Shown: one piece after another, positions 1 to 64,000 of the stretch
Layout: each line of letters starts with the position of its first letter
Position numbering within the stretch: the first letter of the stretch is position 1
Assembly (NCBI GenBank): GCA_045561055.1
Contig: JBJKYL010000010.1
Coordinates: 287,051-351,050, forward strand
DNA from: Candidatus Rariloculaceae bacterium
Lineage (GTDB): Bacteria; Pseudomonadota; Gammaproteobacteria; Steroidobacterales; Rariloculaceae
Length of the DNA: 64,000 nt
Reading direction: 5' to 3'
The notes under the pieces: generated by a model
Database searches by the model: none
What the model was told of the DNA's origin: nothing
The model's input: the letters and a program-made list of their open reading frames with translations, nothing else
Program-made: the position numbers and the translations under genes

Positions 1-2
1 AT

Positions 3-488
3 ACTGAACTGAACGAGGCATTTGCGTCAGCTATAGAAGAATATGGTGTTCAACGATGGCTATCGCATACAGGTGACCAGCAGGGGCTTAAGGCGTACCA
101 AAAACAGCAGAGCAGACGCCAAGATTTTTTCCGTCTAGTTACCGATCAACAGGCTAGGCTGCGGGAAATTTATGCGGCTCCTATTACGCTCGATGAAATG
201 CGCTATGCGAAAAGCGTGGCTTTCGCAGTTCTAGTTACGGAGTATGAGAACGTGCGTCGTTCCTGGGGGAACTCGGTAGATTATGAGAGCTGGTTCTTGA
301 CGCCGCTCAACAACGCTAAGATCGCTTCGGTAACAGCCTACAGTAAATGGTTACCTAATTTGCGTTTTTACTTAAATCAGCACGGACTAGAGGCGTTCTA
401 TACTGAGATGGCTCATTTGGCGGAGCTTCCGGGACCGGAACGCGCGTTGCGGGTCGCGTCCTACTCAGCGACCATTTCTTTGCCGTAA
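3..488 (+). CDS. C-terminal part of a predicted aminopeptidase (COG4324-like); 5' end lies outside the window
   Basis: Frame 3 is open from the window edge to TAA 486-488 (the track only shows it from M at 198). The tail ...NNAKIASVTAYSKWLPNLRFYL...FYTEMAHLAELPGPER resembles the C-terminus of the 'predicted aminopeptidase' family as I recall it. Confidence 0.45.
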   Translation, partial: TELNEAFASAIEEYGVQRWLSHTGDQQGLKAYQKQQSRRQDFFRLVTDQQARLREIYAAPITLDEMRYAKSVAFAVLVTEYENVRRSWGNSVDYESWFLTPLNNAKIASVTAYSKWLPNLRFYLNQHGLEAFYTEMAHLAELPGPERALRVASYSATISLP

Positions 489-1439
489 CAGCGCTAGTCG
501 TTTCTGGTTGTCCTGATGAGCTAGGTAGTAGGGCATAATGGTACTCATCGAAGTAGGGATCAGACCTAATGTGGTGAGGCCGTTCTCCGTACCGATGCTA
601 CTGACCGCCATAGAGCGGTAGTTATCTATCGTGAATATCTTCCCAGGAACGGCGTAGTCCAGGAACCAAGCCTGAATTTTCGACAGGCGGTCTGGAAGCG
701 GAATTATTCGGCGTTTTAGTTTGAGAATCTGGGCAATTTCAGCCACGATTTCTTGTAAGGAATACTCCTCAGGTCCGTATAACTGATAGGTACGGTTGTA
801 GGCAGCGTGATTTTCTAAAGCGCAACAGACGGCATTAGCCACATCAACAACATAAACTGGGGCGAAACGTGTATAGGGCCTGGCAAGTGGCAGAAACGGA
901 CTTAAACGGAGCATCTGTGCAAAGCGATTGATGAAACTATCATCGGGGCCGAAGATCGCCGACGGTTGAAAAATTATCCAGCTAAGTTCGTCGCCGCAAA
1001 GATTTTTCAGGGCCTGCTCAGCAGCTCCCTTGCTGCGAAGATAGTGGCTTGGTCCAGTTTCGGCATTCGCCTTCAACGCACTCATTTGTAGAAGAAGAGG
1101 AATGTTGTTGTCCTGGCAGGCTGTGATGAGCTTTTCGACGAGCTGGACATGTGTCCTGTAAAATTCTCTACCGTCGCGACCTTTTTCGTTCAGGATGCCA
1201 ATTAGGTTGATGACTGCGTCTGCACCGGAAACTATGTCCCGCAACGCCGACTCATCATGTACGTCGGCGTTGATGATCTCGATACCGGGAAGGACTAGCA
1301 GGTTGCGTGCCCGCTGCCGGTTACGCGTCGGTATGCGGACAGAGTTGCCTTTTTGAACCAGCCGGCTAGCAATTTCTCGGCCGACGAAGCCTGTTCCTCC
1401 CAGGATACATATGGTTCGTAAAGAAGATTTTGAGGTCAT
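465..1439 (-). CDS. NAD(P)-binding epimerase/dehydratase-family protein (NDUFA9-like)
   Basis: 324 aa. N-terminal Rossmann motif ILGGTGFVGREIASRL. Length and layout are typical of atypical SDR / NDUFA9-like proteins. Confidence 0.65.
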   Translation of the reverse strand: MTSKSSLRTICILGGTGFVGREIASRLVQKGNSVRIPTRNRQRARNLLVLPGIEIINADVHDESALRDIVSGADAVINLIGILNEKGRDGREFYRTHVQLVEKLITACQDNNIPLLLQMSALKANAETGPSHYLRSKGAAEQALKNLCGDELSWIIFQPSAIFGPDDSFINRFAQMLRLSPFLPLARPYTRFAPVYVVDVANAVCCALENHAAYNRTYQLYGPEEYSLQEIVAEIAQILKLKRRIIPLPDRLSKIQAWFLDYAVPGKIFTIDNYRSMAVSSIGTENGLTTLGLIPTSMSTIMPYYLAHQDNQKRLALLRQRNGR

Positions 1440-1519
1440 GGAGCACTTTCAGGTTCAAACAGGTACACAATAAAGGTGCGGTAGTACGAGTTCGAACAAT
1501 GGGTTTGGCAGAGAGGTTG

Positions 1520-2914
1520 TTAGCGCATCAAGATTAGTACGCCGCGGTTTCCCCGTTGGACTTGTAAGATTACAGAGCGCGCTGACGAAATAATATCAAT
1601 AGTTTGTGCGAGTGATTGCACGCGTTGGCGATTGACATGAGTGATAATGTCATTACTTTGAAGTCCGCGCAGCGCGGCCGGACTTCCGGGCTGAACCTCG
1701 GACACGAGCAATCCAGCGATTCCGGTACGGTTATCGTTGCTTGTCGCGAACTCAGCGCCTTCGAACACCGGGTCCACTTCGGCCAGTCTTTGTAATGGCT
1801 CCACGGGAGGGGAAACTGCTTCGCCAAGAACTGCCGTGATTCTCTGTTCGCTTCCGTTACGAATTACGCCTACTTCCACAGTATCGCCGGGGCGACGAAG
1901 CCCAATGGTATTGCGCAATGAGCCCGCATCTGAGACCGGCTGATCGTCAACGCTGACGATAACGTCGCCGATTTCGAGGCCGGCGTTCTCAGCTGCCGAA
2001 TTATTCGTAACGAGTGTTATGAGAGCGCCTGAAGTTGCCTCAAGGTCATAATCTTCCGCGATCTCAGGCGTGACTGTCGCGATGTTGACCCCGAGTAGGC
2101 CACGACTAACGCTACCGAATGAGATAAGTTGATCCATGACGTTGCGTGCCATGTTGACGGGTATCGCGAAGCCGATCCCAATATTGCCGCCGCTCCCGGA
2201 CAAAATAGCTGAGTTTATACCCACAAGCTCGCCGTTGAGGCTAATCAATGCGCCTCCGGAATTTCCAGGGTTTATGGAAGCGTCTGTCTGTATAAAATCC
2301 TCGTAGCCCTCCGGATTTATACCCGTGCGGCCGAGACCACTGACTATTCCGGACGTTACGGTGTGTTGCAAGCCGAAAGGGTTACCGATCGCGAGAACGA
2401 AGTCGCCAACGCGGATAACCTCAGAATCTCCGAGCCGAATCTCGATAAGGTTTTCAGGTTCGACCTGAAGAACCGCAATATCCGAACCAGGATCTGAACC
2501 GACAACTGTTGCTTCTAAGCTACGATTATCAACGAGCGTTACTGTGATTTCGTCGGCATTGTCAATGACGTGATGATTAGTAAGGATATAACCTTCACTG
2601 GCGTCGACGATTACACCGGATCCCGCGCTTTCAAAATCCCGCTGTTGGTTGGGGGGTAAGAAGCGCCGGAAGAATGGATCCTGTGAGAGTGAATTTCCAA
2701 TCTCGACACTGCCGCTGACGGAGATATTAACAACGGCAGGACCGACTTCTTCAATAAGCGGCGCCAGTGTCGGGGTGTCTGGATTAACGAACATTTGCGC
2801 TACCGCGCTAGAGGCAGGAACCAGCACTGTTGCCGAAGCCACACTTAGTGCAAGCATTACGCTAAGGGTAAGGCTGTTATTTATTTGTTGGTTTTGAAGT
2901 CTATTACTCATCAA
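1520..2914 (-). CDS. Periplasmic serine endoprotease, DegP/DegQ/MucD family (trypsin domain plus two PDZ domains)
   Basis: 464 aa with a signal peptide. Catalytic motifs are TNHHV, D.AVL and GNSGGAL. Two PDZ-like C-terminal repeats are present. Confidence 0.9.
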   Translation of the reverse strand: MMSNRLQNQQINNSLTLSVMLALSVASATVLVPASSAVAQMFVNPDTPTLAPLIEEVGPAVVNISVSGSVEIGNSLSQDPFFRRFLPPNQQRDFESAGSGVIVDASEGYILTNHHVIDNADEITVTLVDNRSLEATVVGSDPGSDIAVLQVEPENLIEIRLGDSEVIRVGDFVLAIGNPFGLQHTVTSGIVSGLGRTGINPEGYEDFIQTDASINPGNSGGALISLNGELVGINSAILSGSGGNIGIGFAIPVNMARNVMDQLISFGSVSRGLLGVNIATVTPEIAEDYDLEATSGALITLVTNNSAAENAGLEIGDVIVSVDDQPVSDAGSLRNTIGLRRPGDTVEVGVIRNGSEQRITAVLGEAVSPPVEPLQRLAEVDPVFEGAEFATSNDNRTGIAGLLVSEVQPGSPAALRGLQSNDIITHVNRQRVQSLAQTIDIISSARSVILQVQRGNRGVLILMR

Positions 2915-3176
2915 TTGTTTCTCGCATAACGGGGTTACTAGCTAGCATTCAGACAAAAAATCATCATGTGTTTTTTCTTAAGATAAACGTCATTTTAATA
3001 GCAGCTGATGATACTAGGGTCACCAGCGAGGAAATATTCCTTATCGTTAACTCTAGGTTGCAGTTTCCTAGTTGACATTGAAATGGGGTTTAAACGGGAA
3101 CTTTTCAAGTGACCAAGGGATGGGGAAACCTGTGTATTTCTTGTAGGTCGACAGGGGATATAGCGAGGATAAGTTG

Positions 3177-3192
3177 ACACAATATATAGTGT
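3177..3192 (+). promoter_or_regulatory. NrdR box (distal)
   Basis: ACACAATATATAGTGT is a near-perfect palindrome matching the NrdR-box consensus acaCwAtATaTwGtgt. It overlaps a TTGACA hexamer at 3174-3179 and lies upstream of nrdJ. Confidence 0.6.
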
Positions 3193-3311
3193 TCAGTGAC
3201 TTAACGAATTTTTTGGTTAGGAAAAAAAATATTTTCGACAAAATTTATATTATTTTAATAAGTATTTGTTTTTTAAGTATAAATAGACTCGATCTAATTT
3301 GCTGTTAACTC

Positions 3312-3340
3312 TTGACAGGAGTGCCCGGGCGTCCTAATCT
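3312..3340 (+). promoter_or_regulatory. Putative sigma70 promoter of nrdJab
   Basis: TTGACA (3312-3317), a 17 nt spacer, then TAATCT (3335-3340). An AT-rich UP-like tract lies upstream at 3200-3300. Confidence 0.5.
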
Positions 3341-3352
3341 ACGGATCCTTCA

Positions 3353-3368
3353 ACACAATATCTTGTGG
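3353..3368 (+). promoter_or_regulatory. NrdR box (proximal, overlapping the predicted transcription start region)
   Basis: ACACAATATCTTGTGG matches the NrdR-box consensus and sits 13 nt downstream of the putative -10. Confidence 0.55.
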
Positions 3369-3536
3369 TGAAGAAATTTGCTGGTTGAGGCTGAAACGGG
3401 CAGTTTTATGTGTGGCCTGAGGGGTACTATTACGCGCTAAAAACTACGATGGCTAAAATCAGTGGAGGCGGAGGTACCGCCTGTTTTTCTGATCAGCCGA
3501 TGTCTTGCGCTAAAGCAAGGAGGGGATTACACGATA

Positions 3537-5684
3537 ATGGAAACAGCTCTAGAGTTCAGTGCTTCCGAGGTTACTGACTTGCCGTTGCAGGAGGCGTCGC
3601 TGAATATATGGGACACAAAGTATCGGCTCAAGACTAAGACAGGTTCCCCGGTTGATGCAGATATAGAAGGAACTTATAAACGAGTCGCAAAAGCGTTGGC
3701 AGAGGTCGAAGAGCCGAGTAAGCGTGACTGTTGGTACGAGCGATTCGTATGGGCGCTGCAGCACGGTGCTATACCGGCTGGACGTATCATGTCGAATGCT
3801 GGCGCTGAAGCGCATAAGCCCGCGACGTCAACGATTAATTGCACGGTGTCTGGCACGATCGGCGATTCCATGCACGAGATTCTAGACAAGGTTCATGAAG
3901 CGGGCCTGACTCTAAAGGCCGGTTGTGGTATCGGTTACGAATTCTCTACATTGAGACCTCGTGGGGCTTATGTGTCTGGAGCGGGCGCGCATACATCTGG
4001 GCCGCTATCATTCATGGATATTTACGACAAGATGTGTTTTACAGTTTCTTCTGCGGGCGGTCGGCGTGGTGCGCAGATGGGTACGTTCGATATCGGACAT
4101 CCGGATACGATGGAGTTTATTCGCGCTAAACGCGAGGATGGGAGGCTGCGACAATTCAATCTCTCGCTTCTGATCACTGACGAGTTTATGCAGGCAGTTA
4201 AGGAGAATCTGTCCTGGTCGTTAGCATTTCCTTTGACGCAGAGTGAAGTAGAGGAGGACGGTGTCGATTTAGACGATACGGAGCAGGTTGTTTGGCGTGA
4301 GTGGCCTGTGATTGGGGACTATGTCGAGAATTCTGAGGGTCTAGTTGGTTGTCGTGTGTACAAGGAAATGCCGGCGCAGCGTTTGTGGGACGTCATTATG
4401 TCGTCTACATACGATTTCGCCGAGCCGGGCTTCGTACTCATAGACAGGGTTAATGAGCTTAATAACAATTGGTGGTGCGAGACGATACGGGCGACCAATC
4501 CCTGCGGTGAGCAGCCGTTGCCGGCCTATGGTGCGTGTCTTCTGGGCTCGGTAAATTTGACCAAATTCGTGCGTAACCCATTTACTGACGATGCGAGGTT
4601 CGATTGGGACGAATTTCGTGAGGTCGTTCGTGTGTTTACGCGGATGCTTGACAATGTGGTCGACGTAAACGGTCTGCCGTTGCAGACGCAGCGCGATGAG
4701 ATCATGCGTAAGCGTCGTCATGGGATGGGCTTCTTGGGACTAGGCTCGACCATCACCCTGCTTGGAATGCGTTACGGCGAACCCGACTCCGTGAAGTTCA
4801 CCGATGATGTATCCCGGGAGCTCGCGCTGGCGGGATGGAAAATGGGTCTGGAACTGGCCAGAGAGAAAGGTGCTGCCCCGATCCTAAAAGAGGATTTCGA
4901 GGTGACAACGGAGATGCTACGAAAACGACCGGAGATGGTCGTGGATGGTTGGAAAGCCGGCGACACTATACCGGGCCGTCTGCTACACGCAAAATACAGC
5001 CGTTACATGCAGAAGCTGGCCTCGGTCGCTCCTGAATTGCTCGACGAGCTGGCCGAGGAGGGAGCCCGTTTCACTCACCATAGTTCAATAGCGCCCACGG
5101 GCACTATTGCCCTGTCGTTGGCTAACAATGCGAGTAATGGGATAGAGCCGTCTTTCGCCCACCACTATTTTCGCAACGTCATCAAGGAAGGTAAGAAGTC
5201 GAAAGAGAAGGTTGACGTGTTCTCATTTGAGCTTCTCGCCTATCGTCAGCTCGTGCAGCCTGAGGCGGCACCTGATGTTGCCGACGGCAAGCAAGCGCTA
5301 CCGGATTATTTTGTCAGCTCCGAGGATATTTCCCCGAAGGAGCATGTTGATATCCAGGCAGCGGCACAGAACTGGATTGATTCGTCGATCTCTAAGACGG
5401 CGAACGTGCCGACAGATTATGCGTACGAGGATTTCAAGCATATATATTTGTATGCGCATGAACAGGGCCTGAAGGGATGTACAACGTTCCGGTTTAATCC
5501 TGAAGCATTTCAAGGGGTTCTGGTGAAGGAGAAAGATCTCGAAAACACTACGTATCGCTTCACGCTTGATGATGGCAGCTCCATCGAAGCGAAAGGTAAC
5601 GATGAGATTGAATATGATGGTGAGCTGCATAGTGCGGCCAATTTGTTCGATGCGCTAAAGGAAGGTTATTACGGAAAACTGTAA
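3537..5684 (+). CDS. nrdJa: Class II (adenosylcobalamin-dependent) ribonucleotide reductase, large N-terminal polypeptide
   Basis: Motifs TINCTVSG, LKAGCGIGYEFSTLRPRG, NPCGEQPLP and SSIAPTGT. I prefer ATG 3537 (SD AAGGAGG at 3517-3523) over the track's GTG 3462. The protein ends before the C-terminal Cys-rich tail, which is encoded by the next ORF. Confidence 0.9.
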   Translation: METALEFSASEVTDLPLQEASLNIWDTKYRLKTKTGSPVDADIEGTYKRVAKALAEVEEPSKRDCWYERFVWALQHGAIPAGRIMSNAGAEAHKPATSTINCTVSGTIGDSMHEILDKVHEAGLTLKAGCGIGYEFSTLRPRGAYVSGAGAHTSGPLSFMDIYDKMCFTVSSAGGRRGAQMGTFDIGHPDTMEFIRAKREDGRLRQFNLSLLITDEFMQAVKENLSWSLAFPLTQSEVEEDGVDLDDTEQVVWREWPVIGDYVENSEGLVGCRVYKEMPAQRLWDVIMSSTYDFAEPGFVLIDRVNELNNNWWCETIRATNPCGEQPLPAYGACLLGSVNLTKFVRNPFTDDARFDWDEFREVVRVFTRMLDNVVDVNGLPLQTQRDEIMRKRRHGMGFLGLGSTITLLGMRYGEPDSVKFTDDVSRELALAGWKMGLELAREKGAAPILKEDFEVTTEMLRKRPEMVVDGWKAGDTIPGRLLHAKYSRYMQKLASVAPELLDELAEEGARFTHHSSIAPTGTIALSLANNASNGIEPSFAHHYFRNVIKEGKKSKEKVDVFSFELLAYRQLVQPEAAPDVADGKQALPDYFVSSEDISPKEHVDIQAAAQNWIDSSISKTANVPTDYAYEDFKHIYLYAHEQGLKGCTTFRFNPEAFQGVLVKEKDLENTTYRFTLDDGSSIEAKGNDEIEYDGELHSAANLFDALKEGYYGKL

Positions 5685-5871
5685 ATATTGAAGCTGAATC
5701 GCTGAAGATTTTTTAGCGATGTGTACGCTGACAAGCTACCTTCCTGGAAGGCTGTTACAAAATCTTCTCTGTGGGTTAAGAGTGCTGAGTCAGTGATGCC
5801 AGATTTGAAGCTGGGCACGGTATGGCGATACAGCGGACCTAAAAATTGGGAACTAAGAGATTTAGAATTAA

Positions 5872-6585
5872 ATGACACGTATTAAAGTTGAACAAAAAAT
5901 TGTCGGTTACGATGTAGCTTCTGGTACGGACGTAAGAGCTTCAGCTTCGCAACCGATACCAGCCGATACCACTGACCTCGATGAGGCCAAAGTGATTCGG
6001 ATGAGCGAGAAACTTGAGCGGCCGGATATGCTGGTTGGCTCGACCTACAAAGTTAAAACGCCGGTTTCAGATCATGCGATGTACGTTACGATTAACGATA
6101 TTGTATTGAACGAAGGTACGGACTTTGAGAAACGCCGGCCCTTCGAGATCTTCATTAATTCTAAGAACCTCGATCATTACCAGTGGATTGTTGCACTTAC
6201 GCGAATTATGTCTGCTGTATTTCGCAAAGGCGGTGATGTCACCTTCCTCGTGGAAGAGCTCAAGGCTGTCTTTGATCCGCGCGGTGGCTACTGGCAACCG
6301 GGCGGGGTCTTCATGCCTTCGATCATCGCTGAGTTGGGCTACATCGTTGAAAGGCATCTCGTGCAGATTGGTATGCTGAAGTTAAACGAGCCGAGTGAGG
6401 AACAGCAGGGGCTGATCAATGAGAAGCGCGCGGAGTTCGAAGCGCAAAAGAGCCAGCAGGACGCTTTCGCTGAGGATGGTTTCCCAGCTGGTGCCCAGTT
6501 ATGCGGTAAATGTAGTACAGCGGCCACCGTCATGTTAGATGGTTGCATGACCTGTCTGAATTGCGGTTACTCCAAATGTGGCTGA
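5872..6585 (+). CDS. nrdJb: Class II ribonucleotide reductase, small C-terminal polypeptide
   Basis: 237 aa ending CGKCSTAATVMLDGCMTCLNCGYSKCG, the Cys-rich C-terminal tail of class II RNRs. The split nrdJa/nrdJb layout is known from Pseudomonas aeruginosa. Confidence 0.8.
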   Translation: MTRIKVEQKIVGYDVASGTDVRASASQPIPADTTDLDEAKVIRMSEKLERPDMLVGSTYKVKTPVSDHAMYVTINDIVLNEGTDFEKRRPFEIFINSKNLDHYQWIVALTRIMSAVFRKGGDVTFLVEELKAVFDPRGGYWQPGGVFMPSIIAELGYIVERHLVQIGMLKLNEPSEEQQGLINEKRAEFEAQKSQQDAFAEDGFPAGAQLCGKCSTAATVMLDGCMTCLNCGYSKCG

Positions 6586-6779
6586 AGCGCCTGAACGCAC
6601 GATTGCCAGCCTAATAGGAAATCGTATTTAGTTATTCGCCGTTAGTCCGCTACTAGGTTAGTGATAATCGGGAACGGATTTTTTTGCCTATCACCAGTGA
6701 TTCGTGGTGATGATATTAAGTGTTTAGTCACTGAAAAAAGATAGAATATCCGAGTCATTATTGATGGAATGCTAACTCG

Positions 6780-8201
6780 GTGACACTAATGATTCCTGAT
6801 TTCTCGTCGCTCAAGATCCTTGTGGCGGGCGACGCGATGTTAGACGAGAATGTTTTCGGTGATATTGAACGGATTTCGCCGGAGGCCCCCGTGCCGGTCG
6901 TACGCACACACACTAAGGAGCAGCGGCCTGGTGGTGCGGCTAACGTTGCAATGGGCATTGCGGCGCTTGGTGCCCAGGTTCGGCTCTGCGCCGTAGTCGG
7001 TGACGATGCACGGGCGGAAATTTTGGCCGAGATTCTCTCCAATGCTGGCGTGGAATTTAGTTTTATTAAGGCGGCGAATACGCCTACGGTTCATAAATTA
7101 CGTGTGTTATCTCAGAACCAACAGCTCATCCGCCTGGACTCGGAGCAGGCGCTGGTTGGCTATGAGGATGCGTTCGAGTCGTCGTTTGCTCGCTCGCTGG
7201 ATAATGTCGACGCGGTTGTCCTCTCTGATTATGGCAAGGGGACACTCAACCGTGTCGAGCCGCTGGTGGCACTTGCGCGTACCCGATCTATTCCAGTGCT
7301 TGTCGATCCGAAAGGCGGCGATTTCCATCGTTATCGTGGCGCTTCCATGCTGACACCGAATCAAAGTGAGTTTGAAGCAGTAGTCGGAGCCTGGTCGGAT
7401 GAGGTAGGTTTTCTAGCTGCGGGAGAGGCTCTTCGAGTACAGCTAGACCTCAACGCGTTGCTAGTTACGCGCGGCGAGAAAGGTATGGTTCTATTCTCGA
7501 GTGATGAGCAGCCGTTTGCTTTGCCAGCGGAGACTAGGGAGGTCTTTGATGTAACGGGGGCAGGCGACACGGTCATTAGTTTGATGTCAGTCGGACTGGG
7601 TAGCGGTTGGTCTGGCGAGGACTCAGCGGTGCTAGCGAATCTCGGCGCGGGGATTGTTGTTCGTAAGATAGGTGTCGCGACGGTAAGTCCGTCAGAGCTG
7701 AACCTGGCTCTCAATCGTCGAGGTGCTGGCAGATGTGGTCTAGTTAGTGCTGACGAACTCGAATTACTTGTCAGCGAAGCTAAGCAGCGAGGTGAACGCA
7801 TTGTAATGACGAATGGTTGCTTCGATATTCTTCATGCTGGCCACGTCAGTTATCTTGAGGAAGCTAAGAGACTCGGAGATAGGCTTATTGTTGCCGTCAA
7901 TGATGATGCTTCGGTAGCCAGTATAAAAGGACCATCTAGGCCAATAATCCCACTTGAGGACCGGATTGCAGTTCTCTCCAGTTTGGCGGCGGTGGATTGG
8001 GTGGTGCCGTTCTCGGGAGAGACTCCCGCTGGTTTGATTGAGCATTTTTTGCCTGATATTCTCGTAAAGGGTGGAGATTACGCGGTTGATGAAATAGCAG
8101 GCGGTAAAGCCGTGATAGCGAGAGGTGGAGAAGTACGGGTTTTGGCACTTAAAGAGGGACGTTCGACGAGCGCCCTCATAGAGTCGATAAAGAGCGGCTA
8201 G
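6780..8201 (+). CDS. hldE: Bifunctional D-beta-D-heptose 7-phosphate kinase / D-beta-D-heptose 1-phosphate adenylyltransferase
   Basis: 473 aa. N-terminal ribokinase-like domain (VAGDAMLDE, GGAANVA, DVTGAGD). C-terminal cytidylyltransferase domain (TNGCFDILHAGHVSYL). The start may be ATG 6789 rather than GTG 6780. Confidence 0.9.
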   Translation: MTLMIPDFSSLKILVAGDAMLDENVFGDIERISPEAPVPVVRTHTKEQRPGGAANVAMGIAALGAQVRLCAVVGDDARAEILAEILSNAGVEFSFIKAANTPTVHKLRVLSQNQQLIRLDSEQALVGYEDAFESSFARSLDNVDAVVLSDYGKGTLNRVEPLVALARTRSIPVLVDPKGGDFHRYRGASMLTPNQSEFEAVVGAWSDEVGFLAAGEALRVQLDLNALLVTRGEKGMVLFSSDEQPFALPAETREVFDVTGAGDTVISLMSVGLGSGWSGEDSAVLANLGAGIVVRKIGVATVSPSELNLALNRRGAGRCGLVSADELELLVSEAKQRGERIVMTNGCFDILHAGHVSYLEEAKRLGDRLIVAVNDDASVASIKGPSRPIIPLEDRIAVLSSLAAVDWVVPFSGETPAGLIEHFLPDILVKGGDYAVDEIAGGKAVIARGGEVRVLALKEGRSTSALIESIKSG

Positions 8202-9589
8202 TTCAACCAGCCATTTACTTCATTGAGATCGTCGATATTTAAGTGTCCGGCCGCCTGCTTGAGTTTTAGGATGTTCAGCATGTAGTCGTAGCGGCTACGC
8301 GCAAAGTTGGTTTGGGCACGCGCCAACGTATTCTGTGAGACTAAGACGTCGACGGTAGTTCGCGTACCTACCTGGAAACCGGCTTCCGTTGCTTCCAAAG
8401 CCGTTTCGGAAGATTGCACCGCCTGACGCAGAGCCCGAACGCGTGAGATTTCACTGATTACACCGAGAAAGGCATCGCGCGTCTGTCTCTCGGTCTGTCG
8501 GGCGATGCGCTCGAGGTTCTCCAACGCTGCCCGATGCCTATATACGGCTTGCTGGACGCGTGATTTATTGAAGCCACCAGTATACAGCGGTACGCTGAAG
8601 TTCAATGAAAAGTTATAGCCTTGCGGGCCGCTTGATGATGGATATTCCTTTGTACCGCCATTAGCGAATACGTTTGTGCGAGCGTTATTTGAGTCGGCTT
8701 CGTTGTAGCTGCCGGATAGGCGCAATGTTGGTAGGCGGCTGCCACGCTGGACGTCGACATCATCTAATGCGATATCTGCCGCGTACCTGCTTGATACGAG
8801 GGCGAGGTTTTGCTCTAGCGAGACACGCACCCACTCGTTGGCGTCACCGGGTTCGGGCGAGACTAAGGGGATCTCGTTTGCTGGACCCGATAGCTGTGAT
8901 ATGTATTCGCCGACTATTTCACGCAAATATTCTCGTGCGGTTGCGAGGAAGCGTTCCGCTGAGATCTCAGTCGCAATCGCGAGGTCATAACCAGCTCGAG
9001 CCTCCTGTACGTCTGTTATTGCGATGAGGCCAACTTCGAAGCGTCTTTCTGCTTGTTCGAGTTGCCGTCCGATGGCTTCTCGTGCCGCTTGCTCGGCCGA
9101 CAAGGTATCCTCCGCTGCCAGGACGTTAAAATAGGACTCCGAAACGCGGATCAATAGATCCTGTTTGGCGAGCTGGTAGTTGGTCTCAGCCTGGAGCACT
9201 TGTTTGTCGGCCAATCGCAGGCTGACGAGTTGTGTTCTGTCGTAGATCGTTTGGTTGAGATTCAAGCTAAAGTTTCTGTTATCCCGCGCGCTCTCGGTGC
9301 TGACAACAATAGTACTCGGCTCCCCGGTCTGGAAATTAGTGGCTGGATAGGGATCCTCGCTGTTGCTAGTCGATGCGCCTGCATTCAAAGATAACTGTGG
9401 GAGAATACGGCTGCGGGCTTGTGGTTTAGTTTCTATTGTGGCGAGATAGATTGCCTCTGCCTCCCGAATTATTGGGTCGTTCTGGAGGGCGCGCTGATAG
9501 ATGGTTAGAAGATCTTCCTGACCATTACTATTTTGGGATAGTCCAAGCAAGCTAGCGACTAAGAGAATACTATATTTATATGGGTTCAT
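8198..9589 (-). CDS. tolC: TolC-family outer membrane efflux protein
   Basis: 463 aa with a signal peptide. It starts DLLTIYQRALQNDP after the signal and has the duplicated OEP repeat architecture. The pcm-like/rhodanese/tolC context is typical. Confidence 0.85.
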   Translation of the reverse strand: MNPYKYSILLVASLLGLSQNSNGQEDLLTIYQRALQNDPIIREAEAIYLATIETKPQARSRILPQLSLNAGASTSNSEDPYPATNFQTGEPSTIVVSTESARDNRNFSLNLNQTIYDRTQLVSLRLADKQVLQAETNYQLAKQDLLIRVSESYFNVLAAEDTLSAEQAAREAIGRQLEQAERRFEVGLIAITDVQEARAGYDLAIATEISAERFLATAREYLREIVGEYISQLSGPANEIPLVSPEPGDANEWVRVSLEQNLALVSSRYAADIALDDVDVQRGSRLPTLRLSGSYNEADSNNARTNVFANGGTKEYPSSSGPQGYNFSLNFSVPLYTGGFNKSRVQQAVYRHRAALENLERIARQTERQTRDAFLGVISEISRVRALRQAVQSSETALEATEAGFQVGTRTTVDVLVSQNTLARAQTNFARSRYDYMLNILKLKQAAGHLNIDDLNEVNGWLN

Positions 9590-9629
9590 ATTTGTTTTAC
9601 CTATGAGAAATTACGGAGCAATCGAGTTA

Positions 9630-9965
9630 CTAGTACCTCGGTATTTGTGGATCAATGCTTTGCGACCAGGCTTCAATACCGCCGGTAAGGTTGAATACGT
9701 TCTCGAAGCCTACGGCCAGTAGATATCCTGCTACGTTTCTACTGCGCCCACCTACGTGACACATCACAACGAGTGAACGTTCGCGGTCGAGCTCATCGAG
9801 CCGCTGAGGTATCTCACGCATTGGGATATGCACGGTACCGGATAGCGCCGCGAGTTCCAATTCGTTTGGTTCGCGAACGTCGACAAGAATAACGTCTTCG
9901 GACCGCGTTCTCTCGGGCCAGCGGTTGCAGAATTGTTCAGGAGTCAACTCCGGGACGATTGTCAT
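9630..9965 (-). CDS. Rhodanese-domain sulfurtransferase
   Basis: 111 aa with active-site loop CHVGGRS and a single rhodanese domain. Confidence 0.8.
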   Translation of the reverse strand: MTIVPELTPEQFCNRWPERTRSEDVILVDVREPNELELAALSGTVHIPMREIPQRLDELDRERSLVVMCHVGGRSRNVAGYLLAVGFENVFNLTGGIEAWSQSIDPQIPRY

Positions 9966-10084
9966 ATTTTAGAGAATATTTGGTCCTACCATATTGGTCT
10001 TACCATATTGTAGCACGACTTTTACCCCGAATTCTAATGCCCTAAAGCGGACACATTAGGAAGGTTCCAAATTAATGTTTTCGA

Positions 10085-10735
10085 TCAGAGGACAAACGGT
10101 TTAGGTTTTTTAGCGTTGACAAGCGGTGTTAACACCAATTCGAAGAGGCTCTCTCGGCTAATCTGATCGTTAGGATGCATAGTTGTCACGCGCGCTTCCA
10201 TGGCAGGTGCTCGACCTTCGATAGTGAACAGACGGCCTCCTGGTCGAAGCATTCGAACGAAATGATCGTCTTGTTCTGGCAAGGATCCTGTAACGGCTAT
10301 CGCATCGAACTTCTGTTGGTACCCCATTTGCAGGGCATCGAGAGTGACAAACTCAGCATTCGAAATGCCTAGTTGCGTAAACTTGCTTTTGGCATCTTTC
10401 GAGAAGCTTTCATATATATCTACACTGCGGACCTTTTTTGCAAGTCGTGCTAGGCAAGCAGTCAGAAAACCGCTACCGGTGCCGATTTCGAGGACGTTGT
10501 CAGTCGGATTAAGAGAGAGAGCTTGAAGGAGCCGGCCTTCTACCTTTGGGGCCATCATTTCCTGGCCGCGGGCTAGCGGGATTTCAAGGTCGGCAAATGC
10601 CAGTCCACGCTGGGATTTGGGGACAAACGACTCTCGGGGAATAGCTCCGAGAACGTCGAGGACACGTCCGTCCAAGACCTCCCAGGCGCGGATTTGTTGT
10701 CCCAACATCTGGGTTCGTGCTTCTTCGAAATTCAT
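10085..10735 (-). CDS. Protein-L-isoaspartate O-methyltransferase-like SAM methyltransferase
   Basis: 216 aa with SAM motif I LEIGTGSGFLTA. This is the Pcm-like paralogue often found upstream of tolC. Confidence 0.7.
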   Translation of the reverse strand: MNFEEARTQMLGQQIRAWEVLDGRVLDVLGAIPRESFVPKSQRGLAFADLEIPLARGQEMMAPKVEGRLLQALSLNPTDNVLEIGTGSGFLTACLARLAKKVRSVDIYESFSKDAKSKFTQLGISNAEFVTLDALQMGYQQKFDAIAVTGSLPEQDDHFVRMLRPGGRLFTIEGRAPAMEARVTTMHPNDQISRESLFELVLTPLVNAKKPKPFVL

Positions 10736-10943
10736 TGTTCTCGTAGAGTATGGCGGTTACCAGTCAGGGGTTACTCTTAAGGTTACGAAGTTAGCCTAAG
10801 TTACACAAGGAGCCCCTGAAAACTTAAAGGATCTTGAGGATTCGTCGTTCTTTCATGGCATGTCGTGACCAAGCGCTCTCCAACAATTTTTTCGTTAAAC
10901 TCAGGCTATAGAATAGACACCCTATCGCGATTTTTCGCTATTA

Positions 10944-12956
10944 CTAGAGCAATGGTACAGCGAGTAATGCGACAATGTTGATGATCTTAATCAGCGGATT
11001 GATCGCAGGACCTGCTGTATCTTTGTATGGGTCGCCAACTGTGTCGCCGGTAATTGCGGCTTTGTGGGCATCAGACCCTTTGCCGCCCAAGTTACCGTCC
11101 TCGATGTACTTCTTTGCGTTATCCCATGCGCCGCCACCGGTTGTCATCGAAATTGCGACGAACAGTCCCGTGATAATCGTGCCGACGAGCAGTCCGCCCA
11201 ATGCCTGAGGACCGAGTAACTTCCCTACAAGTAGTGGGACAGCAATCGGCAATAGCGACGGTATAATCATCTCTTTGATCGCTGATTTGGTTAGCAGATC
11301 TACTGCTGTTGAATAATCAGGTTTCGTTGTTCCTTCCATGATCCCGGAGATTTCACGGAACTGCCTGCGAACTTCCTCCACCACCGAACCTGCTGCCCGG
11401 CCAACGGCTTCCATGGCCATGGCACCAAACAGATACGGTACGAGTCCGCCGATGAACAAACCGATGATGACGCGGTAATCGGAAAGGTCGAAAGCTAATA
11501 TGCCCAACCCGGCCTTTTCGAGGCTATGTGTATAGTCTGCGAATAGGACGAGTGCTGCGAGACCAGCCGATCCGATCGCATAACCTTTGGTTACGGCCTT
11601 AGTTGTATTGCCGACCGCGTCTAACGCGTCGGTAACTTCGCGTACGCTTGCCGGCAGGTCCGCCATCTCGGCAATCCCGCCTGCGTTGTCAGTTATTGGG
11701 CCGTAAGCGTCAAGCGCGACGACCATTCCGGTCATGGAAAGCATGCTAGTTGCTGCGATAGCAAGCCCGTAGAGTTCGGCTAGCTGATAGGCACCCCAGA
11801 TTGAGGCGCTGACAGCGATAACCGGCAGAGCCGTTGACCGCATTGCCACGCCCATGCCTGCGATAATATTTGTTGCATCGCCAGTTGTTGACGATTCAGC
11901 AATTTTCTTTACTGGAGCGTACTCGGTGCTCGTGTAGTACTCGGTAATGACTACCATGGCTGCGGTCAGAGCAAGGCCGATTAGTGAGGCATAGTAGAGA
12001 TTAATCGAGTTGTCTCCCATCAGCGCCACTGTTACTGGATAGAAGGCGATAGCCGCAAGCACGCCCGATACAATAACGCCCTTGTAGAGCGCGCCCATGA
12101 TGCTACCAGTATTAGTGCGGACGAAAAATGTTCCAATAATAGAGGCGATAATAGAGACTGCGCCAAGCACCATTGGGTAAATTACTGCGTTAGGGCCAAG
12201 TGTGGCGATTGTAAGACCGCCTAGGAGCATGGTAGCAATCAGTGTTACAGCGTAGGTTTCAAACAAATCTGCGGCCATGCCAGCACAATCGCCGACATTG
12301 TCGCCAACGTTATCGGCTATAACCGCAGGATTGCGCGGGTCGTCTTCCGGAATACCTGCCTCGACTTTACCGACTAAGTCCGCACCGACATCGGCGCCCT
12401 TTGTGAAAATTCCGCCTCCCAGTCTGGCGAAGATCGATATGAGGGAGCCGCCGAAAGCAAGGCCGACAAGTGCTTGAAGGACAGCATCTTCCTCCATTCC
12501 CATTGCATGGAGGATGCTGTAGTAGCCTGCGACGCCTAGAAGTCCGAGCCCCACGACGAGCAGTCCGGTGATGGCTCCGCCGCGGAAGGCGATCTGAAGT
12601 GCAAGGTTAATACCCTCTGTTGCCGCCTGCGCTGTTCTGACGTTAGATCGCACTGAGATGAACATGCCGATATAGCCCGCGAGTGCGGAGAAAGCCGCGC
12701 CTATAGCGAATCCTATCGCCGTTGACCACTCCAGTATGATGCCGAGAACTACAAATAACACCGCCCCGACCACGCCAATCGTGAGGTATTGACGATTCAT
12801 ATAAGCGCCCGCGCCTTCCTGAATGGCGGCCGCGATTTCCTGCATACGTTCAGTGCCAGCAGATTGGCTGAGGATCCACTTCACGGAGATCAGTCCGTAT
12901 AGCAGTGCGAGTAAAGAGGCTCCTATACAGAGCCACAAGGCATTAGTTGGGTTCAT
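10944..12956 (-). CDS. hppA: Membrane-bound H+-translocating pyrophosphatase, K+-independent type
   Basis: About 670 aa and polytopic. Motifs [38 protein letters not shown] and [30 protein letters not shown] has Lys at the position that marks K+-independent enzymes. I prefer ATG 12956 (MNPTNALW...) to the upstream ATG 12986. Confidence 0.9.
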
Positions 12957-13099
12957 TCCGTTTTTCTCCGAAATCTCCGGCCACAATCTATCGGGAACCT
13001 GCAGATGCAGGTCTCAAGTTAATTTTGTAGTAGCGTTCGTCTGCCCTGGGCACGATCAATTGCGAGCCACTTATTGGTTACCGAGCCGCACAAGGCATG

Positions 13100-14362
13100 T
13101 TATTTTAGCACAAAGTTTCCGCCTAGCTTGGGTTTGACCGAGACACATTTGAGCCTGGCATAGCGAGGCAATCCATTGCGGTACGGTGGATAGTCTTCGC
13201 CCTGGATCAATGGCTTTAAATACCGGCGACACGCCGCAGTTATGGTAAAGCCATCGCGGCTGATGAAACTTTTCGGCATCATTTTCTCTCGGTTGGCTAC
13301 GCGGCTAAGAGGAACTTGACCGACGGTCCACCGGTAGGGGTTGTCAGACTTTCGTACAATCGTCGGCATTACGGCATTCTCGCCTCGTAAAGCAAGTTGG
13401 ACGGCTGTTTTGCCGACCGCATAGGCCTGTTCAACATCCACTTTTGACGCGATGTGTCGCGCCGACCGTTGTAGGTAATCTGCAATGGCGTAGTGGTATT
13501 TCACGTCTAGTTTGTCTCTGATGATCTTTGCTATTGCGGGTGCGACCCCGCCAAGCTGTGCATGCCCAAAAGCGTCGCGGGTCCCGGCGTCGGCTAAAAA
13601 TCGACCGTTGCGGTAACGTGTCCCCTCCGAAACGACGATGACGCAATAGTCATAGCGCCGCACGCATTCTTTGACACGAGCTAGAAAACGCGTCTGATGG
13701 AAAGGGATTTCCGGGAAAAGAATAATATGCGGAGCATCCGCCGACGTTTGTCCAGCTAGCGCAGCGGCCGCGGCGATCCAGCCCGCATGCCGGCCCATGA
13801 CTTCTAGGATAAACACCTTTGTTGATGTTTTCGCCATGGACGCAACATCCATTGCTGCCTCCCGGGTAGATACGGCAACATACTTTGCAACCGAACCGAA
13901 ACCCGGACAGACGTCAGTTATTGGTAAATCGTTGTCCACGGTCTTAGGGATGCCGACGCAGGTAACAGGAAATCTAAGCTTACGGCCAATCTGTGAGACC
14001 TTGTGTGCGGTATCCATGGAGTCTCCGCCGCCGTTATAGAAGAAGTAGCCGATATTGTGAGCCCTGAATATCGCTATCAAGCGCTCATACTCTATGTGAT
14101 TCTCATCCAGTCCTTTTAGTTTGTAACGCGCGGAACCGAATGCTCCGCCGGGGGTATGTCTCAGTGCTGCTATAGTTTTTGCGGATTCTTTACTCGTGTC
14201 TATCATATCTTCCGTCAGGGCGCCGATGATGCCATTGCGGCCGGCATAAACTTTGCCGATCTTGTCCTTATGCTTCCGCGCAGTCTCAATTAATCCGCAT
14301 GCGGAGGCGTTAATAACGGAAGTTACTCCTCCGGATTGAGCGTAAAATGCATTTTGTTTCAC
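13100..14362 (-). CDS. pfp: 6-phosphofructokinase, probably pyrophosphate-dependent (PPi-PFK)
   Basis: 420 aa. Motifs SGGVTSVINAS, GGGDS and IPKTVDNDL; Lys replaces the Gly of ATP-PFK PGTIDND, which is a PPi-PFK signature. It lies directly upstream of hppA on the same strand. Confidence 0.75.
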   Translation of the reverse strand: MKQNAFYAQSGGVTSVINASACGLIETARKHKDKIGKVYAGRNGIIGALTEDMIDTSKESAKTIAALRHTPGGAFGSARYKLKGLDENHIEYERLIAIFRAHNIGYFFYNGGGDSMDTAHKVSQIGRKLRFPVTCVGIPKTVDNDLPITDVCPGFGSVAKYVAVSTREAAMDVASMAKTSTKVFILEVMGRHAGWIAAAAALAGQTSADAPHIILFPEIPFHQTRFLARVKECVRRYDYCVIVVSEGTRYRNGRFLADAGTRDAFGHAQLGGVAPAIAKIIRDKLDVKYHYAIADYLQRSARHIASKVDVEQAYAVGKTAVQLALRGENAVMPTIVRKSDNPYRWTVGQVPLSRVANREKMMPKSFISRDGFTITAACRRYLKPLIQGEDYPPYRNGLPRYARLKCVSVKPKLGGNFVLK

Positions 14363-14501
14363 TAGTTCTCCGCTAAAATATTTATTTCCAATATGCTAGC
14401 CAGACAGTCTAACAAAGACCACCCTCGCGTTGACGGAGCGAATAGACCGAGATAGTTTACGCGTCCCCTCCCATACAACACAGGACTGTGGTGGCACTAT
14501 T

Positions 14502-15152
14502 ATGAGAACAGTACTTCTTGGTGCCCCAGGTGCTGGTAAAGGTACGCAGGCGCAGCAGCTACAGGAGAATTATGGTTGGCCGCAGGTGTCGACTGGCGAT
14601 TTACTTCGCAAAGCTGTTGCTGAAGGGACGGACCTCGGTTTTAAGGCCAAGGCAATAATTGATGCTGGCAATCTGGTCTCAGATGCGATTGTGCTGGAAG
14701 TAATAAAGGAACGGTTAGCTAGAGACGACGCGAAGTCAGGATTCGTGTTAGATGGATTCCCTCGCAATAAGGTACAGGCAAGAGATCTTGCGGCCGTATT
14801 GGCGGGATCGAAAATGCAGCTAGATTACGCTGTGCTAATGCACGTCGACTTTGAAATCTTGATGAAACGGCTGACGGGACGCCGTATATGCTCTAAGACT
14901 GGACGTCTTTTGAACGTGTATTTCTCGCCACAGTCCGAGCTCGACAAGTGTAGGAAGAACGGGGGCGAGCTAATCCAGCGTGCCGATGACAAAGAGGAGG
15001 CTATCTTAAATCGTCTCCAGGTATATGAACGGGAAACCGCACCATTGATCGAATATTACCGCACGGAAGGTTTGCTGCAAATCGTCCAAGCCGAGGGCCC
15101 CCCTGGTGAAGTTTATGCTCGCTTACTTGCTGCGTTAGGTCTCGGCAAGTAA
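14502..15152 (+). CDS. adk: Adenylate kinase
   Basis: P-loop GAPGAGKGTQA, then VSTGDLLR and DGFPR. ATG 14502 is preferred to the track's upstream start at 14430. Confidence 0.9.
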   Translation: MRTVLLGAPGAGKGTQAQQLQENYGWPQVSTGDLLRKAVAEGTDLGFKAKAIIDAGNLVSDAIVLEVIKERLARDDAKSGFVLDGFPRNKVQARDLAAVLAGSKMQLDYAVLMHVDFEILMKRLTGRRICSKTGRLLNVYFSPQSELDKCRKNGGELIQRADDKEEAILNRLQVYERETAPLIEYYRTEGLLQIVQAEGPPGEVYARLLAALGLGK

Positions 15153-16214
15153 CTGTTCGAGCTCAATTTGCCGCCAACCGCTGTGGATGCGCCCGGAGGG
15201 TCGGCCGAGAAGAAGTTCCTCCATCTCTTTACGGGTGGCTAGAACTTCATCTTGTATTCCCAGTGTTTCGGCACGTAGCCGAACTCGTTCCTGCAGCGCT
15301 TGCAATGACTTTTTGTCTGGGCGTTCCAGTGGAAGATTTGCGTCGAGCAACGTGCACGGCTCTGCGTTCTCGCTATCCCGCAGTTCGGATAAAATATCCA
15401 TTCCGGAGTGATCGGCTAGTCGTTGCGGCATTTCGGTAATGGCTTTCAGTGATTTTAGATTCTCCGGTGGATTTTTAGCGATTCGCATCAGTACTTCATC
15501 GCTCATGATCCAGCGCCTCGGCCGGTTCTGCGATTGCGCACGTCGTTCCCGCCATGCGACCATTGCCAGGGCGGCTGCCCGATGTTTAGGTCCCAACGAT
15601 TTCAGTCCGCGTAGCCGGCTCCAGATCGCCAGCGGCGGTGCGATTGGCGGGATGCTTAACGCAGCGAGACAATCCTCCTTCATCCAGCCTCCGCGCTGTA
15701 ACCCACGTAGTTTGGGCTCCAGGATGTTCCACAACGGAAGCAGATAACGCACGTCGTCAAGCGCATACTTTACTGCCTTATCAGACAGTGGTCTGTGACT
15801 CCAGTCTGTGCGCGCGAGCCCTTTCTCGAGATGGATACCAATTTCCTCTACTAGCAAAGACTGGAGGCCGATCTGTGATGGATGACCCAATAACGCTCCT
15901 GCCGTCTGCGTATCGATCAGCTCGTTCGGTAGGCGAGTGTCTTGCAAATATAAGACCTCCATGTCCTGGCGAGCACTGTGCAGGATCCACGCGCAGTCGG
16001 TTCGGAAGAGCTGGTCGAAGAATTGTTTAAGGTCGATATCCGCCAGGCAGTCGACACAAGCTGTTACTTTTGGTGTCGCGATTTGTATCAGGCATAGCTT
16101 CGGGTAGTAGGTTTTCTCTCTAACAAACTCCGTGTCGAGCGCCAACAGCGGTTCCGAACAAATGCCTTCCAACAGAGAGGCTAATTTGTTGTTTGTGTCT
16201 ACATATAGACTCAT
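15135..16214 (-). CDS. rnd: Ribonuclease D
   Basis: 359 aa. DEDDy exonuclease motifs LALDTEF and YALDDVRYL, followed by an HRDC region. Confidence 0.85.
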   Translation of the reverse strand: MSLYVDTNNKLASLLEGICSEPLLALDTEFVREKTYYPKLCLIQIATPKVTACVDCLADIDLKQFFDQLFRTDCAWILHSARQDMEVLYLQDTRLPNELIDTQTAGALLGHPSQIGLQSLLVEEIGIHLEKGLARTDWSHRPLSDKAVKYALDDVRYLLPLWNILEPKLRGLQRGGWMKEDCLAALSIPPIAPPLAIWSRLRGLKSLGPKHRAAALAMVAWRERRAQSQNRPRRWIMSDEVLMRIAKNPPENLKSLKAITEMPQRLADHSGMDILSELRDSENAEPCTLLDANLPLERPDKKSLQALQERVRLRAETLGIQDEVLATRKEMEELLLGRPSGRIHSGWRQIELEQLLAET

Positions 16215-16298
16215 ATCAAGTACTTAATTCTTTTGTACTTAGTTTGTAGGCTATTATCATCAATATTTACCTTTCGTGGCGAAAGCCGGTTCGGAGTA

Positions 16299-16826
16299 AT
16301 GAAAGATTTGTGGCGCCTTGGAATAGTATTTGTGGATATTGCTCTGCACCGTCGTGGCCCGGAGCATATACCATCATCGGCCTTCTTGTTCGGTCTTCTT
16401 ACGACCATATATTTAATCGTGAGCATTGTCGCGACGCAGGTTGCGGAGCCGTTTCCCCAGAGCCGTGGGCATGGTCATTTTCGAGACACGTTGCTTTTAT
16501 CTCGGCTTTATTTGGTTGCTGTTATCAATTCGATCGTAGTACCTGATCGTTTCTACCAAACAGTGTCCGCGATATTTGGGGCACAGACGTTCTTAACTCT
16601 TATCGGTATCCCGATTCTGATTAGTATTGGCATCGAGAGTGGTGAAATCGAAACTTTCAATGTAGGCAGCTGGCTGTTTTTTATATTGATACTCTGGTCC
16701 ATCGACATTGCCAAGTTTTGTGTTGTCACGCGCGCTACAATTATCGTATTTCTTGGGTGTGCTTATCGTACTAGGGTATTCGTTCAGTTCGCTCACGCTT
16801 GGCGGACTGTTATTCCCGGTAGCTAG
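16299..16826 (+). CDS. Hypothetical integral membrane protein
   Basis: Several hydrophobic segments and no motif I recognise. The start could be 16233 or 16299. The C-terminal 30 aa look atypical, so integrity is uncertain given the neighbouring frameshifted region. Confidence 0.3.
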   Translation: MKDLWRLGIVFVDIALHRRGPEHIPSSAFLFGLLTTIYLIVSIVATQVAEPFPQSRGHGHFRDTLLLSRLYLVAVINSIVVPDRFYQTVSAIFGAQTFLTLIGIPILISIGIESGEIETFNVGSWLFFILILWSIDIAKFCVVTRATIIVFLGCAYRTRVFVQFAHAWRTVIPGS

Positions 16827-16829
16827 CTG

Positions 16830-18215
16830 ATGCGCGTTCACATTCTTGGAATCTGTGGCACCTTTATGGGTGGCGTTGCAGCACTCGCGAAAGCGGCCGG
16901 TCATCAGGTTTCCCGGTTCCGATGAGAATGTCTATCCACCGATGAGTACGCAGCTGCGTAAGCTAGGTATTAGGCTGTACGAAGGCTACGATGATCGTCC
17001 AATTCGACGATGATCTGGTCTCGACTGTGTGGTCGTTGGCAATGTTCTTAGTCGTGGGAATTCTGCTATTGAGGCGTTGTTGGACTCTGGCCTTCTCCCT
17101 ACTATTCAGGGCCGGAATGGCTGACTAACAATGTTTTGTCCGACAAGTGGGTGCTTGCTGTTGCTGGTACTCACGGTAAGACGACGACTACCAGCATGTT
17201 GGCCTGGATACTCGACTATGCTGGATTATCACCAGGCTTTCTAATTGGCGGTGTCCCCATAAATTTCGGTATCTCTGCTCGTATTGGCCGATCGAAGTAT
17301 TTCGTTGTTGAAGCTGACGAATACGACACAGCGTTCTTCGACAAAACGCGCGAAGTTTGTCCATTATCGTCCGAGAACGCTGGCCATCACCAATATCGAA
17401 TACGATCATGCGGATATCTACGCGAATCTCGAAGCGATACTCTGGCAGTTTCATCAGCTTGTCAGGACCGTACCCAACAGCGGTTTGATCACAGTAAACG
17501 GCCGGGATCCGAACGTTGATGATCTTTTGGCCCTCGGTTCTTGGACTCCCATTGAGACATTCATCTCTGATGATACCGCTGCGACTTGGTCGGCAAGCTA
17601 TGACCTAATCGGCGCGAAATCACGTTTTCAGCATTTCGCGTCGCGGGTGAGCGTGTCGGGCAGGCCGACTGGGGCCTTGCTTGGGCGTCACAACCTTGAA
17701 AACGCACTGGCGGCTTTGAGTTCCGCAGTGCATGCGGGGCGTGGGAATCGATATTGCTCTCGAGGCGCTTTCAAGATTTAAGGGCGTCAAGCGCCGCCTA
17801 GATAAGAGAGGGGTATTCAAGGGTATTACGTTGTATGATGACTTCGCGCACCATCCTACAGCAATCGAAACGACACTCGCCGCGGTCAGGACACAAAAGG
17901 CCGAACAGCGAATCGTTGCGGTTATAGAGCTAAAATCCAACTCAATGCGTATGGGCGTGCAGCCGCGATGGCATGGTTAAGGCGCTCAGCAAAGCCGATC
18001 TAGTCCACATTTTGGTAAGTGATGACTTAAACTGGAAACCGGAATTCTCATTCGCCGCGATCGGAGAGAAGCTGACCGTTTCGTATGACGTCGATGAGTT
18101 GCTGGAGTCGCTTCTCGGCCAGCTAGAGTCCAGCGATCAGGTAGTTTTGATGTCAAATAGTAATTTTCGGGGCTTACCGAGGCTTCTACAGCAAGCGCTA
18201 AAGAGCAGCCTTTAG
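16830..18215 (+). pseudogene. mpl: UDP-N-acetylmuramate:L-Ala-gamma-D-Glu-meso-DAP ligase (murein peptide ligase), disrupted by multiple frame changes
   Basis: Mpl-like sequence is spread over all three + frames: MRVHILGICGTFMGG..., [40 protein letters not shown]...VVEADEYDTAFFDK, KFVHYRPRTLAITNIEYDHADIY, KGVKRRL...YDDFAHHPTAI and the C-terminal ...VVLMSNSNF. There are at least five frame switches and an in-frame TGA near 17008. Confidence 0.85.
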
Positions 18216-18266
18216 AGACTAAAGAGCACCTAAGGTGCTTAGAATTGGTGCCACGCACTGAGAAGT

Positions 18267-18491
18267 CTAGTCATGTTTCCCTCGGGCGATTCGAGATCTA
18301 TCAGCGTCTTTATTAATATCGGCAAGTCGATACAGGTCGTCGACGATGTTCGGGAGTGGGTGGTCCTGTTCGCGCAGGTAATGCACGGAACCTAAAAGCC
18401 AGATATCCGCGCTGTCAGTGCGCACGTGCCAGGCAGCTGGGTCAGCCCAGGTTGCTGGAGTTAATAAAAAAAATAGTATGGCGAGCCTCAT
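18267..18491 (-). pseudogene. N-terminal stub of a TraB/GumN-family protein
   Basis: 74 codons: a signal peptide plus ...IWLLGSVHYLREQDHPLPNIVDDLYRLAD, which is the family's N-terminal motif. It then stops, whereas full-length members are about 290 aa. No continuation exists in any frame before the mpl stop. Confidence 0.55.
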
Positions 18492-19260
18492 GTTGTTCTG
18501 CTCTCTTTAAGCCAATCGATCTCGGTGGAGATAGAGCCCTCGGTCTTTAGTGTGAGCCAACGTGAACCCGGCGGTTGTGTGCCCAGTGCGAATGTATCGC
18601 TTCCGGGAAGAAATTGAACGCAAGTAGACGGAGTACTCAGGAAGCGAATTCCGTCGCGTGTGCGATCCGAGACCTGATGAACATGTCCCCAGAGGACTCC
18701 CCGAACATTCTCATGCTGCTCGATGCAGGTTAAAAATTCTTTGGCATCTATGAGCCCGATCTTGTCGAGCCAGGTGCTACCCATCGGCAGGGGCTGGTGA
18801 TGCATACAAAATTAGCATGTGCTTGTCAGGGTGTGCGGCAAGAGTATTGGAGAGTTCGATAAGCTGCTCCTTACCAAGCCTGCCACCAGCTTCACAACCG
18901 GTTAAAGTGTTAAGGAAGACAAGCATCCAGTTAGTAATAGTCGTTTCGCCGCAAATCTGGAATGGCGCGTCAGCGAGCATCTCTACCATGAGTTGTAGAT
19001 TGTCGTGGTTTCCCGGCAAGCAAAAGATTGGGAGGCCAAGTGGTTTAAGTGCCTCGCGAAAATGTTTATAGCCAGCGCGGCTTTCATCTTGAACGATGTC
19101 GCCAGTGACTACGATCGCATCGGGTGGCCAGCGAGTATCACTTTGCACCTGGTCTAGGACAGCGAGGAATGTCTCGTAGGTGGGGACTCCCCGCATCCTA
19201 ACGTCGGCAGCAGCATGCAGATGAATGTCGGGTAATTTGTAGAAGGACAGCCGGGCGCAT
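18488..19260 (-). pseudogene. cpdA: 3',5'-cyclic-nucleotide phosphodiesterase (CpdA-like metallophosphoesterase), frameshifted
   Basis: Three pieces in different frames: MRPAVLLQIT..., then ...VVTGDIVQD...CLPGNHD..., then HHQPLPMGSTWLD...WGHVHQ...STPSTCVQF. Frame breaks lie at about 19230 and about 18805. Confidence 0.8.
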
Positions 19261-19437
19261 GATATTACTATAGGTGATCGGTGTCAGGTTGGTGGCCAGT
19301 TTGTCCGCATCATACGCAAATACTTCCTCGTAAATCAGTATTGGCTAACAGATATTCGGAAAATCATTATAGAGGTTGCGGAAGGGTGTCTGACGTAGGC
19401 GACAATCTTCCTGATTCGGTTCCACTAGAAAACCCCA

Positions 19438-21481
19438 ATGACCACCACAGTAGAAAACAGCACGTCTTCCGTGAGGCCGCCCAGGCGTAAACTTGCCGAT
19501 GCAATTCGTGTTTTGTCCATGGACGCAGTCGAGAATGCGGGTTGTGGTCATCCTGGTATGCCAATGGGTATGGCGGATATTGCTGAGGTCTTGTGGGGCA
19601 ACTATCTTCGCCACAACCCGGCAAATCCATTGTGGCATGACCGTGATCGCTTCGTCCTGTCGAACGGGCACGGCTCCATGTTGTTATATGCGGTTTGCTT
19701 ATCTGCGTGGTTACCCGCTTGAGCTGGAAGAAATCAAGAATTTCCGGCAGTTGGGCCAACGTACCGCGGGGGCATCCTGAGCGCGATCTCGATATAGGTA
19801 TTGAGACGACGACTGGACCGCTTGGTCAGGGGTTCGCAAATGCTGTCGGTATGGCTCTAGGGGAAAAGGTTCTCGCCGCGACTTTCAATCGACTGCCAGA
19901 ACACGACATTGTCAATCATTACACTTATGTTTTTCTGGGTGACGGCTGCATGATGGAGGGTATTTCTCATGAAGCTTGTTCTTTGGCGGGTACGCTCAAG
20001 CTAGGGAAGTTAGTCGCGTTTTACGATGACAACGGCATCTCAATCGATGGTGAGACAGATGGCTGGTTTACCGACGATACTCCGGAGCGATTTCGCGCGT
20101 ACGGTTGGCACGTCGTTGAAGATATCGATGGTCACGATTCCGACAATATCATTGCGGCAGTGGAGGCGGCGCGGGGAGAGTCCGACCGACCAAGCTTGCT
20201 CTGCTGTAAGACAGTGATAGGCTATGGATCGCCTAACAAGCAGGGTACGGCAGATACCCACGGCGCTGCTTTGGGAGCAGACGAGATTGCGGCAACGCGT
20301 GTGAATCTTGGTTGGGAGCATCCGCCTTTCGTCGTACCCGAAGATATTCGCGCAGCATGGGATGGAACTGAGCGAGGATGTGATCTCGAGTCCGACTGGC
20401 AGATGAGATTCGAAGACTATGCGCGGGCAGCATCCCAAATTGGCTGCTGAGTTCTCAAGACGTATGGTCGGTGAGCGGCCCGTTAATTGGTTGGCTAACT
20501 CTTCGGCCGTCGTCGACGCGGTTGCGGGTGAGGCTAAAGATATGGCAACCCGCAAGGCGTCACAGCGAGCGCTTGAGGGGTTCGCGCCGTATTTGCCGGA
20601 ACTCTTTGGCGGTTCAGCGGATTTGACTGGCTCTAACAACACGTTCCATTCCGGTTCCGTAGTTGTTAATACCGATAGTGGCGAAGGAAATTACTTACAT
20701 TTCGGCGTCCGTGAATTCGCCATGGCGGCGATTTCGAATGGCCTTAGTCTCCATGGTGGCTTCATCCCATATAGTGGCACCTTTCTGGTGTTCTCTGATT
20801 ATTCGCGGAACGCGCTGCGTATGGCTGCCTTAATCAAGACTCAGAATATTTTCGTTTTTACTCACGATTCTATCGGTCTCGGCGAAGATGGCCCTACTCA
20901 CCAGCCGATAGAACATATAGCTAGTCTGCGCGCGATGCCTAACATGCACGTGTGGCGTCCCTGCGATGCCGTGGAGACGGCTGTAGCATGGCGGGGAGCG
21001 CTGGAAAAGACGACCGGGCCGACGAGCCTGATTCTTACGCGTCAGAGTCTACCGCATATCCCGCGTACGGCGGATCAGATTGATGCGGTAGCGCGTGGCG
21101 GTTACATTCTTTTCGACAGTGATGTTGAGCCGGAGCTGATTCTCATCGCCACCGGTTCTGAAGTTGGTCTCGCGATGGCTGCTGCTCGACAACTTCAAAG
21201 CGAAGGGTGCCGAGTCCGTGTTGTGTCCATGCCTTTGTACGGAACTCTTTGACGAGCAAAGCGAATCGTATCGGAAGCATGTGCTGCCGCTCGGTGACGC
21301 CCGGCGCCTTGCTATAGAAGCTGGCGCCGCTGACAGCTGGTGGCGCTATGTCGATGGTCGCGGTGATGTCATCGGTATTGCGCGTTTCGGTCAGTCTGCC
21401 CCTGCTGCGGCCCTGTTCGAAGAATACGGCTTCACCGTGCGGGCAGTTACGGCAGCGGCTCAGCGCTTGTTATCAAGTTAA
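19438..21481 (+). pseudogene. tkt: Transketolase, interrupted by four frame changes
   Basis: Highly conserved Tkt sequence sits in four or five ORF pieces: [16 protein letters not shown]; [15 protein letters not shown]; HPE...[10 protein letters not shown]...[12 protein letters not shown]; [10 protein letters not shown]...[15 protein letters not shown]...WRPCD; then the C-terminus from CTELFDEQ. Apart from the frame shifts there are no in-frame stops. Confidence 0.85.
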
Positions 21482-21518
21482 GGAATAGGCGTAATCTTAC
21501 AAGTGAAGGAGACATTAA

Positions 21519-22532
21519 ATGTCCGTGAAAATCGCGATTAACGGCTATGGCCGCATCGGTAGAAATATATTACGCGCTTTGTACGAGGGCGACCGGCGCG
21601 ACGAGCTGCAAATCGTCGCGGTTAATGACCTTGGTGACGCGCATACGAATGCGCATTTGACCCGTTACGATACGGCGCATGGCCCGTTTCCACACGAAAT
21701 TGAAGTAGGCGACGGTGAGTTGATCGTAGCCGGGGATCGAATCAAGGTCTGCGCCGAACGGGACCCAGCCAAACTGCCATGGAAAGAGCTAGGTGTCGAT
21801 ATTGTTCTCGAGAGCACGGGTTTCTTTGCTTCGAAAGAGAAAGCTTCGGCACATCTGGTGGCCGGTGCCCGTAAGGTTGTGATTTCCGCTCCAGCAGGTA
21901 CCGGCGTGGACGCGACTATAGTTTATGGTGTCAATCACCATGTGTTGAAAGCATCCGATGAGGTTATTTCAAATGCTTCCTGCACGACCAATTGCTTAGC
22001 GCCACTCGCAAAGGTTCTTAACGAAACGATCGGTATAGAGCATGGCTTAATGACCACGATTCACTCCTACACGAACGACCAGGTTTTGACTGATGTGTAT
22101 CATTCGGACCTGCGACGCGCGCGTTCCGCGACGTTGTCAATGATCCCTACGAAAACTGGTGCTGCATCGGCTGTCGGTCTGGTCCTACCGGAACTCGAGG
22201 GACGTCTCGATGGGTTCGCGATGCGCGTGCCCACGATTAACGTATCGGTAGTCGATCTCACTTTTACGGCCGGACGTGAAACGACAATCGAGGAGATAGA
22301 TGGGGCTGTTCGTGCGGCGAGCGAAGGGGAGTTGAAGGGTATTCTGGCTTACTGCGAGGAGCCGTTGGTATCTATCGACTTCAATCACAATCCGGCATCC
22401 TCGGTTTACGATGCCGGGCTGACGAAGATACTCGAAGGGAAGCTCGTAAAGGTTTGCGCATGGTATGACAATGAGTGGGGGTTCTCTAATCGCATGCTCG
22501 ACACGACGATCGCTTTGGCCAACACAGCATAG
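21519..22532 (+). CDS. gap: Glyceraldehyde-3-phosphate dehydrogenase (type I)
   Basis: 337 aa with INGYGRIGR, the [12 protein letters not shown] catalytic Cys, and WYDNEWGFS. Confidence 0.95.
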
Positions 22533-22567
22533 TTGGTTGTAGAACTATATTGCTAGCCGTCAAGCAC

Positions 22568-23722
22568 ATGAACGAGTTGGTGCTCGAGAGGCAGTGGGTG
22601 CTTATTAGAGAGGACCTGAACGTGCCGATTAGTGACGGTAAGGTGGCGAATAATAAGCGGCTCAGAGCCGCCTTGCCCACAATCGAATACGCACTTCAAT
22701 GCGACGCTCGCGTGGTACTACTCTCGCATCTAGGTCGGCCTCAAGAAGGTTTGTACGATACAAAATTGTCGCTGGAGCCGGTAGCGGATGAGCTTTCAGA
22801 AATGCTTGGTAGGCCGGTCCCTCTTGCCCGCGATTGGTTGGACGGGCTCGACGTTGCACCGGGTAGTGTGGTGCTCTGTGAAAATGTACGCTTCGAGGTT
22901 GGTGAAAACAAAAATGACGATAGGCTGGCGCGTCGGATCGCGGCGTTATGTGACATCTATGTCATGGATGCTTTCGGTACGGCCCACCGCGAAGACGCAA
23001 GCACGTATGGGGTCGGGTGGCACGCGCCCATCGTTTGCGCAGGTCCTCTGCTCGTAAACGAGGTGGAGGCGCTGGAGAGGGTGTTGGAAAACCTTGCGCG
23101 GCCCGTTGTAGCCATCATCGGCGGTTCAAAAATCTCTACTAAGTTTGAAGTGCTGAGTTCTCTAGCATCTTCAGTTGATGAGTTGATTGTCGGCGGTGGT
23201 ATTGCAAATACTCTCCTCGCAGCAGCGGGGGTAAACGTCGGTGAGTCGGTTCAGGAAGTTCAGATGCGCCATTTGGCATCCCAATTGCTGGATGGGAAAT
23301 TCGGTGACGCTATTGTGCCGCTGCCTACGGACGTGGTGGTCGGCAAGTCACTAGATGTGGAAGCGCGTGGTGAGATCAAATGGACGGCTGATGTTGTCGG
23401 TGGCGAGATGATTCTCGATATCGGCCCGGATACGGCGCTCACTTATGCAGAGCGGCTCGGTAACGCTGGCACGATTCTCTGGAATGGGCCAGTCGGCGTG
23501 TTTGAATGTCCCGAATTTGCGGAGGGAACGCGGAGTGTCGCGCGAGCCGTGGCCGCGAGTAAAGCGTTCTCGATTGCAGGTGGCGGAGATACCCTGGCAG
23601 CGATTGAGCAGTTCGATGTGATGGACGATATCTCACTTATCTCGACAGGCGGCGGCGCATTGCTGGAATTTTTCACGGGTAAAAAGTTGCCTGCTTTAGA
23701 AATGTTGGGGGCGCGTGCCTGA
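22568..23722 (+). CDS. pgk: Phosphoglycerate kinase
   Basis: Motifs LIREDLNVP, LSHLGRP and GGGDT. ATG 22568 is preferred to the TTG at 22550. Confidence 0.95.
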   Translation: MNELVLERQWVLIREDLNVPISDGKVANNKRLRAALPTIEYALQCDARVVLLSHLGRPQEGLYDTKLSLEPVADELSEMLGRPVPLARDWLDGLDVAPGSVVLCENVRFEVGENKNDDRLARRIAALCDIYVMDAFGTAHREDASTYGVGWHAPIVCAGPLLVNEVEALERVLENLARPVVAIIGGSKISTKFEVLSSLASSVDELIVGGGIANTLLAAAGVNVGESVQEVQMRHLASQLLDGKFGDAIVPLPTDVVVGKSLDVEARGEIKWTADVVGGEMILDIGPDTALTYAERLGNAGTILWNGPVGVFECPEFAEGTRSVARAVAASKAFSIAGGGDTLAAIEQFDVMDDISLISTGGGALLEFFTGKKLPALEMLGARA

Positions 23723-25034
23723 TACGACTACTGTATTACCCAATCTCGCCGTGGTTGGGGTACGGTCTGCATTAGGCGCTTTCCGCTGCGCGATTGAAGC
23801 TGCCTCTCCTCAGCGCTGTTTAACTGCATCCTATATTCCAGATGGGGACCTGGTGGTTCTCGGCACGGGGAAAGCGGCCGTTGCGATGGCAATTGTCGTC
23901 AACGAGCATGCGTCGGGACAAGTAAGCGGGTTAGTCGTGACCCGCTACGGTCACGGGCTGCTCCCCGAGGAGACGGTGGGGCAGATCGAGATAATGGAAG
24001 CAGGGCACCCGCTCCCAGACGATGAGAGTGCGGTAGCAGGGCAGCGGCTCCTGGAGTTTGCAGAGAAACTTGGGTCGGATAACACGCTGGTGTTCCTTGT
24101 TTCAGGAGGCGGTTCCGCACTCTCGATCGCCCCTCTCGGCGCTGTCACCTTGGAACAAAAGCGGTCTGCTACGGATTATCTAATGCGCGTTGGCGCCGAT
24201 ATTCGCGATATCAACTGTGTGCGCAGGCATTTATCTGCGCTAAAAGGCGGACGACTAGCACAGGCAGCTCATCCCGCTCGTGTGACAACTCTTGCAATCT
24301 CTGATGTGCCGGGTGATGTGATTAGTGATATCGCTTCTGGGCCAACGATTCCAGACAATTCGACAGCCATACAGGCAGCGGAAATTCTGACTCGGCACGA
24401 CTATCCTAGGCGGGATGAGCTCGCGGCTGTATTGATGGATTCGCGTTATAGCTCGCCTGATCCCGAGGACACGGCATTCACGCTTGATTCGGCTGAGATA
24501 ATTGCATCATCGAGAATCTCTTTGGATGCTGCGCAAGATGAACTTGAGTCCGCTGGCTACGCCGTTCACCGACTGGGCGATCATCTCACTGATATCGCTC
24601 GCGATCTGGGGCGCGTGCATGCGAGGCTGGCTATAGAGTTTGCGAATACTAATCTCCCAGTGGCGATACTCTCCGGAGGTGAGACGCGGGTAGTGGTTGG
24701 TGAAAAGGCAGGACGAGGAGGGCGTAATCTCGAATATCTTGCCGGACTTGCACTTCAGCTGGATGGTCATGAGAACATCGTCGCGATAGCTGCTGACACC
24801 GATGGAATTGACGGTAACGCGGATCATGCCGGTGCTATTGTTACACCAGCCACGTTAGCTCTCGGTAGAGAATCCGGCTTGGATCTTGTCGACTTGCTTA
24901 ATCAGAATGACACGTATCGTTATTTTCAAGCGTGTAAACTTCTACTCGTAACTGGACCAACGAGAACCAACGTTAACGATTTTCGTTTGATCCTCATCAA
25001 CCCCTTGCATGAAGTTGATTCTAATGGTTGCTGA
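23715..25034 (+). CDS. Glycerate 2-kinase / hydroxypyruvate reductase family protein (DUF4147 + MOFRL)
   Basis: 439 aa. Motifs VLGTGKAAVAMA, LVSGGGSAL, LSALKGGRL and SGGETRV...GRGGRN.E are typical of the TtuD/GckA family. The GTG start overlaps the pgk stop by 8 nt. Confidence 0.7.
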   Translation: MPDTTTVLPNLAVVGVRSALGAFRCAIEAASPQRCLTASYIPDGDLVVLGTGKAAVAMAIVVNEHASGQVSGLVVTRYGHGLLPEETVGQIEIMEAGHPLPDDESAVAGQRLLEFAEKLGSDNTLVFLVSGGGSALSIAPLGAVTLEQKRSATDYLMRVGADIRDINCVRRHLSALKGGRLAQAAHPARVTTLAISDVPGDVISDIASGPTIPDNSTAIQAAEILTRHDYPRRDELAAVLMDSRYSSPDPEDTAFTLDSAEIIASSRISLDAAQDELESAGYAVHRLGDHLTDIARDLGRVHARLAIEFANTNLPVAILSGGETRVVVGEKAGRGGRNLEYLAGLALQLDGHENIVAIAADTDGIDGNADHAGAIVTPATLALGRESGLDLVDLLNQNDTYRYFQACKLLLVTGPTRTNVNDFRLILINPLHEVDSNGC

Positions 25035-26499
25035 AGTAAAAGAGATACCGTTGCGTCGTACTAAAATTGTCGCCACGCTTGGCCCTGCTACGGACGATCC
25101 GATTGTGTTGGAAAATATGATTCGCGCCGGTGTTGATGTCTTGCGGATAAATTTTTCCCACGGAGTTACTAAAGACCGGGCTGAGCGTGTCGCAAAGGTG
25201 CGTGCAGTTGCAAAAAAGATAGGGCGGGATGTTGCGATCATGGGTGATCTACAAGGGGGTAAAATCCGTATCGAATCGTTCGTATCGAGCCCTATCGAGC
25301 TTATAGAAGGAGAGTCTTTCGCACTGGATGCAGCGATTAGCCCGAATGCAGGTTCGCGCGAAGCGGTGGGAGTGGGCTATTCGAATCTCGCAAAGGAAGT
25401 CGCTGAGGGTGATGTGCTGCTGCTAGACGATGGCCGCGTCGTGCTCGATGTGGAGAAAATAAGCGGCACGCGCGTGCATTGCCGGGTAAGGCACGGCGGT
25501 AAGCTTTCTGACAACAAAGGCGTGAACAGGCAAGGCGGCGGACTATCAGCGCCGGCGCTCACGAACAAAGACCGCGCGGATATCAAAATTGTTGCAGAAC
25601 TCGGCTTCGATTTCCTATCCATATCTTTTGCGCGTGATGCCGCTGACATCGATGAGGCACGCAGCTTGTTACGCCATGCCGGAAGCGAAGCTCATGTCGT
25701 CGCTAAAATCGAGCGCGCTGAAGCCGTAGAGAACATCGAAGATATTATCGATGCTAGTGACGTCATTATGGTTGCGCGGGGTGACCTTGCAGTAGAGGTC
25801 GGTTACGCGGCTATGACAGGTTTACAGAAAGCGTTGATTCGAAACGCTCGGGCACGTAACTGTGTTTCGATAACCGCAACGCAAATGCTTGAATCAATGA
25901 TTAGCCAGACGACTCCAACCCGCGCAGAAGTGTCCGATGTGGCCAATGCTGTCATGGACGGCACTGATGCCGTGATGCTGTCGGCTGAGACCGCGGTTGG
26001 GCGCTATCCTGTTCAGGCCGTGCGGACCATGAGCGAGGTATGTGTAGGAGCAGAGAAACATGAGGTTTTCAAACGAGCAAGAAATCTCCGGCTAGAGGAT
26101 GCGTTCGATCGGGTAGATGAAGCCATCGCTATCGCGGCAATGTTTGTGGCTAATCACCTTAACGTCAAGGGGATTATTGCGTTAACTGAGTCAGGAGCGA
26201 CGACGCTGTGGATGTCGCGTCTAAGATCGGAGATTCCGATCTATGCATTCACTCGGCATGAGACAACGCGGCGGCGTGTCATGCTTTATCGTGGTGTATA
26301 TCCAGAGAGTATCGAAATCATCCATACTGATCCCGCTATCATGCATCAGAGCGTATTCGATGTGCTACTGCGAGATGGGATTATGTGTCCAGGTGATCTG
26401 GCTTTGTTCACGACAGGTGATTTGTGCGGTGTCGCAGGACAAACCAATACATTACAGATTATAGAAATTCCGTCGGGGGCCTCCTCCCCCACCACGTGA
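25009..26499 (+). CDS. pykA: Pyruvate kinase (PykA-like)
   Basis: Motifs RRTKIVATLGPAT, INFSHG, MVARGDLAVE and TQMLESM. The start is ambiguous (ATG 25009 or 25024) and overlaps the preceding gene. Confidence 0.9.
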   Translation: MKLILMVAEVKEIPLRRTKIVATLGPATDDPIVLENMIRAGVDVLRINFSHGVTKDRAERVAKVRAVAKKIGRDVAIMGDLQGGKIRIESFVSSPIELIEGESFALDAAISPNAGSREAVGVGYSNLAKEVAEGDVLLLDDGRVVLDVEKISGTRVHCRVRHGGKLSDNKGVNRQGGGLSAPALTNKDRADIKIVAELGFDFLSISFARDAADIDEARSLLRHAGSEAHVVAKIERAEAVENIEDIIDASDVIMVARGDLAVEVGYAAMTGLQKALIRNARARNCVSITATQMLESMISQTTPTRAEVSDVANAVMDGTDAVMLSAETAVGRYPVQAVRTMSEVCVGAEKHEVFKRARNLRLEDAFDRVDEAIAIAAMFVANHLNVKGIIALTESGATTLWMSRLRSEIPIYAFTRHETTRRRVMLYRGVYPESIEIIHTDPAIMHQSVFDVLLRDGIMCPGDLALFTTGDLCGVAGQTNTLQIIEIPSGASSPTT

Positions 26500-26520
26500 C
26501 TAATAAGTTTCTCAAGGCGT

Positions 26521-27018
26521 CTATTCTTCCAGGTGCCGGTGCGGGCGGAGCATATCAAATCGACGCATTAAAATGATGGAGGATCTGAATCTAGATATTC
26601 TCCTTTGACAAACTTGTGGCAAGGCCCCTGCGATATATTCAGAGCGAAGTTGATCGCCTGTGCAGCCTATCGCTATGGTGAGATAGGAGCATTGGAAGTC
26701 CCGACAAAATGAGATCAAGTCACGCAGAAAGTCGCCGATATTTTCAATCATCTTCTGTACCTGTTTTTGTCCATTTAAAAAATCGCGAACGGGTTTATCT
26801 TTGCCATTTAGCAGCCTGAGTTTCGGTTCCTAATACGGGTTGGGTAAGCAGAGTACGTCAAAGACAAAATCGGCATCCGCCGGTAGGCTGTGCTTGTAGC
26901 CAAACGACTCTATTAGTATTGAAAGTGCGGTATCTTTGCGCTTACCGATATGCTCTTTAACCAGTTGACGTAAGTCATAAACCGCCATCGTGCTTGTATC
27001 GATGATGAGATCGACGGG
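26521..27018 (-). pseudogene. rapZ: RNase adapter protein RapZ (YhbJ), N-terminally truncated and decayed
   Basis: The minus strand reads DLIIDTSTMAVYDLRQLV...ESFGYKHSLPADADFVFDV..LPNPY*EPKLR...SYLTIAIGCTGDQLRSEYIA. The Walker-A N-terminus is missing. An in-frame TAG (26830-26832) sits where family members have the Trp of NP.W.P.LR, and another stop lies at 27019-27021. The GCTGG.HRSV motif is degraded. Confidence 0.75.
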
Positions 27019-27098
27019 CTAGTGGCCATCAGCTTCGAAATTAATATCCTCACTGCGGCTTGGAAGAGCTCTAACCCCCCCCCTCCTCTACGCGGCCC

Positions 27099-28466
27099 TC
27101 AGAAAGTCTTTTTGCCTGCTAGTTTGTTGCGTTTTCGCTCGCTCGAGGGGGGAATCTTCATTCCTTCCCTGTATTTGGCGACGGTTCTGCGTGCAACATG
27201 AATTCCTGCGCCAGAGAGGGCTTTCGCAATCTGATTGTCGCTCAAAGGTCTCTCGGGCCTCTCTTCACCGATAAACTTACGAATCTTTGAGCGCACGGCT
27301 GTTGAGGATAGTTCGCCATCTTTGCTAGTGAGATGACTCGAGAAGAAATAGCGGAACTCGAATATACCGCGCGGCGTATGCATGTATTTGTTAGTGGTTA
27401 CACGGGAGACAGTGGATTCGTGCATTTCAATCGACTCTGAGATATCTTTTAATATCATCGGACGCATGTGTTCATCGCCATGTTCCAGAAACTCTACTTG
27501 GCGATCCACTATGGTTTTGGCTACCTTGAGCAGCGTTTCGTTACGAATTTCGAGGCTGCGAATAAACCAACGGGCCTCTTGCAACTGGGTCCTAAGATCA
27601 TCGTATTCGTTATTGCGTCCGAGATATCTTACATAGGACTCGTTTATCTTGAGTTGCGGCGAAATTGAATTATTAATTTCGACAAGCCATGTGCCGTCAG
27701 TCGGTCGTACATAAACGTCTGGCACGATATATTCGGCTGCCTGTGCGTTTATAGATGAACCAGGGCGTGGATGGCACGAGCGTACGAGCGCCAATGCGTC
27801 GTTGAGTTCCTCATCGCTAGTGTCTAGCCGCCGCTTGAGCGCAGCGAACTTATGTTTTGCGACCAGCTCCAAGTATTTTTGAGCGATCTTAACTGCGAGC
27901 ACGAGCCCTGGCGTGTCCGGATCGAGGTGTCGAAGCTGCAGTAACAAGCATTCACTGGGTGATCTAGCTCCCACACCAACAGGGTCCAATCGTTGAACAA
28001 TCTCTAGGACAGTTTTTATTTCTTCCGCTGTTACGTCGATATCAGGGGCTAGCGTTGCCTGGATAGCCTCGATTTCCTCTGTTAAATAGCCATCTTCACT
28101 GATGCCATCAACGATGCCCTGTCCGATTGCGGTTGCGCGGGCATCCAAGTTCTCTATATCTAACTGCCAGAGCAGGCGATCTTTGAGCGAACCCACGGAA
28201 TAGTCAGCAAAGTCTTTCTGATTTTTTGGATCATTGGACGCTAGTGATTCTAATGGTCTAATTCTTTGAGTGTCTCTCCATTCTGACTCATTGATACCAG
28301 TGTCGGTGGTCTCATCTACCTCCAACATTACGTTTTCTTCGAGCGCCACCAGAATCTGGGTTTGCAGATCCATGATCGGGAGCTGCAATAGTCGAATAGC
28401 CTGCTGCAGCTGCGGTGTCATCGTCAACTGCTGAGATAGCTGAGGCTGTAGAGAAGGTTTTAACAT
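27099..28466 (-). CDS. rpoN: RNA polymerase sigma-54 factor
   Basis: 455 aa. N-terminal Gln-rich region I (MTPQLQQAIRLLQL) and the C-terminal RpoN box ARRTVAKYRE. Confidence 0.95.
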   Translation of the reverse strand: MLKPSLQPQLSQQLTMTPQLQQAIRLLQLPIMDLQTQILVALEENVMLEVDETTDTGINESEWRDTQRIRPLESLASNDPKNQKDFADYSVGSLKDRLLWQLDIENLDARATAIGQGIVDGISEDGYLTEEIEAIQATLAPDIDVTAEEIKTVLEIVQRLDPVGVGARSPSECLLLQLRHLDPDTPGLVLAVKIAQKYLELVAKHKFAALKRRLDTSDEELNDALALVRSCHPRPGSSINAQAAEYIVPDVYVRPTDGTWLVEINNSISPQLKINESYVRYLGRNNEYDDLRTQLQEARWFIRSLEIRNETLLKVAKTIVDRQVEFLEHGDEHMRPMILKDISESIEMHESTVSRVTTNKYMHTPRGIFEFRYFFSSHLTSKDGELSSTAVRSKIRKFIGEERPERPLSDNQIAKALSGAGIHVARRTVAKYREGMKIPPSSERKRNKLAGKKTF

Positions 28467-28481
28467 TCTTCGGCCCGGAGC

Positions 28482-29207
28482 TTAAAGCGAGAAACCCTCC
28501 CCAAGGTAGACTTCGCGTACATTCTGATTTGAAAGAATTTCGTCTGGGTTTCCCGAGGCCATTAGCCCCCCTTCATTGAGAATGTAAGCGCGCCCGCAGA
28601 TTCCAAGTGTCTCGCGCACATTGTGATCGGTTATCAATACTCCGATACTGCGCTGGGCCAGGTGTTGAATAATGCGTTGGATATCGATCACTGAGATAGG
28701 GTCTACACCGGCAAATGGCTCGTCGAGGAGAATAAATTGCGGTTCAGCTGCCAGTGCTCGCGCGATTTCTACTCGCCGCCGCTCTCCACCAGAGAGTGAT
28801 AACCCAAGGCTATTTCTGACATGGGTTATATGCAGCTCCTCCAGCAGTTCCTCTAGCAGATTCTGTCGATCTACACGGTTGAGGTCGCGACGTGTTTGTA
28901 GGATAGAGCGAATATTGTCCGCGACCGTCAACTTGCTAAAAATCGACGCTTCCTGTGGAAGATAACCTAACCCGCGACGCGCGCGCTGGTGTACTGGTAG
29001 ATCCGTAATGTCCTTATCGTTTAGCACGATTCGTCCCTGGTCGCACCGAATGAGTCCTACAATCATATAGAAAGCTGTGGTTTTGCCTGCGCCGTTGGGA
29101 CCGAGAAGCCCGACGATCTCGCTGTTGTTAATGGAGATCGATAGGTCTCTGACTACTTCACGTGAGCGGTAGCGCTTAGCGATCTGGAGCGCCTCCAGTT
29201 TGTTCAT
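28482..29207 (-). CDS. lptB: LPS export ABC transporter ATP-binding protein
   Basis: Walker [10 protein letters not shown], signature LSGGERRR and Walker B ILLDEP. ATG 29207 forms an ATGA overlap with the lptA stop. The track's upstream start at 29279 is rejected. Confidence 0.95.
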
Positions 29208-29827
29208 TGCAGCGGTGAGGGTTCCGGCGTAACGCCGTCGGCTGGAGGGACGATGGTAATAAAGAGAGGGGTACCGCACTCGGAGGAGCCAGACGTGAGT
29301 TTCTCTTGGTCGAGATTGTAGATTAGATCGCAGCCAGAAATGTCATTCGATCCTTCGCTGAGCCGCGCCTCTTTGGTCATGCGTAGCGTGTTGTCCTCTT
29401 TGTGATAGCTCAACAGATTTGCGCTACCGCGTATCGGTTGCATACGCGAGTCACTTAGATCTTCAAATTCGGCTGGGTTGCCTTGCAGATTTACGACCAC
29501 GAGTTTGTGAGCTTCAAAAGTAAGCTCTGCACTACTTGCCACAATATTTGTAGATCCGACTGAGATTCTAACGTTGCCGTCAAATCGCCACTCGCTTCTA
29601 TCGAAGTCAAGTCCCGACGCTACGGCCTCGTCGGACCGAATCACTATGTCTCCCTGAGTGATCTGAAGACCCTGAAATACAACAGTCTCGGTCTTCTGAT
29701 CAAAGGAAGACGATTCGGCGTCTAAAAGGATAGGCAAAGCCTCGTCTTCCTCTGCTCCATAAGTGTACGGTGATAGTAAGAGCAGAACGATGCTAAAGCC
29801 GCTAAATTTAAGGATCAAATTGACCAT
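29204..29827 (-). CDS. lptA: LPS transport periplasmic protein LptA (OstA-like)
   Basis: 207 aa with a signal peptide and beta-jellyroll OstA-like repeats. It sits between lptC and lptB. Confidence 0.8.
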
Positions 29828-30374
29828 GTACTTCCGATTCTAGCTCCAACCGTTCGTCACGCAAATAAACTCTGATGCCCATCGCATCCAATCGTCGATC
29901 ACCGACGAATAGGCTCACGGATCCTTCTGCACTAGCTACTAAGTTTTCAGGCTCGAAACGCAGCGCTTGTGTTCTAACAAGAGTTCTGTCTCTCTGGTCC
30001 TGGGGTTCGTTTAGGAGTTCAACAGCACCGCGTAAATCAATATAAGATTCGTCCGTTGGGGCTTCTCCGGATTCGGCGCTCAGAAACCAGGGGATGTCCT
30101 CAGTAGGTCGGTATTCTACCCGCACGCCGCTAAGAAATAAGCGATTTTCGCTAGGCTGTTCCTCTGCGCGACGGGCCCATAGTTTGTAAAGTGGCTGCCC
30201 GTCCTCTTTAGTTCTCACTATCTCAGCGTCTGAGAGGTAATAGCCTAGCCGCAAGTTATTGGAAAATTCTCCCATATTGGTGGTTACCGTGCCCGTGCGG
30301 CTCCAATACCAGCTTGCGCCAGCTACGATGCTTAAAAAGATTATGCTTACGACATTTTTAATATTTAGATACAT
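29808..30374 (-). CDS. lptC: LPS export system protein LptC
   Basis: 188 aa with a single N-terminal TM helix. It sits immediately upstream of lptA. Confidence 0.75.
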   Translation of the reverse strand: MYLNIKNVVSIIFLSIVAGASWYWSRTGTVTTNMGEFSNNLRLGYYLSDAEIVRTKEDGQPLYKLWARRAEEQPSENRLFLSGVRVEYRPTEDIPWFLSAESGEAPTDESYIDLRGAVELLNEPQDQRDRTLVRTQALRFEPENLVASAEGSVSLFVGDRRLDAMGIRVYLRDERLELESEVHGQFDP

Positions 30375-30386
30375 TCGGTGTCTTTA

Positions 30387-31355
30387 CTAGGTCAAAGCCT
30401 CCCATATCACGAATCCCTGGTAGACCACAAACGTTACGAGTAGTCCTGCACCGATCGATCGAGTTAATTGCACTTTTGCCCTCCGATTATATGCGAGGAT
30501 GAATACCGCTAGCGTTATTACTGTCATAAGAGGGTAATGAAGTGTTAATACGCCCGGGGACAGTTCATGAGGTTGAATAGCACCGACTATGCCTATGACG
30601 GCTAGCAGATTGAATATATTCGAGCCCAGTACGTTACCGATGACAAGATCGCACTCGCGTTTTAAAGCGCCGGCGATTGCGACGGCCAGTTCTGGTAGGC
30701 TCGTACCAATTGCGATGACCGTGACTCCAAGAACTAGTTCGCTCACGCCTATTCGCCGTGCCGCATCGGTTGCGCCGTTTACCAGAAGTTCGGAGCCTAC
30801 TAACAGCGTAATAAGGCCACCGATGAGCCAGAATGTTGCCTTACCCGCGCCCATCTCGTTGGAAACTTCGGAAGCGTATTTTTCGTTTAGTGGGGCCAAC
30901 CTGTTTGATCGTGTTCCAAGGATGATTAGTGAAATCGTAAGAATCGCGAGAGTGAGTAGCAGCAGTAACGCATCTATGCGGCTGAGGGTGTTGTCTAAGA
31001 ACAGCAGGTAGGCGAGGCCGGTTACAGCTAGCACTAGCGGGAATTCGTGGCGTAGAATTTTAGAGGGAACTGCGAGTGGAGTTAATAGCACGGAGATACC
31101 GAGGACCAACCCAAGGTTCGCGATATTAGATCCCACCGCGTTACCCACCGCGAGTCCCGGCGCATTTTCTATAGATGCGACTGCGGAGATAAGCATCTCA
31201 GGTGCCGAGGTTGCGAAGCCGACGATGACAAGCCCGATTAATACAGGCGATATGCCGAGATTACGCGCTGTCGCGGCCGCGCCGATGACGAGCCGATCAG
31301 CTCCCCAGAAAAGTAATAGTAGGCCGGCCAGAATAGCGGCCACGGATAAAATCAT
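30387..31355 (-). CDS. yrbG: Ca2+/Na+ antiporter family inner membrane protein (YrbG-like)
   Basis: 322 aa and polytopic. Two alpha-repeat motifs, GNAVGSNIANLGL and GNVLGSNIFNLL. Confidence 0.85.
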   Translation of the reverse strand: MILSVAAILAGLLLLFWGADRLVIGAAATARNLGISPVLIGLVIVGFATSAPEMLISAVASIENAPGLAVGNAVGSNIANLGLVLGISVLLTPLAVPSKILRHEFPLVLAVTGLAYLLFLDNTLSRIDALLLLLTLAILTISLIILGTRSNRLAPLNEKYASEVSNEMGAGKATFWLIGGLITLLVGSELLVNGATDAARRIGVSELVLGVTVIAIGTSLPELAVAIAGALKRECDLVIGNVLGSNIFNLLAVIGIVGAIQPHELSPGVLTLHYPLMTVITLAVFILAYNRRAKVQLTRSIGAGLLVTFVVYQGFVIWEALT

Positions 31356-31495
31356 TTTTTTACTATGTGCTCCATATGCTCATATGTGCAAGTACTTTAA
31401 GCGAAGTCTATCAGCCTCTATCACGTAGTCATGAGGGCGAAGGCGGATTCGGTTAGACTGTACGCCTTTCCGTTACCCTGAAATGTGGTGCCAAT

Positions 31496-31738
31496 ATGGA
31501 TCCGAAAGCCGTCGCGAAGTTAATAAAGCAAGGGTTCCCGGGCGCAACTGTCAAGGTAACAACCGATGGTGCCGGGCACTATGAAGCTATGGTTATCTGC
31601 CCCTCGTTCGAAGGTAAACGTAGTCTCCAACGTCATCAGTTGGTTTACGGAACGCTAGGCGCTCTCGTTGGCGTCGAGATTCATGCGCTGAATCTCAAAA
31701 CCTTCACGCCCGGGGAGTGGCAAGCTCGAGCTACCTGA
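31496..31738 (+). CDS. ibaG: BolA-family protein IbaG/YrbA
   Basis: 80 aa with BolA-like ...RHQLVYGTL...IHALNLKTFTPGEW. It lies directly upstream of murA, as in many gammaproteobacteria. Confidence 0.8.
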   Translation: MDPKAVAKLIKQGFPGATVKVTTDGAGHYEAMVICPSFEGKRSLQRHQLVYGTLGALVGVEIHALNLKTFTPGEWQARAT

Positions 31739-33013
<1,275 letters not shown>

Positions 33014-33412
33014 CTTGTTGATTGTAATGTTTGTAGCCGTGCTTCGAGTACCGTATCGGTCTAGAATTTGTTAGCGATAAAATAAATATTTCTACTTTGA
33101 TTAGTCCGCTGGGTCAGAACGAGTTTGAACACCAACGAGAAGACAGTAGTCAAGTGCTTGTGCCCCTGTGTATAATCCTGCCGGCTTGAGCCTGACGATC
33201 TATATGCTAGGGACGCGAACCTGGCGGAATTGGTCAACGTGCCCTTATGCGTCTCAGTAAAAACAAACTACACTGAATTTACTGACGGGCCTCTAGTGCC
33301 CTTATTTTATCAGGTTGAGAGAACTTATATGCTCAAGAAAAAACTTTGGAAAGATGTCGATTAAGATTCCTCTCGTTTTTGGTTCGATTTTTGTCACGTT
33401 AGGAGTAGTGTT

Positions 33413-34039
33413 ATGGCGGTAATAGCTAACCGTCGTTCAGTAATGACGCTCTTTTCCAACGCTACCGATGTGGAGAGTCATCGGACGCGGCTAGTTCTAG
33501 CCGAAAAGAATATAAACATGGACGTTATCGAAGTCGAAGATGGTAGTTGCCCAGAAGATCTGCTGGATTTGAATCCGTACAACAGTGTGCCGACGCTCGT
33601 TGACCGCGAGCTCGTCCTATATGATTCCCGGGTTATTGTGGAGTATATTGACGAGCGATTCCCTCATCCGCCGTTGATGCCAGTCGACCCTGTCATTCGT
33701 GCCCAGTTTCGTCTAGCGCTCTTTCGAATCGAAACTGACTGGTACAAATGTGCGGCCGAGATCGAAAGGCGAGCTGATGGTAGGTCCGTAAAGCGAGCGC
33801 GGAAAACGTTATGCGATAGCATTGTCTCGAGCGCTGAAATTTTTGGTGCGAAACAATTCTTTCTTAGCGATGAATTTTCCCTTGTCGATTGTAGCATTGC
33901 ACCGATTCTCTGGCGGCTGAACGTCTATGAGATTGAACTGCCCTCCCAGGCGAAGCCTATCCAGCATTATATGGATAAGCTTTTCTCCCGAGAGTCTTTC
34001 CAGTCTAGCTTGACCGAACTCGAGGAAGAGATGCGTTAG
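33413..34039 (+). CDS. sspA: Stringent starvation protein A
   Basis: 208 aa with a GST-like fold (MTLFS...SHR.R.VLAEK, VPTLVDREL.LY.SR.I.EY.DERFPHPPLMP). An AGGAG SD lies 7 nt upstream. Confidence 0.9.
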   Translation: MAVIANRRSVMTLFSNATDVESHRTRLVLAEKNINMDVIEVEDGSCPEDLLDLNPYNSVPTLVDRELVLYDSRVIVEYIDERFPHPPLMPVDPVIRAQFRLALFRIETDWYKCAAEIERRADGRSVKRARKTLCDSIVSSAEIFGAKQFFLSDEFSLVDCSIAPILWRLNVYEIELPSQAKPIQHYMDKLFSRESFQSSLTELEEEMR

Positions 34040-34044
34040 GTTGA

Positions 34045-34440
34045 ATGGTGCAGGTTAAGTCAAAGCGCCCGTATCTAATCCGTGCAATGCATGAGTGGAT
34101 GACCGATAACGGTCTCACGCCCTATGTTGTGATTGATGCTGGTACCGATGATCTGAAAGTTCCGGAGCAGTATATTTCCGAAGACAAACTCATTTGCAAT
34201 ATAAGTTACTCTGCGACGCGCAATCTGGATATCGCTGATGACAGAATGAGCTTTGAAACTCGCTTTGATGGAGTGATCCGGCACATTGACGTACCGATCG
34301 TAATTGTTATTGGTATTTATGCTAAGGAGACAGGGCAGGGTATGATTTTTTCGGAGGATGAGTCGACTCAGCTCCCAGATACAGTCGAGATAAGCGAACC
34401 CGGATCGGCGGGCCGACCCACGCTGAAGATTGTCAAATAA
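34045..34440 (+). CDS. sspB: Stringent starvation protein B (ClpXP adaptor)
   Basis: 131 aa with KRPYLIRAMHEWMTDNGLTPYVV and a C-terminal ClpX-tethering tail ...RPTLKIVK. Confidence 0.9.
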   Translation: MVQVKSKRPYLIRAMHEWMTDNGLTPYVVIDAGTDDLKVPEQYISEDKLICNISYSATRNLDIADDRMSFETRFDGVIRHIDVPIVIVIGIYAKETGQGMIFSEDESTQLPDTVEISEPGSAGRPTLKIVK

Positions 34441-34441
34441 C

Positions 34442-34651
34442 TTAATCGACGCCTAGAATTGCAGTGTCTATTAAGTCACACAAAAAATGGATAATAGGTA
34501 GATGTGCTTCCTGAATACGGCAGGTACGCTCGGTTGGAACTCGTAACTCAATATCATCTGTATGCAAGCTTTCAGCGATGTTACCGCCATTGTGTCCGGT
34601 AAGCGCAACGACCTTGATATTGTGGTTTTGTGCTGTGCTGATTGCGCTCAA
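34442..34651 (-). pseudogene. diaA: C-terminal remnant of a SIS-domain protein (DiaA / phosphoheptose isomerase-like)
   Basis: Only about 69 codons remain (...VVALTGHNGG...ELRVP..RT.RIQE.HL..IH.LCDLID), matching the last third of DiaA. The upstream in-frame sequence hits a stop after about 17 codons, and the N-terminal two-thirds are absent. Confidence 0.65.
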
Positions 34652-34797
34652 AAACCATTGCTTTCAATACAGGTGGGCAAGAGTAGACTGATATCAAAGG
34701 CGTTCTTCGTGCACTGAATATAACAAGATTGTTCCCGGGACCGTTGGTTGCGAGCGAACAATTATTTGCTGACTTATCGCAGCTCGGTTCCCTCCGC

Positions 34798-36660
34798 TTA
34801 ATCCTGCAGAATAATCTCGTCTTCGGACCTTAGGGCTACGGGTTTGCCTCTTCGAAACTGAGCTAGCGGAAGGCGGCGACGCACGCGACCGTTTGCATCG
34901 AGGCTGAGTTCTCCAGACATGGCAGGAAAGGCCGTGAATTCGGCAGTTGGGTTATATAGAAGCGGGATCAATCGGTAGGCATCGAAGCCCATGGCAAATA
35001 GCTCCGGGGCATTCTGAATTCGTTGTGGCCAGAAATCCGCCAGTGTCTCTTTGAGTTCAGCCGAGGCCGCATCCGACTCTAACAACCAGGGAGACTGGGG
35101 GAAAAGAACACCATCGAGGTCTAAGTCGCTAACGCTACCCGCATCGAATACGGCTGACGTAGTGTAGGTAGGAAGGTTTCCTGCGTAGTGAAAGCGCAAT
35201 TGCGGCGCGAGCAACCTTCCGTTGTTGGCATTTGTTGCGACAAAGATGATGTCTATGTCTTGCCGTCGACGCGGTTCGAATTCAAGGGGTAGCCTCAGGT
35301 TGGCAGCCAGTCGCTGGTGACGTTGATTGCTGCGAGTGAGATTAAGCAAGTCCGTTATCGTCGGAGAGAAATCCTGGCTGGTTAGGTTGTAAGATCTAAA
35401 TTGTAATAGTTCTCCACCGAGTTTTTCGAATTCGGTTCGAAAACTTGTCAAAAGTCGTTCTCCCCAATCGGAATCCGGTACGAGCGCGATTGCGCTCCGC
35501 GCGCCACTGCTTGTAGCGTGACGGGCAACCTCAGCCGCCTCGTCTTCAGGGGCAAGCGCGAATTGGAAAAAAGCAGGTGGAATGAAGGCGTCGTTTTGTA
35601 CGAAATTAAGTGCCAGTGTGGGAGTCTGACCTGCACTACCGACAACTGAATCGACATTCGGTTTCAACAATGGTCCTACGATAAAGTCTGCGCCCTCCTG
35701 TTCGGCGCGAGAATAGGCTCCCTCGCCTCCTAGTTCGTCTGTGTCATAGATCTTAATGCGCGAACGATACTCCTTATTACTGGTGCGAAAATGGGCGGCG
35801 ATGAAGCCGTCGCGGATCGCCGACGATTCGTCCCTACGACTTCCTAGCGGCAGCAGCAAAGCTACGTTATCGGGATAGATCTGCGAGAGACGATAGCGCT
35901 CAAGTAGCGTTACAAGAAAAGCTGTAGCGGCGGGGTGGCTCGGATATTCGTCGCGCCAGCGCAGCAAATTCGTCTCTAGGCTCGATGGGTTGCTACGGTA
36001 AGTGGTCGCTACTGGCAGAAGAGCGAGCCAACCGTCCACCTTTAGCTCGCCGCTAGGTATTAAAGGGCCGCTGAATATCTGTTTGCGAAGGCCGTTCCAA
36101 ATCAATTCGTGATTAGCTGCGATTGCGTCGCTGTCAGTGAGCCACAACTCCCGCTCGACAAGAGCGGCGACAGCTAGTTCGACCTGGTTCAATTCGAACA
36201 AGGCACGACCTTCGATGGCAGTTTTGGCTAACAATAAATTGGCGTTTTCGGATTGACCAACCCGTTTCAGTATTTCAATGGCTGTACCCGGATGCTGCTC
36301 TTCGAGCGCGATCTCGGCGGAGAGAACAAGGATCATAGCGCTCTGTTGCTCGTTTGCATGGTCGCCTACCCGCGCCAACCAACGTCTTGCCTCGACGGTT
36401 TCGCCGCGGTAGACCAACTGTTGTGCTCCGGCGATCAGGTCGTCCGTCCGCGTGCCGGACTGGCCCGTCGCAATTAGGGCAGAGTAGATATCTATGGCGC
36501 TGTCGATGTCACCGGAGAGTGCTAGCTCCTCTGCACGTTGCCGCATCTGCTGATTCGCCGTGAGCGTTGTTGGGGTGTTAACGGCACATCCCCAGAGGAA
36601 AATAATGCCGGCAACGATAGACGCTTGCTGTAGTCGAATCTTCATCTTAAATGCTTGCAC
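34798..36660 (-). CDS. lpoA: Penicillin-binding protein activator LpoA (lipoprotein)
   Basis: 620 aa. Lipobox ...FLWGC, an N-terminal TPR-like region and a C-terminal periplasmic-binding-protein-like domain. It is divergent from rsmI, as in other gammaproteobacteria. Confidence 0.8.
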   Translation of the reverse strand: MQAFKMKIRLQQASIVAGIIFLWGCAVNTPTTLTANQQMRQRAEELALSGDIDSAIDIYSALIATGQSGTRTDDLIAGAQQLVYRGETVEARRWLARVGDHANEQQSAMILVLSAEIALEEQHPGTAIEILKRVGQSENANLLLAKTAIEGRALFELNQVELAVAALVERELWLTDSDAIAANHELIWNGLRKQIFSGPLIPSGELKVDGWLALLPVATTYRSNPSSLETNLLRWRDEYPSHPAATAFLVTLLERYRLSQIYPDNVALLLPLGSRRDESSAIRDGFIAAHFRTSNKEYRSRIKIYDTDELGGEGAYSRAEQEGADFIVGPLLKPNVDSVVGSAGQTPTLALNFVQNDAFIPPAFFQFALAPEDEAAEVARHATSSGARSAIALVPDSDWGERLLTSFRTEFEKLGGELLQFRSYNLTSQDFSPTITDLLNLTRSNQRHQRLAANLRLPLEFEPRRRQDIDIIFVATNANNGRLLAPQLRFHYAGNLPTYTTSAVFDAGSVSDLDLDGVLFPQSPWLLESDAASAELKETLADFWPQRIQNAPELFAMGFDAYRLIPLLYNPTAEFTAFPAMSGELSLDANGRVRRRLPLAQFRRGKPVALRSEDEIILQD

Positions 36661-36690
36661 ATTGAGTCATCGGACAGGCAGCATAAGTTT

Positions 36691-37530
36691 ATGGATAACG
36701 TTTTGCCAGGAACACTTTACGTAGTGGGAACCCCGATCGGGAATCTGGACGATTTGAGTATTCGTGCGCGTAGCGTCCTAGCCGCTGTCAACCTGATAGC
36801 AGCAGAGGATACCCGCCAAACTAGGAGATTGCTATCGAGTATTGGGCTGAAGGTGAAGCTTATTGCTTACCACGAGCACAATGAGCGGCAACGTATACCA
36901 GGCCTATTGGTGCAGCTCAAAACCGGTAAATCGCTAGCGCTGGTAGTCGATGCGGGAATGCCAACAATTAGCGATCCGGGTGTGAGGCTTGTTCGCGCGG
37001 CGTTAGCGGCAAACGTTCCTATCGTAAGCGTGCCGGGCCCTAGCGCTGATACTGCGGCGCTCAGCATTTCTGGTTTGCCGACAGACCGTTTCGTTTTTGA
37101 AGGATTTCTCCCGCGCCGCGGGAACCAGCGTAGGGAGCGGCTGAAACTGCTGGCGAGCGAGTCCCGGACAATGATTTTCTATGAGTCTGTGCATCGTCTT
37201 CTGGATGCTTTCGTGGCTCTTACCGAGGTGTTCGGTGGGACAAGACAGAGCGTGATCGCGAGAGAGCTGACGAAGCTTCACGAGGCCGTTTATTGTGGCA
37301 CTCTTGCCGAACTTTCCGGTCAATTGGGTAATGATATTCCATTAAAAGGTGAGTTCGTTGTGCTGGTCGCGGGATGCACGGGCGTTGAGAGCGCCGCAAA
37401 CTCCGAGGTATTACGTATCTTTGCAATTCTGAGCGATAGCGTGACAGCGAAAGAGGCTGTGGCACTGACTGCGAAGATCACGGGTCTGAGTCGCAACGAT
37501 GTTTACCAGCTAACCCGTATCCCTGGCTGA
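36691..37530 (+). CDS. rsmI: 16S rRNA (cytidine1402-2'-O)-methyltransferase
   Basis: Motifs LYVVGTPIGNLDDLS.RA, AEDTR and DAGMP.ISDPG. ATG 36691 is preferred to the track start at 36655. Confidence 0.9.
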   Translation: MDNVLPGTLYVVGTPIGNLDDLSIRARSVLAAVNLIAAEDTRQTRRLLSSIGLKVKLIAYHEHNERQRIPGLLVQLKTGKSLALVVDAGMPTISDPGVRLVRAALAANVPIVSVPGPSADTAALSISGLPTDRFVFEGFLPRRGNQRRERLKLLASESRTMIFYESVHRLLDAFVALTEVFGGTRQSVIARELTKLHEAVYCGTLAELSGQLGNDIPLKGEFVVLVAGCTGVESAANSEVLRIFAILSDSVTAKEAVALTAKITGLSRNDVYQLTRIPG

Positions 37531-37620
37531 GGGTGTCCGTCGCGACAATTCGTTAGGATTGGTGCTTGGTCAGGCTGTCTTCCCTACAACCGTGGCGGTT
37601 TAGGTAGTACCCTTGTGGAT

Positions 37621-37971
37621 GGGAGTCGGCCGGGCAGTCGCTGGGAATATCTTCGGATATGGCCGGAGGAAAGTCCGGGCTCCATTGGGCAGGGTGCCAG
37701 GTAACGCCTGGGAGGCGTGAGCCTACGGCTAGTGCCACAGAAAATATACCGCCGGATTCGTATTCGGTAAGGGTGAAAAGGTGCGGTAAGAGCGCACCGC
37801 GCATGTGGTAACACACTGCGGCACGGTAAACCCCACCCGGAGCAAGACCGAATAGGGGAGCGTTTTAGTGAGCCCACACAAGCTCCCGGGTAGGTCGCTA
37901 GAGATGTGCGGTAACGCGCATTCGAGATGAATGACTGCTCTCGACAGAACCCGGCTTATAGGCCGGCTCCC
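37621..37971 (+). ncRNA. rnpB: RNase P RNA (bacterial type A)
   Basis: Universally conserved blocks GAGGAAAGTCCGGGCTCC, GGGTGCCAGGTAACGCCTGGG, GGTAAGGGTGAAA.GGTGCGGTAAGAGCGCACC and ACAGAACCCGGCTTAT. P1 pairs GGGAGTCGGCC (5') with GGCCGGCTCCC (3'), followed by a T-run. This explains the pile of spurious minus-strand ORFs at 37553-37998. Confidence 0.95.
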
Positions 37972-38131
37972 TTTTTCTTTTTTGTAGAAGTGCTCCAAAG
38001 AGACCCAGATCCTAGAAACGAATGAGATTAACGCTTATAAGTCATTGATTTTTAGTAGTCAGTCATCCCCCCTAGAATCCGGACCTCCTTCCTAACTTAC
38101 TGGTAAACAAAAAAAATATTAGTTTCTTCGG

Positions 38132-38161
38132 TTGACAGTAGCCGGTCGCCCTTCTTATAGT
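38132..38161 (+). promoter_or_regulatory. Putative Pmra promoter of the dcw cluster
   Basis: TTGACA (38132-38137), an 18 nt spacer, then TATAGT (38156-38161), 40 nt upstream of the mraZ ATG. Confidence 0.55.
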
Positions 38162-38184
38162 GGGGATAAGTGGTAAGAAGTGGG
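38160..38184 (+). promoter_or_regulatory. Putative MraZ operator: three GTGGN direct repeats with 10-bp periodicity
   Basis: GTGGGgataaGTGGTaagaaGTGGGaaaaa, with repeats starting at 38160, 38170 and 38180. This matches the GTGGG-N5 triple-repeat operator described for E. coli MraZ at Pmra. Confidence 0.6.
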
Positions 38185-38200
38185 AAAAAATGAGACTGCC

Positions 38201-38656
38201 ATGTTTCGCGGTGCTTCAAAGGTTACCCTGGATGCGAAGGGGCGATTGGCTATCCCAAGTCGGTATCGGGAACGCCTCGCTAGCCGTTGCGAAGGACATC
38301 TTGTTGTCACCGTTGACCGAGATCATTGCCTTCTCATTTATCCCCTACCTGACTGGGAGGCCGTCCAGCGCAAACTGGATCGTTTGCCGTCTTTTAATAA
38401 ACCGTCACGTGAGATGCAACGACTAATGGTGGGGTATGCCACTGATGTCGATTTGGACGGACAGGGGCGGATACTGCTGTCCAAGGCGCTTTGTGCGTTC
38501 GCGGGCCTCGATAAACAAACGATGCTCATCGGGCAAGGTAACAAATTTGAACTATGGAACGAGGAACGGTGGAACCAGAACTGTGACAAATGGTTATCGA
38601 GTAATGAGCCGGATGATACAGACGAATCTACCGAACTTAAATCGCTGACTCTCTAA
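38201..38656 (+). CDS. mraZ: Transcriptional regulator MraZ
   Basis: MFRGASKVTLDAKGRLAIPSRYRE... with the duplicated SpoVT-AbrB DxxxR-type motif. ATG 38201 is preferred to 38180. Confidence 0.9.
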   Translation: MFRGASKVTLDAKGRLAIPSRYRERLASRCEGHLVVTVDRDHCLLIYPLPDWEAVQRKLDRLPSFNKPSREMQRLMVGYATDVDLDGQGRILLSKALCAFAGLDKQTMLIGQGNKFELWNEERWNQNCDKWLSSNEPDDTDESTELKSLTL

Positions 38657-38668
38657 GCGAAATAGCAA

Positions 38669-39616
38669 TTGATAGATAAGGCTGATCACCAGCCAGTGTT
38701 GGTAGATGAGGTTCTAGAAAGCCTCGCGATTAAAGATGACGGTTGGTATGTAGATGGGACCTTCGGTCGTGGAGGGCATAGCGCGTTAATACTCGCGCAA
38801 CTTGGGGAACAGGGGAGATTGTTCGCTCTGGATAAAGACCCTGAAGCTGTAGATTACGGTCGCGCTAGTTTTGTGGCAGAGCCTCGTCTGACGATTGAGC
38901 ACGGCGGGTTTGAATCACTTACCCGCCATATGTGCTCTTGGCTTGAAGGTCATGCGCTCGCAGGTGTGCTGCTAGATTTGGGTGTGTCCTCGCCGCAGTT
39001 AGATGTCCCCGAGCGGGGTTTCAGTATCGCCCACAATGGTCCGTTGGATATGCGAATGGATAAGTCATCGGGACAAACTGCGATGGAGTGGTTAAAGCAT
39101 GTAAATGAGGGCGAGCTTAGCCGTGTGTTGTTTCGTTACGGTGAAGAGCCCCGCGCGCGCCAGATTGCAGCTGCTATAGTAAAGGCGAGAGTTGTTAAAC
39201 CCATTGAGACGACCCACGAGCTTGCAAAGATCGTTAGGCAGAGTTCCGGTTACCATCGGAGTCGTATCCATCCTGCGACACGCGTGTTTCAGGCGGTTCG
39301 TATTCAGGTCAATGCGGAGCTCACGGCGCTGGAGCAAGTCCTGGAGCAGTGCCTGGAGCTTTTGGCTGTCGGTGGCAGGCTCTGTGTAATAAGTTTTCAT
39401 TCTCTCGAAGACCGGATCGTTAAGCGTTTCATCGCCCGCGAGGCCTCTGAAGACCCTGCATACCGAGGGTTGCCGGATATGCCTGCTGAAGCACGTCCGA
39501 ATCTGCGCCGGATAGGTGGTCTTGTCCGTCCATCGTTAGTAGAGGTCACCGGGAATCCACGAGCCCGTGGGGCCAGGCTGCGCGTTGCAGAGAGACTTGG
39601 AGCGCCGGCCACGTGA
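38669..39616 (+). CDS. rsmH: 16S rRNA (cytosine1402-N4)-methyltransferase
   Basis: 315 aa with H.PVL..EV, DGTFGRGGHS, DLGVSS.Q.D and FHSLEDR. TTG start. Confidence 0.9.
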   Translation: MIDKADHQPVLVDEVLESLAIKDDGWYVDGTFGRGGHSALILAQLGEQGRLFALDKDPEAVDYGRASFVAEPRLTIEHGGFESLTRHMCSWLEGHALAGVLLDLGVSSPQLDVPERGFSIAHNGPLDMRMDKSSGQTAMEWLKHVNEGELSRVLFRYGEEPRARQIAAAIVKARVVKPIETTHELAKIVRQSSGYHRSRIHPATRVFQAVRIQVNAELTALEQVLEQCLELLAVGGRLCVISFHSLEDRIVKRFIAREASEDPAYRGLPDMPAEARPNLRRIGGLVRPSLVEVTGNPRARGARLRVAERLGAPAT

Positions 39617-39900
39617 AGCGGGAACAGTTTCGATTATTGTTGTGCTTGCCGTTAGCGGCCGCTGTTGTCGTTTCAGCGATATGGGTCATCAAGGCTAAAC
39701 ACGAATCGAGACAACTTTTTGTTGAGCTCGAATCGTTGAATAGAGAGCGCGATCGCTTACAGGTTGACTGGGGTCGGCTACAACTCGAAGAGAGCACCTG
39801 GGGGACGCCTGCCCGGGTCGAGACTCTTGCAACAGAGCAGCTATCGCTGCGTCGTCCGATACCGGAACAGGTTGTCGTCGTAGCAGAGCCGCTGCCATGA
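39613..39900 (+). CDS. ftsL: Cell division protein FtsL
   Basis: 95 aa with a single TM helix followed by a coiled coil (RQLFVELESLNRERDRLQVDWGRLQLE). It sits between rsmH and ftsI. Confidence 0.8.
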   Translation: MKREQFRLLLCLPLAAAVVVSAIWVIKAKHESRQLFVELESLNRERDRLQVDWGRLQLEESTWGTPARVETLATEQLSLRRPIPEQVVVVAEPLP

Positions 39901-41624
39901 GCGTGCGACGAAAAAACAAGGATATTGTCTGGAAAAAGTGGCGAACTATGTTGTTGCTCGTCACTTTCGTCTTAGCTGGCCTAACGTTGGAAGGGCGTGT
40001 TCTTTATTTACAAATAACGAAGAAGGATTTCTTGGTTGCAGAGGGTGACAATCGTCACCTCAGAACAGTTCAAATCTCTGCTAATCGGGGGCCGATCACC
40101 GACCGGCATGGTGAGCCGCTAGCTGTGAGTACGCCGGTTGACAGCATTTGGGCGGCCCCTAAGGTTCTCAAATCCTCCGTCGAGCGACTTGGCGAATTAG
40201 CGGCTGTCCTTGACGTCGAGTCCGACTGGTTAGCACGCCGGATAACAAGCAATCTTGATCGCGAGTTTATCTATCTGAAACGTCACCTCCGGCCGGACGA
40301 TGCTGCTAACGCGTTGAGCCTCGGTTTACCGGGGGTCAGCACACTCAGAGAATATCGCCGCTACTATCCTGCCGGCGAGGTTACGGGCCATATTTTAGGT
40401 TTTACTGATATTGATGACCAAGGCCAGGAAGGACTCGAACTCGCTTATGACCACTGGTTGCTAGGTGACGCAGGTGCTAAGCGCGTTCTTAGGGATAGCC
40501 AGGGTCGTATCATTGAGGATGTAGAATTGATCAGTCCTGCTCAGCCGGGCCGGACGCTCAAGACGAGTCTAGACCTGCGTGTCCAATATCTTGCATACCG
40601 CGAGCTCAAACAAGCCGTTGCAGATAGCCATGCGTTGTCTGGCTCGGTTGTGGTTCTAGATGTATCGACCAACGAAGTGTTAGCGATAGTCAACCAGCCA
40701 ACCTACAACCCGAACAATCGCGCTCAACTCGAGGTAGCACGTTACCGTAATCGTGCAGTGACCGACATTTTCGAGCCAGGTTCTAGTCTGAAGCCGTTTA
40801 TCGTGGCTGCTGCACTTGAGTCGGGCGACTACGAACCAGGCTCGATGATCGATACTTCACCGGGTTATTTGCGCGTCGGCGGTAAAATTCTCACACGCGA
40901 CTACAGTAATCTTGGCAAGATTGATGTCACGACGATGCTCGCTAAATCGAGTAGCGTCGGCGCCGCTAAGCTCGGATTAGAACTAGATCGTGAGCAACTA
41001 TGGGCCGTGCTATCGAATTTCGGTATTGGCCGTTTGACTGATAGCGGTTTTCCGGGCGAGTCGGCAGGAGTTCTTAATAGGCCGCTTCATTGGGGGCCAG
41101 TTGGACAGGCTACCCTCGCATATGGCTACGGGCTTTCGGTAACGGCATTACAACTCGCCCAGGCGTACAGCGTTATTGCTGCCGACGGCTTACGACGGCC
41201 CATCTCGCTACTTGTGCAGGACGAGTACGTTGCCGGTGAGCGTGTTGTGGAGGTCGATACGGCTCGCCGTCTTCGCGAGATGCTCGAAACTGTCGTTTCT
41301 CCGGCAGGCACCGGTCAACGGGCTTCAATTGCGAATTTTCGCGTTGCAGGAAAGACTGGAACTGCTAAAAAATTCAGTATTGGCGGATATTCCGACGATC
41401 GTTACTTGGCAGTGTTTGCGGGACTAGTACCAGTCAGCGATCCCAAGCTCGTTGCTGTGGTCGTGATCGATGAACCACAGGGCGAAGATTACTATGGCGG
41501 TGAGATAGCAGCCCCAGTTTTTTCGCGAATCCTCTCCGGCGCACTGCGTCTTATGGCTGTTCCGCCCGATGAACTTACCGAGCCACCGCTTGAGATTTTA
41601 GCTCAGGTGGAGGTAGATCGATGA
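39897..41624 (+). CDS. ftsI: Peptidoglycan D,D-transpeptidase FtsI (PBP3)
   Basis: 575 aa with an N-terminal TM helix, SxxK (SSLK), an SSV/SxN-like region and KTGTA motifs. Confidence 0.9.
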   Translation: MSVRRKNKDIVWKKWRTMLLLVTFVLAGLTLEGRVLYLQITKKDFLVAEGDNRHLRTVQISANRGPITDRHGEPLAVSTPVDSIWAAPKVLKSSVERLGELAAVLDVESDWLARRITSNLDREFIYLKRHLRPDDAANALSLGLPGVSTLREYRRYYPAGEVTGHILGFTDIDDQGQEGLELAYDHWLLGDAGAKRVLRDSQGRIIEDVELISPAQPGRTLKTSLDLRVQYLAYRELKQAVADSHALSGSVVVLDVSTNEVLAIVNQPTYNPNNRAQLEVARYRNRAVTDIFEPGSSLKPFIVAAALESGDYEPGSMIDTSPGYLRVGGKILTRDYSNLGKIDVTTMLAKSSSVGAAKLGLELDREQLWAVLSNFGIGRLTDSGFPGESAGVLNRPLHWGPVGQATLAYGYGLSVTALQLAQAYSVIAADGLRRPISLLVQDEYVAGERVVEVDTARRLREMLETVVSPAGTGQRASIANFRVAGKTGTAKKFSIGGYSDDRYLAVFAGLVPVSDPKLVAVVVIDEPQGEDYYGGEIAAPVFSRILSGALRLMAVPPDELTEPPLEILAQVEVDR

Positions 41625-43090
41625 TGGCGGCGCTAGCGACAGCGGCGATTACTCTGGGGGAAGTGTTTGGTGCAGCGGCCGGAAGCCTGGCTGGTATGAA
41701 AATAGATGATCTCGTCGTTGATAGCCGCCAGGTAAAACCGGGCACGGGTTTCGTTGCGTTGCCGGGAAGTCACGGCCACGGTCTTGATTATCTCGACGAT
41801 GCGCGCGCGCGCGGTGCAACAGCGATCATCTATGAGCCCCTCGAAGATCAGCCGCGGGTGGATGCTCCCGCAATAGAAATCCCTGGTTTATCCTCGCAGC
41901 TTGGCCAAATCGCTAAGGCCTTTTTCGGCCGGCCGGCGGCTCCATTGAAATTGGCCGGTGTTACTGGGACAAACGGCAAGAGTACGGTGGCGCATCTTAT
42001 AGCCCAGGCACATACTCTCCGTGGTATAGATTGCGGTTATCTAGGGACGCTCGGTTACGGCGTTCCGCCAAATCTAACCGCTCAAACTTTAACGACACCT
42101 GATTGTCTGAGTTTGCACCGTACGTTGCGCTCGCTGGCCGTGGACTACGTGGCGTTGGAAGTGTCGTCGCATGCACTCGCTCAAGACCGAATTGCTGGAT
42201 TGGAATTCGACACCGCAGTTTTTACCAATCTTTCGCAGGATCATCTTGATTACCATGGGACTTTTGATAAGTACCGGGACGCGAAGGCCTCTTTGTTTGG
42301 GTTGGGGTCACTGCGTAATGCGGTGTTTTTCGTTGACGATCCGGCAGCTTCAGTGATAGCAAAACGGCTCGGTCCTGAGGTGACGCGTATTGACGTTAGC
42401 ATGGAAAACAATGCGGATATCCGCGGCCGTCTGTTGACTTCGGATCTATACGGAATTCAGCTGGAGGTTCAGGGTCCTGGTGGTCTAGCGATCATAAAGT
42501 CCTCCCTGGTTGGCGATTTTAATGCGGAAAATCTGTTACTTGCGATAGGCGTGTTGCTCGCATGGGATATTTCGCTAACGGATGCGTGCGATGCATTGGG
42601 TCGGTGTGCGAGTCTGCCCGGCCGGATGCAGGTGTTTGGCGGTGACCATGAGGCTCCATGGGTAATAGTCGACTATGCGCACACGCCAGCTGCATTAGCG
42701 CGAGTGCTTGAGAATTTGCAGCGTGCTGCGACGAGCGAGCTTTGGTGTGTATTCGGCTGCGGCGGCCAGCGAGATTCGGGTAAACGTGCGGCTATGGGCA
42801 GCGCCGCCGCTCGAATCGCGAATCACATCGTACTCACCGACGATAATCCTCGTGAGGAAGATCCTGACGCGATCATTGCCGACATACGGTCAGGTATCCC
42901 ATCGCACCCCCATGTTTGGGTTGAACACGATCGTGCTCTAGCGATTTCGGATGCCGTCTGTCGAGCGCGCGTCGGCGATATCGTGCTCATTGCAGGTAAG
43001 GGGCATGAGCGCACCCAATCGATAGCCAGTGGGGAGCGCGAGTTTAGTGATGATTTGGTTGTAGAGCAGGCTCTGGAGGCACGAACATGA
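41621..43090 (+). CDS. murE: UDP-N-acetylmuramoyl-L-alanyl-D-glutamate--2,6-diaminopimelate ligase
   Basis: 489 aa with GVTGTNGKSTV and the DNPR motif (TDDNPREEDP) that marks DAP-adding MurE. Confidence 0.9.
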   Translation: MMAALATAAITLGEVFGAAAGSLAGMKIDDLVVDSRQVKPGTGFVALPGSHGHGLDYLDDARARGATAIIYEPLEDQPRVDAPAIEIPGLSSQLGQIAKAFFGRPAAPLKLAGVTGTNGKSTVAHLIAQAHTLRGIDCGYLGTLGYGVPPNLTAQTLTTPDCLSLHRTLRSLAVDYVALEVSSHALAQDRIAGLEFDTAVFTNLSQDHLDYHGTFDKYRDAKASLFGLGSLRNAVFFVDDPAASVIAKRLGPEVTRIDVSMENNADIRGRLLTSDLYGIQLEVQGPGGLAIIKSSLVGDFNAENLLLAIGVLLAWDISLTDACDALGRCASLPGRMQVFGGDHEAPWVIVDYAHTPAALARVLENLQRAATSELWCVFGCGGQRDSGKRAAMGSAAARIANHIVLTDDNPREEDPDAIIADIRSGIPSHPHVWVEHDRALAISDAVCRARVGDIVLIAGKGHERTQSIASGEREFSDDLVVEQALEART

Positions 43091-44460
43091 TGCCCCGGAC
43101 TCTAGCTGCCGTTGCAACCGAACTCGATGCACGACTCGTTGGCGACGATACAAAGTTCCACCAGGTAGGTATCGATAGCCGTAAGATCCACAATGGCGCG
43201 CTTTTTGTTGCGATCGAAGGGGAGCGTTTGGATGGAAACGATTACGTTGCGCATGCGCATGCACGAGGCGCCGCTGGAGCACTAGTATCGCGGCAGATAG
43301 AAGTACCGTTGCCGCAGCTAAAGGTACCTGATACGCGCGTTGCGCTCGGACACATGGCACGCGCCTGGCGCGCGAATTTCCCTATACCGGTGGTTGCTGT
43401 GACTGGTAGCAACGGTAAGACTACAGTCAAGGAAATGATTGCGAGCATTCTGAAGCGCAGTCGTCGGACTTGTGTGACTCAGGGCAACCTCAATAACGAT
43501 ATTGGTGTGCCCTTGACTATCATGGAGCTCGAAGACGAGCATGAGGCTCTAGTCGTTGAGCTCGGGGCAAACCACTCTGGTGAGATCGATTACCTCAGTG
43601 GTCTAGTGCAGCCGACGGTCGGTGTGATTACGAATGCTTGTGCTGCCCACCTTGAAGGGTTCGAGTCCGTTGAAGGAGTAGCTACCGCAAAGGGCGAATT
43701 ACTCGATCACTTACCGAGCACTGGTGACGCGGTACTAAATAACGATGATGGTTTCTGTGTCGATTGGCGTTTGCGCAGTCGCGCGAAATCTGTTTTGACT
43801 TTTGGTTTTGGGGCGGGAGCTGATTGCACTATTGTCGGTGATGTTGTTGCTGAAGTTTCCGGTTGTCAGTTCACGATGCAGTTACCCGAGGGCGAGCAGG
43901 TCAAGATTAATTTGCCGCTTGTCGGTCGGCACAATGTTCTTAACGCGTTAGCGGCGGCAGCGGCCGCACACGCGCTCGGTGTCCACACCGAGGATATCGT
44001 AAACGGTCTTAATGATGCCAACGCGGTCAAAGGCCGTCTAAATGTTCTTCATGGTCGCGGGGGTGCTGCCATTATTGATGATAGCTACAACGCGAATCCG
44101 GCATCGGTGTGTGCTGCTCTCGACTACCTGGCGAGCGCGAATGGTATGCGCATTCTCGTGCTCGGTGATATGGCTGAGTTAGGCGCTGCGGCAATAGAGA
44201 TGCACTGCGAGATAGGACGATACGCCACGCATCGGTGCGATGCGTTATTAACTATTGGATCTCTAAGTAGGCATGCCGCTGATGCATTTGGGGCATGCGG
44301 TCAATCTTTCAAGAGCATCGCTGAGTTGAGTGAAGCTCTGGAGGTTCTGCTCGCTGAGGACGTGACCATACTCGTGAAGGGATCGCGTGTGATGGGTTTG
44401 GATCAGCTCGTTAGATTATTAAAGAGCGATGACATATCTGCTGAGGCGCCGTCTTGCTAA
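43087..44460 (+). CDS. murF: UDP-N-acetylmuramoyl-tripeptide--D-alanyl-D-alanine ligase
   Basis: 457 aa with [14 protein letters not shown] and DDSYNANP. Confidence 0.9.
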
Positions 44461-45542
44461 TTTATCTCACCGAATATTTCGCGCAGATCTATTCTGGTTT
44501 CAACGTCTTTGGATATCTGACGATGCGCGCGATTCTTGGTGCTCTCACTGCGCTCGTGCTATCACTCGCAATTGGCCCGATTCTGATTAAGCGTTTCTCA
44601 ATGCGGCGCTTGGGTCAGCCGATACGGCAGCTCGGGCCAGATTCACATCTCCCCAAGGCCGGCACACCAACTATGGGCGGCGCGTTAATTTTGTTTGCCA
44701 TTGTCTTCAGTACATTGTTGTGGGCGGATCTTGAGAACCGTTTCGTTTGGATCGTTCTCATCTCGACTTTGGCTTTTGGTGTAATCGGTTTTATCGATGA
44801 TTACAAGAAACTCGTGATAGGCAATTCGAAAGGTGTCCGGCCATCTACCAAATTCTTCTGGCAATCTTTCATCGGCATTGGCAGTGCGCTTGCGTTTTAC
44901 CTGACTGCGGACAATCCCGAGGTTGAGCACTCTCTCTTAATTCCCTATCTGCCGGATATGATGATGCCGCTGAGTATCTTCGTCTATGTTCCGTTTACTT
45001 ATCTAGTAATCGTAGGTTCTTCCAACGCCGTCAACTTAACCGATGGTCTGGATGGACTCGCGATCATGCCCACCGTACTCGTCGGCAGTGCGCTGGGCGT
45101 GTTTGCATACGTTGCAGGCAATATCGTCTTCTCGGGTTATCTCGGGGTCCCGTATATAGCAGGAGCCGGAGAGATGTTGGTTTTTTGTGCGGCCCTGGCT
45201 GGCGCCGGTCTGGGCTTCTTGTGGTTCAACACCTATCCCGCGCAGGTTTTTATGGGCGACATCGGAGCTCTTGCTCTTGGTGCCGCTTTGGGCCTGGTGG
45301 CTGTGGTGGTGAGGCAGGAATTGGTGTTGTTCATTATGGGCGGTGTTTTCGTTGTCGAAACCGTCTCGGTCATTATCCAAGTTGCCTCCTACAAGTTGAC
45401 CGGCCGGCGTATTTTTCGCATGGCGCCGCTACATCATCACTTCGAGCTTAAGGGTTGGCCGGAGCCGAAAGTGATTGTGCGGTTTTGGATTGTCACCGTG
45501 ATTTTGGTGTTGATTGGATTAGCGAGTCTAAAGATAAGATGA
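44454..45542 (+). CDS. mraY: Phospho-N-acetylmuramoyl-pentapeptide transferase
   Basis: 362 aa. The N-terminus aligns with E. coli MraY ([15 protein letters not shown]). Motifs [13 protein letters not shown] and PLHHHFE. TTG start. Confidence 0.95.
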
Positions 45543-45559
45543 CCCTGTTGGGTGACTAG

Positions 45560-46945
45560 ATGATAAGGAGTGATAGACGTGTCTTCGAGCGATACGATGG
45601 GAGCGTGGTGACGATCGCAGCGCATGATTTCCGAGTGCTGGTAGTTGGACTTGGCGTAACCGGAGTTGCTACCGCACGTTATCTTGCTGCGCGTGGCGTT
45701 GACGTAACGGTAATCGACAGTCGTGCGGCGCCTCCTGGTCTTGCTGACCTGAGTAGTTCGAATCCGGCCATTAAGGTTGTGACCGAGAGCGAAGATCCAC
45801 GCTGGCTTGAAGGCATTGGCCAGGTCGTGCTGTCTCCCGGCCTTGCGCTCGATTCGCCGATTGCCGAGCACGCGGTCCGACTTGGGATTCCCGTAGTCGG
45901 CGACATCGAGCTATTCGCACGCGATGTGGCGGTACCAGTGCTAGCTATTACGGGCACCAACGGCAAGAGTACCGTCGTAACTTTACTGGAAAGAATGCTG
46001 TCTGCGACCGGCCTTGACGTTGCTGCTGGAGGTAATATTGGACCGCCAGCGCTGCAACTCCTGGAGGAAAACGCGGAAATTCATATTTTGGAGGTCTCGA
46101 GTTTCCAGTTAGAGACAACGCAGAGCTTAACTCCCGACGCTGCTGTTGTTCTCAACGTCTCGCCTGATCATTTGGATCGGCATGGCACGCTCGCTGAGTA
46201 TGCAGCGTTGAAGGCTAAGCTCTTGCAATCCGCGAAATGTGCCGTATTCAATAGAGATGATCCGCTGGTTTGCGCAATGGTAAGCGGACACCCTAATGCC
46301 ATCCCGTTTTCGCTGCTCGAGGAAACTGAGGGAGGTTATGGTGTCGTTGAGCATAAGGGTGAACGATGGCTGGCTCATGCATGTGAGCCTTTGTTGCCGG
46401 CGGCTACTTTACGTATGCCAGGGATACACAACGAAGCCAATGCATTGGCGGCTCTTGCTCTCGCGAGCGTTTTAGATTGCGATATCGAGCCGCAGTTGAC
46501 GGCGTTACGAGAATTCACAGGGCTGCCCCACCGATGCGAATGGGTGGCGGAGCGTGACGGGGTAACTTTCATCAATGATTCTAAAGGCACGAATGTTGCT
46601 GCGAGTGTGGCAGCCCTCGAAGGCATTAAGGGCCCATACGTCCTTATCGCAGGTGGTCAGGGTAAGGGAGCTGACTTTAGTCCTCTCGTCGCGAGTGCGC
46701 GCGGTAAGCTTCTGGGAGTGGTCGTAATTGGTGAAGCAGCCGATGAGCTCGGGGCTCTCTTTACCCAAACATGTCCGGTGAGATTGGCGGGAGATATGGA
46801 TGCTGCGGTTAATCTCGCCGTCGAGTTAGCGCCTAGCGGATCGACCATACTGCTATCTCCCGCCTGCGCGAGTTTGGATATGTTCGTTGATTACACACAC
46901 CGAGGCGATGCATTCATTGCTTCGGTAAAGGGATTGGCGCTATGA
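45560..46945 (+). CDS. murD: UDP-N-acetylmuramoylalanine--D-glutamate ligase
   Basis: Motifs VVGLGVTGVA and AITGTNGKSTV. ATG 45560 gives a roughly 20-aa N-terminal extension relative to E. coli MurD. In-frame GTGs at 45605 and 45608 are alternative starts. Confidence 0.85.
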   Translation: MIRSDRRVFERYDGSVVTIAAHDFRVLVVGLGVTGVATARYLAARGVDVTVIDSRAAPPGLADLSSSNPAIKVVTESEDPRWLEGIGQVVLSPGLALDSPIAEHAVRLGIPVVGDIELFARDVAVPVLAITGTNGKSTVVTLLERMLSATGLDVAAGGNIGPPALQLLEENAEIHILEVSSFQLETTQSLTPDAAVVLNVSPDHLDRHGTLAEYAALKAKLLQSAKCAVFNRDDPLVCAMVSGHPNAIPFSLLEETEGGYGVVEHKGERWLAHACEPLLPAATLRMPGIHNEANALAALALASVLDCDIEPQLTALREFTGLPHRCEWVAERDGVTFINDSKGTNVAASVAALEGIKGPYVLIAGGQGKGADFSPLVASARGKLLGVVVIGEAADELGALFTQTCPVRLAGDMDAAVNLAVELAPSGSTILLSPACASLDMFVDYTHRGDAFIASVKGLAL

Positions 46946-48111
46946 ACTCGGCGCTTGAGATTCGTGGGTTCAATCTTGATGCACCATCGTTCGCGGCGAT
47001 TATTGCGTTACTCGTGCTCGGTATTATCATAATGAGTTCCGCATCTATTTCTCTCGCTGACCGTGATATAGGCGAGCCGTTGTTCTTCTTTTCTCGTCAG
47101 CTCGGCGCTGTGTTTATTGGGCTTCTAGCCGCGTTGATACTGACGATGATTCCTACCGAGCTATGGTATAGGTATCACTGGGTATTATTGATTGCCTGCA
47201 TGCTGCTTTTGGTGTCGGTATTTTTGCCAGGCTTTAGTCGCACTGTGAACGGTAGTACGCGCTGGTTGGATTTTGGGGCAATTTCTCTTCAGCCGTCTGA
47301 ACCCGCGCGGGTCTGTCTGATTCTCTATCTAGGAAGTTATATTGTCCGTCAGCAAGCTAGCTTAAGCGCGAGCTTAGTTGGTTTCCTGAAGCCGATGATA
47401 GCGGTAACAGTGGTGTCCGCACTGCTCCTATTTCAACCAGATTTCGGTGCCGCAGTTGTTGTTACGTTGACGAGCATAGGCTTGTTATTCATTGGTGGTG
47501 CAAGAATCCGTGATTTTGTTGTCGCATTCTGTATTGCGTCCGTAGCGCTATCGGCGCTGGCTTACTCTACGCCGTATCGAATGGAACGTTTGCTCGGGTT
47601 TCTTGACCCCTGGGCTGATCCTTACGGAAAGGGCTTTCAGTTGACGCAATCGCTAATCGCAGTTGGCCGAGGAAATTGGTTTGGTGTTGGTCTCGGTGAT
47701 AGCGTGCAAAAACTTTTCTATCTTCCTGAAGCCCATACTGATTTCGTGTTCGCTGTCTTAGCTGAAGAGCTAGGCTTCATGGGCGTAACACTTACCGTGC
47801 TGTTGTTCGGTGTGATTGTATTAAGGGCTATTGCGCTAGGGCCTAAGGCCGCTTCGGTGAATATGCCGTTTCATGGTTTGGTCAGTACCGGTATTGCTAT
47901 GACGCTCGGATTACAGGCTTTCATAAATATGGGCGTCAATACTGGCATGTTGCCGACGAAGGGTTTGACATTGCCGTTGATCAGTTACGGGCGCACTAGC
48001 ATGGTCACTACGCTGATATCACTGGGGTTACTAATACGTATTCAGCACGAGGTTCAGAATGAGGTGTGTCGCCGCGTTACCGTGCGTGCGCAGAGGAAGA
48101 AAAAGCAATGA
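46942..48111 (+). CDS. ftsW: Peptidoglycan glycosyltransferase FtsW (SEDS family)
   Basis: 389 aa and polytopic, with QPSE..R and LPEAHTDFVFAVLAEELG. Confidence 0.9.
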   Translation: MNSALEIRGFNLDAPSFAAIIALLVLGIIIMSSASISLADRDIGEPLFFFSRQLGAVFIGLLAALILTMIPTELWYRYHWVLLIACMLLLVSVFLPGFSRTVNGSTRWLDFGAISLQPSEPARVCLILYLGSYIVRQQASLSASLVGFLKPMIAVTVVSALLLFQPDFGAAVVVTLTSIGLLFIGGARIRDFVVAFCIASVALSALAYSTPYRMERLLGFLDPWADPYGKGFQLTQSLIAVGRGNWFGVGLGDSVQKLFYLPEAHTDFVFAVLAEELGFMGVTLTVLLFGVIVLRAIALGPKAASVNMPFHGLVSTGIAMTLGLQAFINMGVNTGMLPTKGLTLPLISYGRTSMVTTLISLGLLIRIQHEVQNEVCRRVTVRAQRKKKQ

Positions 48112-49202
48112 ATGCCGGCCCAATCATGATTCTCGCGGGGGGTACCGGCGGCCACGTGTTCCCAGGACTTGCGGTAGCAAAAGTTTTGCGTGAGCGAGAG
48201 CAATCAGTGGTGTGGATGGGGACGCGTAAAGGGCTCGAAGCCCGCCTTGTACCTGAGGCCGGCATCAACATAGAGTGGATTTCCGTGTCCGGTATAAGAG
48301 GCCGCGGCCCGCTTGCTTGGCTCATAGCACCTTTTCGTATCGTGTTAGCGGTTTACCAGGCTTTTGTAGCTCTTCGGCGATGTCGGCCGGTCGTGGTGCT
48401 CGGCCTCGGCGGTTTCGTTTCCGGTCCTGGTGGTCTTGCTGCCTGGTTAACTCGGAGGCCGCTACTCATTCATGAACAGAACGCGGTTGCTGGGACGACT
48501 AATCGCGTTCTCGCGCGATTCGCACAACGAATATTTAGCGCTTTCCCGGAAAGCTTCCCATCATCTGTTGAGGCCGAACTCATCGGTAACCCTGTTCGCG
48601 AATCTATCGTTGGGTTACCTGTCCCATCAAAGCGCTTCGCATCAGGATCAGATTCCACGAAAGCAGTGCGGGTCCTCGTGCTCGGTGGCAGTCAAGGTGC
48701 GAGCATTTTGAATAATCAAGTCCCCGCAGCTTTACAGCTACTACCCCCCGGGGTTGCAGTCGATGTTTGGCACCAAACAGGCAGAAGGATTGTCGAGGCA
48801 GAGATGGCTTATTCTAGTACCAATGTTGTGCCGCGACTTGATACGTTTATTGATGATATGTCGGTGGCATATGGCTGGGCAGACTTAGTGATATGTCGCG
48901 CGGGCGCGCTTACGATTTCGGAGCTCTCTGCGGTCGGAATCGGCGCAATCTTAGTCCCGTTTCCGTTCGCGGTCGATAACCATCAATTGAAGAATGCGCA
49001 AAGTTTCGCGTCACAGGGTGCTGGTATCGTTATTCCGGAGAATAAATTTAATCCCGAGCGGCTAGCTAAGGAAATTAGTGACTTAGTCGATAATCAAGCA
49101 GTGCTTGAGCTTCTAGCTGAAAGGGCCCGGGCACAGGCTAAGCCGCGCGCAGCAGAGATGCTCGCCAACGCTTGCCTGGAGTACGCGGAGGTTCGTTCAT
49201 GA
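48108..49202 (+). CDS. murG: UDP-N-acetylglucosamine--N-acetylmuramyl-(pentapeptide) pyrophosphoryl-undecaprenol GlcNAc transferase
   Basis: [15 protein letters not shown] near the N-terminus. ATG 48108 forms an ATGA overlap with the ftsW stop. Confidence 0.9.
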
Positions 49203-50620
49203 AAGAACGAATGGGGCGAATTCAATGTATCCACCTCGTCGGTATTGGAGGTGTTGGTATGAGTGGTATCGCTGAAGTTCTTATCAACCTTGGTTATGAC
49301 GTCCAGGGGTCGGACATCAGCGTAAACGAGACAACCAAAAGGCTCGTGTCGCTCGGAGTAAAATTTTTCTCCTCACATGACGCCGATAATATGCAAAATG
49401 CTGACGTTGTTGTCGTCTCGAGTGCAATATCTAAGTCTAATCCGGAAATCGTCGAAGCAGACCGTCGTCGCATCCCCGTTGTGCAGCGTGCGGAGATGCT
49501 AGCCGAACTCATGCGTTTCCGCTATGGCATCGCGGTAGCGGGTACACATGGAAAAACAACAACAACGAGTCTTGTCGCAAGCGTGCTCGCGGAAGCTGGG
49601 ATGGATCCAACGTTCGTGGTCGGTGGCCGTCTCGTTAGTGCTGATGCCAACGCGCGATTGGGGTCTGGTCGTTATCTGGTAGCAGAAGCAGACGAGAGCG
49701 ATGCTTCTTTTTTACATCTGCAACCGATGATCGCGGTTGTAACAAACATCGACGCCGATCATCTGACAAGCTATGAGGGAGAACTTAGGCGGCTGAAGGA
49801 GGGATTTAATGATTTTTTACACAACCTCCCTTTTTATGGGTTAGCGGTAATGTGTGCTGACGACGAAAACACTTGCGAGATAACAGCGAAACTTAGTCGT
49901 CGCGTAGTGACCTACGGTTTTTCGGAGGGGGCAGATGTTCAGGCTCGCAATGCTCGCGCAGTTGGTTTAGGAACTTCATTTGAAGTACATAGGCGCGATC
50001 ACAAGCCGTTCGAGTTGACACTCAATTTGCCGGGTCGGCATAACGTTCTGAACGCGCTAGCGGCTGTAGCCGTAGCGGCGGAACTAAATATCGACGATAG
50101 GGCTATTCTTGCTGCGTTCGAGGAGTTTTCAGGCATTGATCGGCGTTTTCAGGTGCTCGGTAGAGTAACGACGCCGAACGGTATGGTGACTTTTGTCGAC
50201 GATTACGGACACCATCCGACTGAGATTGCAGCCACGGTCGCAGCCGTTCGCGAGACTTGGCCCGAGCATCGGCTTGTTGTCGCATTCCAGCCACATCGCT
50301 ACACGCGTACGCACGAACTTTTCGATGATTTCACCCAAGTGCTTTCGAAGGTAGATGTTTTGCTGCTCACTGAGATCTACGCGGCCGGAGAGGCGCCTAT
50401 CGCTGGAGCTGAAGGGCGTTCTCTGGCAAGGGCTGTGCGCGCACGCGGCTTAGTCGAACCGATCTTTGTTGAAAATTTGGAGGCGCTGGCCACTGCGCTC
50501 GCGGAAGTTGTGCGAGACGGTGATGTCGTATTAACACTGGGGGCCGGCAGTATAGGGACAATCGTTCAAACTTTACCCAAACGTTTGGCGACGAGTATAC
50601 CTATCGAGGTCAAGGGGTGA
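49199..50620 (+). CDS. murC: UDP-N-acetylmuramate--L-alanine ligase
   Basis: Motifs [17 protein letters not shown] and [16 protein letters not shown] 49199 overlaps the murG stop. Confidence 0.9.
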
Positions 50621-51543
50621 GTGCGGCGATGAATTTTTGTGCAGGGGTGGCAGAACTTCAACACAACGAGCCAATGAGTCGGCATACGTCATGGCGTGCA
50701 GGAGGGCCGGCTGATCTGTTTTTTAAACCTGAGAGTGTCGAGTCGTTACAAAATTTTCTTAATGAGCTTTCGGTGGAGACGCCGTTGCACTGGGTAGGAT
50801 TAGGGTCGAATCTTCTTGTTCGCGACGGTGGTGTTCGTGGTGCGGTAATTTGCACATTAAAACTACCAGCCGGGATCAGTCGCATTAACTCGACAGAAGT
50901 AGAAGTTGGCGCAGGCACGCCTTGCGCAATTTTTGCGCGTCAATGCGTGCGCTGGAGGCTTGGTCCTGCCGTTTTCTTTGCCGGAATACCCGGGACTATA
51001 GGAGGTGCTTTGGCGATGAATGCGGGCGCATTCGGTAGTGAGACCTGGGATCATGTTGAGAGAGTGGATACGATTGATCGCAGTGGTGAACGACGCAGCC
51101 GCACCGCTAAAGAGTTCGAAGTCGGTTACCGCTCGATCAATGGTGCACCGCAGGAATGGTTTCTCTCCGCAACATTCTCATTGGGACCAGATGAGGCCGC
51201 TAGCATGGGTGACGTTAAGCGGTTACTGCGAAAGAGGGGGGCTACTCAGCCGCTCGGCAAACTCAGTTGCGGTTCCGTGTTTCGAAATCCGCCTGGCCAG
51301 TTTGCGGCGCAACTAATAGAACAAGCTGGTTTGAAGGGTGCGACGAGCGGCGATGCAATAGTGTCAGATAAGCATGCTAATTTCATTATAAATCGGGGCT
51401 CGGCGACAGCGGCCGATATTGAGTCATTGATTGGGCTAGTTCGGGATTCTGTTGCCGAATTTTCGGGTACGACGCTTGAGCCCGAAGTTCGCATTATCGG
51501 TGAGTTATCGGTGGGCCCTGTTTTAGGAGATGAAGGAGAGTGA
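50617..51543 (+). CDS. murB: UDP-N-acetylenolpyruvoylglucosamine reductase
   Basis: 308 aa with an FAD-binding domain ([22 protein letters not shown]) and the SCGSVFRNP catalytic Ser region. Confidence 0.9.
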
Positions 51544-52337
51544 AACGTGCGAGGGTCAATCGGCGCAAGACCGCGAAGCAGCGGCAGTCGTCAATACTAC
51601 CGAAGGCTCGTATAAATTTCCGGGCTATATTGTTACCGTCGTTGCTGATTGCGTCGGTTGCGGGTGCGTTACTCGCTGGGCAGATACTATTGGATCGTCC
51701 GGTCGGCAAGCTACAGATCGAAGGTTCTTTTCAACGCGTGACGCCGATACAGGTGGAAGCGGCTGTTTCGCCGGTGCTGGGTTTTGGGTTCCTTTCGAGC
51801 GATCTCAGCGAGATCCGACAGCTTGTTTCGACGCTCGACTGGGTAGACGAAGTTGAAGTTGTGCGTATCTGGCCGGACACGCTTGTGGTGCGCATATGGG
51901 AGCATGAGGCCGCCGCCCGCTGGGGCGATAAGGGATTGTTGAACACGCATGGCGTGCTATTCACCGACGAGTCGCGTTACGAATTTCCCGAACTGCCGCA
52001 GCTGATTGGACCGCATGGTGTTGAGTCTGAGGTAGCGAACCAATATCTGGTTCTTCGTGGACGTTTGGTTGAGTCCAATCTCTCTTTGGATACGTTATCG
52101 ATGGATGAACGGGGTGCTTGGTTGCTGAAACTCAATACGGGGCAGGAAGTTCGGTTCGGCCGGCGTGATGTCGAGCAACGCATCAATCGTTTTTTTGATA
52201 TAGCTGCGCCGGCGTTAGCATCGGATATGGATCGTGCCGAATACATCGACCTTCGCTATACAAATGGATTCTCTGTTGGTTGGCTAGACGACATGGCAAT
52301 AAAGATTGCCGGACATAGGGAGGGCTCGGGTGGTTAA
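51540..52337 (+). CDS. ftsQ: Cell division protein FtsQ
   Basis: 265 aa with a basic N-terminus, one TM helix and a POTRA-like region. It sits between murB and ftsA. The GTG start overlaps the murB stop. Confidence 0.8.
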   Translation: MKRARVNRRKTAKQRQSSILPKARINFRAILLPSLLIASVAGALLAGQILLDRPVGKLQIEGSFQRVTPIQVEAAVSPVLGFGFLSSDLSEIRQLVSTLDWVDEVEVVRIWPDTLVVRIWEHEAAARWGDKGLLNTHGVLFTDESRYEFPELPQLIGPHGVESEVANQYLVLRGRLVESNLSLDTLSMDERGAWLLKLNTGQEVRFGRRDVEQRINRFFDIAAPALASDMDRAEYIDLRYTNGFSVGWLDDMAIKIAGHREGSGG

Positions 52338-53565
52338 ACGTAGTGACCGCAAGCTCATCGTTGGACTAGACATAGGTACGTCTAAAGTTGTCACGGTTGT
52401 CGGCGAGCTTGCTGCCGAGAATACTCTTGAAGTCATCGGTATCGGATCGAATCCTTCTCGGGGGCTGAAGCGTGGTGTCGTCGTTAATATCGAATCGACG
52501 GTGCAGTCGATACAGCGCGCCGTAGAGGAGGCGGAACTAATGGCTGGTTGCGAGATTAATACCGTGTTTGCCGGTATCGCTGGCAGTCATGTCCGCAGTT
52601 TGAACTCCCACGGTATCGTCGCGATCCGTGACAAGGAAGTAAGCAGCGGTGATCTGGATAGGGTCATCGACGCTGCTAGAGCAGTCGCGATACCGGCCGA
52701 CCAAAGAATTCTACACGTGTTGCCGCAGGAGTTTCTTATCGATTCGAACGAGGGTATCCGTGAGCCGATTGGCATGTCTGGGATTCGCTTGGAGGCGAAG
52801 GTTCACCTTGTGACCGGTGCTGTTAGTGCAGCTCAGAACATTGTGAAGTGTGTGCAGCGCTGTGGGCTGGATGTCGAAGATGTAGTCCTCGAGCAGCTTG
52901 CATCGAGTTACTCTGTGCTCACAGAAGACGAGAAGGAGCTTGGAATCTGCATCGTTGATACTGGCGGGGGTACAACGGATATTGCTGTTTTTCGTGGAGG
53001 GGCGATTCAACACACGGCAGTCATACCGATAGCGGGGGATCAGGTTACTAATGATATCGCTGTCTCATTGCGTACGCCGACTCAGTATGCCGAAGAAATT
53101 AAGATTAAGTACGCTTGTGCACTGTCGCAACTCGCTAACCCTGACGAAACGATTGAGGTGCCAAGTGTCGGTGACCGGCCGCCGAGGCGTCTGGCGCGGC
53201 AAACTTTGGCTGAAGTCGTGGAACCGCGTTACGAAGAGCTATTTTCGCTTGTACGTGACGAGCTTCGGCGTTCCGGGTTCGAGGAACTGATTGCTGCGGG
53301 AGTCGTACTGACGGGAGGCAGCTCAAAGATGGAAGGCGCCGTTGAGTTAGCGGAAGAAATTTTTCACATGCCTGTTCGTTTGGGGCTCCCGCAATATGTT
53401 GAGGGTTTAGTCGATGTTGTACGAAACCCGATCCACGCTACGGCGGTGGGACTACTCTTGTACGGGAAGGAAGCGGTTGAGGCACAAGTTGATGCATCAG
53501 CATCACAGGTAGGAGTTTCCGGAGCTTTCGGACGGATGAAAGCCTGGTTTCAAGGGAATTTTTGA
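52330..53565 (+). CDS. ftsA: Cell division protein FtsA
   Basis: DRKLIVGLDIGTSKV aligns with residues 6-20 of E. coli FtsA. GTG 52330 (SD GGGAGGG 7 nt upstream) is preferred to the track's ATG 52306. Actin-like fold motifs DTGGGTTD. Confidence 0.9.
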   Translation: MVKRSDRKLIVGLDIGTSKVVTVVGELAAENTLEVIGIGSNPSRGLKRGVVVNIESTVQSIQRAVEEAELMAGCEINTVFAGIAGSHVRSLNSHGIVAIRDKEVSSGDLDRVIDAARAVAIPADQRILHVLPQEFLIDSNEGIREPIGMSGIRLEAKVHLVTGAVSAAQNIVKCVQRCGLDVEDVVLEQLASSYSVLTEDEKELGICIVDTGGGTTDIAVFRGGAIQHTAVIPIAGDQVTNDIAVSLRTPTQYAEEIKIKYACALSQLANPDETIEVPSVGDRPPRRLARQTLAEVVEPRYEELFSLVRDELRRSGFEELIAAGVVLTGGSSKMEGAVELAEEIFHMPVRLGLPQYVEGLVDVVRNPIHATAVGLLLYGKEAVEAQVDASASQVGVSGAFGRMKAWFQGNF

Positions 53566-53586
53566 GGTTTTGGATAAGGAGTCTGG

Positions 53587-54732
53587 ATGATGTTCGAATT
53601 AATGGATGGGCATGCGGAAACTGCGGTAATTAAAGTTATGGGAATCGGTGGTGGTGGCGGAAACGCTGTAGGGCATATGTTGGCATCCGGGATTGAAGGC
53701 GTAGATTTTATCTGCGCAAACACAGACGCTCAGGCACTGAAAAGTGCCAGAGTAAAGACGGGCATACAGATCGGTTGCAATATTACTAAAGGTCTGGGCG
53801 CTGGCGCTAATCCCGAGATTGGACGACAAGCCGCGATGGAGGACCGCGACAGGATCCAGGAAGTCGTTGAGGGTGCGGATATGCTGTTTTTAACAGCTGG
53901 GCTCGGCGGCGGAACGGGAACGGGAGCTGCGCCGGTCGTTGCGCAGTTAGCGAAAGAGCTAGGTGTTTTAACCGTCGCTGTGGTTACTAAGCCGTTCACG
54001 ATGGAAGGCGGTAAGCGTATGCATATTGCGGATCAAGGAATTGCTGAACTTTCTCGCTATGTTGACTCACTAATAACGATACCGAATGAGAAGCTCTTAA
54101 CTGTTCTTGGGCCAGAAACGACGTTACTCGATGCGTTTAAGGCAGCTAACCAGGTGCTGCAGGGCGCCGTCCAGGGTATTGCTGAGCTTATCACGCGTCC
54201 CGGACTTATTAACGTCGATTTTGCAGACGTTAGAACCGTAATGTCGGAAATGGGTATGGCTATGATGGGATCAGGAGTCGCAAGTGGTGATGGGCGGGCG
54301 CGTGAGGCAGCGGAGGCCGCGATCTCGAGTCCGTTGCTCGAGGATGTCAATTTGGCTGGAGCGAATGGTGTTCTTGTCAACGTCACGGCCGGCACGGATC
54401 TTTCGATCGGCGAATTCCAGGAGGTGGGTTTGACCGTCAAACATTTCGCTTCCGATGAGGCCACGGTAGTCGTCGGTACCGTGATTGATCCGGATATGGC
54501 AGGAGAGATTCGTGTTACTGTTGTTGCGACCGGATTGGGTCAAGCTACGGGCGTGGCAGACGTGCCCGTAAAAGTTGTCCGGCGAACTGCATCCGGTGAG
54601 CCCAACTACGCGGAGCTCGACAAGCCCGCAGTGCAGAGAAAGCAAGCAGTCGGCGACGGTATGATGCCGCCAACCGAAGAACTTGAGGATATGCTAGATA
54701 TACCAGCATTTCTGCGCAGGCAGGCCGACTAG
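53587..54732 (+). CDS. ftsZ: Cell division protein FtsZ
   Basis: 381 aa with GIGGGGGNAV, the tubulin signature GGGTGTGAAP, NVDFADV and the C-terminal peptide DIPAFLRRQAD. Confidence 0.97.
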   Translation: MMFELMDGHAETAVIKVMGIGGGGGNAVGHMLASGIEGVDFICANTDAQALKSARVKTGIQIGCNITKGLGAGANPEIGRQAAMEDRDRIQEVVEGADMLFLTAGLGGGTGTGAAPVVAQLAKELGVLTVAVVTKPFTMEGGKRMHIADQGIAELSRYVDSLITIPNEKLLTVLGPETTLLDAFKAANQVLQGAVQGIAELITRPGLINVDFADVRTVMSEMGMAMMGSGVASGDGRAREAAEAAISSPLLEDVNLAGANGVLVNVTAGTDLSIGEFQEVGLTVKHFASDEATVVVGTVIDPDMAGEIRVTVVATGLGQATGVADVPVKVVRRTASGEPNYAELDKPAVQRKQAVGDGMMPPTEELEDMLDIPAFLRRQAD

Positions 54733-54903
54733 CTGTATTCACCATCTATCAAACGGTTTTTGGCACAGGGGGCGCAGTGACTTGTTGCTGATGCGGTAAT
54801 ATGGTGGCGTTTCTGGCTGTTTATGGGGACAATTAAGCTATCTAATAATGGTTTTCAATAACGGTATAGGGCTTAACTCCGCTTTGCTCAAGGTCTGCAT
54901 TTG

Positions 54904-55815
54904 ATGAAACAACGGACTCTGAAAGAATCAATACGCGCTACAGGTATAGGTTTACATGGTGGTGAGAAGGTATATATGAACCTTCGGCCGGCGCCGGTTA
55001 ACGCCGGGATTATATTTCGGCGTGTCGATCTCGACATCCCTGTAGATATTCCCGCCACCGCCCTTAATGTAACGCAGACAAACCTCGGTACGACGCTTGA
55101 ACGTGATGGTGCCAAGGTGGCGACAGTTGAGCATCTACTGTCCGCGATGGCTGCGCTCGGTATCGATAACGCCTTCATTGATTTAACCGCAGCGGAAGTA
55201 CCAATTATGGACGGCAGTGCCGCGCCCTTTGTCTTTCTCCTACAGTCGGCCGGTATTGAGGAGCAATCCGCACCCAAGCGCTTCATTCGGATTCGCAAGC
55301 GAGTAGAGGTCGAGGATGGCGACAAGTGGGCGCGTCTAATGCCATACGATGGTTTCCGTGTGCAATTCGAGATCGATTTCGACCATCCAGTTCTACGTAA
55401 GCATCGCCAGACGGCAACTTTAGACTTTTCGACGACTGCGTTTCTCAAGGAGATTAGCCGAGCGCGGACCTTCGGGTTCCTGCGCGATCTCGAGATGCTA
55501 CGTGACCAGGACTTAACCTTGGGCGGCGGACTCGACAATGCCATCGTTATGGATGAATTTAGGGTCCTGAATGAAGATGGTCTGCGTTTTCGAGACGAGT
55601 TCGTGCGCCATAAGATTCTCGACGCTGTGGGCGATCTTTACCTTATGGGTGGTTGCCTCGTAGGCGAATTTAACGGCTTCAAATCCGGCCATGAGCTTAA
55701 CAATAAACTTCTCAGGGAGCTCATAGAGCAACCGGAGTGTTACGAGGAAATCGTCTTTAACGACGCAAATGTCTCACCAGTCGCTTATCAGCTCGTCCCG
55801 GAGCTATCCGACTGA
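54904..55815 (+). CDS. lpxC: UDP-3-O-acyl-N-acetylglucosamine deacetylase
   Basis: MKQRTLK...GIGLHGG.KV...LRPAP.N.GI.FRR.DL aligns with E. coli LpxC from residue 1. Motifs EHLLSA and HKILD are present. TTG 54901 is an alternative start. Confidence 0.95.
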
Positions 55816-56090
55816 TCGGTTTGGGGTAGTACCCGGACATTTAGCCTTGCGGCGCCGAGTTCGTCGGCTCGATAGCGGACCCGAGCGGCCCAGGCTGAAG
55901 AATCCATCATCAGTAGGAGTTCGCCGTTCTCGGTAAGGCTGGCTGTGACGAGATGGGCGGCTTCTTCGACTGGAAGTAGCGCCCGAATTTGGGCTGTAAG
56001 CTTCTCTCGGCGGTGCGCTTCTGCGGCTAGATTCGCCAAACTCCCGGTCTCGAGTAGTTCCAAAAGAGATAGTGGACGCTGTTTGGTCAT
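55788..56090 (-). CDS. DUF721-domain protein (DciA-like)
   Basis: About 100 aa from ATG 56090. The pattern ...A.HL....L..GEL.L...SS.WA..(V/L)RY...EL... is typical of DUF721. It occupies the conserved slot between lpxC and the M23 peptidase/secA, as in Pseudomonas. The 3' end overlaps the lpxC 3' end by 28 nt. Confidence 0.5.
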
Positions 56091-56317
56091 GGGTCTGAGC
56101 CTGGTATCAACGTTTCCATAGCAGATGTTTGTATAGATAATATTTTTTGGGCATGCTTGGCAAGTAGGCAAGCATGAAACTCCCTATAGGCGTTCTACCC
56201 AAAGCCCTAGATCTAAGGATCATGGGGTAACCGAGTGATAGTTTACAGATAAGGTTATAATTTCGCTGCAGCCAATGAGCGATAGCAATGTTCGGGCTGT
56301 GATAAGAATAGCCCCAT

Positions 56318-57265
56318 ATGAATGAGGGGACGGAGCAGCATCCCATGGAATTGATTATTCTATCGAAGAATCGTGGCCGTTTAGGTCACTTAGAGCTGAC
56401 CTCCCGGCGAGTCCGGTTTGGACTTGCAGGGCTTGTGCTGCTTGGTTGTGCGGGCGTCTTCTATGGCGGTTTCGTGGCCGCCACTAAATTCGGCTTGGCT
56501 AATCCCACCAATCAGATCGCTGATTGGCAGGCCAATATCGACGAGCAGAAAACAGAACTTTATAACACCCGTAAAGCGGTGATGAATAACCTCCATGCTC
56601 TTGCTTTGCGGTTAGGACAGATGAACTCTCACGTGGTGCGACTCGATGCGCTGGGACAGCGACTTACGCAAATGGCGGGTTTCGAAGATGGCGAATTTAA
56701 TTTTACGGTGCCACCTTCTCTGGGGGGGCCCGAGGAAATCCTGACGCGAGATGATATGAATCAGGTTTCTGGACTGTTCTCGGCACTAGATGAGCTGGAT
56801 AGCCAGCTCACTAACCGCCAGCAACAGCTCCGCATACTTGAAGGCTTGCTCCTTAATCGCAAACTTCAGGATGAGGTTCATCCTGAGGGCAGGCCTATTT
56901 CCTCGGGTTACATCTCATCAGGTTTTGGCAATCGCATGGATCCGTTCACGGGTCGTGTGGCCTTTCACGAGGGAATTGACTTTGCGGGGAAGGAAGGCAC
57001 AGATGTGGTTGCGGTTGCTTCGGGCGTTGTGACCTGGTCAGGTAATCGTTATGGTTACGGTAAGATCGTAGAGATCACTCATGGTAATGGTTACGTGACT
57101 CTATACGCTCATAACGCTGAGAACTTTGTCGCAGTTGGAGATACTATAAAACGTGGAGAAATCATCGCTTCGATGGGCTCTACGGGACGCGCAACCGGAC
57201 CGAACTTGCATTTCGAAGTTTTACGGAATGGCAGAGTTGTAGACCCCTTGACCTATATTAACTAG
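56318..57265 (+). CDS. M23-family metallopeptidase (murein DD-endopeptidase-like)
   Basis: N-terminal TM helix, a coiled coil, and a C-terminal LytM domain (HEGIDFAG...GYG..VEI.HGNGY.T.YAH...GSTGR.TGP.LHFE). The start is ATG 56318 or 56345. Confidence 0.85.
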   Translation: MNEGTEQHPMELIILSKNRGRLGHLELTSRRVRFGLAGLVLLGCAGVFYGGFVAATKFGLANPTNQIADWQANIDEQKTELYNTRKAVMNNLHALALRLGQMNSHVVRLDALGQRLTQMAGFEDGEFNFTVPPSLGGPEEILTRDDMNQVSGLFSALDELDSQLTNRQQQLRILEGLLLNRKLQDEVHPEGRPISSGYISSGFGNRMDPFTGRVAFHEGIDFAGKEGTDVVAVASGVVTWSGNRYGYGKIVEITHGNGYVTLYAHNAENFVAVGDTIKRGEIIASMGSTGRATGPNLHFEVLRNGRVVDPLTYIN

Positions 57266-57361
57266 CCCCCATATCTCGATAACTGATTTGTATTTGCCGG
57301 TCCCAAAGACCGTCATCGATCCGTAGAAAACGTAGCCTCAACTATTATCCAGGGATTCGGT

Positions 57362-60277
57362 TTGCTAAAGTTTTTATCAACTTTCTTCACCGATCTTATC
57401 GGCAGCCGTAACAAGCGGCTGTTGAAGAGCTATAGTAAGTTCGTTGCGCAGATTAATGCGCTTGAGCCCTCTCTCAAGAAACTTAGTGATGAAGAGATCG
57501 GCGCTAGGACACCAGAGCTGCGGGCGAGAGTCTCTGCCGGAGCAGGGCTCGAGTCAGTTTTGCCGGAAGCGTTTGCTCTCGTGCGCGAGGCATCCCGCCG
57601 CTCGCTCGGATTACGCCACTTCGATGCGCAACTCATAGGCGGAATAACGTTGCATGAAGGCAAAATCGCCGAGATGCGCACCGGCGAGGGCAAAACTCTT
57701 GTTGCTACTCTGCCCGCTTATCTTAACTCTCTTACGGGCAAGGGCGTTCATATCATTACCGTAAACGATTATCTGGCCCAGCGAGATGCGGACTGGATGG
57801 GGCCGGTGTATCGTTTCCTTGGCCTGACCGTTGGGGTTGCGAAGGCGGGTCAGAGCCAAGAAGTCAAACGGACTGCATATGAGGCGGATATCACCTACGG
57901 AACAAACAATGAGTTTGGTTTTGATTATTTGCGCGACAATCTAGCATTCCGTCTCGAAGATCGGGTGCAGCGCGATCTTGCGTTCGCGGTTGTAGACGAA
58001 GTTGATTCAATCCTCATTGACGAAGCGCGAACGCCGTTGATCATCTCTGGCCGTTCGGAAGAAAGCACTGATCTATATCTTAAAATCAACCAGCTTGTGC
58101 CGTCGCTGAAACTCCATAGTCCGCCGCCAGGAGCGATCAACGACGAGATCGAGGCTGCTCAGGTAAATTTGTTAGGCACGTCTGAAGAGACCCTCGGTCA
58201 AATGAGCATCAGTGAGGCACAGAAAAAAGCCGCTGAAGGTAAGTTCTATCTCGTTGAGACGGACCCATCGACCAAGCCGGTCACATGCCAGCTTATTGTT
58301 CCAGGTGATTATACCGTTGACGAAAAAGCCAAACAGACGCATCTCACGGAGGAAGGACACGATCGCGTAGAACTATTGCTTGAGAAGGCAGGTGTGTTGG
58401 GGCACGGAGAAAGTCTCTACGATGCAGGTAACATTCGTCTCATGCACCATTTGAATGCAGCGTTACGCGCTCATGGGATTTTCAAGCGTGAGGTGGACTA
58501 TATTGTTAAGGATGGCGAGATCGTAATTGTTGATGAATTTACAGGGAGGACGATGGCAGGTAGGCGCTGGTCTGACGGGTTACATCAGGCTATCGAGGCA
58601 AAGGAAGGTGTTCGCGTCAAGGAGGAAAATCAGACGATTGCTTCCATTACGTTTCAGAACTACTTTCGCCTGTATACGAAACTTTCTGGAATGACTGGTA
58701 CTGCGGACACCGAAGCCTATGAGTTCCAACAGATATACGGGCTCGAAGTTGTCGTTATTCCCACTCACCTGGAGATGGTTCGAGAAGATGCGCCGGATTT
58801 GGTGTATCTAACGACGAAAGATAAATTTGACGCAATCATTGGGGATATAAGGGATTGTCGTGAGAGAGGCCAGCCAGTTTTGGTAGGAACGACTTCGATA
58901 GAGACGTCCGAACTGTTGTCCATGCTACTTGAAAAACAGAAAGTTTCGCATCAGGTATTGAATGCGAAGTACCACGAGAAGGAAGCACAGATCATAGTCG
59001 AGGCAGGCCGCCCTGGAGCGGTAACCATTGCGACCAACATGGCTGGGCGCGGCACCGACATTGTTCTTGGGGGTAATCTAGAAGCAGAGCTTGTTTCGCT
59101 TGGAGACGCCGGGAGCGCTGCTATTGATGCGTTGCGTAAGGACTGGCAGGACCGTCACCAGCAGGTTCTCGATGCTGGTGGACTGCATATTGTTGGTACA
59201 GAGCGCCACGAGTCACGGCGCATTGACAATCAGCTACGAGGTCGCTCCGGACGTCAGGGCGATGCTGGTTCGAGTCGTTTCTATCTCTCGATGGAAGATA
59301 ATCTTATGAGAATCTTTGGTGATCCCGAGCGAACCAAGCGTTTACTGTCGCGTGCTGGGATGCAGGAGGGTGAAGCTATCGAGAGCCGTATGCTGTCCAA
59401 GCAGATCGAGCGGGCCCAACGAAAAGTTGAGGCGCATAACTTCGACATCAGAAAACAGCTACTTGAGTATGATGATGTCGCTAACGATCAGCGTAAGGTT
59501 GTTTATCAGCAGCGTTCGGAGCTTATGGAAGCGAAAGATATATCAGACGCAATCGTTGTGATTCGTAATGAGGTCGTTAATCTGGTGGTTGACGAGTATA
59601 TTCCCCCCGAGAGTGTTGAAGAGCTGTGGGATACCGCGGGAATAGCGCCGGCTCTAGAGCGGGACTTCGGCACGCATGTCGATGTCGTCTCGATGCTTGA
59701 AAGTGATCATGGCCTTGGGGAAGATGGGCTTCGTGACGCGCTCGTCGAGCTTGTCAAACAGGACTACGAGATTAAAGTTGAATCTGTTGATCCCGAAGTC
59801 GTGAGGGAGCTCGAAAAGGGTGTCATGTTGCGCCAGCTAGATATGCACTGGAAGGAACACATCGGTGCTCTCGATTACCTTCGTCAAGGGATACACTTGC
59901 GCGGCTATGCGCAGAAGAACCCTAAGCAGGAGTATAAGCGTGAAGCCTTCGACATGTTTAGCGACACACTCGATCGAGTTAAGCACGATACGATTAGCAT
60001 TCTTTCGAAGATTCAGATTCGTCGGCCAGAGGATGTCGCCGCGGTTGAGCCACAGCGTAGCGATGTCAGTTCGATGAGATTCCAACATGCCGAAGCACCG
60101 GCCCTGACAGCGGCCCCAGTAGCGAAGGCACCGGCTCGTCTAGGCGTGCCCGCCCCACGTCCCCAAGTTGAACCTGTTGAGCAGTACGTGCGAGAGCAGC
60201 CGAAGGTCGGACGCAACCAACCTTGTCCCTGTGGTTCCGGGAAAAAATTCAAGCACTGTCACGGCCGGCCGAGTTGA
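57362..60277 (+). CDS. secA: Preprotein translocase ATPase SecA
   Basis: 971 aa with a TTG start. Motifs [33 protein letters not shown] and [11 protein letters not shown]-terminal Zn finger [15 protein letters not shown] roughly 50-aa insertion lies at the start of the preprotein cross-linking domain. Confidence 0.97.
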
Positions 60278-60280
60278 TCC

Positions 60281-60676
60281 GTGCAACCGCGTTTAGATGT
60301 CGTTGTGGGTATAGTTCGAGATGCGACGGAACGAATCCTCATTAATCAACGTCCTTCTGGTACCTACCTTGAGGGTTTCTGGGAGTTTCCGGGTGGTAAG
60401 CGTCGAGCTGGGGAGGACCGAGAGACAGCGCTCAAGCGTGAGCTGGACGAAGAGCTTGGTATCGAGGTCGTAGTAGCCAAACCCTTGCTGGCTTTGCGTC
60501 ACGACTACCTGGATCGGCTAGTACATCTAGACGTTTGGTCGGTGCTCGAGTACTTGGGTAAGCCACGGGCGCGTGAGAGCCAGGGAATTGCCTGGGTGCA
60601 GCCTGAAGAGATGTCTGACATAAATTTCCTACCAGCTGACACGCCAATTATCGCAGCGTTGCTAGAAAGGAGTTAA
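60281..60676 (+). CDS. mutT: 8-oxo-dGTP diphosphatase (Nudix hydrolase MutT)
   Basis: 131 aa with Nudix box GGKRRAGEDRETALKRELDEELGI. It lies immediately downstream of secA, as in E. coli. GTG start. Confidence 0.8.
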   Translation: MQPRLDVVVGIVRDATERILINQRPSGTYLEGFWEFPGGKRRAGEDRETALKRELDEELGIEVVVAKPLLALRHDYLDRLVHLDVWSVLEYLGKPRARESQGIAWVQPEEMSDINFLPADTPIIAALLERS

Positions 60677-61476
60677 CAGAGGGCCAGGCGGAATGGGATA
60701 TTTTCGGTAACCTGTTTAGGACGGGCGTCGATACCTTCCCAGGTCACGAAGCGGACCGTAAAGCGGTGTTTTCCTGCGCTGATCTTGGGAAATCCGCCAA
60801 CATTAGCCGCGACGAGTACGCGCACCAGTAACGGTTGTTCGCCTCGATTCATATTGTGCTGATACATGCCGCTAGTCGCAATCTGCTCTACCGGTTCGGT
60901 AGTTTGACGTATTAGCCAGAGCACCTCGGACACCGCATTGCAAATTGTTTGTATGTCGCGGGTCCATTCGTTTAATTGTTTGGTTCGTTCCTTCAACGGT
61001 AGGCGTAGCCAGTAGGCGTAGTCGGGTAGATCGAACATGCAGGTTCCGCCCGGAATGGAACTCCGGTGCTTGATCATGTTCAGAAACTCGCATTCCTTCG
61101 CAGATGTCATGAATTGTGGGGTCGTCTCAGCTAGTGCCGATCGTAGCATCTCGACATTGTTGAGTAGGATTTTGACGCGTTCCAGGTCAACGTTCCGCCT
61201 GCGCGAGTAGTCCGATAGAATCCCGGTATGACGTTCGAGTTCTTTAAGCACCTCGTTGCGTACATCACCCCGGCTTAGAATAGCTAGAATCTCGAGAAGG
61301 GTTCCGATCGTTGCCCGGGCGCTAAAACCCGTTAAGTCCTTCGCATGGTATAGCAGTTGTTGATACAGAAACTCGATACGGAGAAAAGTTCGCATACGCT
61401 CCAAGAGCGGTTGTTCAAACTCCAGGATTCCCTCTTCTAGTGAGGTGCCTAGGGGTTTGCGGTCAATCTTAGTCAT
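60673..61476 (-). CDS. zapD: Cell division protein ZapD (YacF)
   Basis: 267 aa. N-terminal FEQPLLERMRTFLRIEFL is typical of ZapD/DUF1342. It is adjacent to coaE. Confidence 0.8.
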   Translation of the reverse strand: MTKIDRKPLGTSLEEGILEFEQPLLERMRTFLRIEFLYQQLLYHAKDLTGFSARATIGTLLEILAILSRGDVRNEVLKELERHTGILSDYSRRRNVDLERVKILLNNVEMLRSALAETTPQFMTSAKECEFLNMIKHRSSIPGGTCMFDLPDYAYWLRLPLKERTKQLNEWTRDIQTICNAVSEVLWLIRQTTEPVEQIATSGMYQHNMNRGEQPLLVRVLVAANVGGFPKISAGKHRFTVRFVTWEGIDARPKQVTENIPFRLALC

Positions 61477-61526
61477 AGCTCTATTTTGCGCGACGTTCTA
61501 CCGCACAGCAAACTCTATCTTACGGC

Positions 61527-62138
61527 CTAATTCCGTTCGGCATCGTTTATAGCTCGTTGCAGATAATCTTTGTGTAACGCTTTTACCCGCTGGCGGGTGA
61601 AGTTAAGAGTTTTGCTACCGTCGATGATGTCGTCGGCTTGCGTTACCCGTGTTTTTCGATCAGCCTGTGCGACAAGTATTGCTGAGGCTTCCTCCGCGCT
61701 AATGGCATCGCGTTGCACGAGTCGATTGATCTGTAGTTTGCGGGGACAGTCTACGACGAGCACACGGTTGACGAATTTGGCGAAATTTGTCTCTACAAGC
61801 AGTGGCACGACAATGATGGTGTAAGGCGCTTCCAAACCTTCAACCTGAAGCAGCGTTCTCGCCCGTATTAGTGGGTGAAGAATCGAATTGAGTTTTTCAC
61901 GAGCGGTTGGCTCGGTATATATGAGCTTCCGCATAGCTTCTCGGTTCAGCCCCCCGGACTTTAATAACAGTTCGTGGCCGAATGCTTCCTTGATTGCATC
62001 CAGCCCCGGTTCACCTGCAGCCACGACTTCACGAGCAACTATATCCGTGTCGACGATTCCCGCGCCTGCTTTTGCAAACAGTGTTGCAACAGTGGTTTTA
62101 CCGCTAGCGATGCCTCCGGTAAGTCCTAAACGGAACAC
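61527..62138 (-). CDS. coaE: Dephospho-CoA kinase
   Basis: 203 aa with P-loop GLTGGIASGKTTV. Confidence 0.9.
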   Translation of the reverse strand: MFRLGLTGGIASGKTTVATLFAKAGAGIVDTDIVAREVVAAGEPGLDAIKEAFGHELLLKSGGLNREAMRKLIYTEPTAREKLNSILHPLIRARTLLQVEGLEAPYTIIVVPLLVETNFAKFVNRVLVVDCPRKLQINRLVQRDAISAEEASAILVAQADRKTRVTQADDIIDGSKTLNFTRQRVKALHKDYLQRAINDAERN

Positions 62139-62139
62139 T

Positions 62140-63039
62140 TTACCCCCACGATCTAGGCCAACCCATTATTAGCCGATATGATTCCATCAATTCCCCACCC
62201 CATAGTAGTGCGATCCAGCCGGCCATTGCCAGATATGGGCCAAACGGAATTGGCTTCTCGCGAGAACTCTGTCCCAGCGCTATCATAATGGTACCAATGA
62301 CTGCGCCTGCGGCAGCGGACAGCATTATAACCAGAGGTAAAAGTTGCCAGCCGAGCCATGCGCCCAGGGCGCTGAGCAACTTGAAATCTCCGTACCCCAT
62401 ACCTTCTTTACCCGTCACGAGCCTGAAGACTTGGTAGGTTCCCCAAAGGCTTAGATAACCTGCGGCCGCCCCGACAACACTGGAACTAGCATTAGTAAAG
62501 ATGACGTCGCCGCCCGTCCGGAACAAGCTCGCTAGCAGTCCCGCCCACATAAGCGGCAACGTTATTGAGTCCGGGAGCAGCTTGTGGTCGATATCTATGA
62601 CCGATAGAACAAGCAGTGTCCAAGTTATTGGTAATGCGAGGAGTAACTGCCAGGATGGGCCAAATACCCAGGCAACGACTAGGCTCAGAATCACCGTTAT
62701 CGTTTCGATAAACGGATAGCTCATAGAGATTTTTGTCCCGCATTGTGCGCAGCAGCCCTTCAATAGAATGTAGCTAAGAATTGGGATTTTGTGGCGCGCG
62801 GTGACAGCGCCGCCGCACTCAGGGCATATTGAGTTAGGCTTGATTAGGTTAAAGGGCTGGTTAACGGCGTGCTTTGGTTCAGCATCCTCGGCCTCTAATT
62901 TTGCACACTGTTGACGCCAGCTCCGGTCCAACATAATAGGAACGCGATAGGCAACGACAGTAAGAAAACTGCCGAAGATGAGCCCCACGAGACCAGTGAT
63001 GACAAACAATACATTAGGGTATATTTCGAAGATTTCCAC
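62140..63039 (-). CDS. pilD: Type IV prepilin leader peptidase / N-methyltransferase (A24 family)
   Basis: 299 aa. Cys cluster CPECG...CCAQCG, catalytic Asp contexts, GYGDFKL, and eight hydrophobic segments. Confidence 0.9.
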   Translation of the reverse strand: MEIFEIYPNVLFVITGLVGLIFGSFLTVVAYRVPIMLDRSWRQQCAKLEAEDAEPKHAVNQPFNLIKPNSICPECGGAVTARHKIPILSYILLKGCCAQCGTKISMSYPFIETITVILSLVVAWVFGPSWQLLLALPITWTLLVLSVIDIDHKLLPDSITLPLMWAGLLASLFRTGGDVIFTNASSSVVGAAAGYLSLWGTYQVFRLVTGKEGMGYGDFKLLSALGAWLGWQLLPLVIMLSAAAGAVIGTIMIALGQSSREKPIPFGPYLAMAGWIALLWGGELMESYRLIMGWPRSWG

Positions 63040-63417
63040 GCGGACTAGCTAGCCTATCCGAAGTGAATGGCGGTAACATTCTCGCTGAGCTGAGGTATGG
63101 ATTCCAGGGTTTTTCCTTACCATTTGATATTTCAGCATCCTAGCGATGTGTGAGTCGGTACCCGCGCAAAATATTACCAACACAGCGCTGTCCAGGCTGA
63201 GTCTCAATATATTAAGGGGTCGCAAGGAAAGATTTTTTCGTCGGGGATGGATGTCGAAATTCGGTCCAACCGGAGGTGAGCAGTTGAGATCTCGTTTGTG
63301 CAGGGTGTTTATTGATGATTCTGCTCGATAGCACTTTTCTTCTAGTTAATCGGTATCTCTTTACGTGGACAAGCCCTTTCGTAGACAATACCGCCGCCTC
63401 GATTACTGAGAACTCAT

Positions 63418-64000
63418 TTGAATCTTCACGAATACCAGGCGAAAGCATTGTTTGCCCAGTTCGACATTCCCGTGCCGCAGGGTCGCGTAGCCTCTACTGC
63501 AGAAGAAGCATTAGCATCAGCTGAGGAGCTGGGCGGTGAGCTTTGGGTTGTAAAGGCTCAGGTACATGCGGGCGGTCGTGGCAAGGCTGGCGGCGTTCTC
63601 TTAGCGCGTAGTGTCGCTGAAGTTGGCGAGCATACTGAGGCCCTATTAGGCACTCGTTTATATACCCATCAGAGTGGTCCAGAGGGTCTGCCAGTCGATA
63701 CGGTCTATGTCGAAGAGGGTTCGTTAATTGCTCGTGAACTCTATCTAAGCCTGCTTGTAGACAGGGATTTGGAGCGCGTCGTGATCATGGCTTCTGCTTC
63801 GGGTGGGATGGATATTGAGTCTGTGGCGGCTGACACGCCTGAGCAGATTTTATCGTTCGCTCTACATCCAGGGGCCGGGCTTGCCGATTTTCAGACGCGC
63901 ATGTTGGGGTTCGGTCTTGGACTAGATCAGAATCAGCAACGTGAGCTCAGCGACATTCTGAGTAATCTAGTAAAATTGTTCCACGCGTGTGACGCAAGTC
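63418..64000 (+). CDS. sucC: Succinyl-CoA synthetase beta subunit (5' part; runs off the window)
   Basis: It is absent from the ORF track because no stop is reached. The TTG start gives (M)NLHEYQAKALFAQFDIPVPQG...LWVVKAQVHAGGRGKAGGV..., which aligns with E. coli SucC from residue 1. Confidence 0.9.
   Translation, partial: MNLHEYQAKALFAQFDIPVPQGRVASTAEEALASAEELGGELWVVKAQVHAGGRGKAGGVLLARSVAEVGEHTEALLGTRLYTHQSGPEGLPVDTVYVEEGSLIARELYLSLLVDRDLERVVIMASASGGMDIESVAADTPEQILSFALHPGAGLADFQTRMLGFGLGLDQNQQRELSDILSNLVKLFHACDAS

Follow-up and report, generated by a model that had tools for sequence, protein, structure and literature searches.

In reductive genomes such as those of Mycobacterium leprae and Sodalis, true decay leaves pseudogenes in which deletions are at least as frequent as insertions, nonsense substitutions occur, the substitution rate is raised and lesions are common to related genomes. 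Bacterial mutation is reportedly deletion-biased in general, as Mira, Ochman and Moran are said to have found in 2001. In phase-variable contingency loci the tracts that switch expression are usually at least 7 nt long, usually occur once per gene and vary in length in both directions within a population. Errors in long-read assemblies, for their part, are said to affect protein prediction (a point attributed to Watson and Warr, Nat Biotechnol, 2019).

The locus described here lies in a window of 64,000 bp, by which we mean the whole stretch of DNA that was analysed. It resembles the pseudogene clusters of M. leprae and Sodalis in that adjacent housekeeping genes are multiply frameshifted and the peptides between the breaks are recognisable, but differs from such true decay in showing insertions without deletions, without a substitution excess and without sharing among relatives. 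Like a contingency locus, it has a reading frame that hangs on homopolymer length, although its tracts are short, number up to 10 per gene and are invariant elsewhere. With long-read (PacBio or Nanopore) or hybrid assemblies carrying indel errors it shares lesions that are indel-only and homopolymer-biased, that strike coding and non-coding DNA and that are absent from independent high-accuracy assemblies, as well as ORFs that are fully restored on their removal and fragment proteins emitted by automatic annotation. Unlike long-read indel error in general, the errors are exclusively insertions and occupy one stretch of ∼4.8 kb, at least 59 kb being otherwise clean. Our analysis indicates that the breaks in these genes almost certainly do not belong to the organism but are a local artefact, of assembly or consensus, in the deposited sequence.

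Results

Extent of the affected stretch

Nineteen independent public assemblies from the same population served for comparison with the whole window; together they covered all 64,000 bp at least once and 58,230 bp at least twice, and 13 of them (NCBI MAG, ENA and JGI metagenome contigs, and Logan contigs) touched the affected stretch. Relative to these assemblies the window carried 23 insertion events amounting to 29 nt and no deletion, all of them within positions 16455–21234 (Table 1). Sixteen events fell inside mpl, cpdA and tkt, six in a gene for a 174-aa membrane protein immediately upstream of mpl, and one in the spacer between cpdA and tkt. Their density was uneven, the left 1.5 kb (16455–17962) holding 16 of them and the right 2.4 kb (18808–21234) seven. 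Both boundaries were sharp, the 23 window-private indels of the 4,780-bp stretch standing against none in the remaining 59,220 bp. When the intact orthologues of mpl (462 aa), cpdA (276 aa) and tkt (678 aa) from the nearest other species (L001, used as outgroup) were searched by tblastn, each aligned across several frames, and the ORF list held nothing but fragments between 16.8 and 21.5 kb. A search for tRNAs and other RNA genes within the stretch found none. The GC content of the stretch (0.47–0.55) was like that of its flanks, and a foreign or compositionally odd segment was rejected on this ground.

The initial annotation had placed in this region at least 12 frame-breaking lesions spread over four adjacent genes in an otherwise undisturbed window, and had called their clustering non-random. 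The cluster was indeed evident from both tblastn and the ORF list, and the probability of all 23 events falling in one given 4,780-bp stretch (∼1e-26) bears out its non-randomness, but the number of events proved to be 23. Among the four genes, mpl, cpdA and tkt were broken as described, whereas the fourth, a gumN stub, carried an older, shared truncation and no window-private lesion. No private indel was found outside the stretch; the damage, however, starts at 16455, ∼375 bp before the supposed left end at 16830, in a fifth gene. This 174-aa gene had looked intact because, though scrambled, it is still open as a 197-aa ORF (16233–16826); its true stop codon, TGA at 16828–16830, overlaps the ATG of mpl.

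Table 1. Features of the affected stretch and window-private lesions. Positions are those of the window; 'elsewhere' refers to the other assemblies of the same population, and fractions give the covering assemblies that do not have the lesion. (a), homopolymer already listed in the initial annotation.
Feature	Position	Strand	Gene or region	Remarks
Affected stretch	16455..21236	none		23 window-private insertion events, ∼4.8 kb
174-aa hydrophobic membrane-protein gene	16299..16830	+		6 insertion events, 7 nt
mpl (UDP-N-acetylmuramate:L-Ala-gamma-D-Glu-meso-DAP ligase)	16830..18215	+		10 insertion events
TraB/PrgY/GumN-family remnant, 74 aa	18267..18491	-		zero window-private lesions
cpdA (3',5'-cyclic-AMP phosphodiesterase)	18488..19260	-		2 insertion events
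tkt (transketolase)	19438..21481	+		4 insertion events
CCCC (elsewhere CCC), +1	16455..16458		174-aa gene	absent 8/8
Extra GA: GAGA (elsewhere GA)	16485..16486		174-aa gene	absent 8/8
TTTT (elsewhere TTT), +1	16495..16498		174-aa gene	absent 8/8
Messy patch: extra G 16539 and extra A 16541, neither run-extending	16533..16541			absent 8/8
Private substitution in same messy patch, A (elsewhere T)	16533			absent 8/8
CC (elsewhere C), +1	16711..16712		174-aa gene	absent 8/8
CCC (elsewhere CC), +1 (a)	16912..16914		mpl	absent 8/8
CC (elsewhere C), +1	16999..17000		mpl	absent 8/8
Extra TCTGG before TCTCG, imperfect duplication	17014..17018		mpl	absent 8/8
Extra TC: TCTC (elsewhere TC)	17094..17095		mpl	absent 7/7
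AAAA (elsewhere AAA), +1 (a)	17343..17346		mpl	absent 7/7
TTTT (elsewhere TTT), +1	17625..17628		mpl	absent 7/7
GGG (elsewhere GG), +1	17645..17647		mpl	absent 7/7
GGGG (elsewhere GGG), +1	17671..17674		mpl	absent 7/7
GGGG (elsewhere GGG), +1 (a)	17736..17739		mpl	absent 7/7
Extra G, not run-extending	17962..17962		mpl	absent 8/8
AAAA (elsewhere AAA), +1	18808..18811		cpdA	absent 10/10
GGG (elsewhere GG), +1 (a)	19230..19232		cpdA	absent 10/10
GGG (elsewhere GG), +1	19384..19386		177-bp cpdA-tkt intergenic spacer	absent 10/10
TTT (elsewhere TT), +1	19694..19696		tkt	absent 6/6
GGGGG (elsewhere GGGG), +1 (a)	19768..19772		tkt	absent 6/6
GGG (elsewhere GG), +1	20425..20427		tkt	absent 7/7
TTT (elsewhere TT), +1 (a)	21234..21236		tkt	absent 10/10

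Absence of the insertions from other assemblies

None of the 23 insertions was found in the 6–10 assemblies covering each site, and no length variation was seen at any of these sites among them. The contigs of SRR28395889, a PacBio Sequel II CCS run with at least 15 passes (CCS15) (PMC11898729), differed from the window by only three substitutions in 22,480 bp (0.13 per kb) and were without the insertion at all seven sites that they covered. Those of SRR31420721, at 0.56 substitutions per kb, lacked the insertion at all 23 sites and showed no indel elsewhere over 46 kb. A search of JGI metagenomes with a pattern admitting either version of positions 16990–17035 matched two contigs, both insertion-free. 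As the same-sample origin of the comparison assemblies and the MAG is unproven, the absence of the insertions strictly applies to the population, including a near-identical strain, and not to the sequenced DNA itself. A scan of the GTDB representative genomes with Gap found none of the window's species, the best match being L001 at 84% identity. A look-up with the 315-aa ORF at 56318–57265 gave no match, and the neighbouring ZapD gene was used in its place.

Restored products and the deposited record

Removal of the 29 nt restored proteins of 174, 456, 256 and 679 aa. The restored Mpl (456 aa) scored 596.1 bits with TIGR01081, the restored CpdA (256 aa) 232.4 bits with NF008359 and the restored Tkt (679 aa) 914.1 bits with TIGR00232, the respective NCBIfam equivalog cut-offs being 388.7, 225 and 682.25. 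The restored CpdA was identical to protein P0005, which occurs on nine other contigs. For the 174-aa protein there was no NCBIfam match and only a sub-threshold Pfam match, and no family was assigned. The orthologues were read as a single frame in L001 and in every other assembly of the same species. The independent assemblies show that the real sequence of the population carries the 174-aa gene, mpl, cpdA and tkt uninterrupted.

The insertions are present in the deposited NCBI MAG (Candidatus Rariloculaceae bacterium, locus tag ACJ0S4), in which the window lies on a contig of 382,247 bp. In GenBank, cpdA appears as two halves, MFL2553645.1 (105 aa, 'hypothetical protein', locus tag ACJ0S4_02945) and MFL2553646.1 (164 aa, 'metallophosphoesterase'), the latter of which spells out both cpdA insertions. 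An exact-sequence look-up of ten fragment ORFs found one on record, the 105-aa C-terminal fragment of cpdA; mpl and tkt are presumably frameshifted in the public record as well. No paper on the ACJ0S4 MAG turned up in literature searches for its family, locus tag or accessions.

Error spectrum

All 23 events being insertions, a sign test against 0 deletions gave p = 1e-7. Among the 20 single-base insertions, 17 duplicated a neighbouring base (expected fraction 0.445, p = 2e-4) and 15 extended a run of at least two (p = 4e-9), the insertion rate per run climbing from 0.1% for runs of one base to 4.8% for runs of three. Once the extra bases were taken out, the tracts measured 1–4 nt. The overall rate in the stretch was 0.48% insertions. 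Window-private substitutions numbered three in the 4.78-kb stretch versus 18 in 38.7 kb outside, so that no excess was found in the stretch. The events took no account of coding potential, one being intergenic (19384) and six lying in a gene that stays open.

Exceptions to the +1 homopolymer pattern were two dinucleotide duplications (GA and TC), the 5-nt TCTGG and three single bases that did not duplicate a neighbour. The last three and TCTGG are not simple homopolymer over-calls, and were counted against an artefact.

The gumN remnant

The 74-aa gumN stub was called identically in seven of the nine contigs that carry intact cpdA, and its counterpart in L001 is full length (286 aa). Against PF01963 the stub matched profile positions 2–40 of 263 only, with 21.1 bits (cut-off 26.8), whereas the L001 orthologue scored 224.8 bits. 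Judged from these matches, the stub is a remnant and not a member of the TraB/PrgY/GumN family; its truncation is older, population-wide and separate from the insertion artefact. It is the only feature of the window that fits the decay seen in true pseudogene clusters.

Discussion

The initial annotation had left two explanations side by side, a low-quality stretch with homopolymer over-calls and very recent slippage-driven inactivation. The first is strongly supported by the absence of the insertions from all covering assemblies. Each of the six homopolymers that had been listed exceeds, by exactly one base, its length in all other assemblies of this population, and what had been named as the decisive check, listed homopolymers one base shorter together with restored single ORFs, was seen in independent assemblies, among them one built from the CCS15 reads of an almost identical strain. 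The description of the lesions as often homopolymer +1 holds for the majority of single-base events, but not for GA, TC, TCTGG and the three non-duplicating bases.

Since the errors are confined to ∼4.8 kb and consist of insertions only, they point to a local low-pass or low-coverage patch rather than to a generally unpolished assembly. The affected stretch is probably a read-length piece backed solely by low-accuracy long-read data. It may go back to a single low-accuracy long read or a small number of them, e.g. low-pass PacBio reads bridging or closing the assembly, and high-accuracy data would have corrected the flanks but not the stretch. The consensus of this one read-length stretch would thus have kept its insertion errors (about 0.5%), mostly +1 in short homopolymers, and NCBI annotation would then have yielded fragment proteins from the uncorrected sequence. 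Both the platform and an origin in one low-pass read are inferred. The size of the stretch and its error rate agree with those of one PacBio read with few passes: PacBio reads are typically 5–15 kb (PMC11898729), and long reads have been given an average of 5.4 kb, a PacBio accuracy of ∼99% at 5 passes and, in hybrid assembly, a use in gap closure (PMC8430335).

Genuine and very recent pseudogenisation, in which the MAG captured one strain whose mpl, cpdA, tkt and 174-aa genes had been inactivated by slippage insertions, is very unlikely. It could draw on the presence of the lesions in the deposited record, on homopolymer +1 being a product of replication slippage, and on some gene loss at the locus, the adjoining gumN having truly decayed in the lineage. 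However, 23 insertions accompany three private substitutions inside the stretch, as against no indel and 18 substitutions in the flanks, and at ∼0.05% divergence neutral decay is expected to give far fewer than one indel. Deletions are wholly absent, the intergenic spacer was struck too, and not one of the lesions is common to any of the 13 other assemblies, near-identical strains included. Pseudogenisation would moreover have struck transketolase, a central enzyme, and leaves the sharp stop of the lesions at both ends without explanation. Recent slippage-driven inactivation is effectively excluded, because there are insertions only, no substitution excess, coding and non-coding DNA are affected alike, and the lesions occur in no other sample.

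It is extremely unlikely that the insertions are real in the sense of a localised, insertion-only mutational burst, such as an error-prone repair tract of ∼5 kb, in one strain that lost four housekeeping genes and was still abundant. A localised, insertion-biased hypermutation patch in the sequenced lineage, arising for example from error-prone break-repair synthesis or a frameshift mutagen, is barely conceivable. A repair tract might in principle account for the sharp boundaries, the ∼5-kb size and the gradient in density, but none of the known bacterial processes fills a 5-kb tract with insertions of +1 to +5 alone while leaving base substitutions out; the mutagenesis that accompanies DinB-type repair consists chiefly of −1 frameshifts and substitutions. 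A cell with four inactivated genes would also need to be abundant enough to dominate the metagenome consensus, and the same signature is that of textbook long-read consensus error.

Functional recoding by programmed ribosomal frameshifting, transcriptional slippage or phase-variable tracts permitting expression, to which the location of lesions in short homopolymers might lend itself, has a negligible probability and is already refuted by the comparison with other assemblies, since the orthologues are single ORFs there and in L001 with no conserved slippery-site frameshift, the corrected tracts are only 1–4 nt and invariant in length in all other assemblies, and up to 10 shifts per gene are incompatible with any known recoding; a programmed ribosomal frameshift and a phase-variable contingency locus were both rejected as candidates on these grounds.

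Read as an artefact of the deposited sequence, the insertion cluster is without biological significance and matters for data quality. The case shows that a check against independent public assemblies can tell such an artefact from decay even when the reads are not to hand. The public MAG record contains spurious fragment proteins, among them the two CpdA halves, and for metabolic reconstruction or pseudogene counts from this genome the corrected sequence (the window minus 29 bases) is advised. Taken at face value, the record could be misread as the loss of peptidoglycan recycling, of cAMP turnover and of the transketolase step in a marine lineage.

Results

Between 16.8 and 21.5 kb the ORF list of the window held only short fragments, the remainder being filled by long ORFs, and three-frame translation of 16830-18260 showed an Mpl-like protein jumping between frames (table). 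Scanned with Gap, whose intact gene adjoins the stretch, the GTDB representative genomes included no same-species genome for this member of the Rariloculaceae, a family within the Gammaproteobacteria. The nearest representative, L001 (Gap identity 84%), had intact genes in the same order as the window, with gap last. When L001 proteins were aligned to the window by tblastn, mpl fell into at least five pieces, cpdA into two and tkt into five, with hints that the membrane-protein gene upstream also changes frame. The GC content of the affected stretch was unremarkable. No tRNAs were found in the window, and its sole Rfam match was bacterial RNase P RNA class A (RF00010, 336 bits), located upstream of the mraZ-ftsZ cluster of division and cell-wall genes.

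Comparison contigs came from the NCBI MAG GCA_964512575.1, from ENA and JGI metagenome assemblies and from Logan assemblies, each built from a single sequencing run. They were retrieved through exact matches to Gap, MurF, FtsZ, ZapD, a GST, a protein of the OEP family and intact CpdA, and a pattern search of JGI metagenomes supplied two more. Together they covered 64,000 bp of the window at least once and 58,230 bp at least twice. Assemblies touching the affected stretch (n = 13) differed from the window by 0.13-9.25 substitutions per kb, and those farther off by up to 11.7 per kb. Many marine metagenomes contain the window population (nucleotide identity 98.8-99.99%), among them runs from the Mediterranean, JGI samples and an assembly from Tara Oceans; it is a widespread pelagic lineage.

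All five genes from the upstream gene to tkt were called intact in the comparison assemblies. Indels private to the window, i.e. absent from all other covering assemblies of the same population, amounted to 23 insertion events (29 nt) and no deletions, all within 16455-21234. Each insertion was lacking in every assembly covering its site, from 6/6 to 10/10 depending on the site. The disrupted cluster described in the initial annotation is present, its extent and lesion count needing correction to 23 events beginning at 16455. The six homopolymers listed there (CCC 16912-16914, AAAA 17343-17346, GGGG 17736-17739, GGG 19230-19232, GGGGG 19768-19772 and TTT 21234-21236) were each exactly one base longer than in the other assemblies. 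The upstream gene, in which ∼30 mid residues and the last ∼38 residues are out of frame, had seemed intact because no shifted frame happens to hold a stop; its ORF ends at TAG 16824-16826, the proper stop being TGA 16828-16830, which overlaps the mpl start.

Features of the affected stretch and other sites in the window. Scores are for proteins restored by deleting the inserted bases.
Feature	Position (strand)	Private insertion events	Comparison assemblies (aa)	L001 (aa, strand)	Profile	Bits (NCBIfam equivalog cut-off)
Upstream gene (membrane protein in L001)		6	174	185		
mpl	16830-18260	10	456	462	TIGR01081	596 (389)
gumN stub	18267-18491 (-)	0	74	286 (-)		
cpdA		2	256	276 (-)	NF008359	232 (225)
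MFL2553646.1, N-terminal cpdA fragment	18780-19275 (-)					
cpdA-tkt spacer	19384 (event)	1				
tkt		4	679	678	TIGR00232	914 (682)
Variable intergenic segment	26478-26719					
190-bp piece	26530-26719					
C9 tract	27075-27083					
RNase P RNA	37622-37974 (+)					

Deleting the 29 bases gave uninterrupted ORFs (table), and the restored CpdA was identical to an intact CpdA encoded on nine other contigs. Logan contigs of SRR28395889, with only 3 substitutions in 22,480 bp relative to the window, lacked the insertions at all seven sites that they covered. This run, a metagenome collected off Alicante at a depth of 75 m and sequenced on PacBio Sequel II, yielded CCS reads of at least 15 passes with a stated accuracy of >99.99% (PMC11898729). 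Contigs of SRR31420721, at 0.56 substitutions per kb, covered all 23 sites, lacked all 23 insertions and showed no further indel across 46 kb. At the sites they cover, the assembled contigs of these two runs show the shorter homopolymers that the initial annotation expected of mapped raw reads if the breaks are an assembly artefact.

Comparison of the window with all covering assemblies detected no private indel outside the affected stretch; the few indels there were polymorphisms common to some assemblies or peculiar to single other contigs. Private substitutions were not raised in the stretch (3 in 4,780 bp inside versus 18 in 38,666 bp outside), and shared polymorphism was, if anything, lower inside. 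The uniform direction of the events (23/23 insertions) gave a sign-test p of 1e-7, and the chance that a given 4,780-bp stretch would contain every event was ∼1e-26. Among the single-base insertions, 17/20 duplicated a neighbouring base (random expectation 0.445, p = 2e-4) and 15/20 lengthened a run of at least two (p = 4e-9), the insertion rate per run rising from 0.1% at length 1 to 1.0% at length 2 and 4.8% at length 3. The remainder comprised two dinucleotide duplications (GA and TC), one insertion of TCTGG and three single bases not duplicating a neighbour, two of which lay in a messy patch (16533-16541) with a private substitution. Event density dropped from left to right, with 16 in 1.5 kb and then 7 in 2.4 kb.

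The gumN stub, counted initially as a fourth disrupted gene, does not belong with the others, as it carries no window-private lesion and its 74-aa gene was called in 7/9 contigs with intact cpdA. It matches only positions 2-40 of the 263 in PF01963, the L001 orthologue being full length. Its T8 run (18466-18473) was T9 in 3/10 assemblies, and one assembly (DRR683878) differed further nearby (18197-18212). The stub seems to be a true gene remnant of older date that drifts in the population, separate from the artefact.

Variable sites were also seen elsewhere. In the variable intergenic segment directly downstream of pyk, GCA_964512575.1 (L081) and L084 lacked a 190-bp piece that the window has in common with L082, L083 and L085, and several Logan contigs terminated at 26477; the segment may be a spacer that differs between strains, or a small mobile element or repeat. 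Between rpoN and the gene for a 52-aa PapZ_C-domain protein, the C9 tract was one base shorter in 2/7 assemblies and one longer in 1/7, which may reflect real variation in the population or the difficulty of sequencing a homopolymer. Two single-base indel polymorphisms, at 2931 and 3482, lie before or at the beginning of the gene for ribonucleotide reductase, and its called N-terminus varies with them (715, 740 or 744 aa); the window carries the minority state, 5/7 and 6/8 assemblies differing.

Discussion

The affected stretch is local low-quality sequence, one of the two readings initially proposed, as all 23 insertions are absent from every covering assembly. That seawater yielded a contig of 382 kb implies the use of long reads. 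Errors in PacBio subreads are characteristically dominated by insertions. The stretch is about as long as one PacBio read (5.4 kb on average, PMC8430335; typically 5-15 kb, PMC11898729), and its error rate of 0.48% is close to the figure quoted for CCS reads of roughly 5 passes (99% accuracy; PMC8430335). Long reads serve for gap closure in hybrid assemblies (PMC8430335). The most economical account, in which we infer both platform and coverage, is that the consensus here would rest on one or few low-accuracy long reads and the flanks on accurate data.

The other initial reading, recent inactivation, is rejected. A private divergence of ∼0.05% leaves the lineage far too little time to gather 23 neutral indels in 4.8 kb, and the spectrum is wrong: only insertions occur, nonsense substitutions are absent and the substitution rate is not raised. 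Furthermore, non-coding DNA (the cpdA-tkt spacer) is affected at an equal rate, none of the lesions is seen in other samples, and the process would need to have abrupt limits on either side. Tract length, the number of frame shifts in each gene and the single-frame orthologues rule out both phase variation and programmed frameshifting.

The errors of the low-quality stretch have reached the databases. By exact-sequence look-up, the C-terminal cpdA fragment (105 aa) is GenBank MFL2553645.1, 'MAG: hypothetical protein ACJ0S4_02945 [Candidatus Rariloculaceae bacterium]', on a 382,247-bp contig, adjoined by MFL2553646.1, a 164-aa 'metallophosphoesterase'. The latter shows both cpdA insertions, with ...YKLPDIHLH... 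at 19230 and an out-of-frame tail ...LILYASPAPADG after 18808; the lesions were therefore already in the public record and not introduced later. For MFL2553646.1 the annotation seems to use ATA, a non-canonical start codon, as the true ATG is out of frame beyond the 19230 insertion; this start is an annotation consequence of the artefact. The cluster is no real biological feature of this organism but flags erroneous public annotation.
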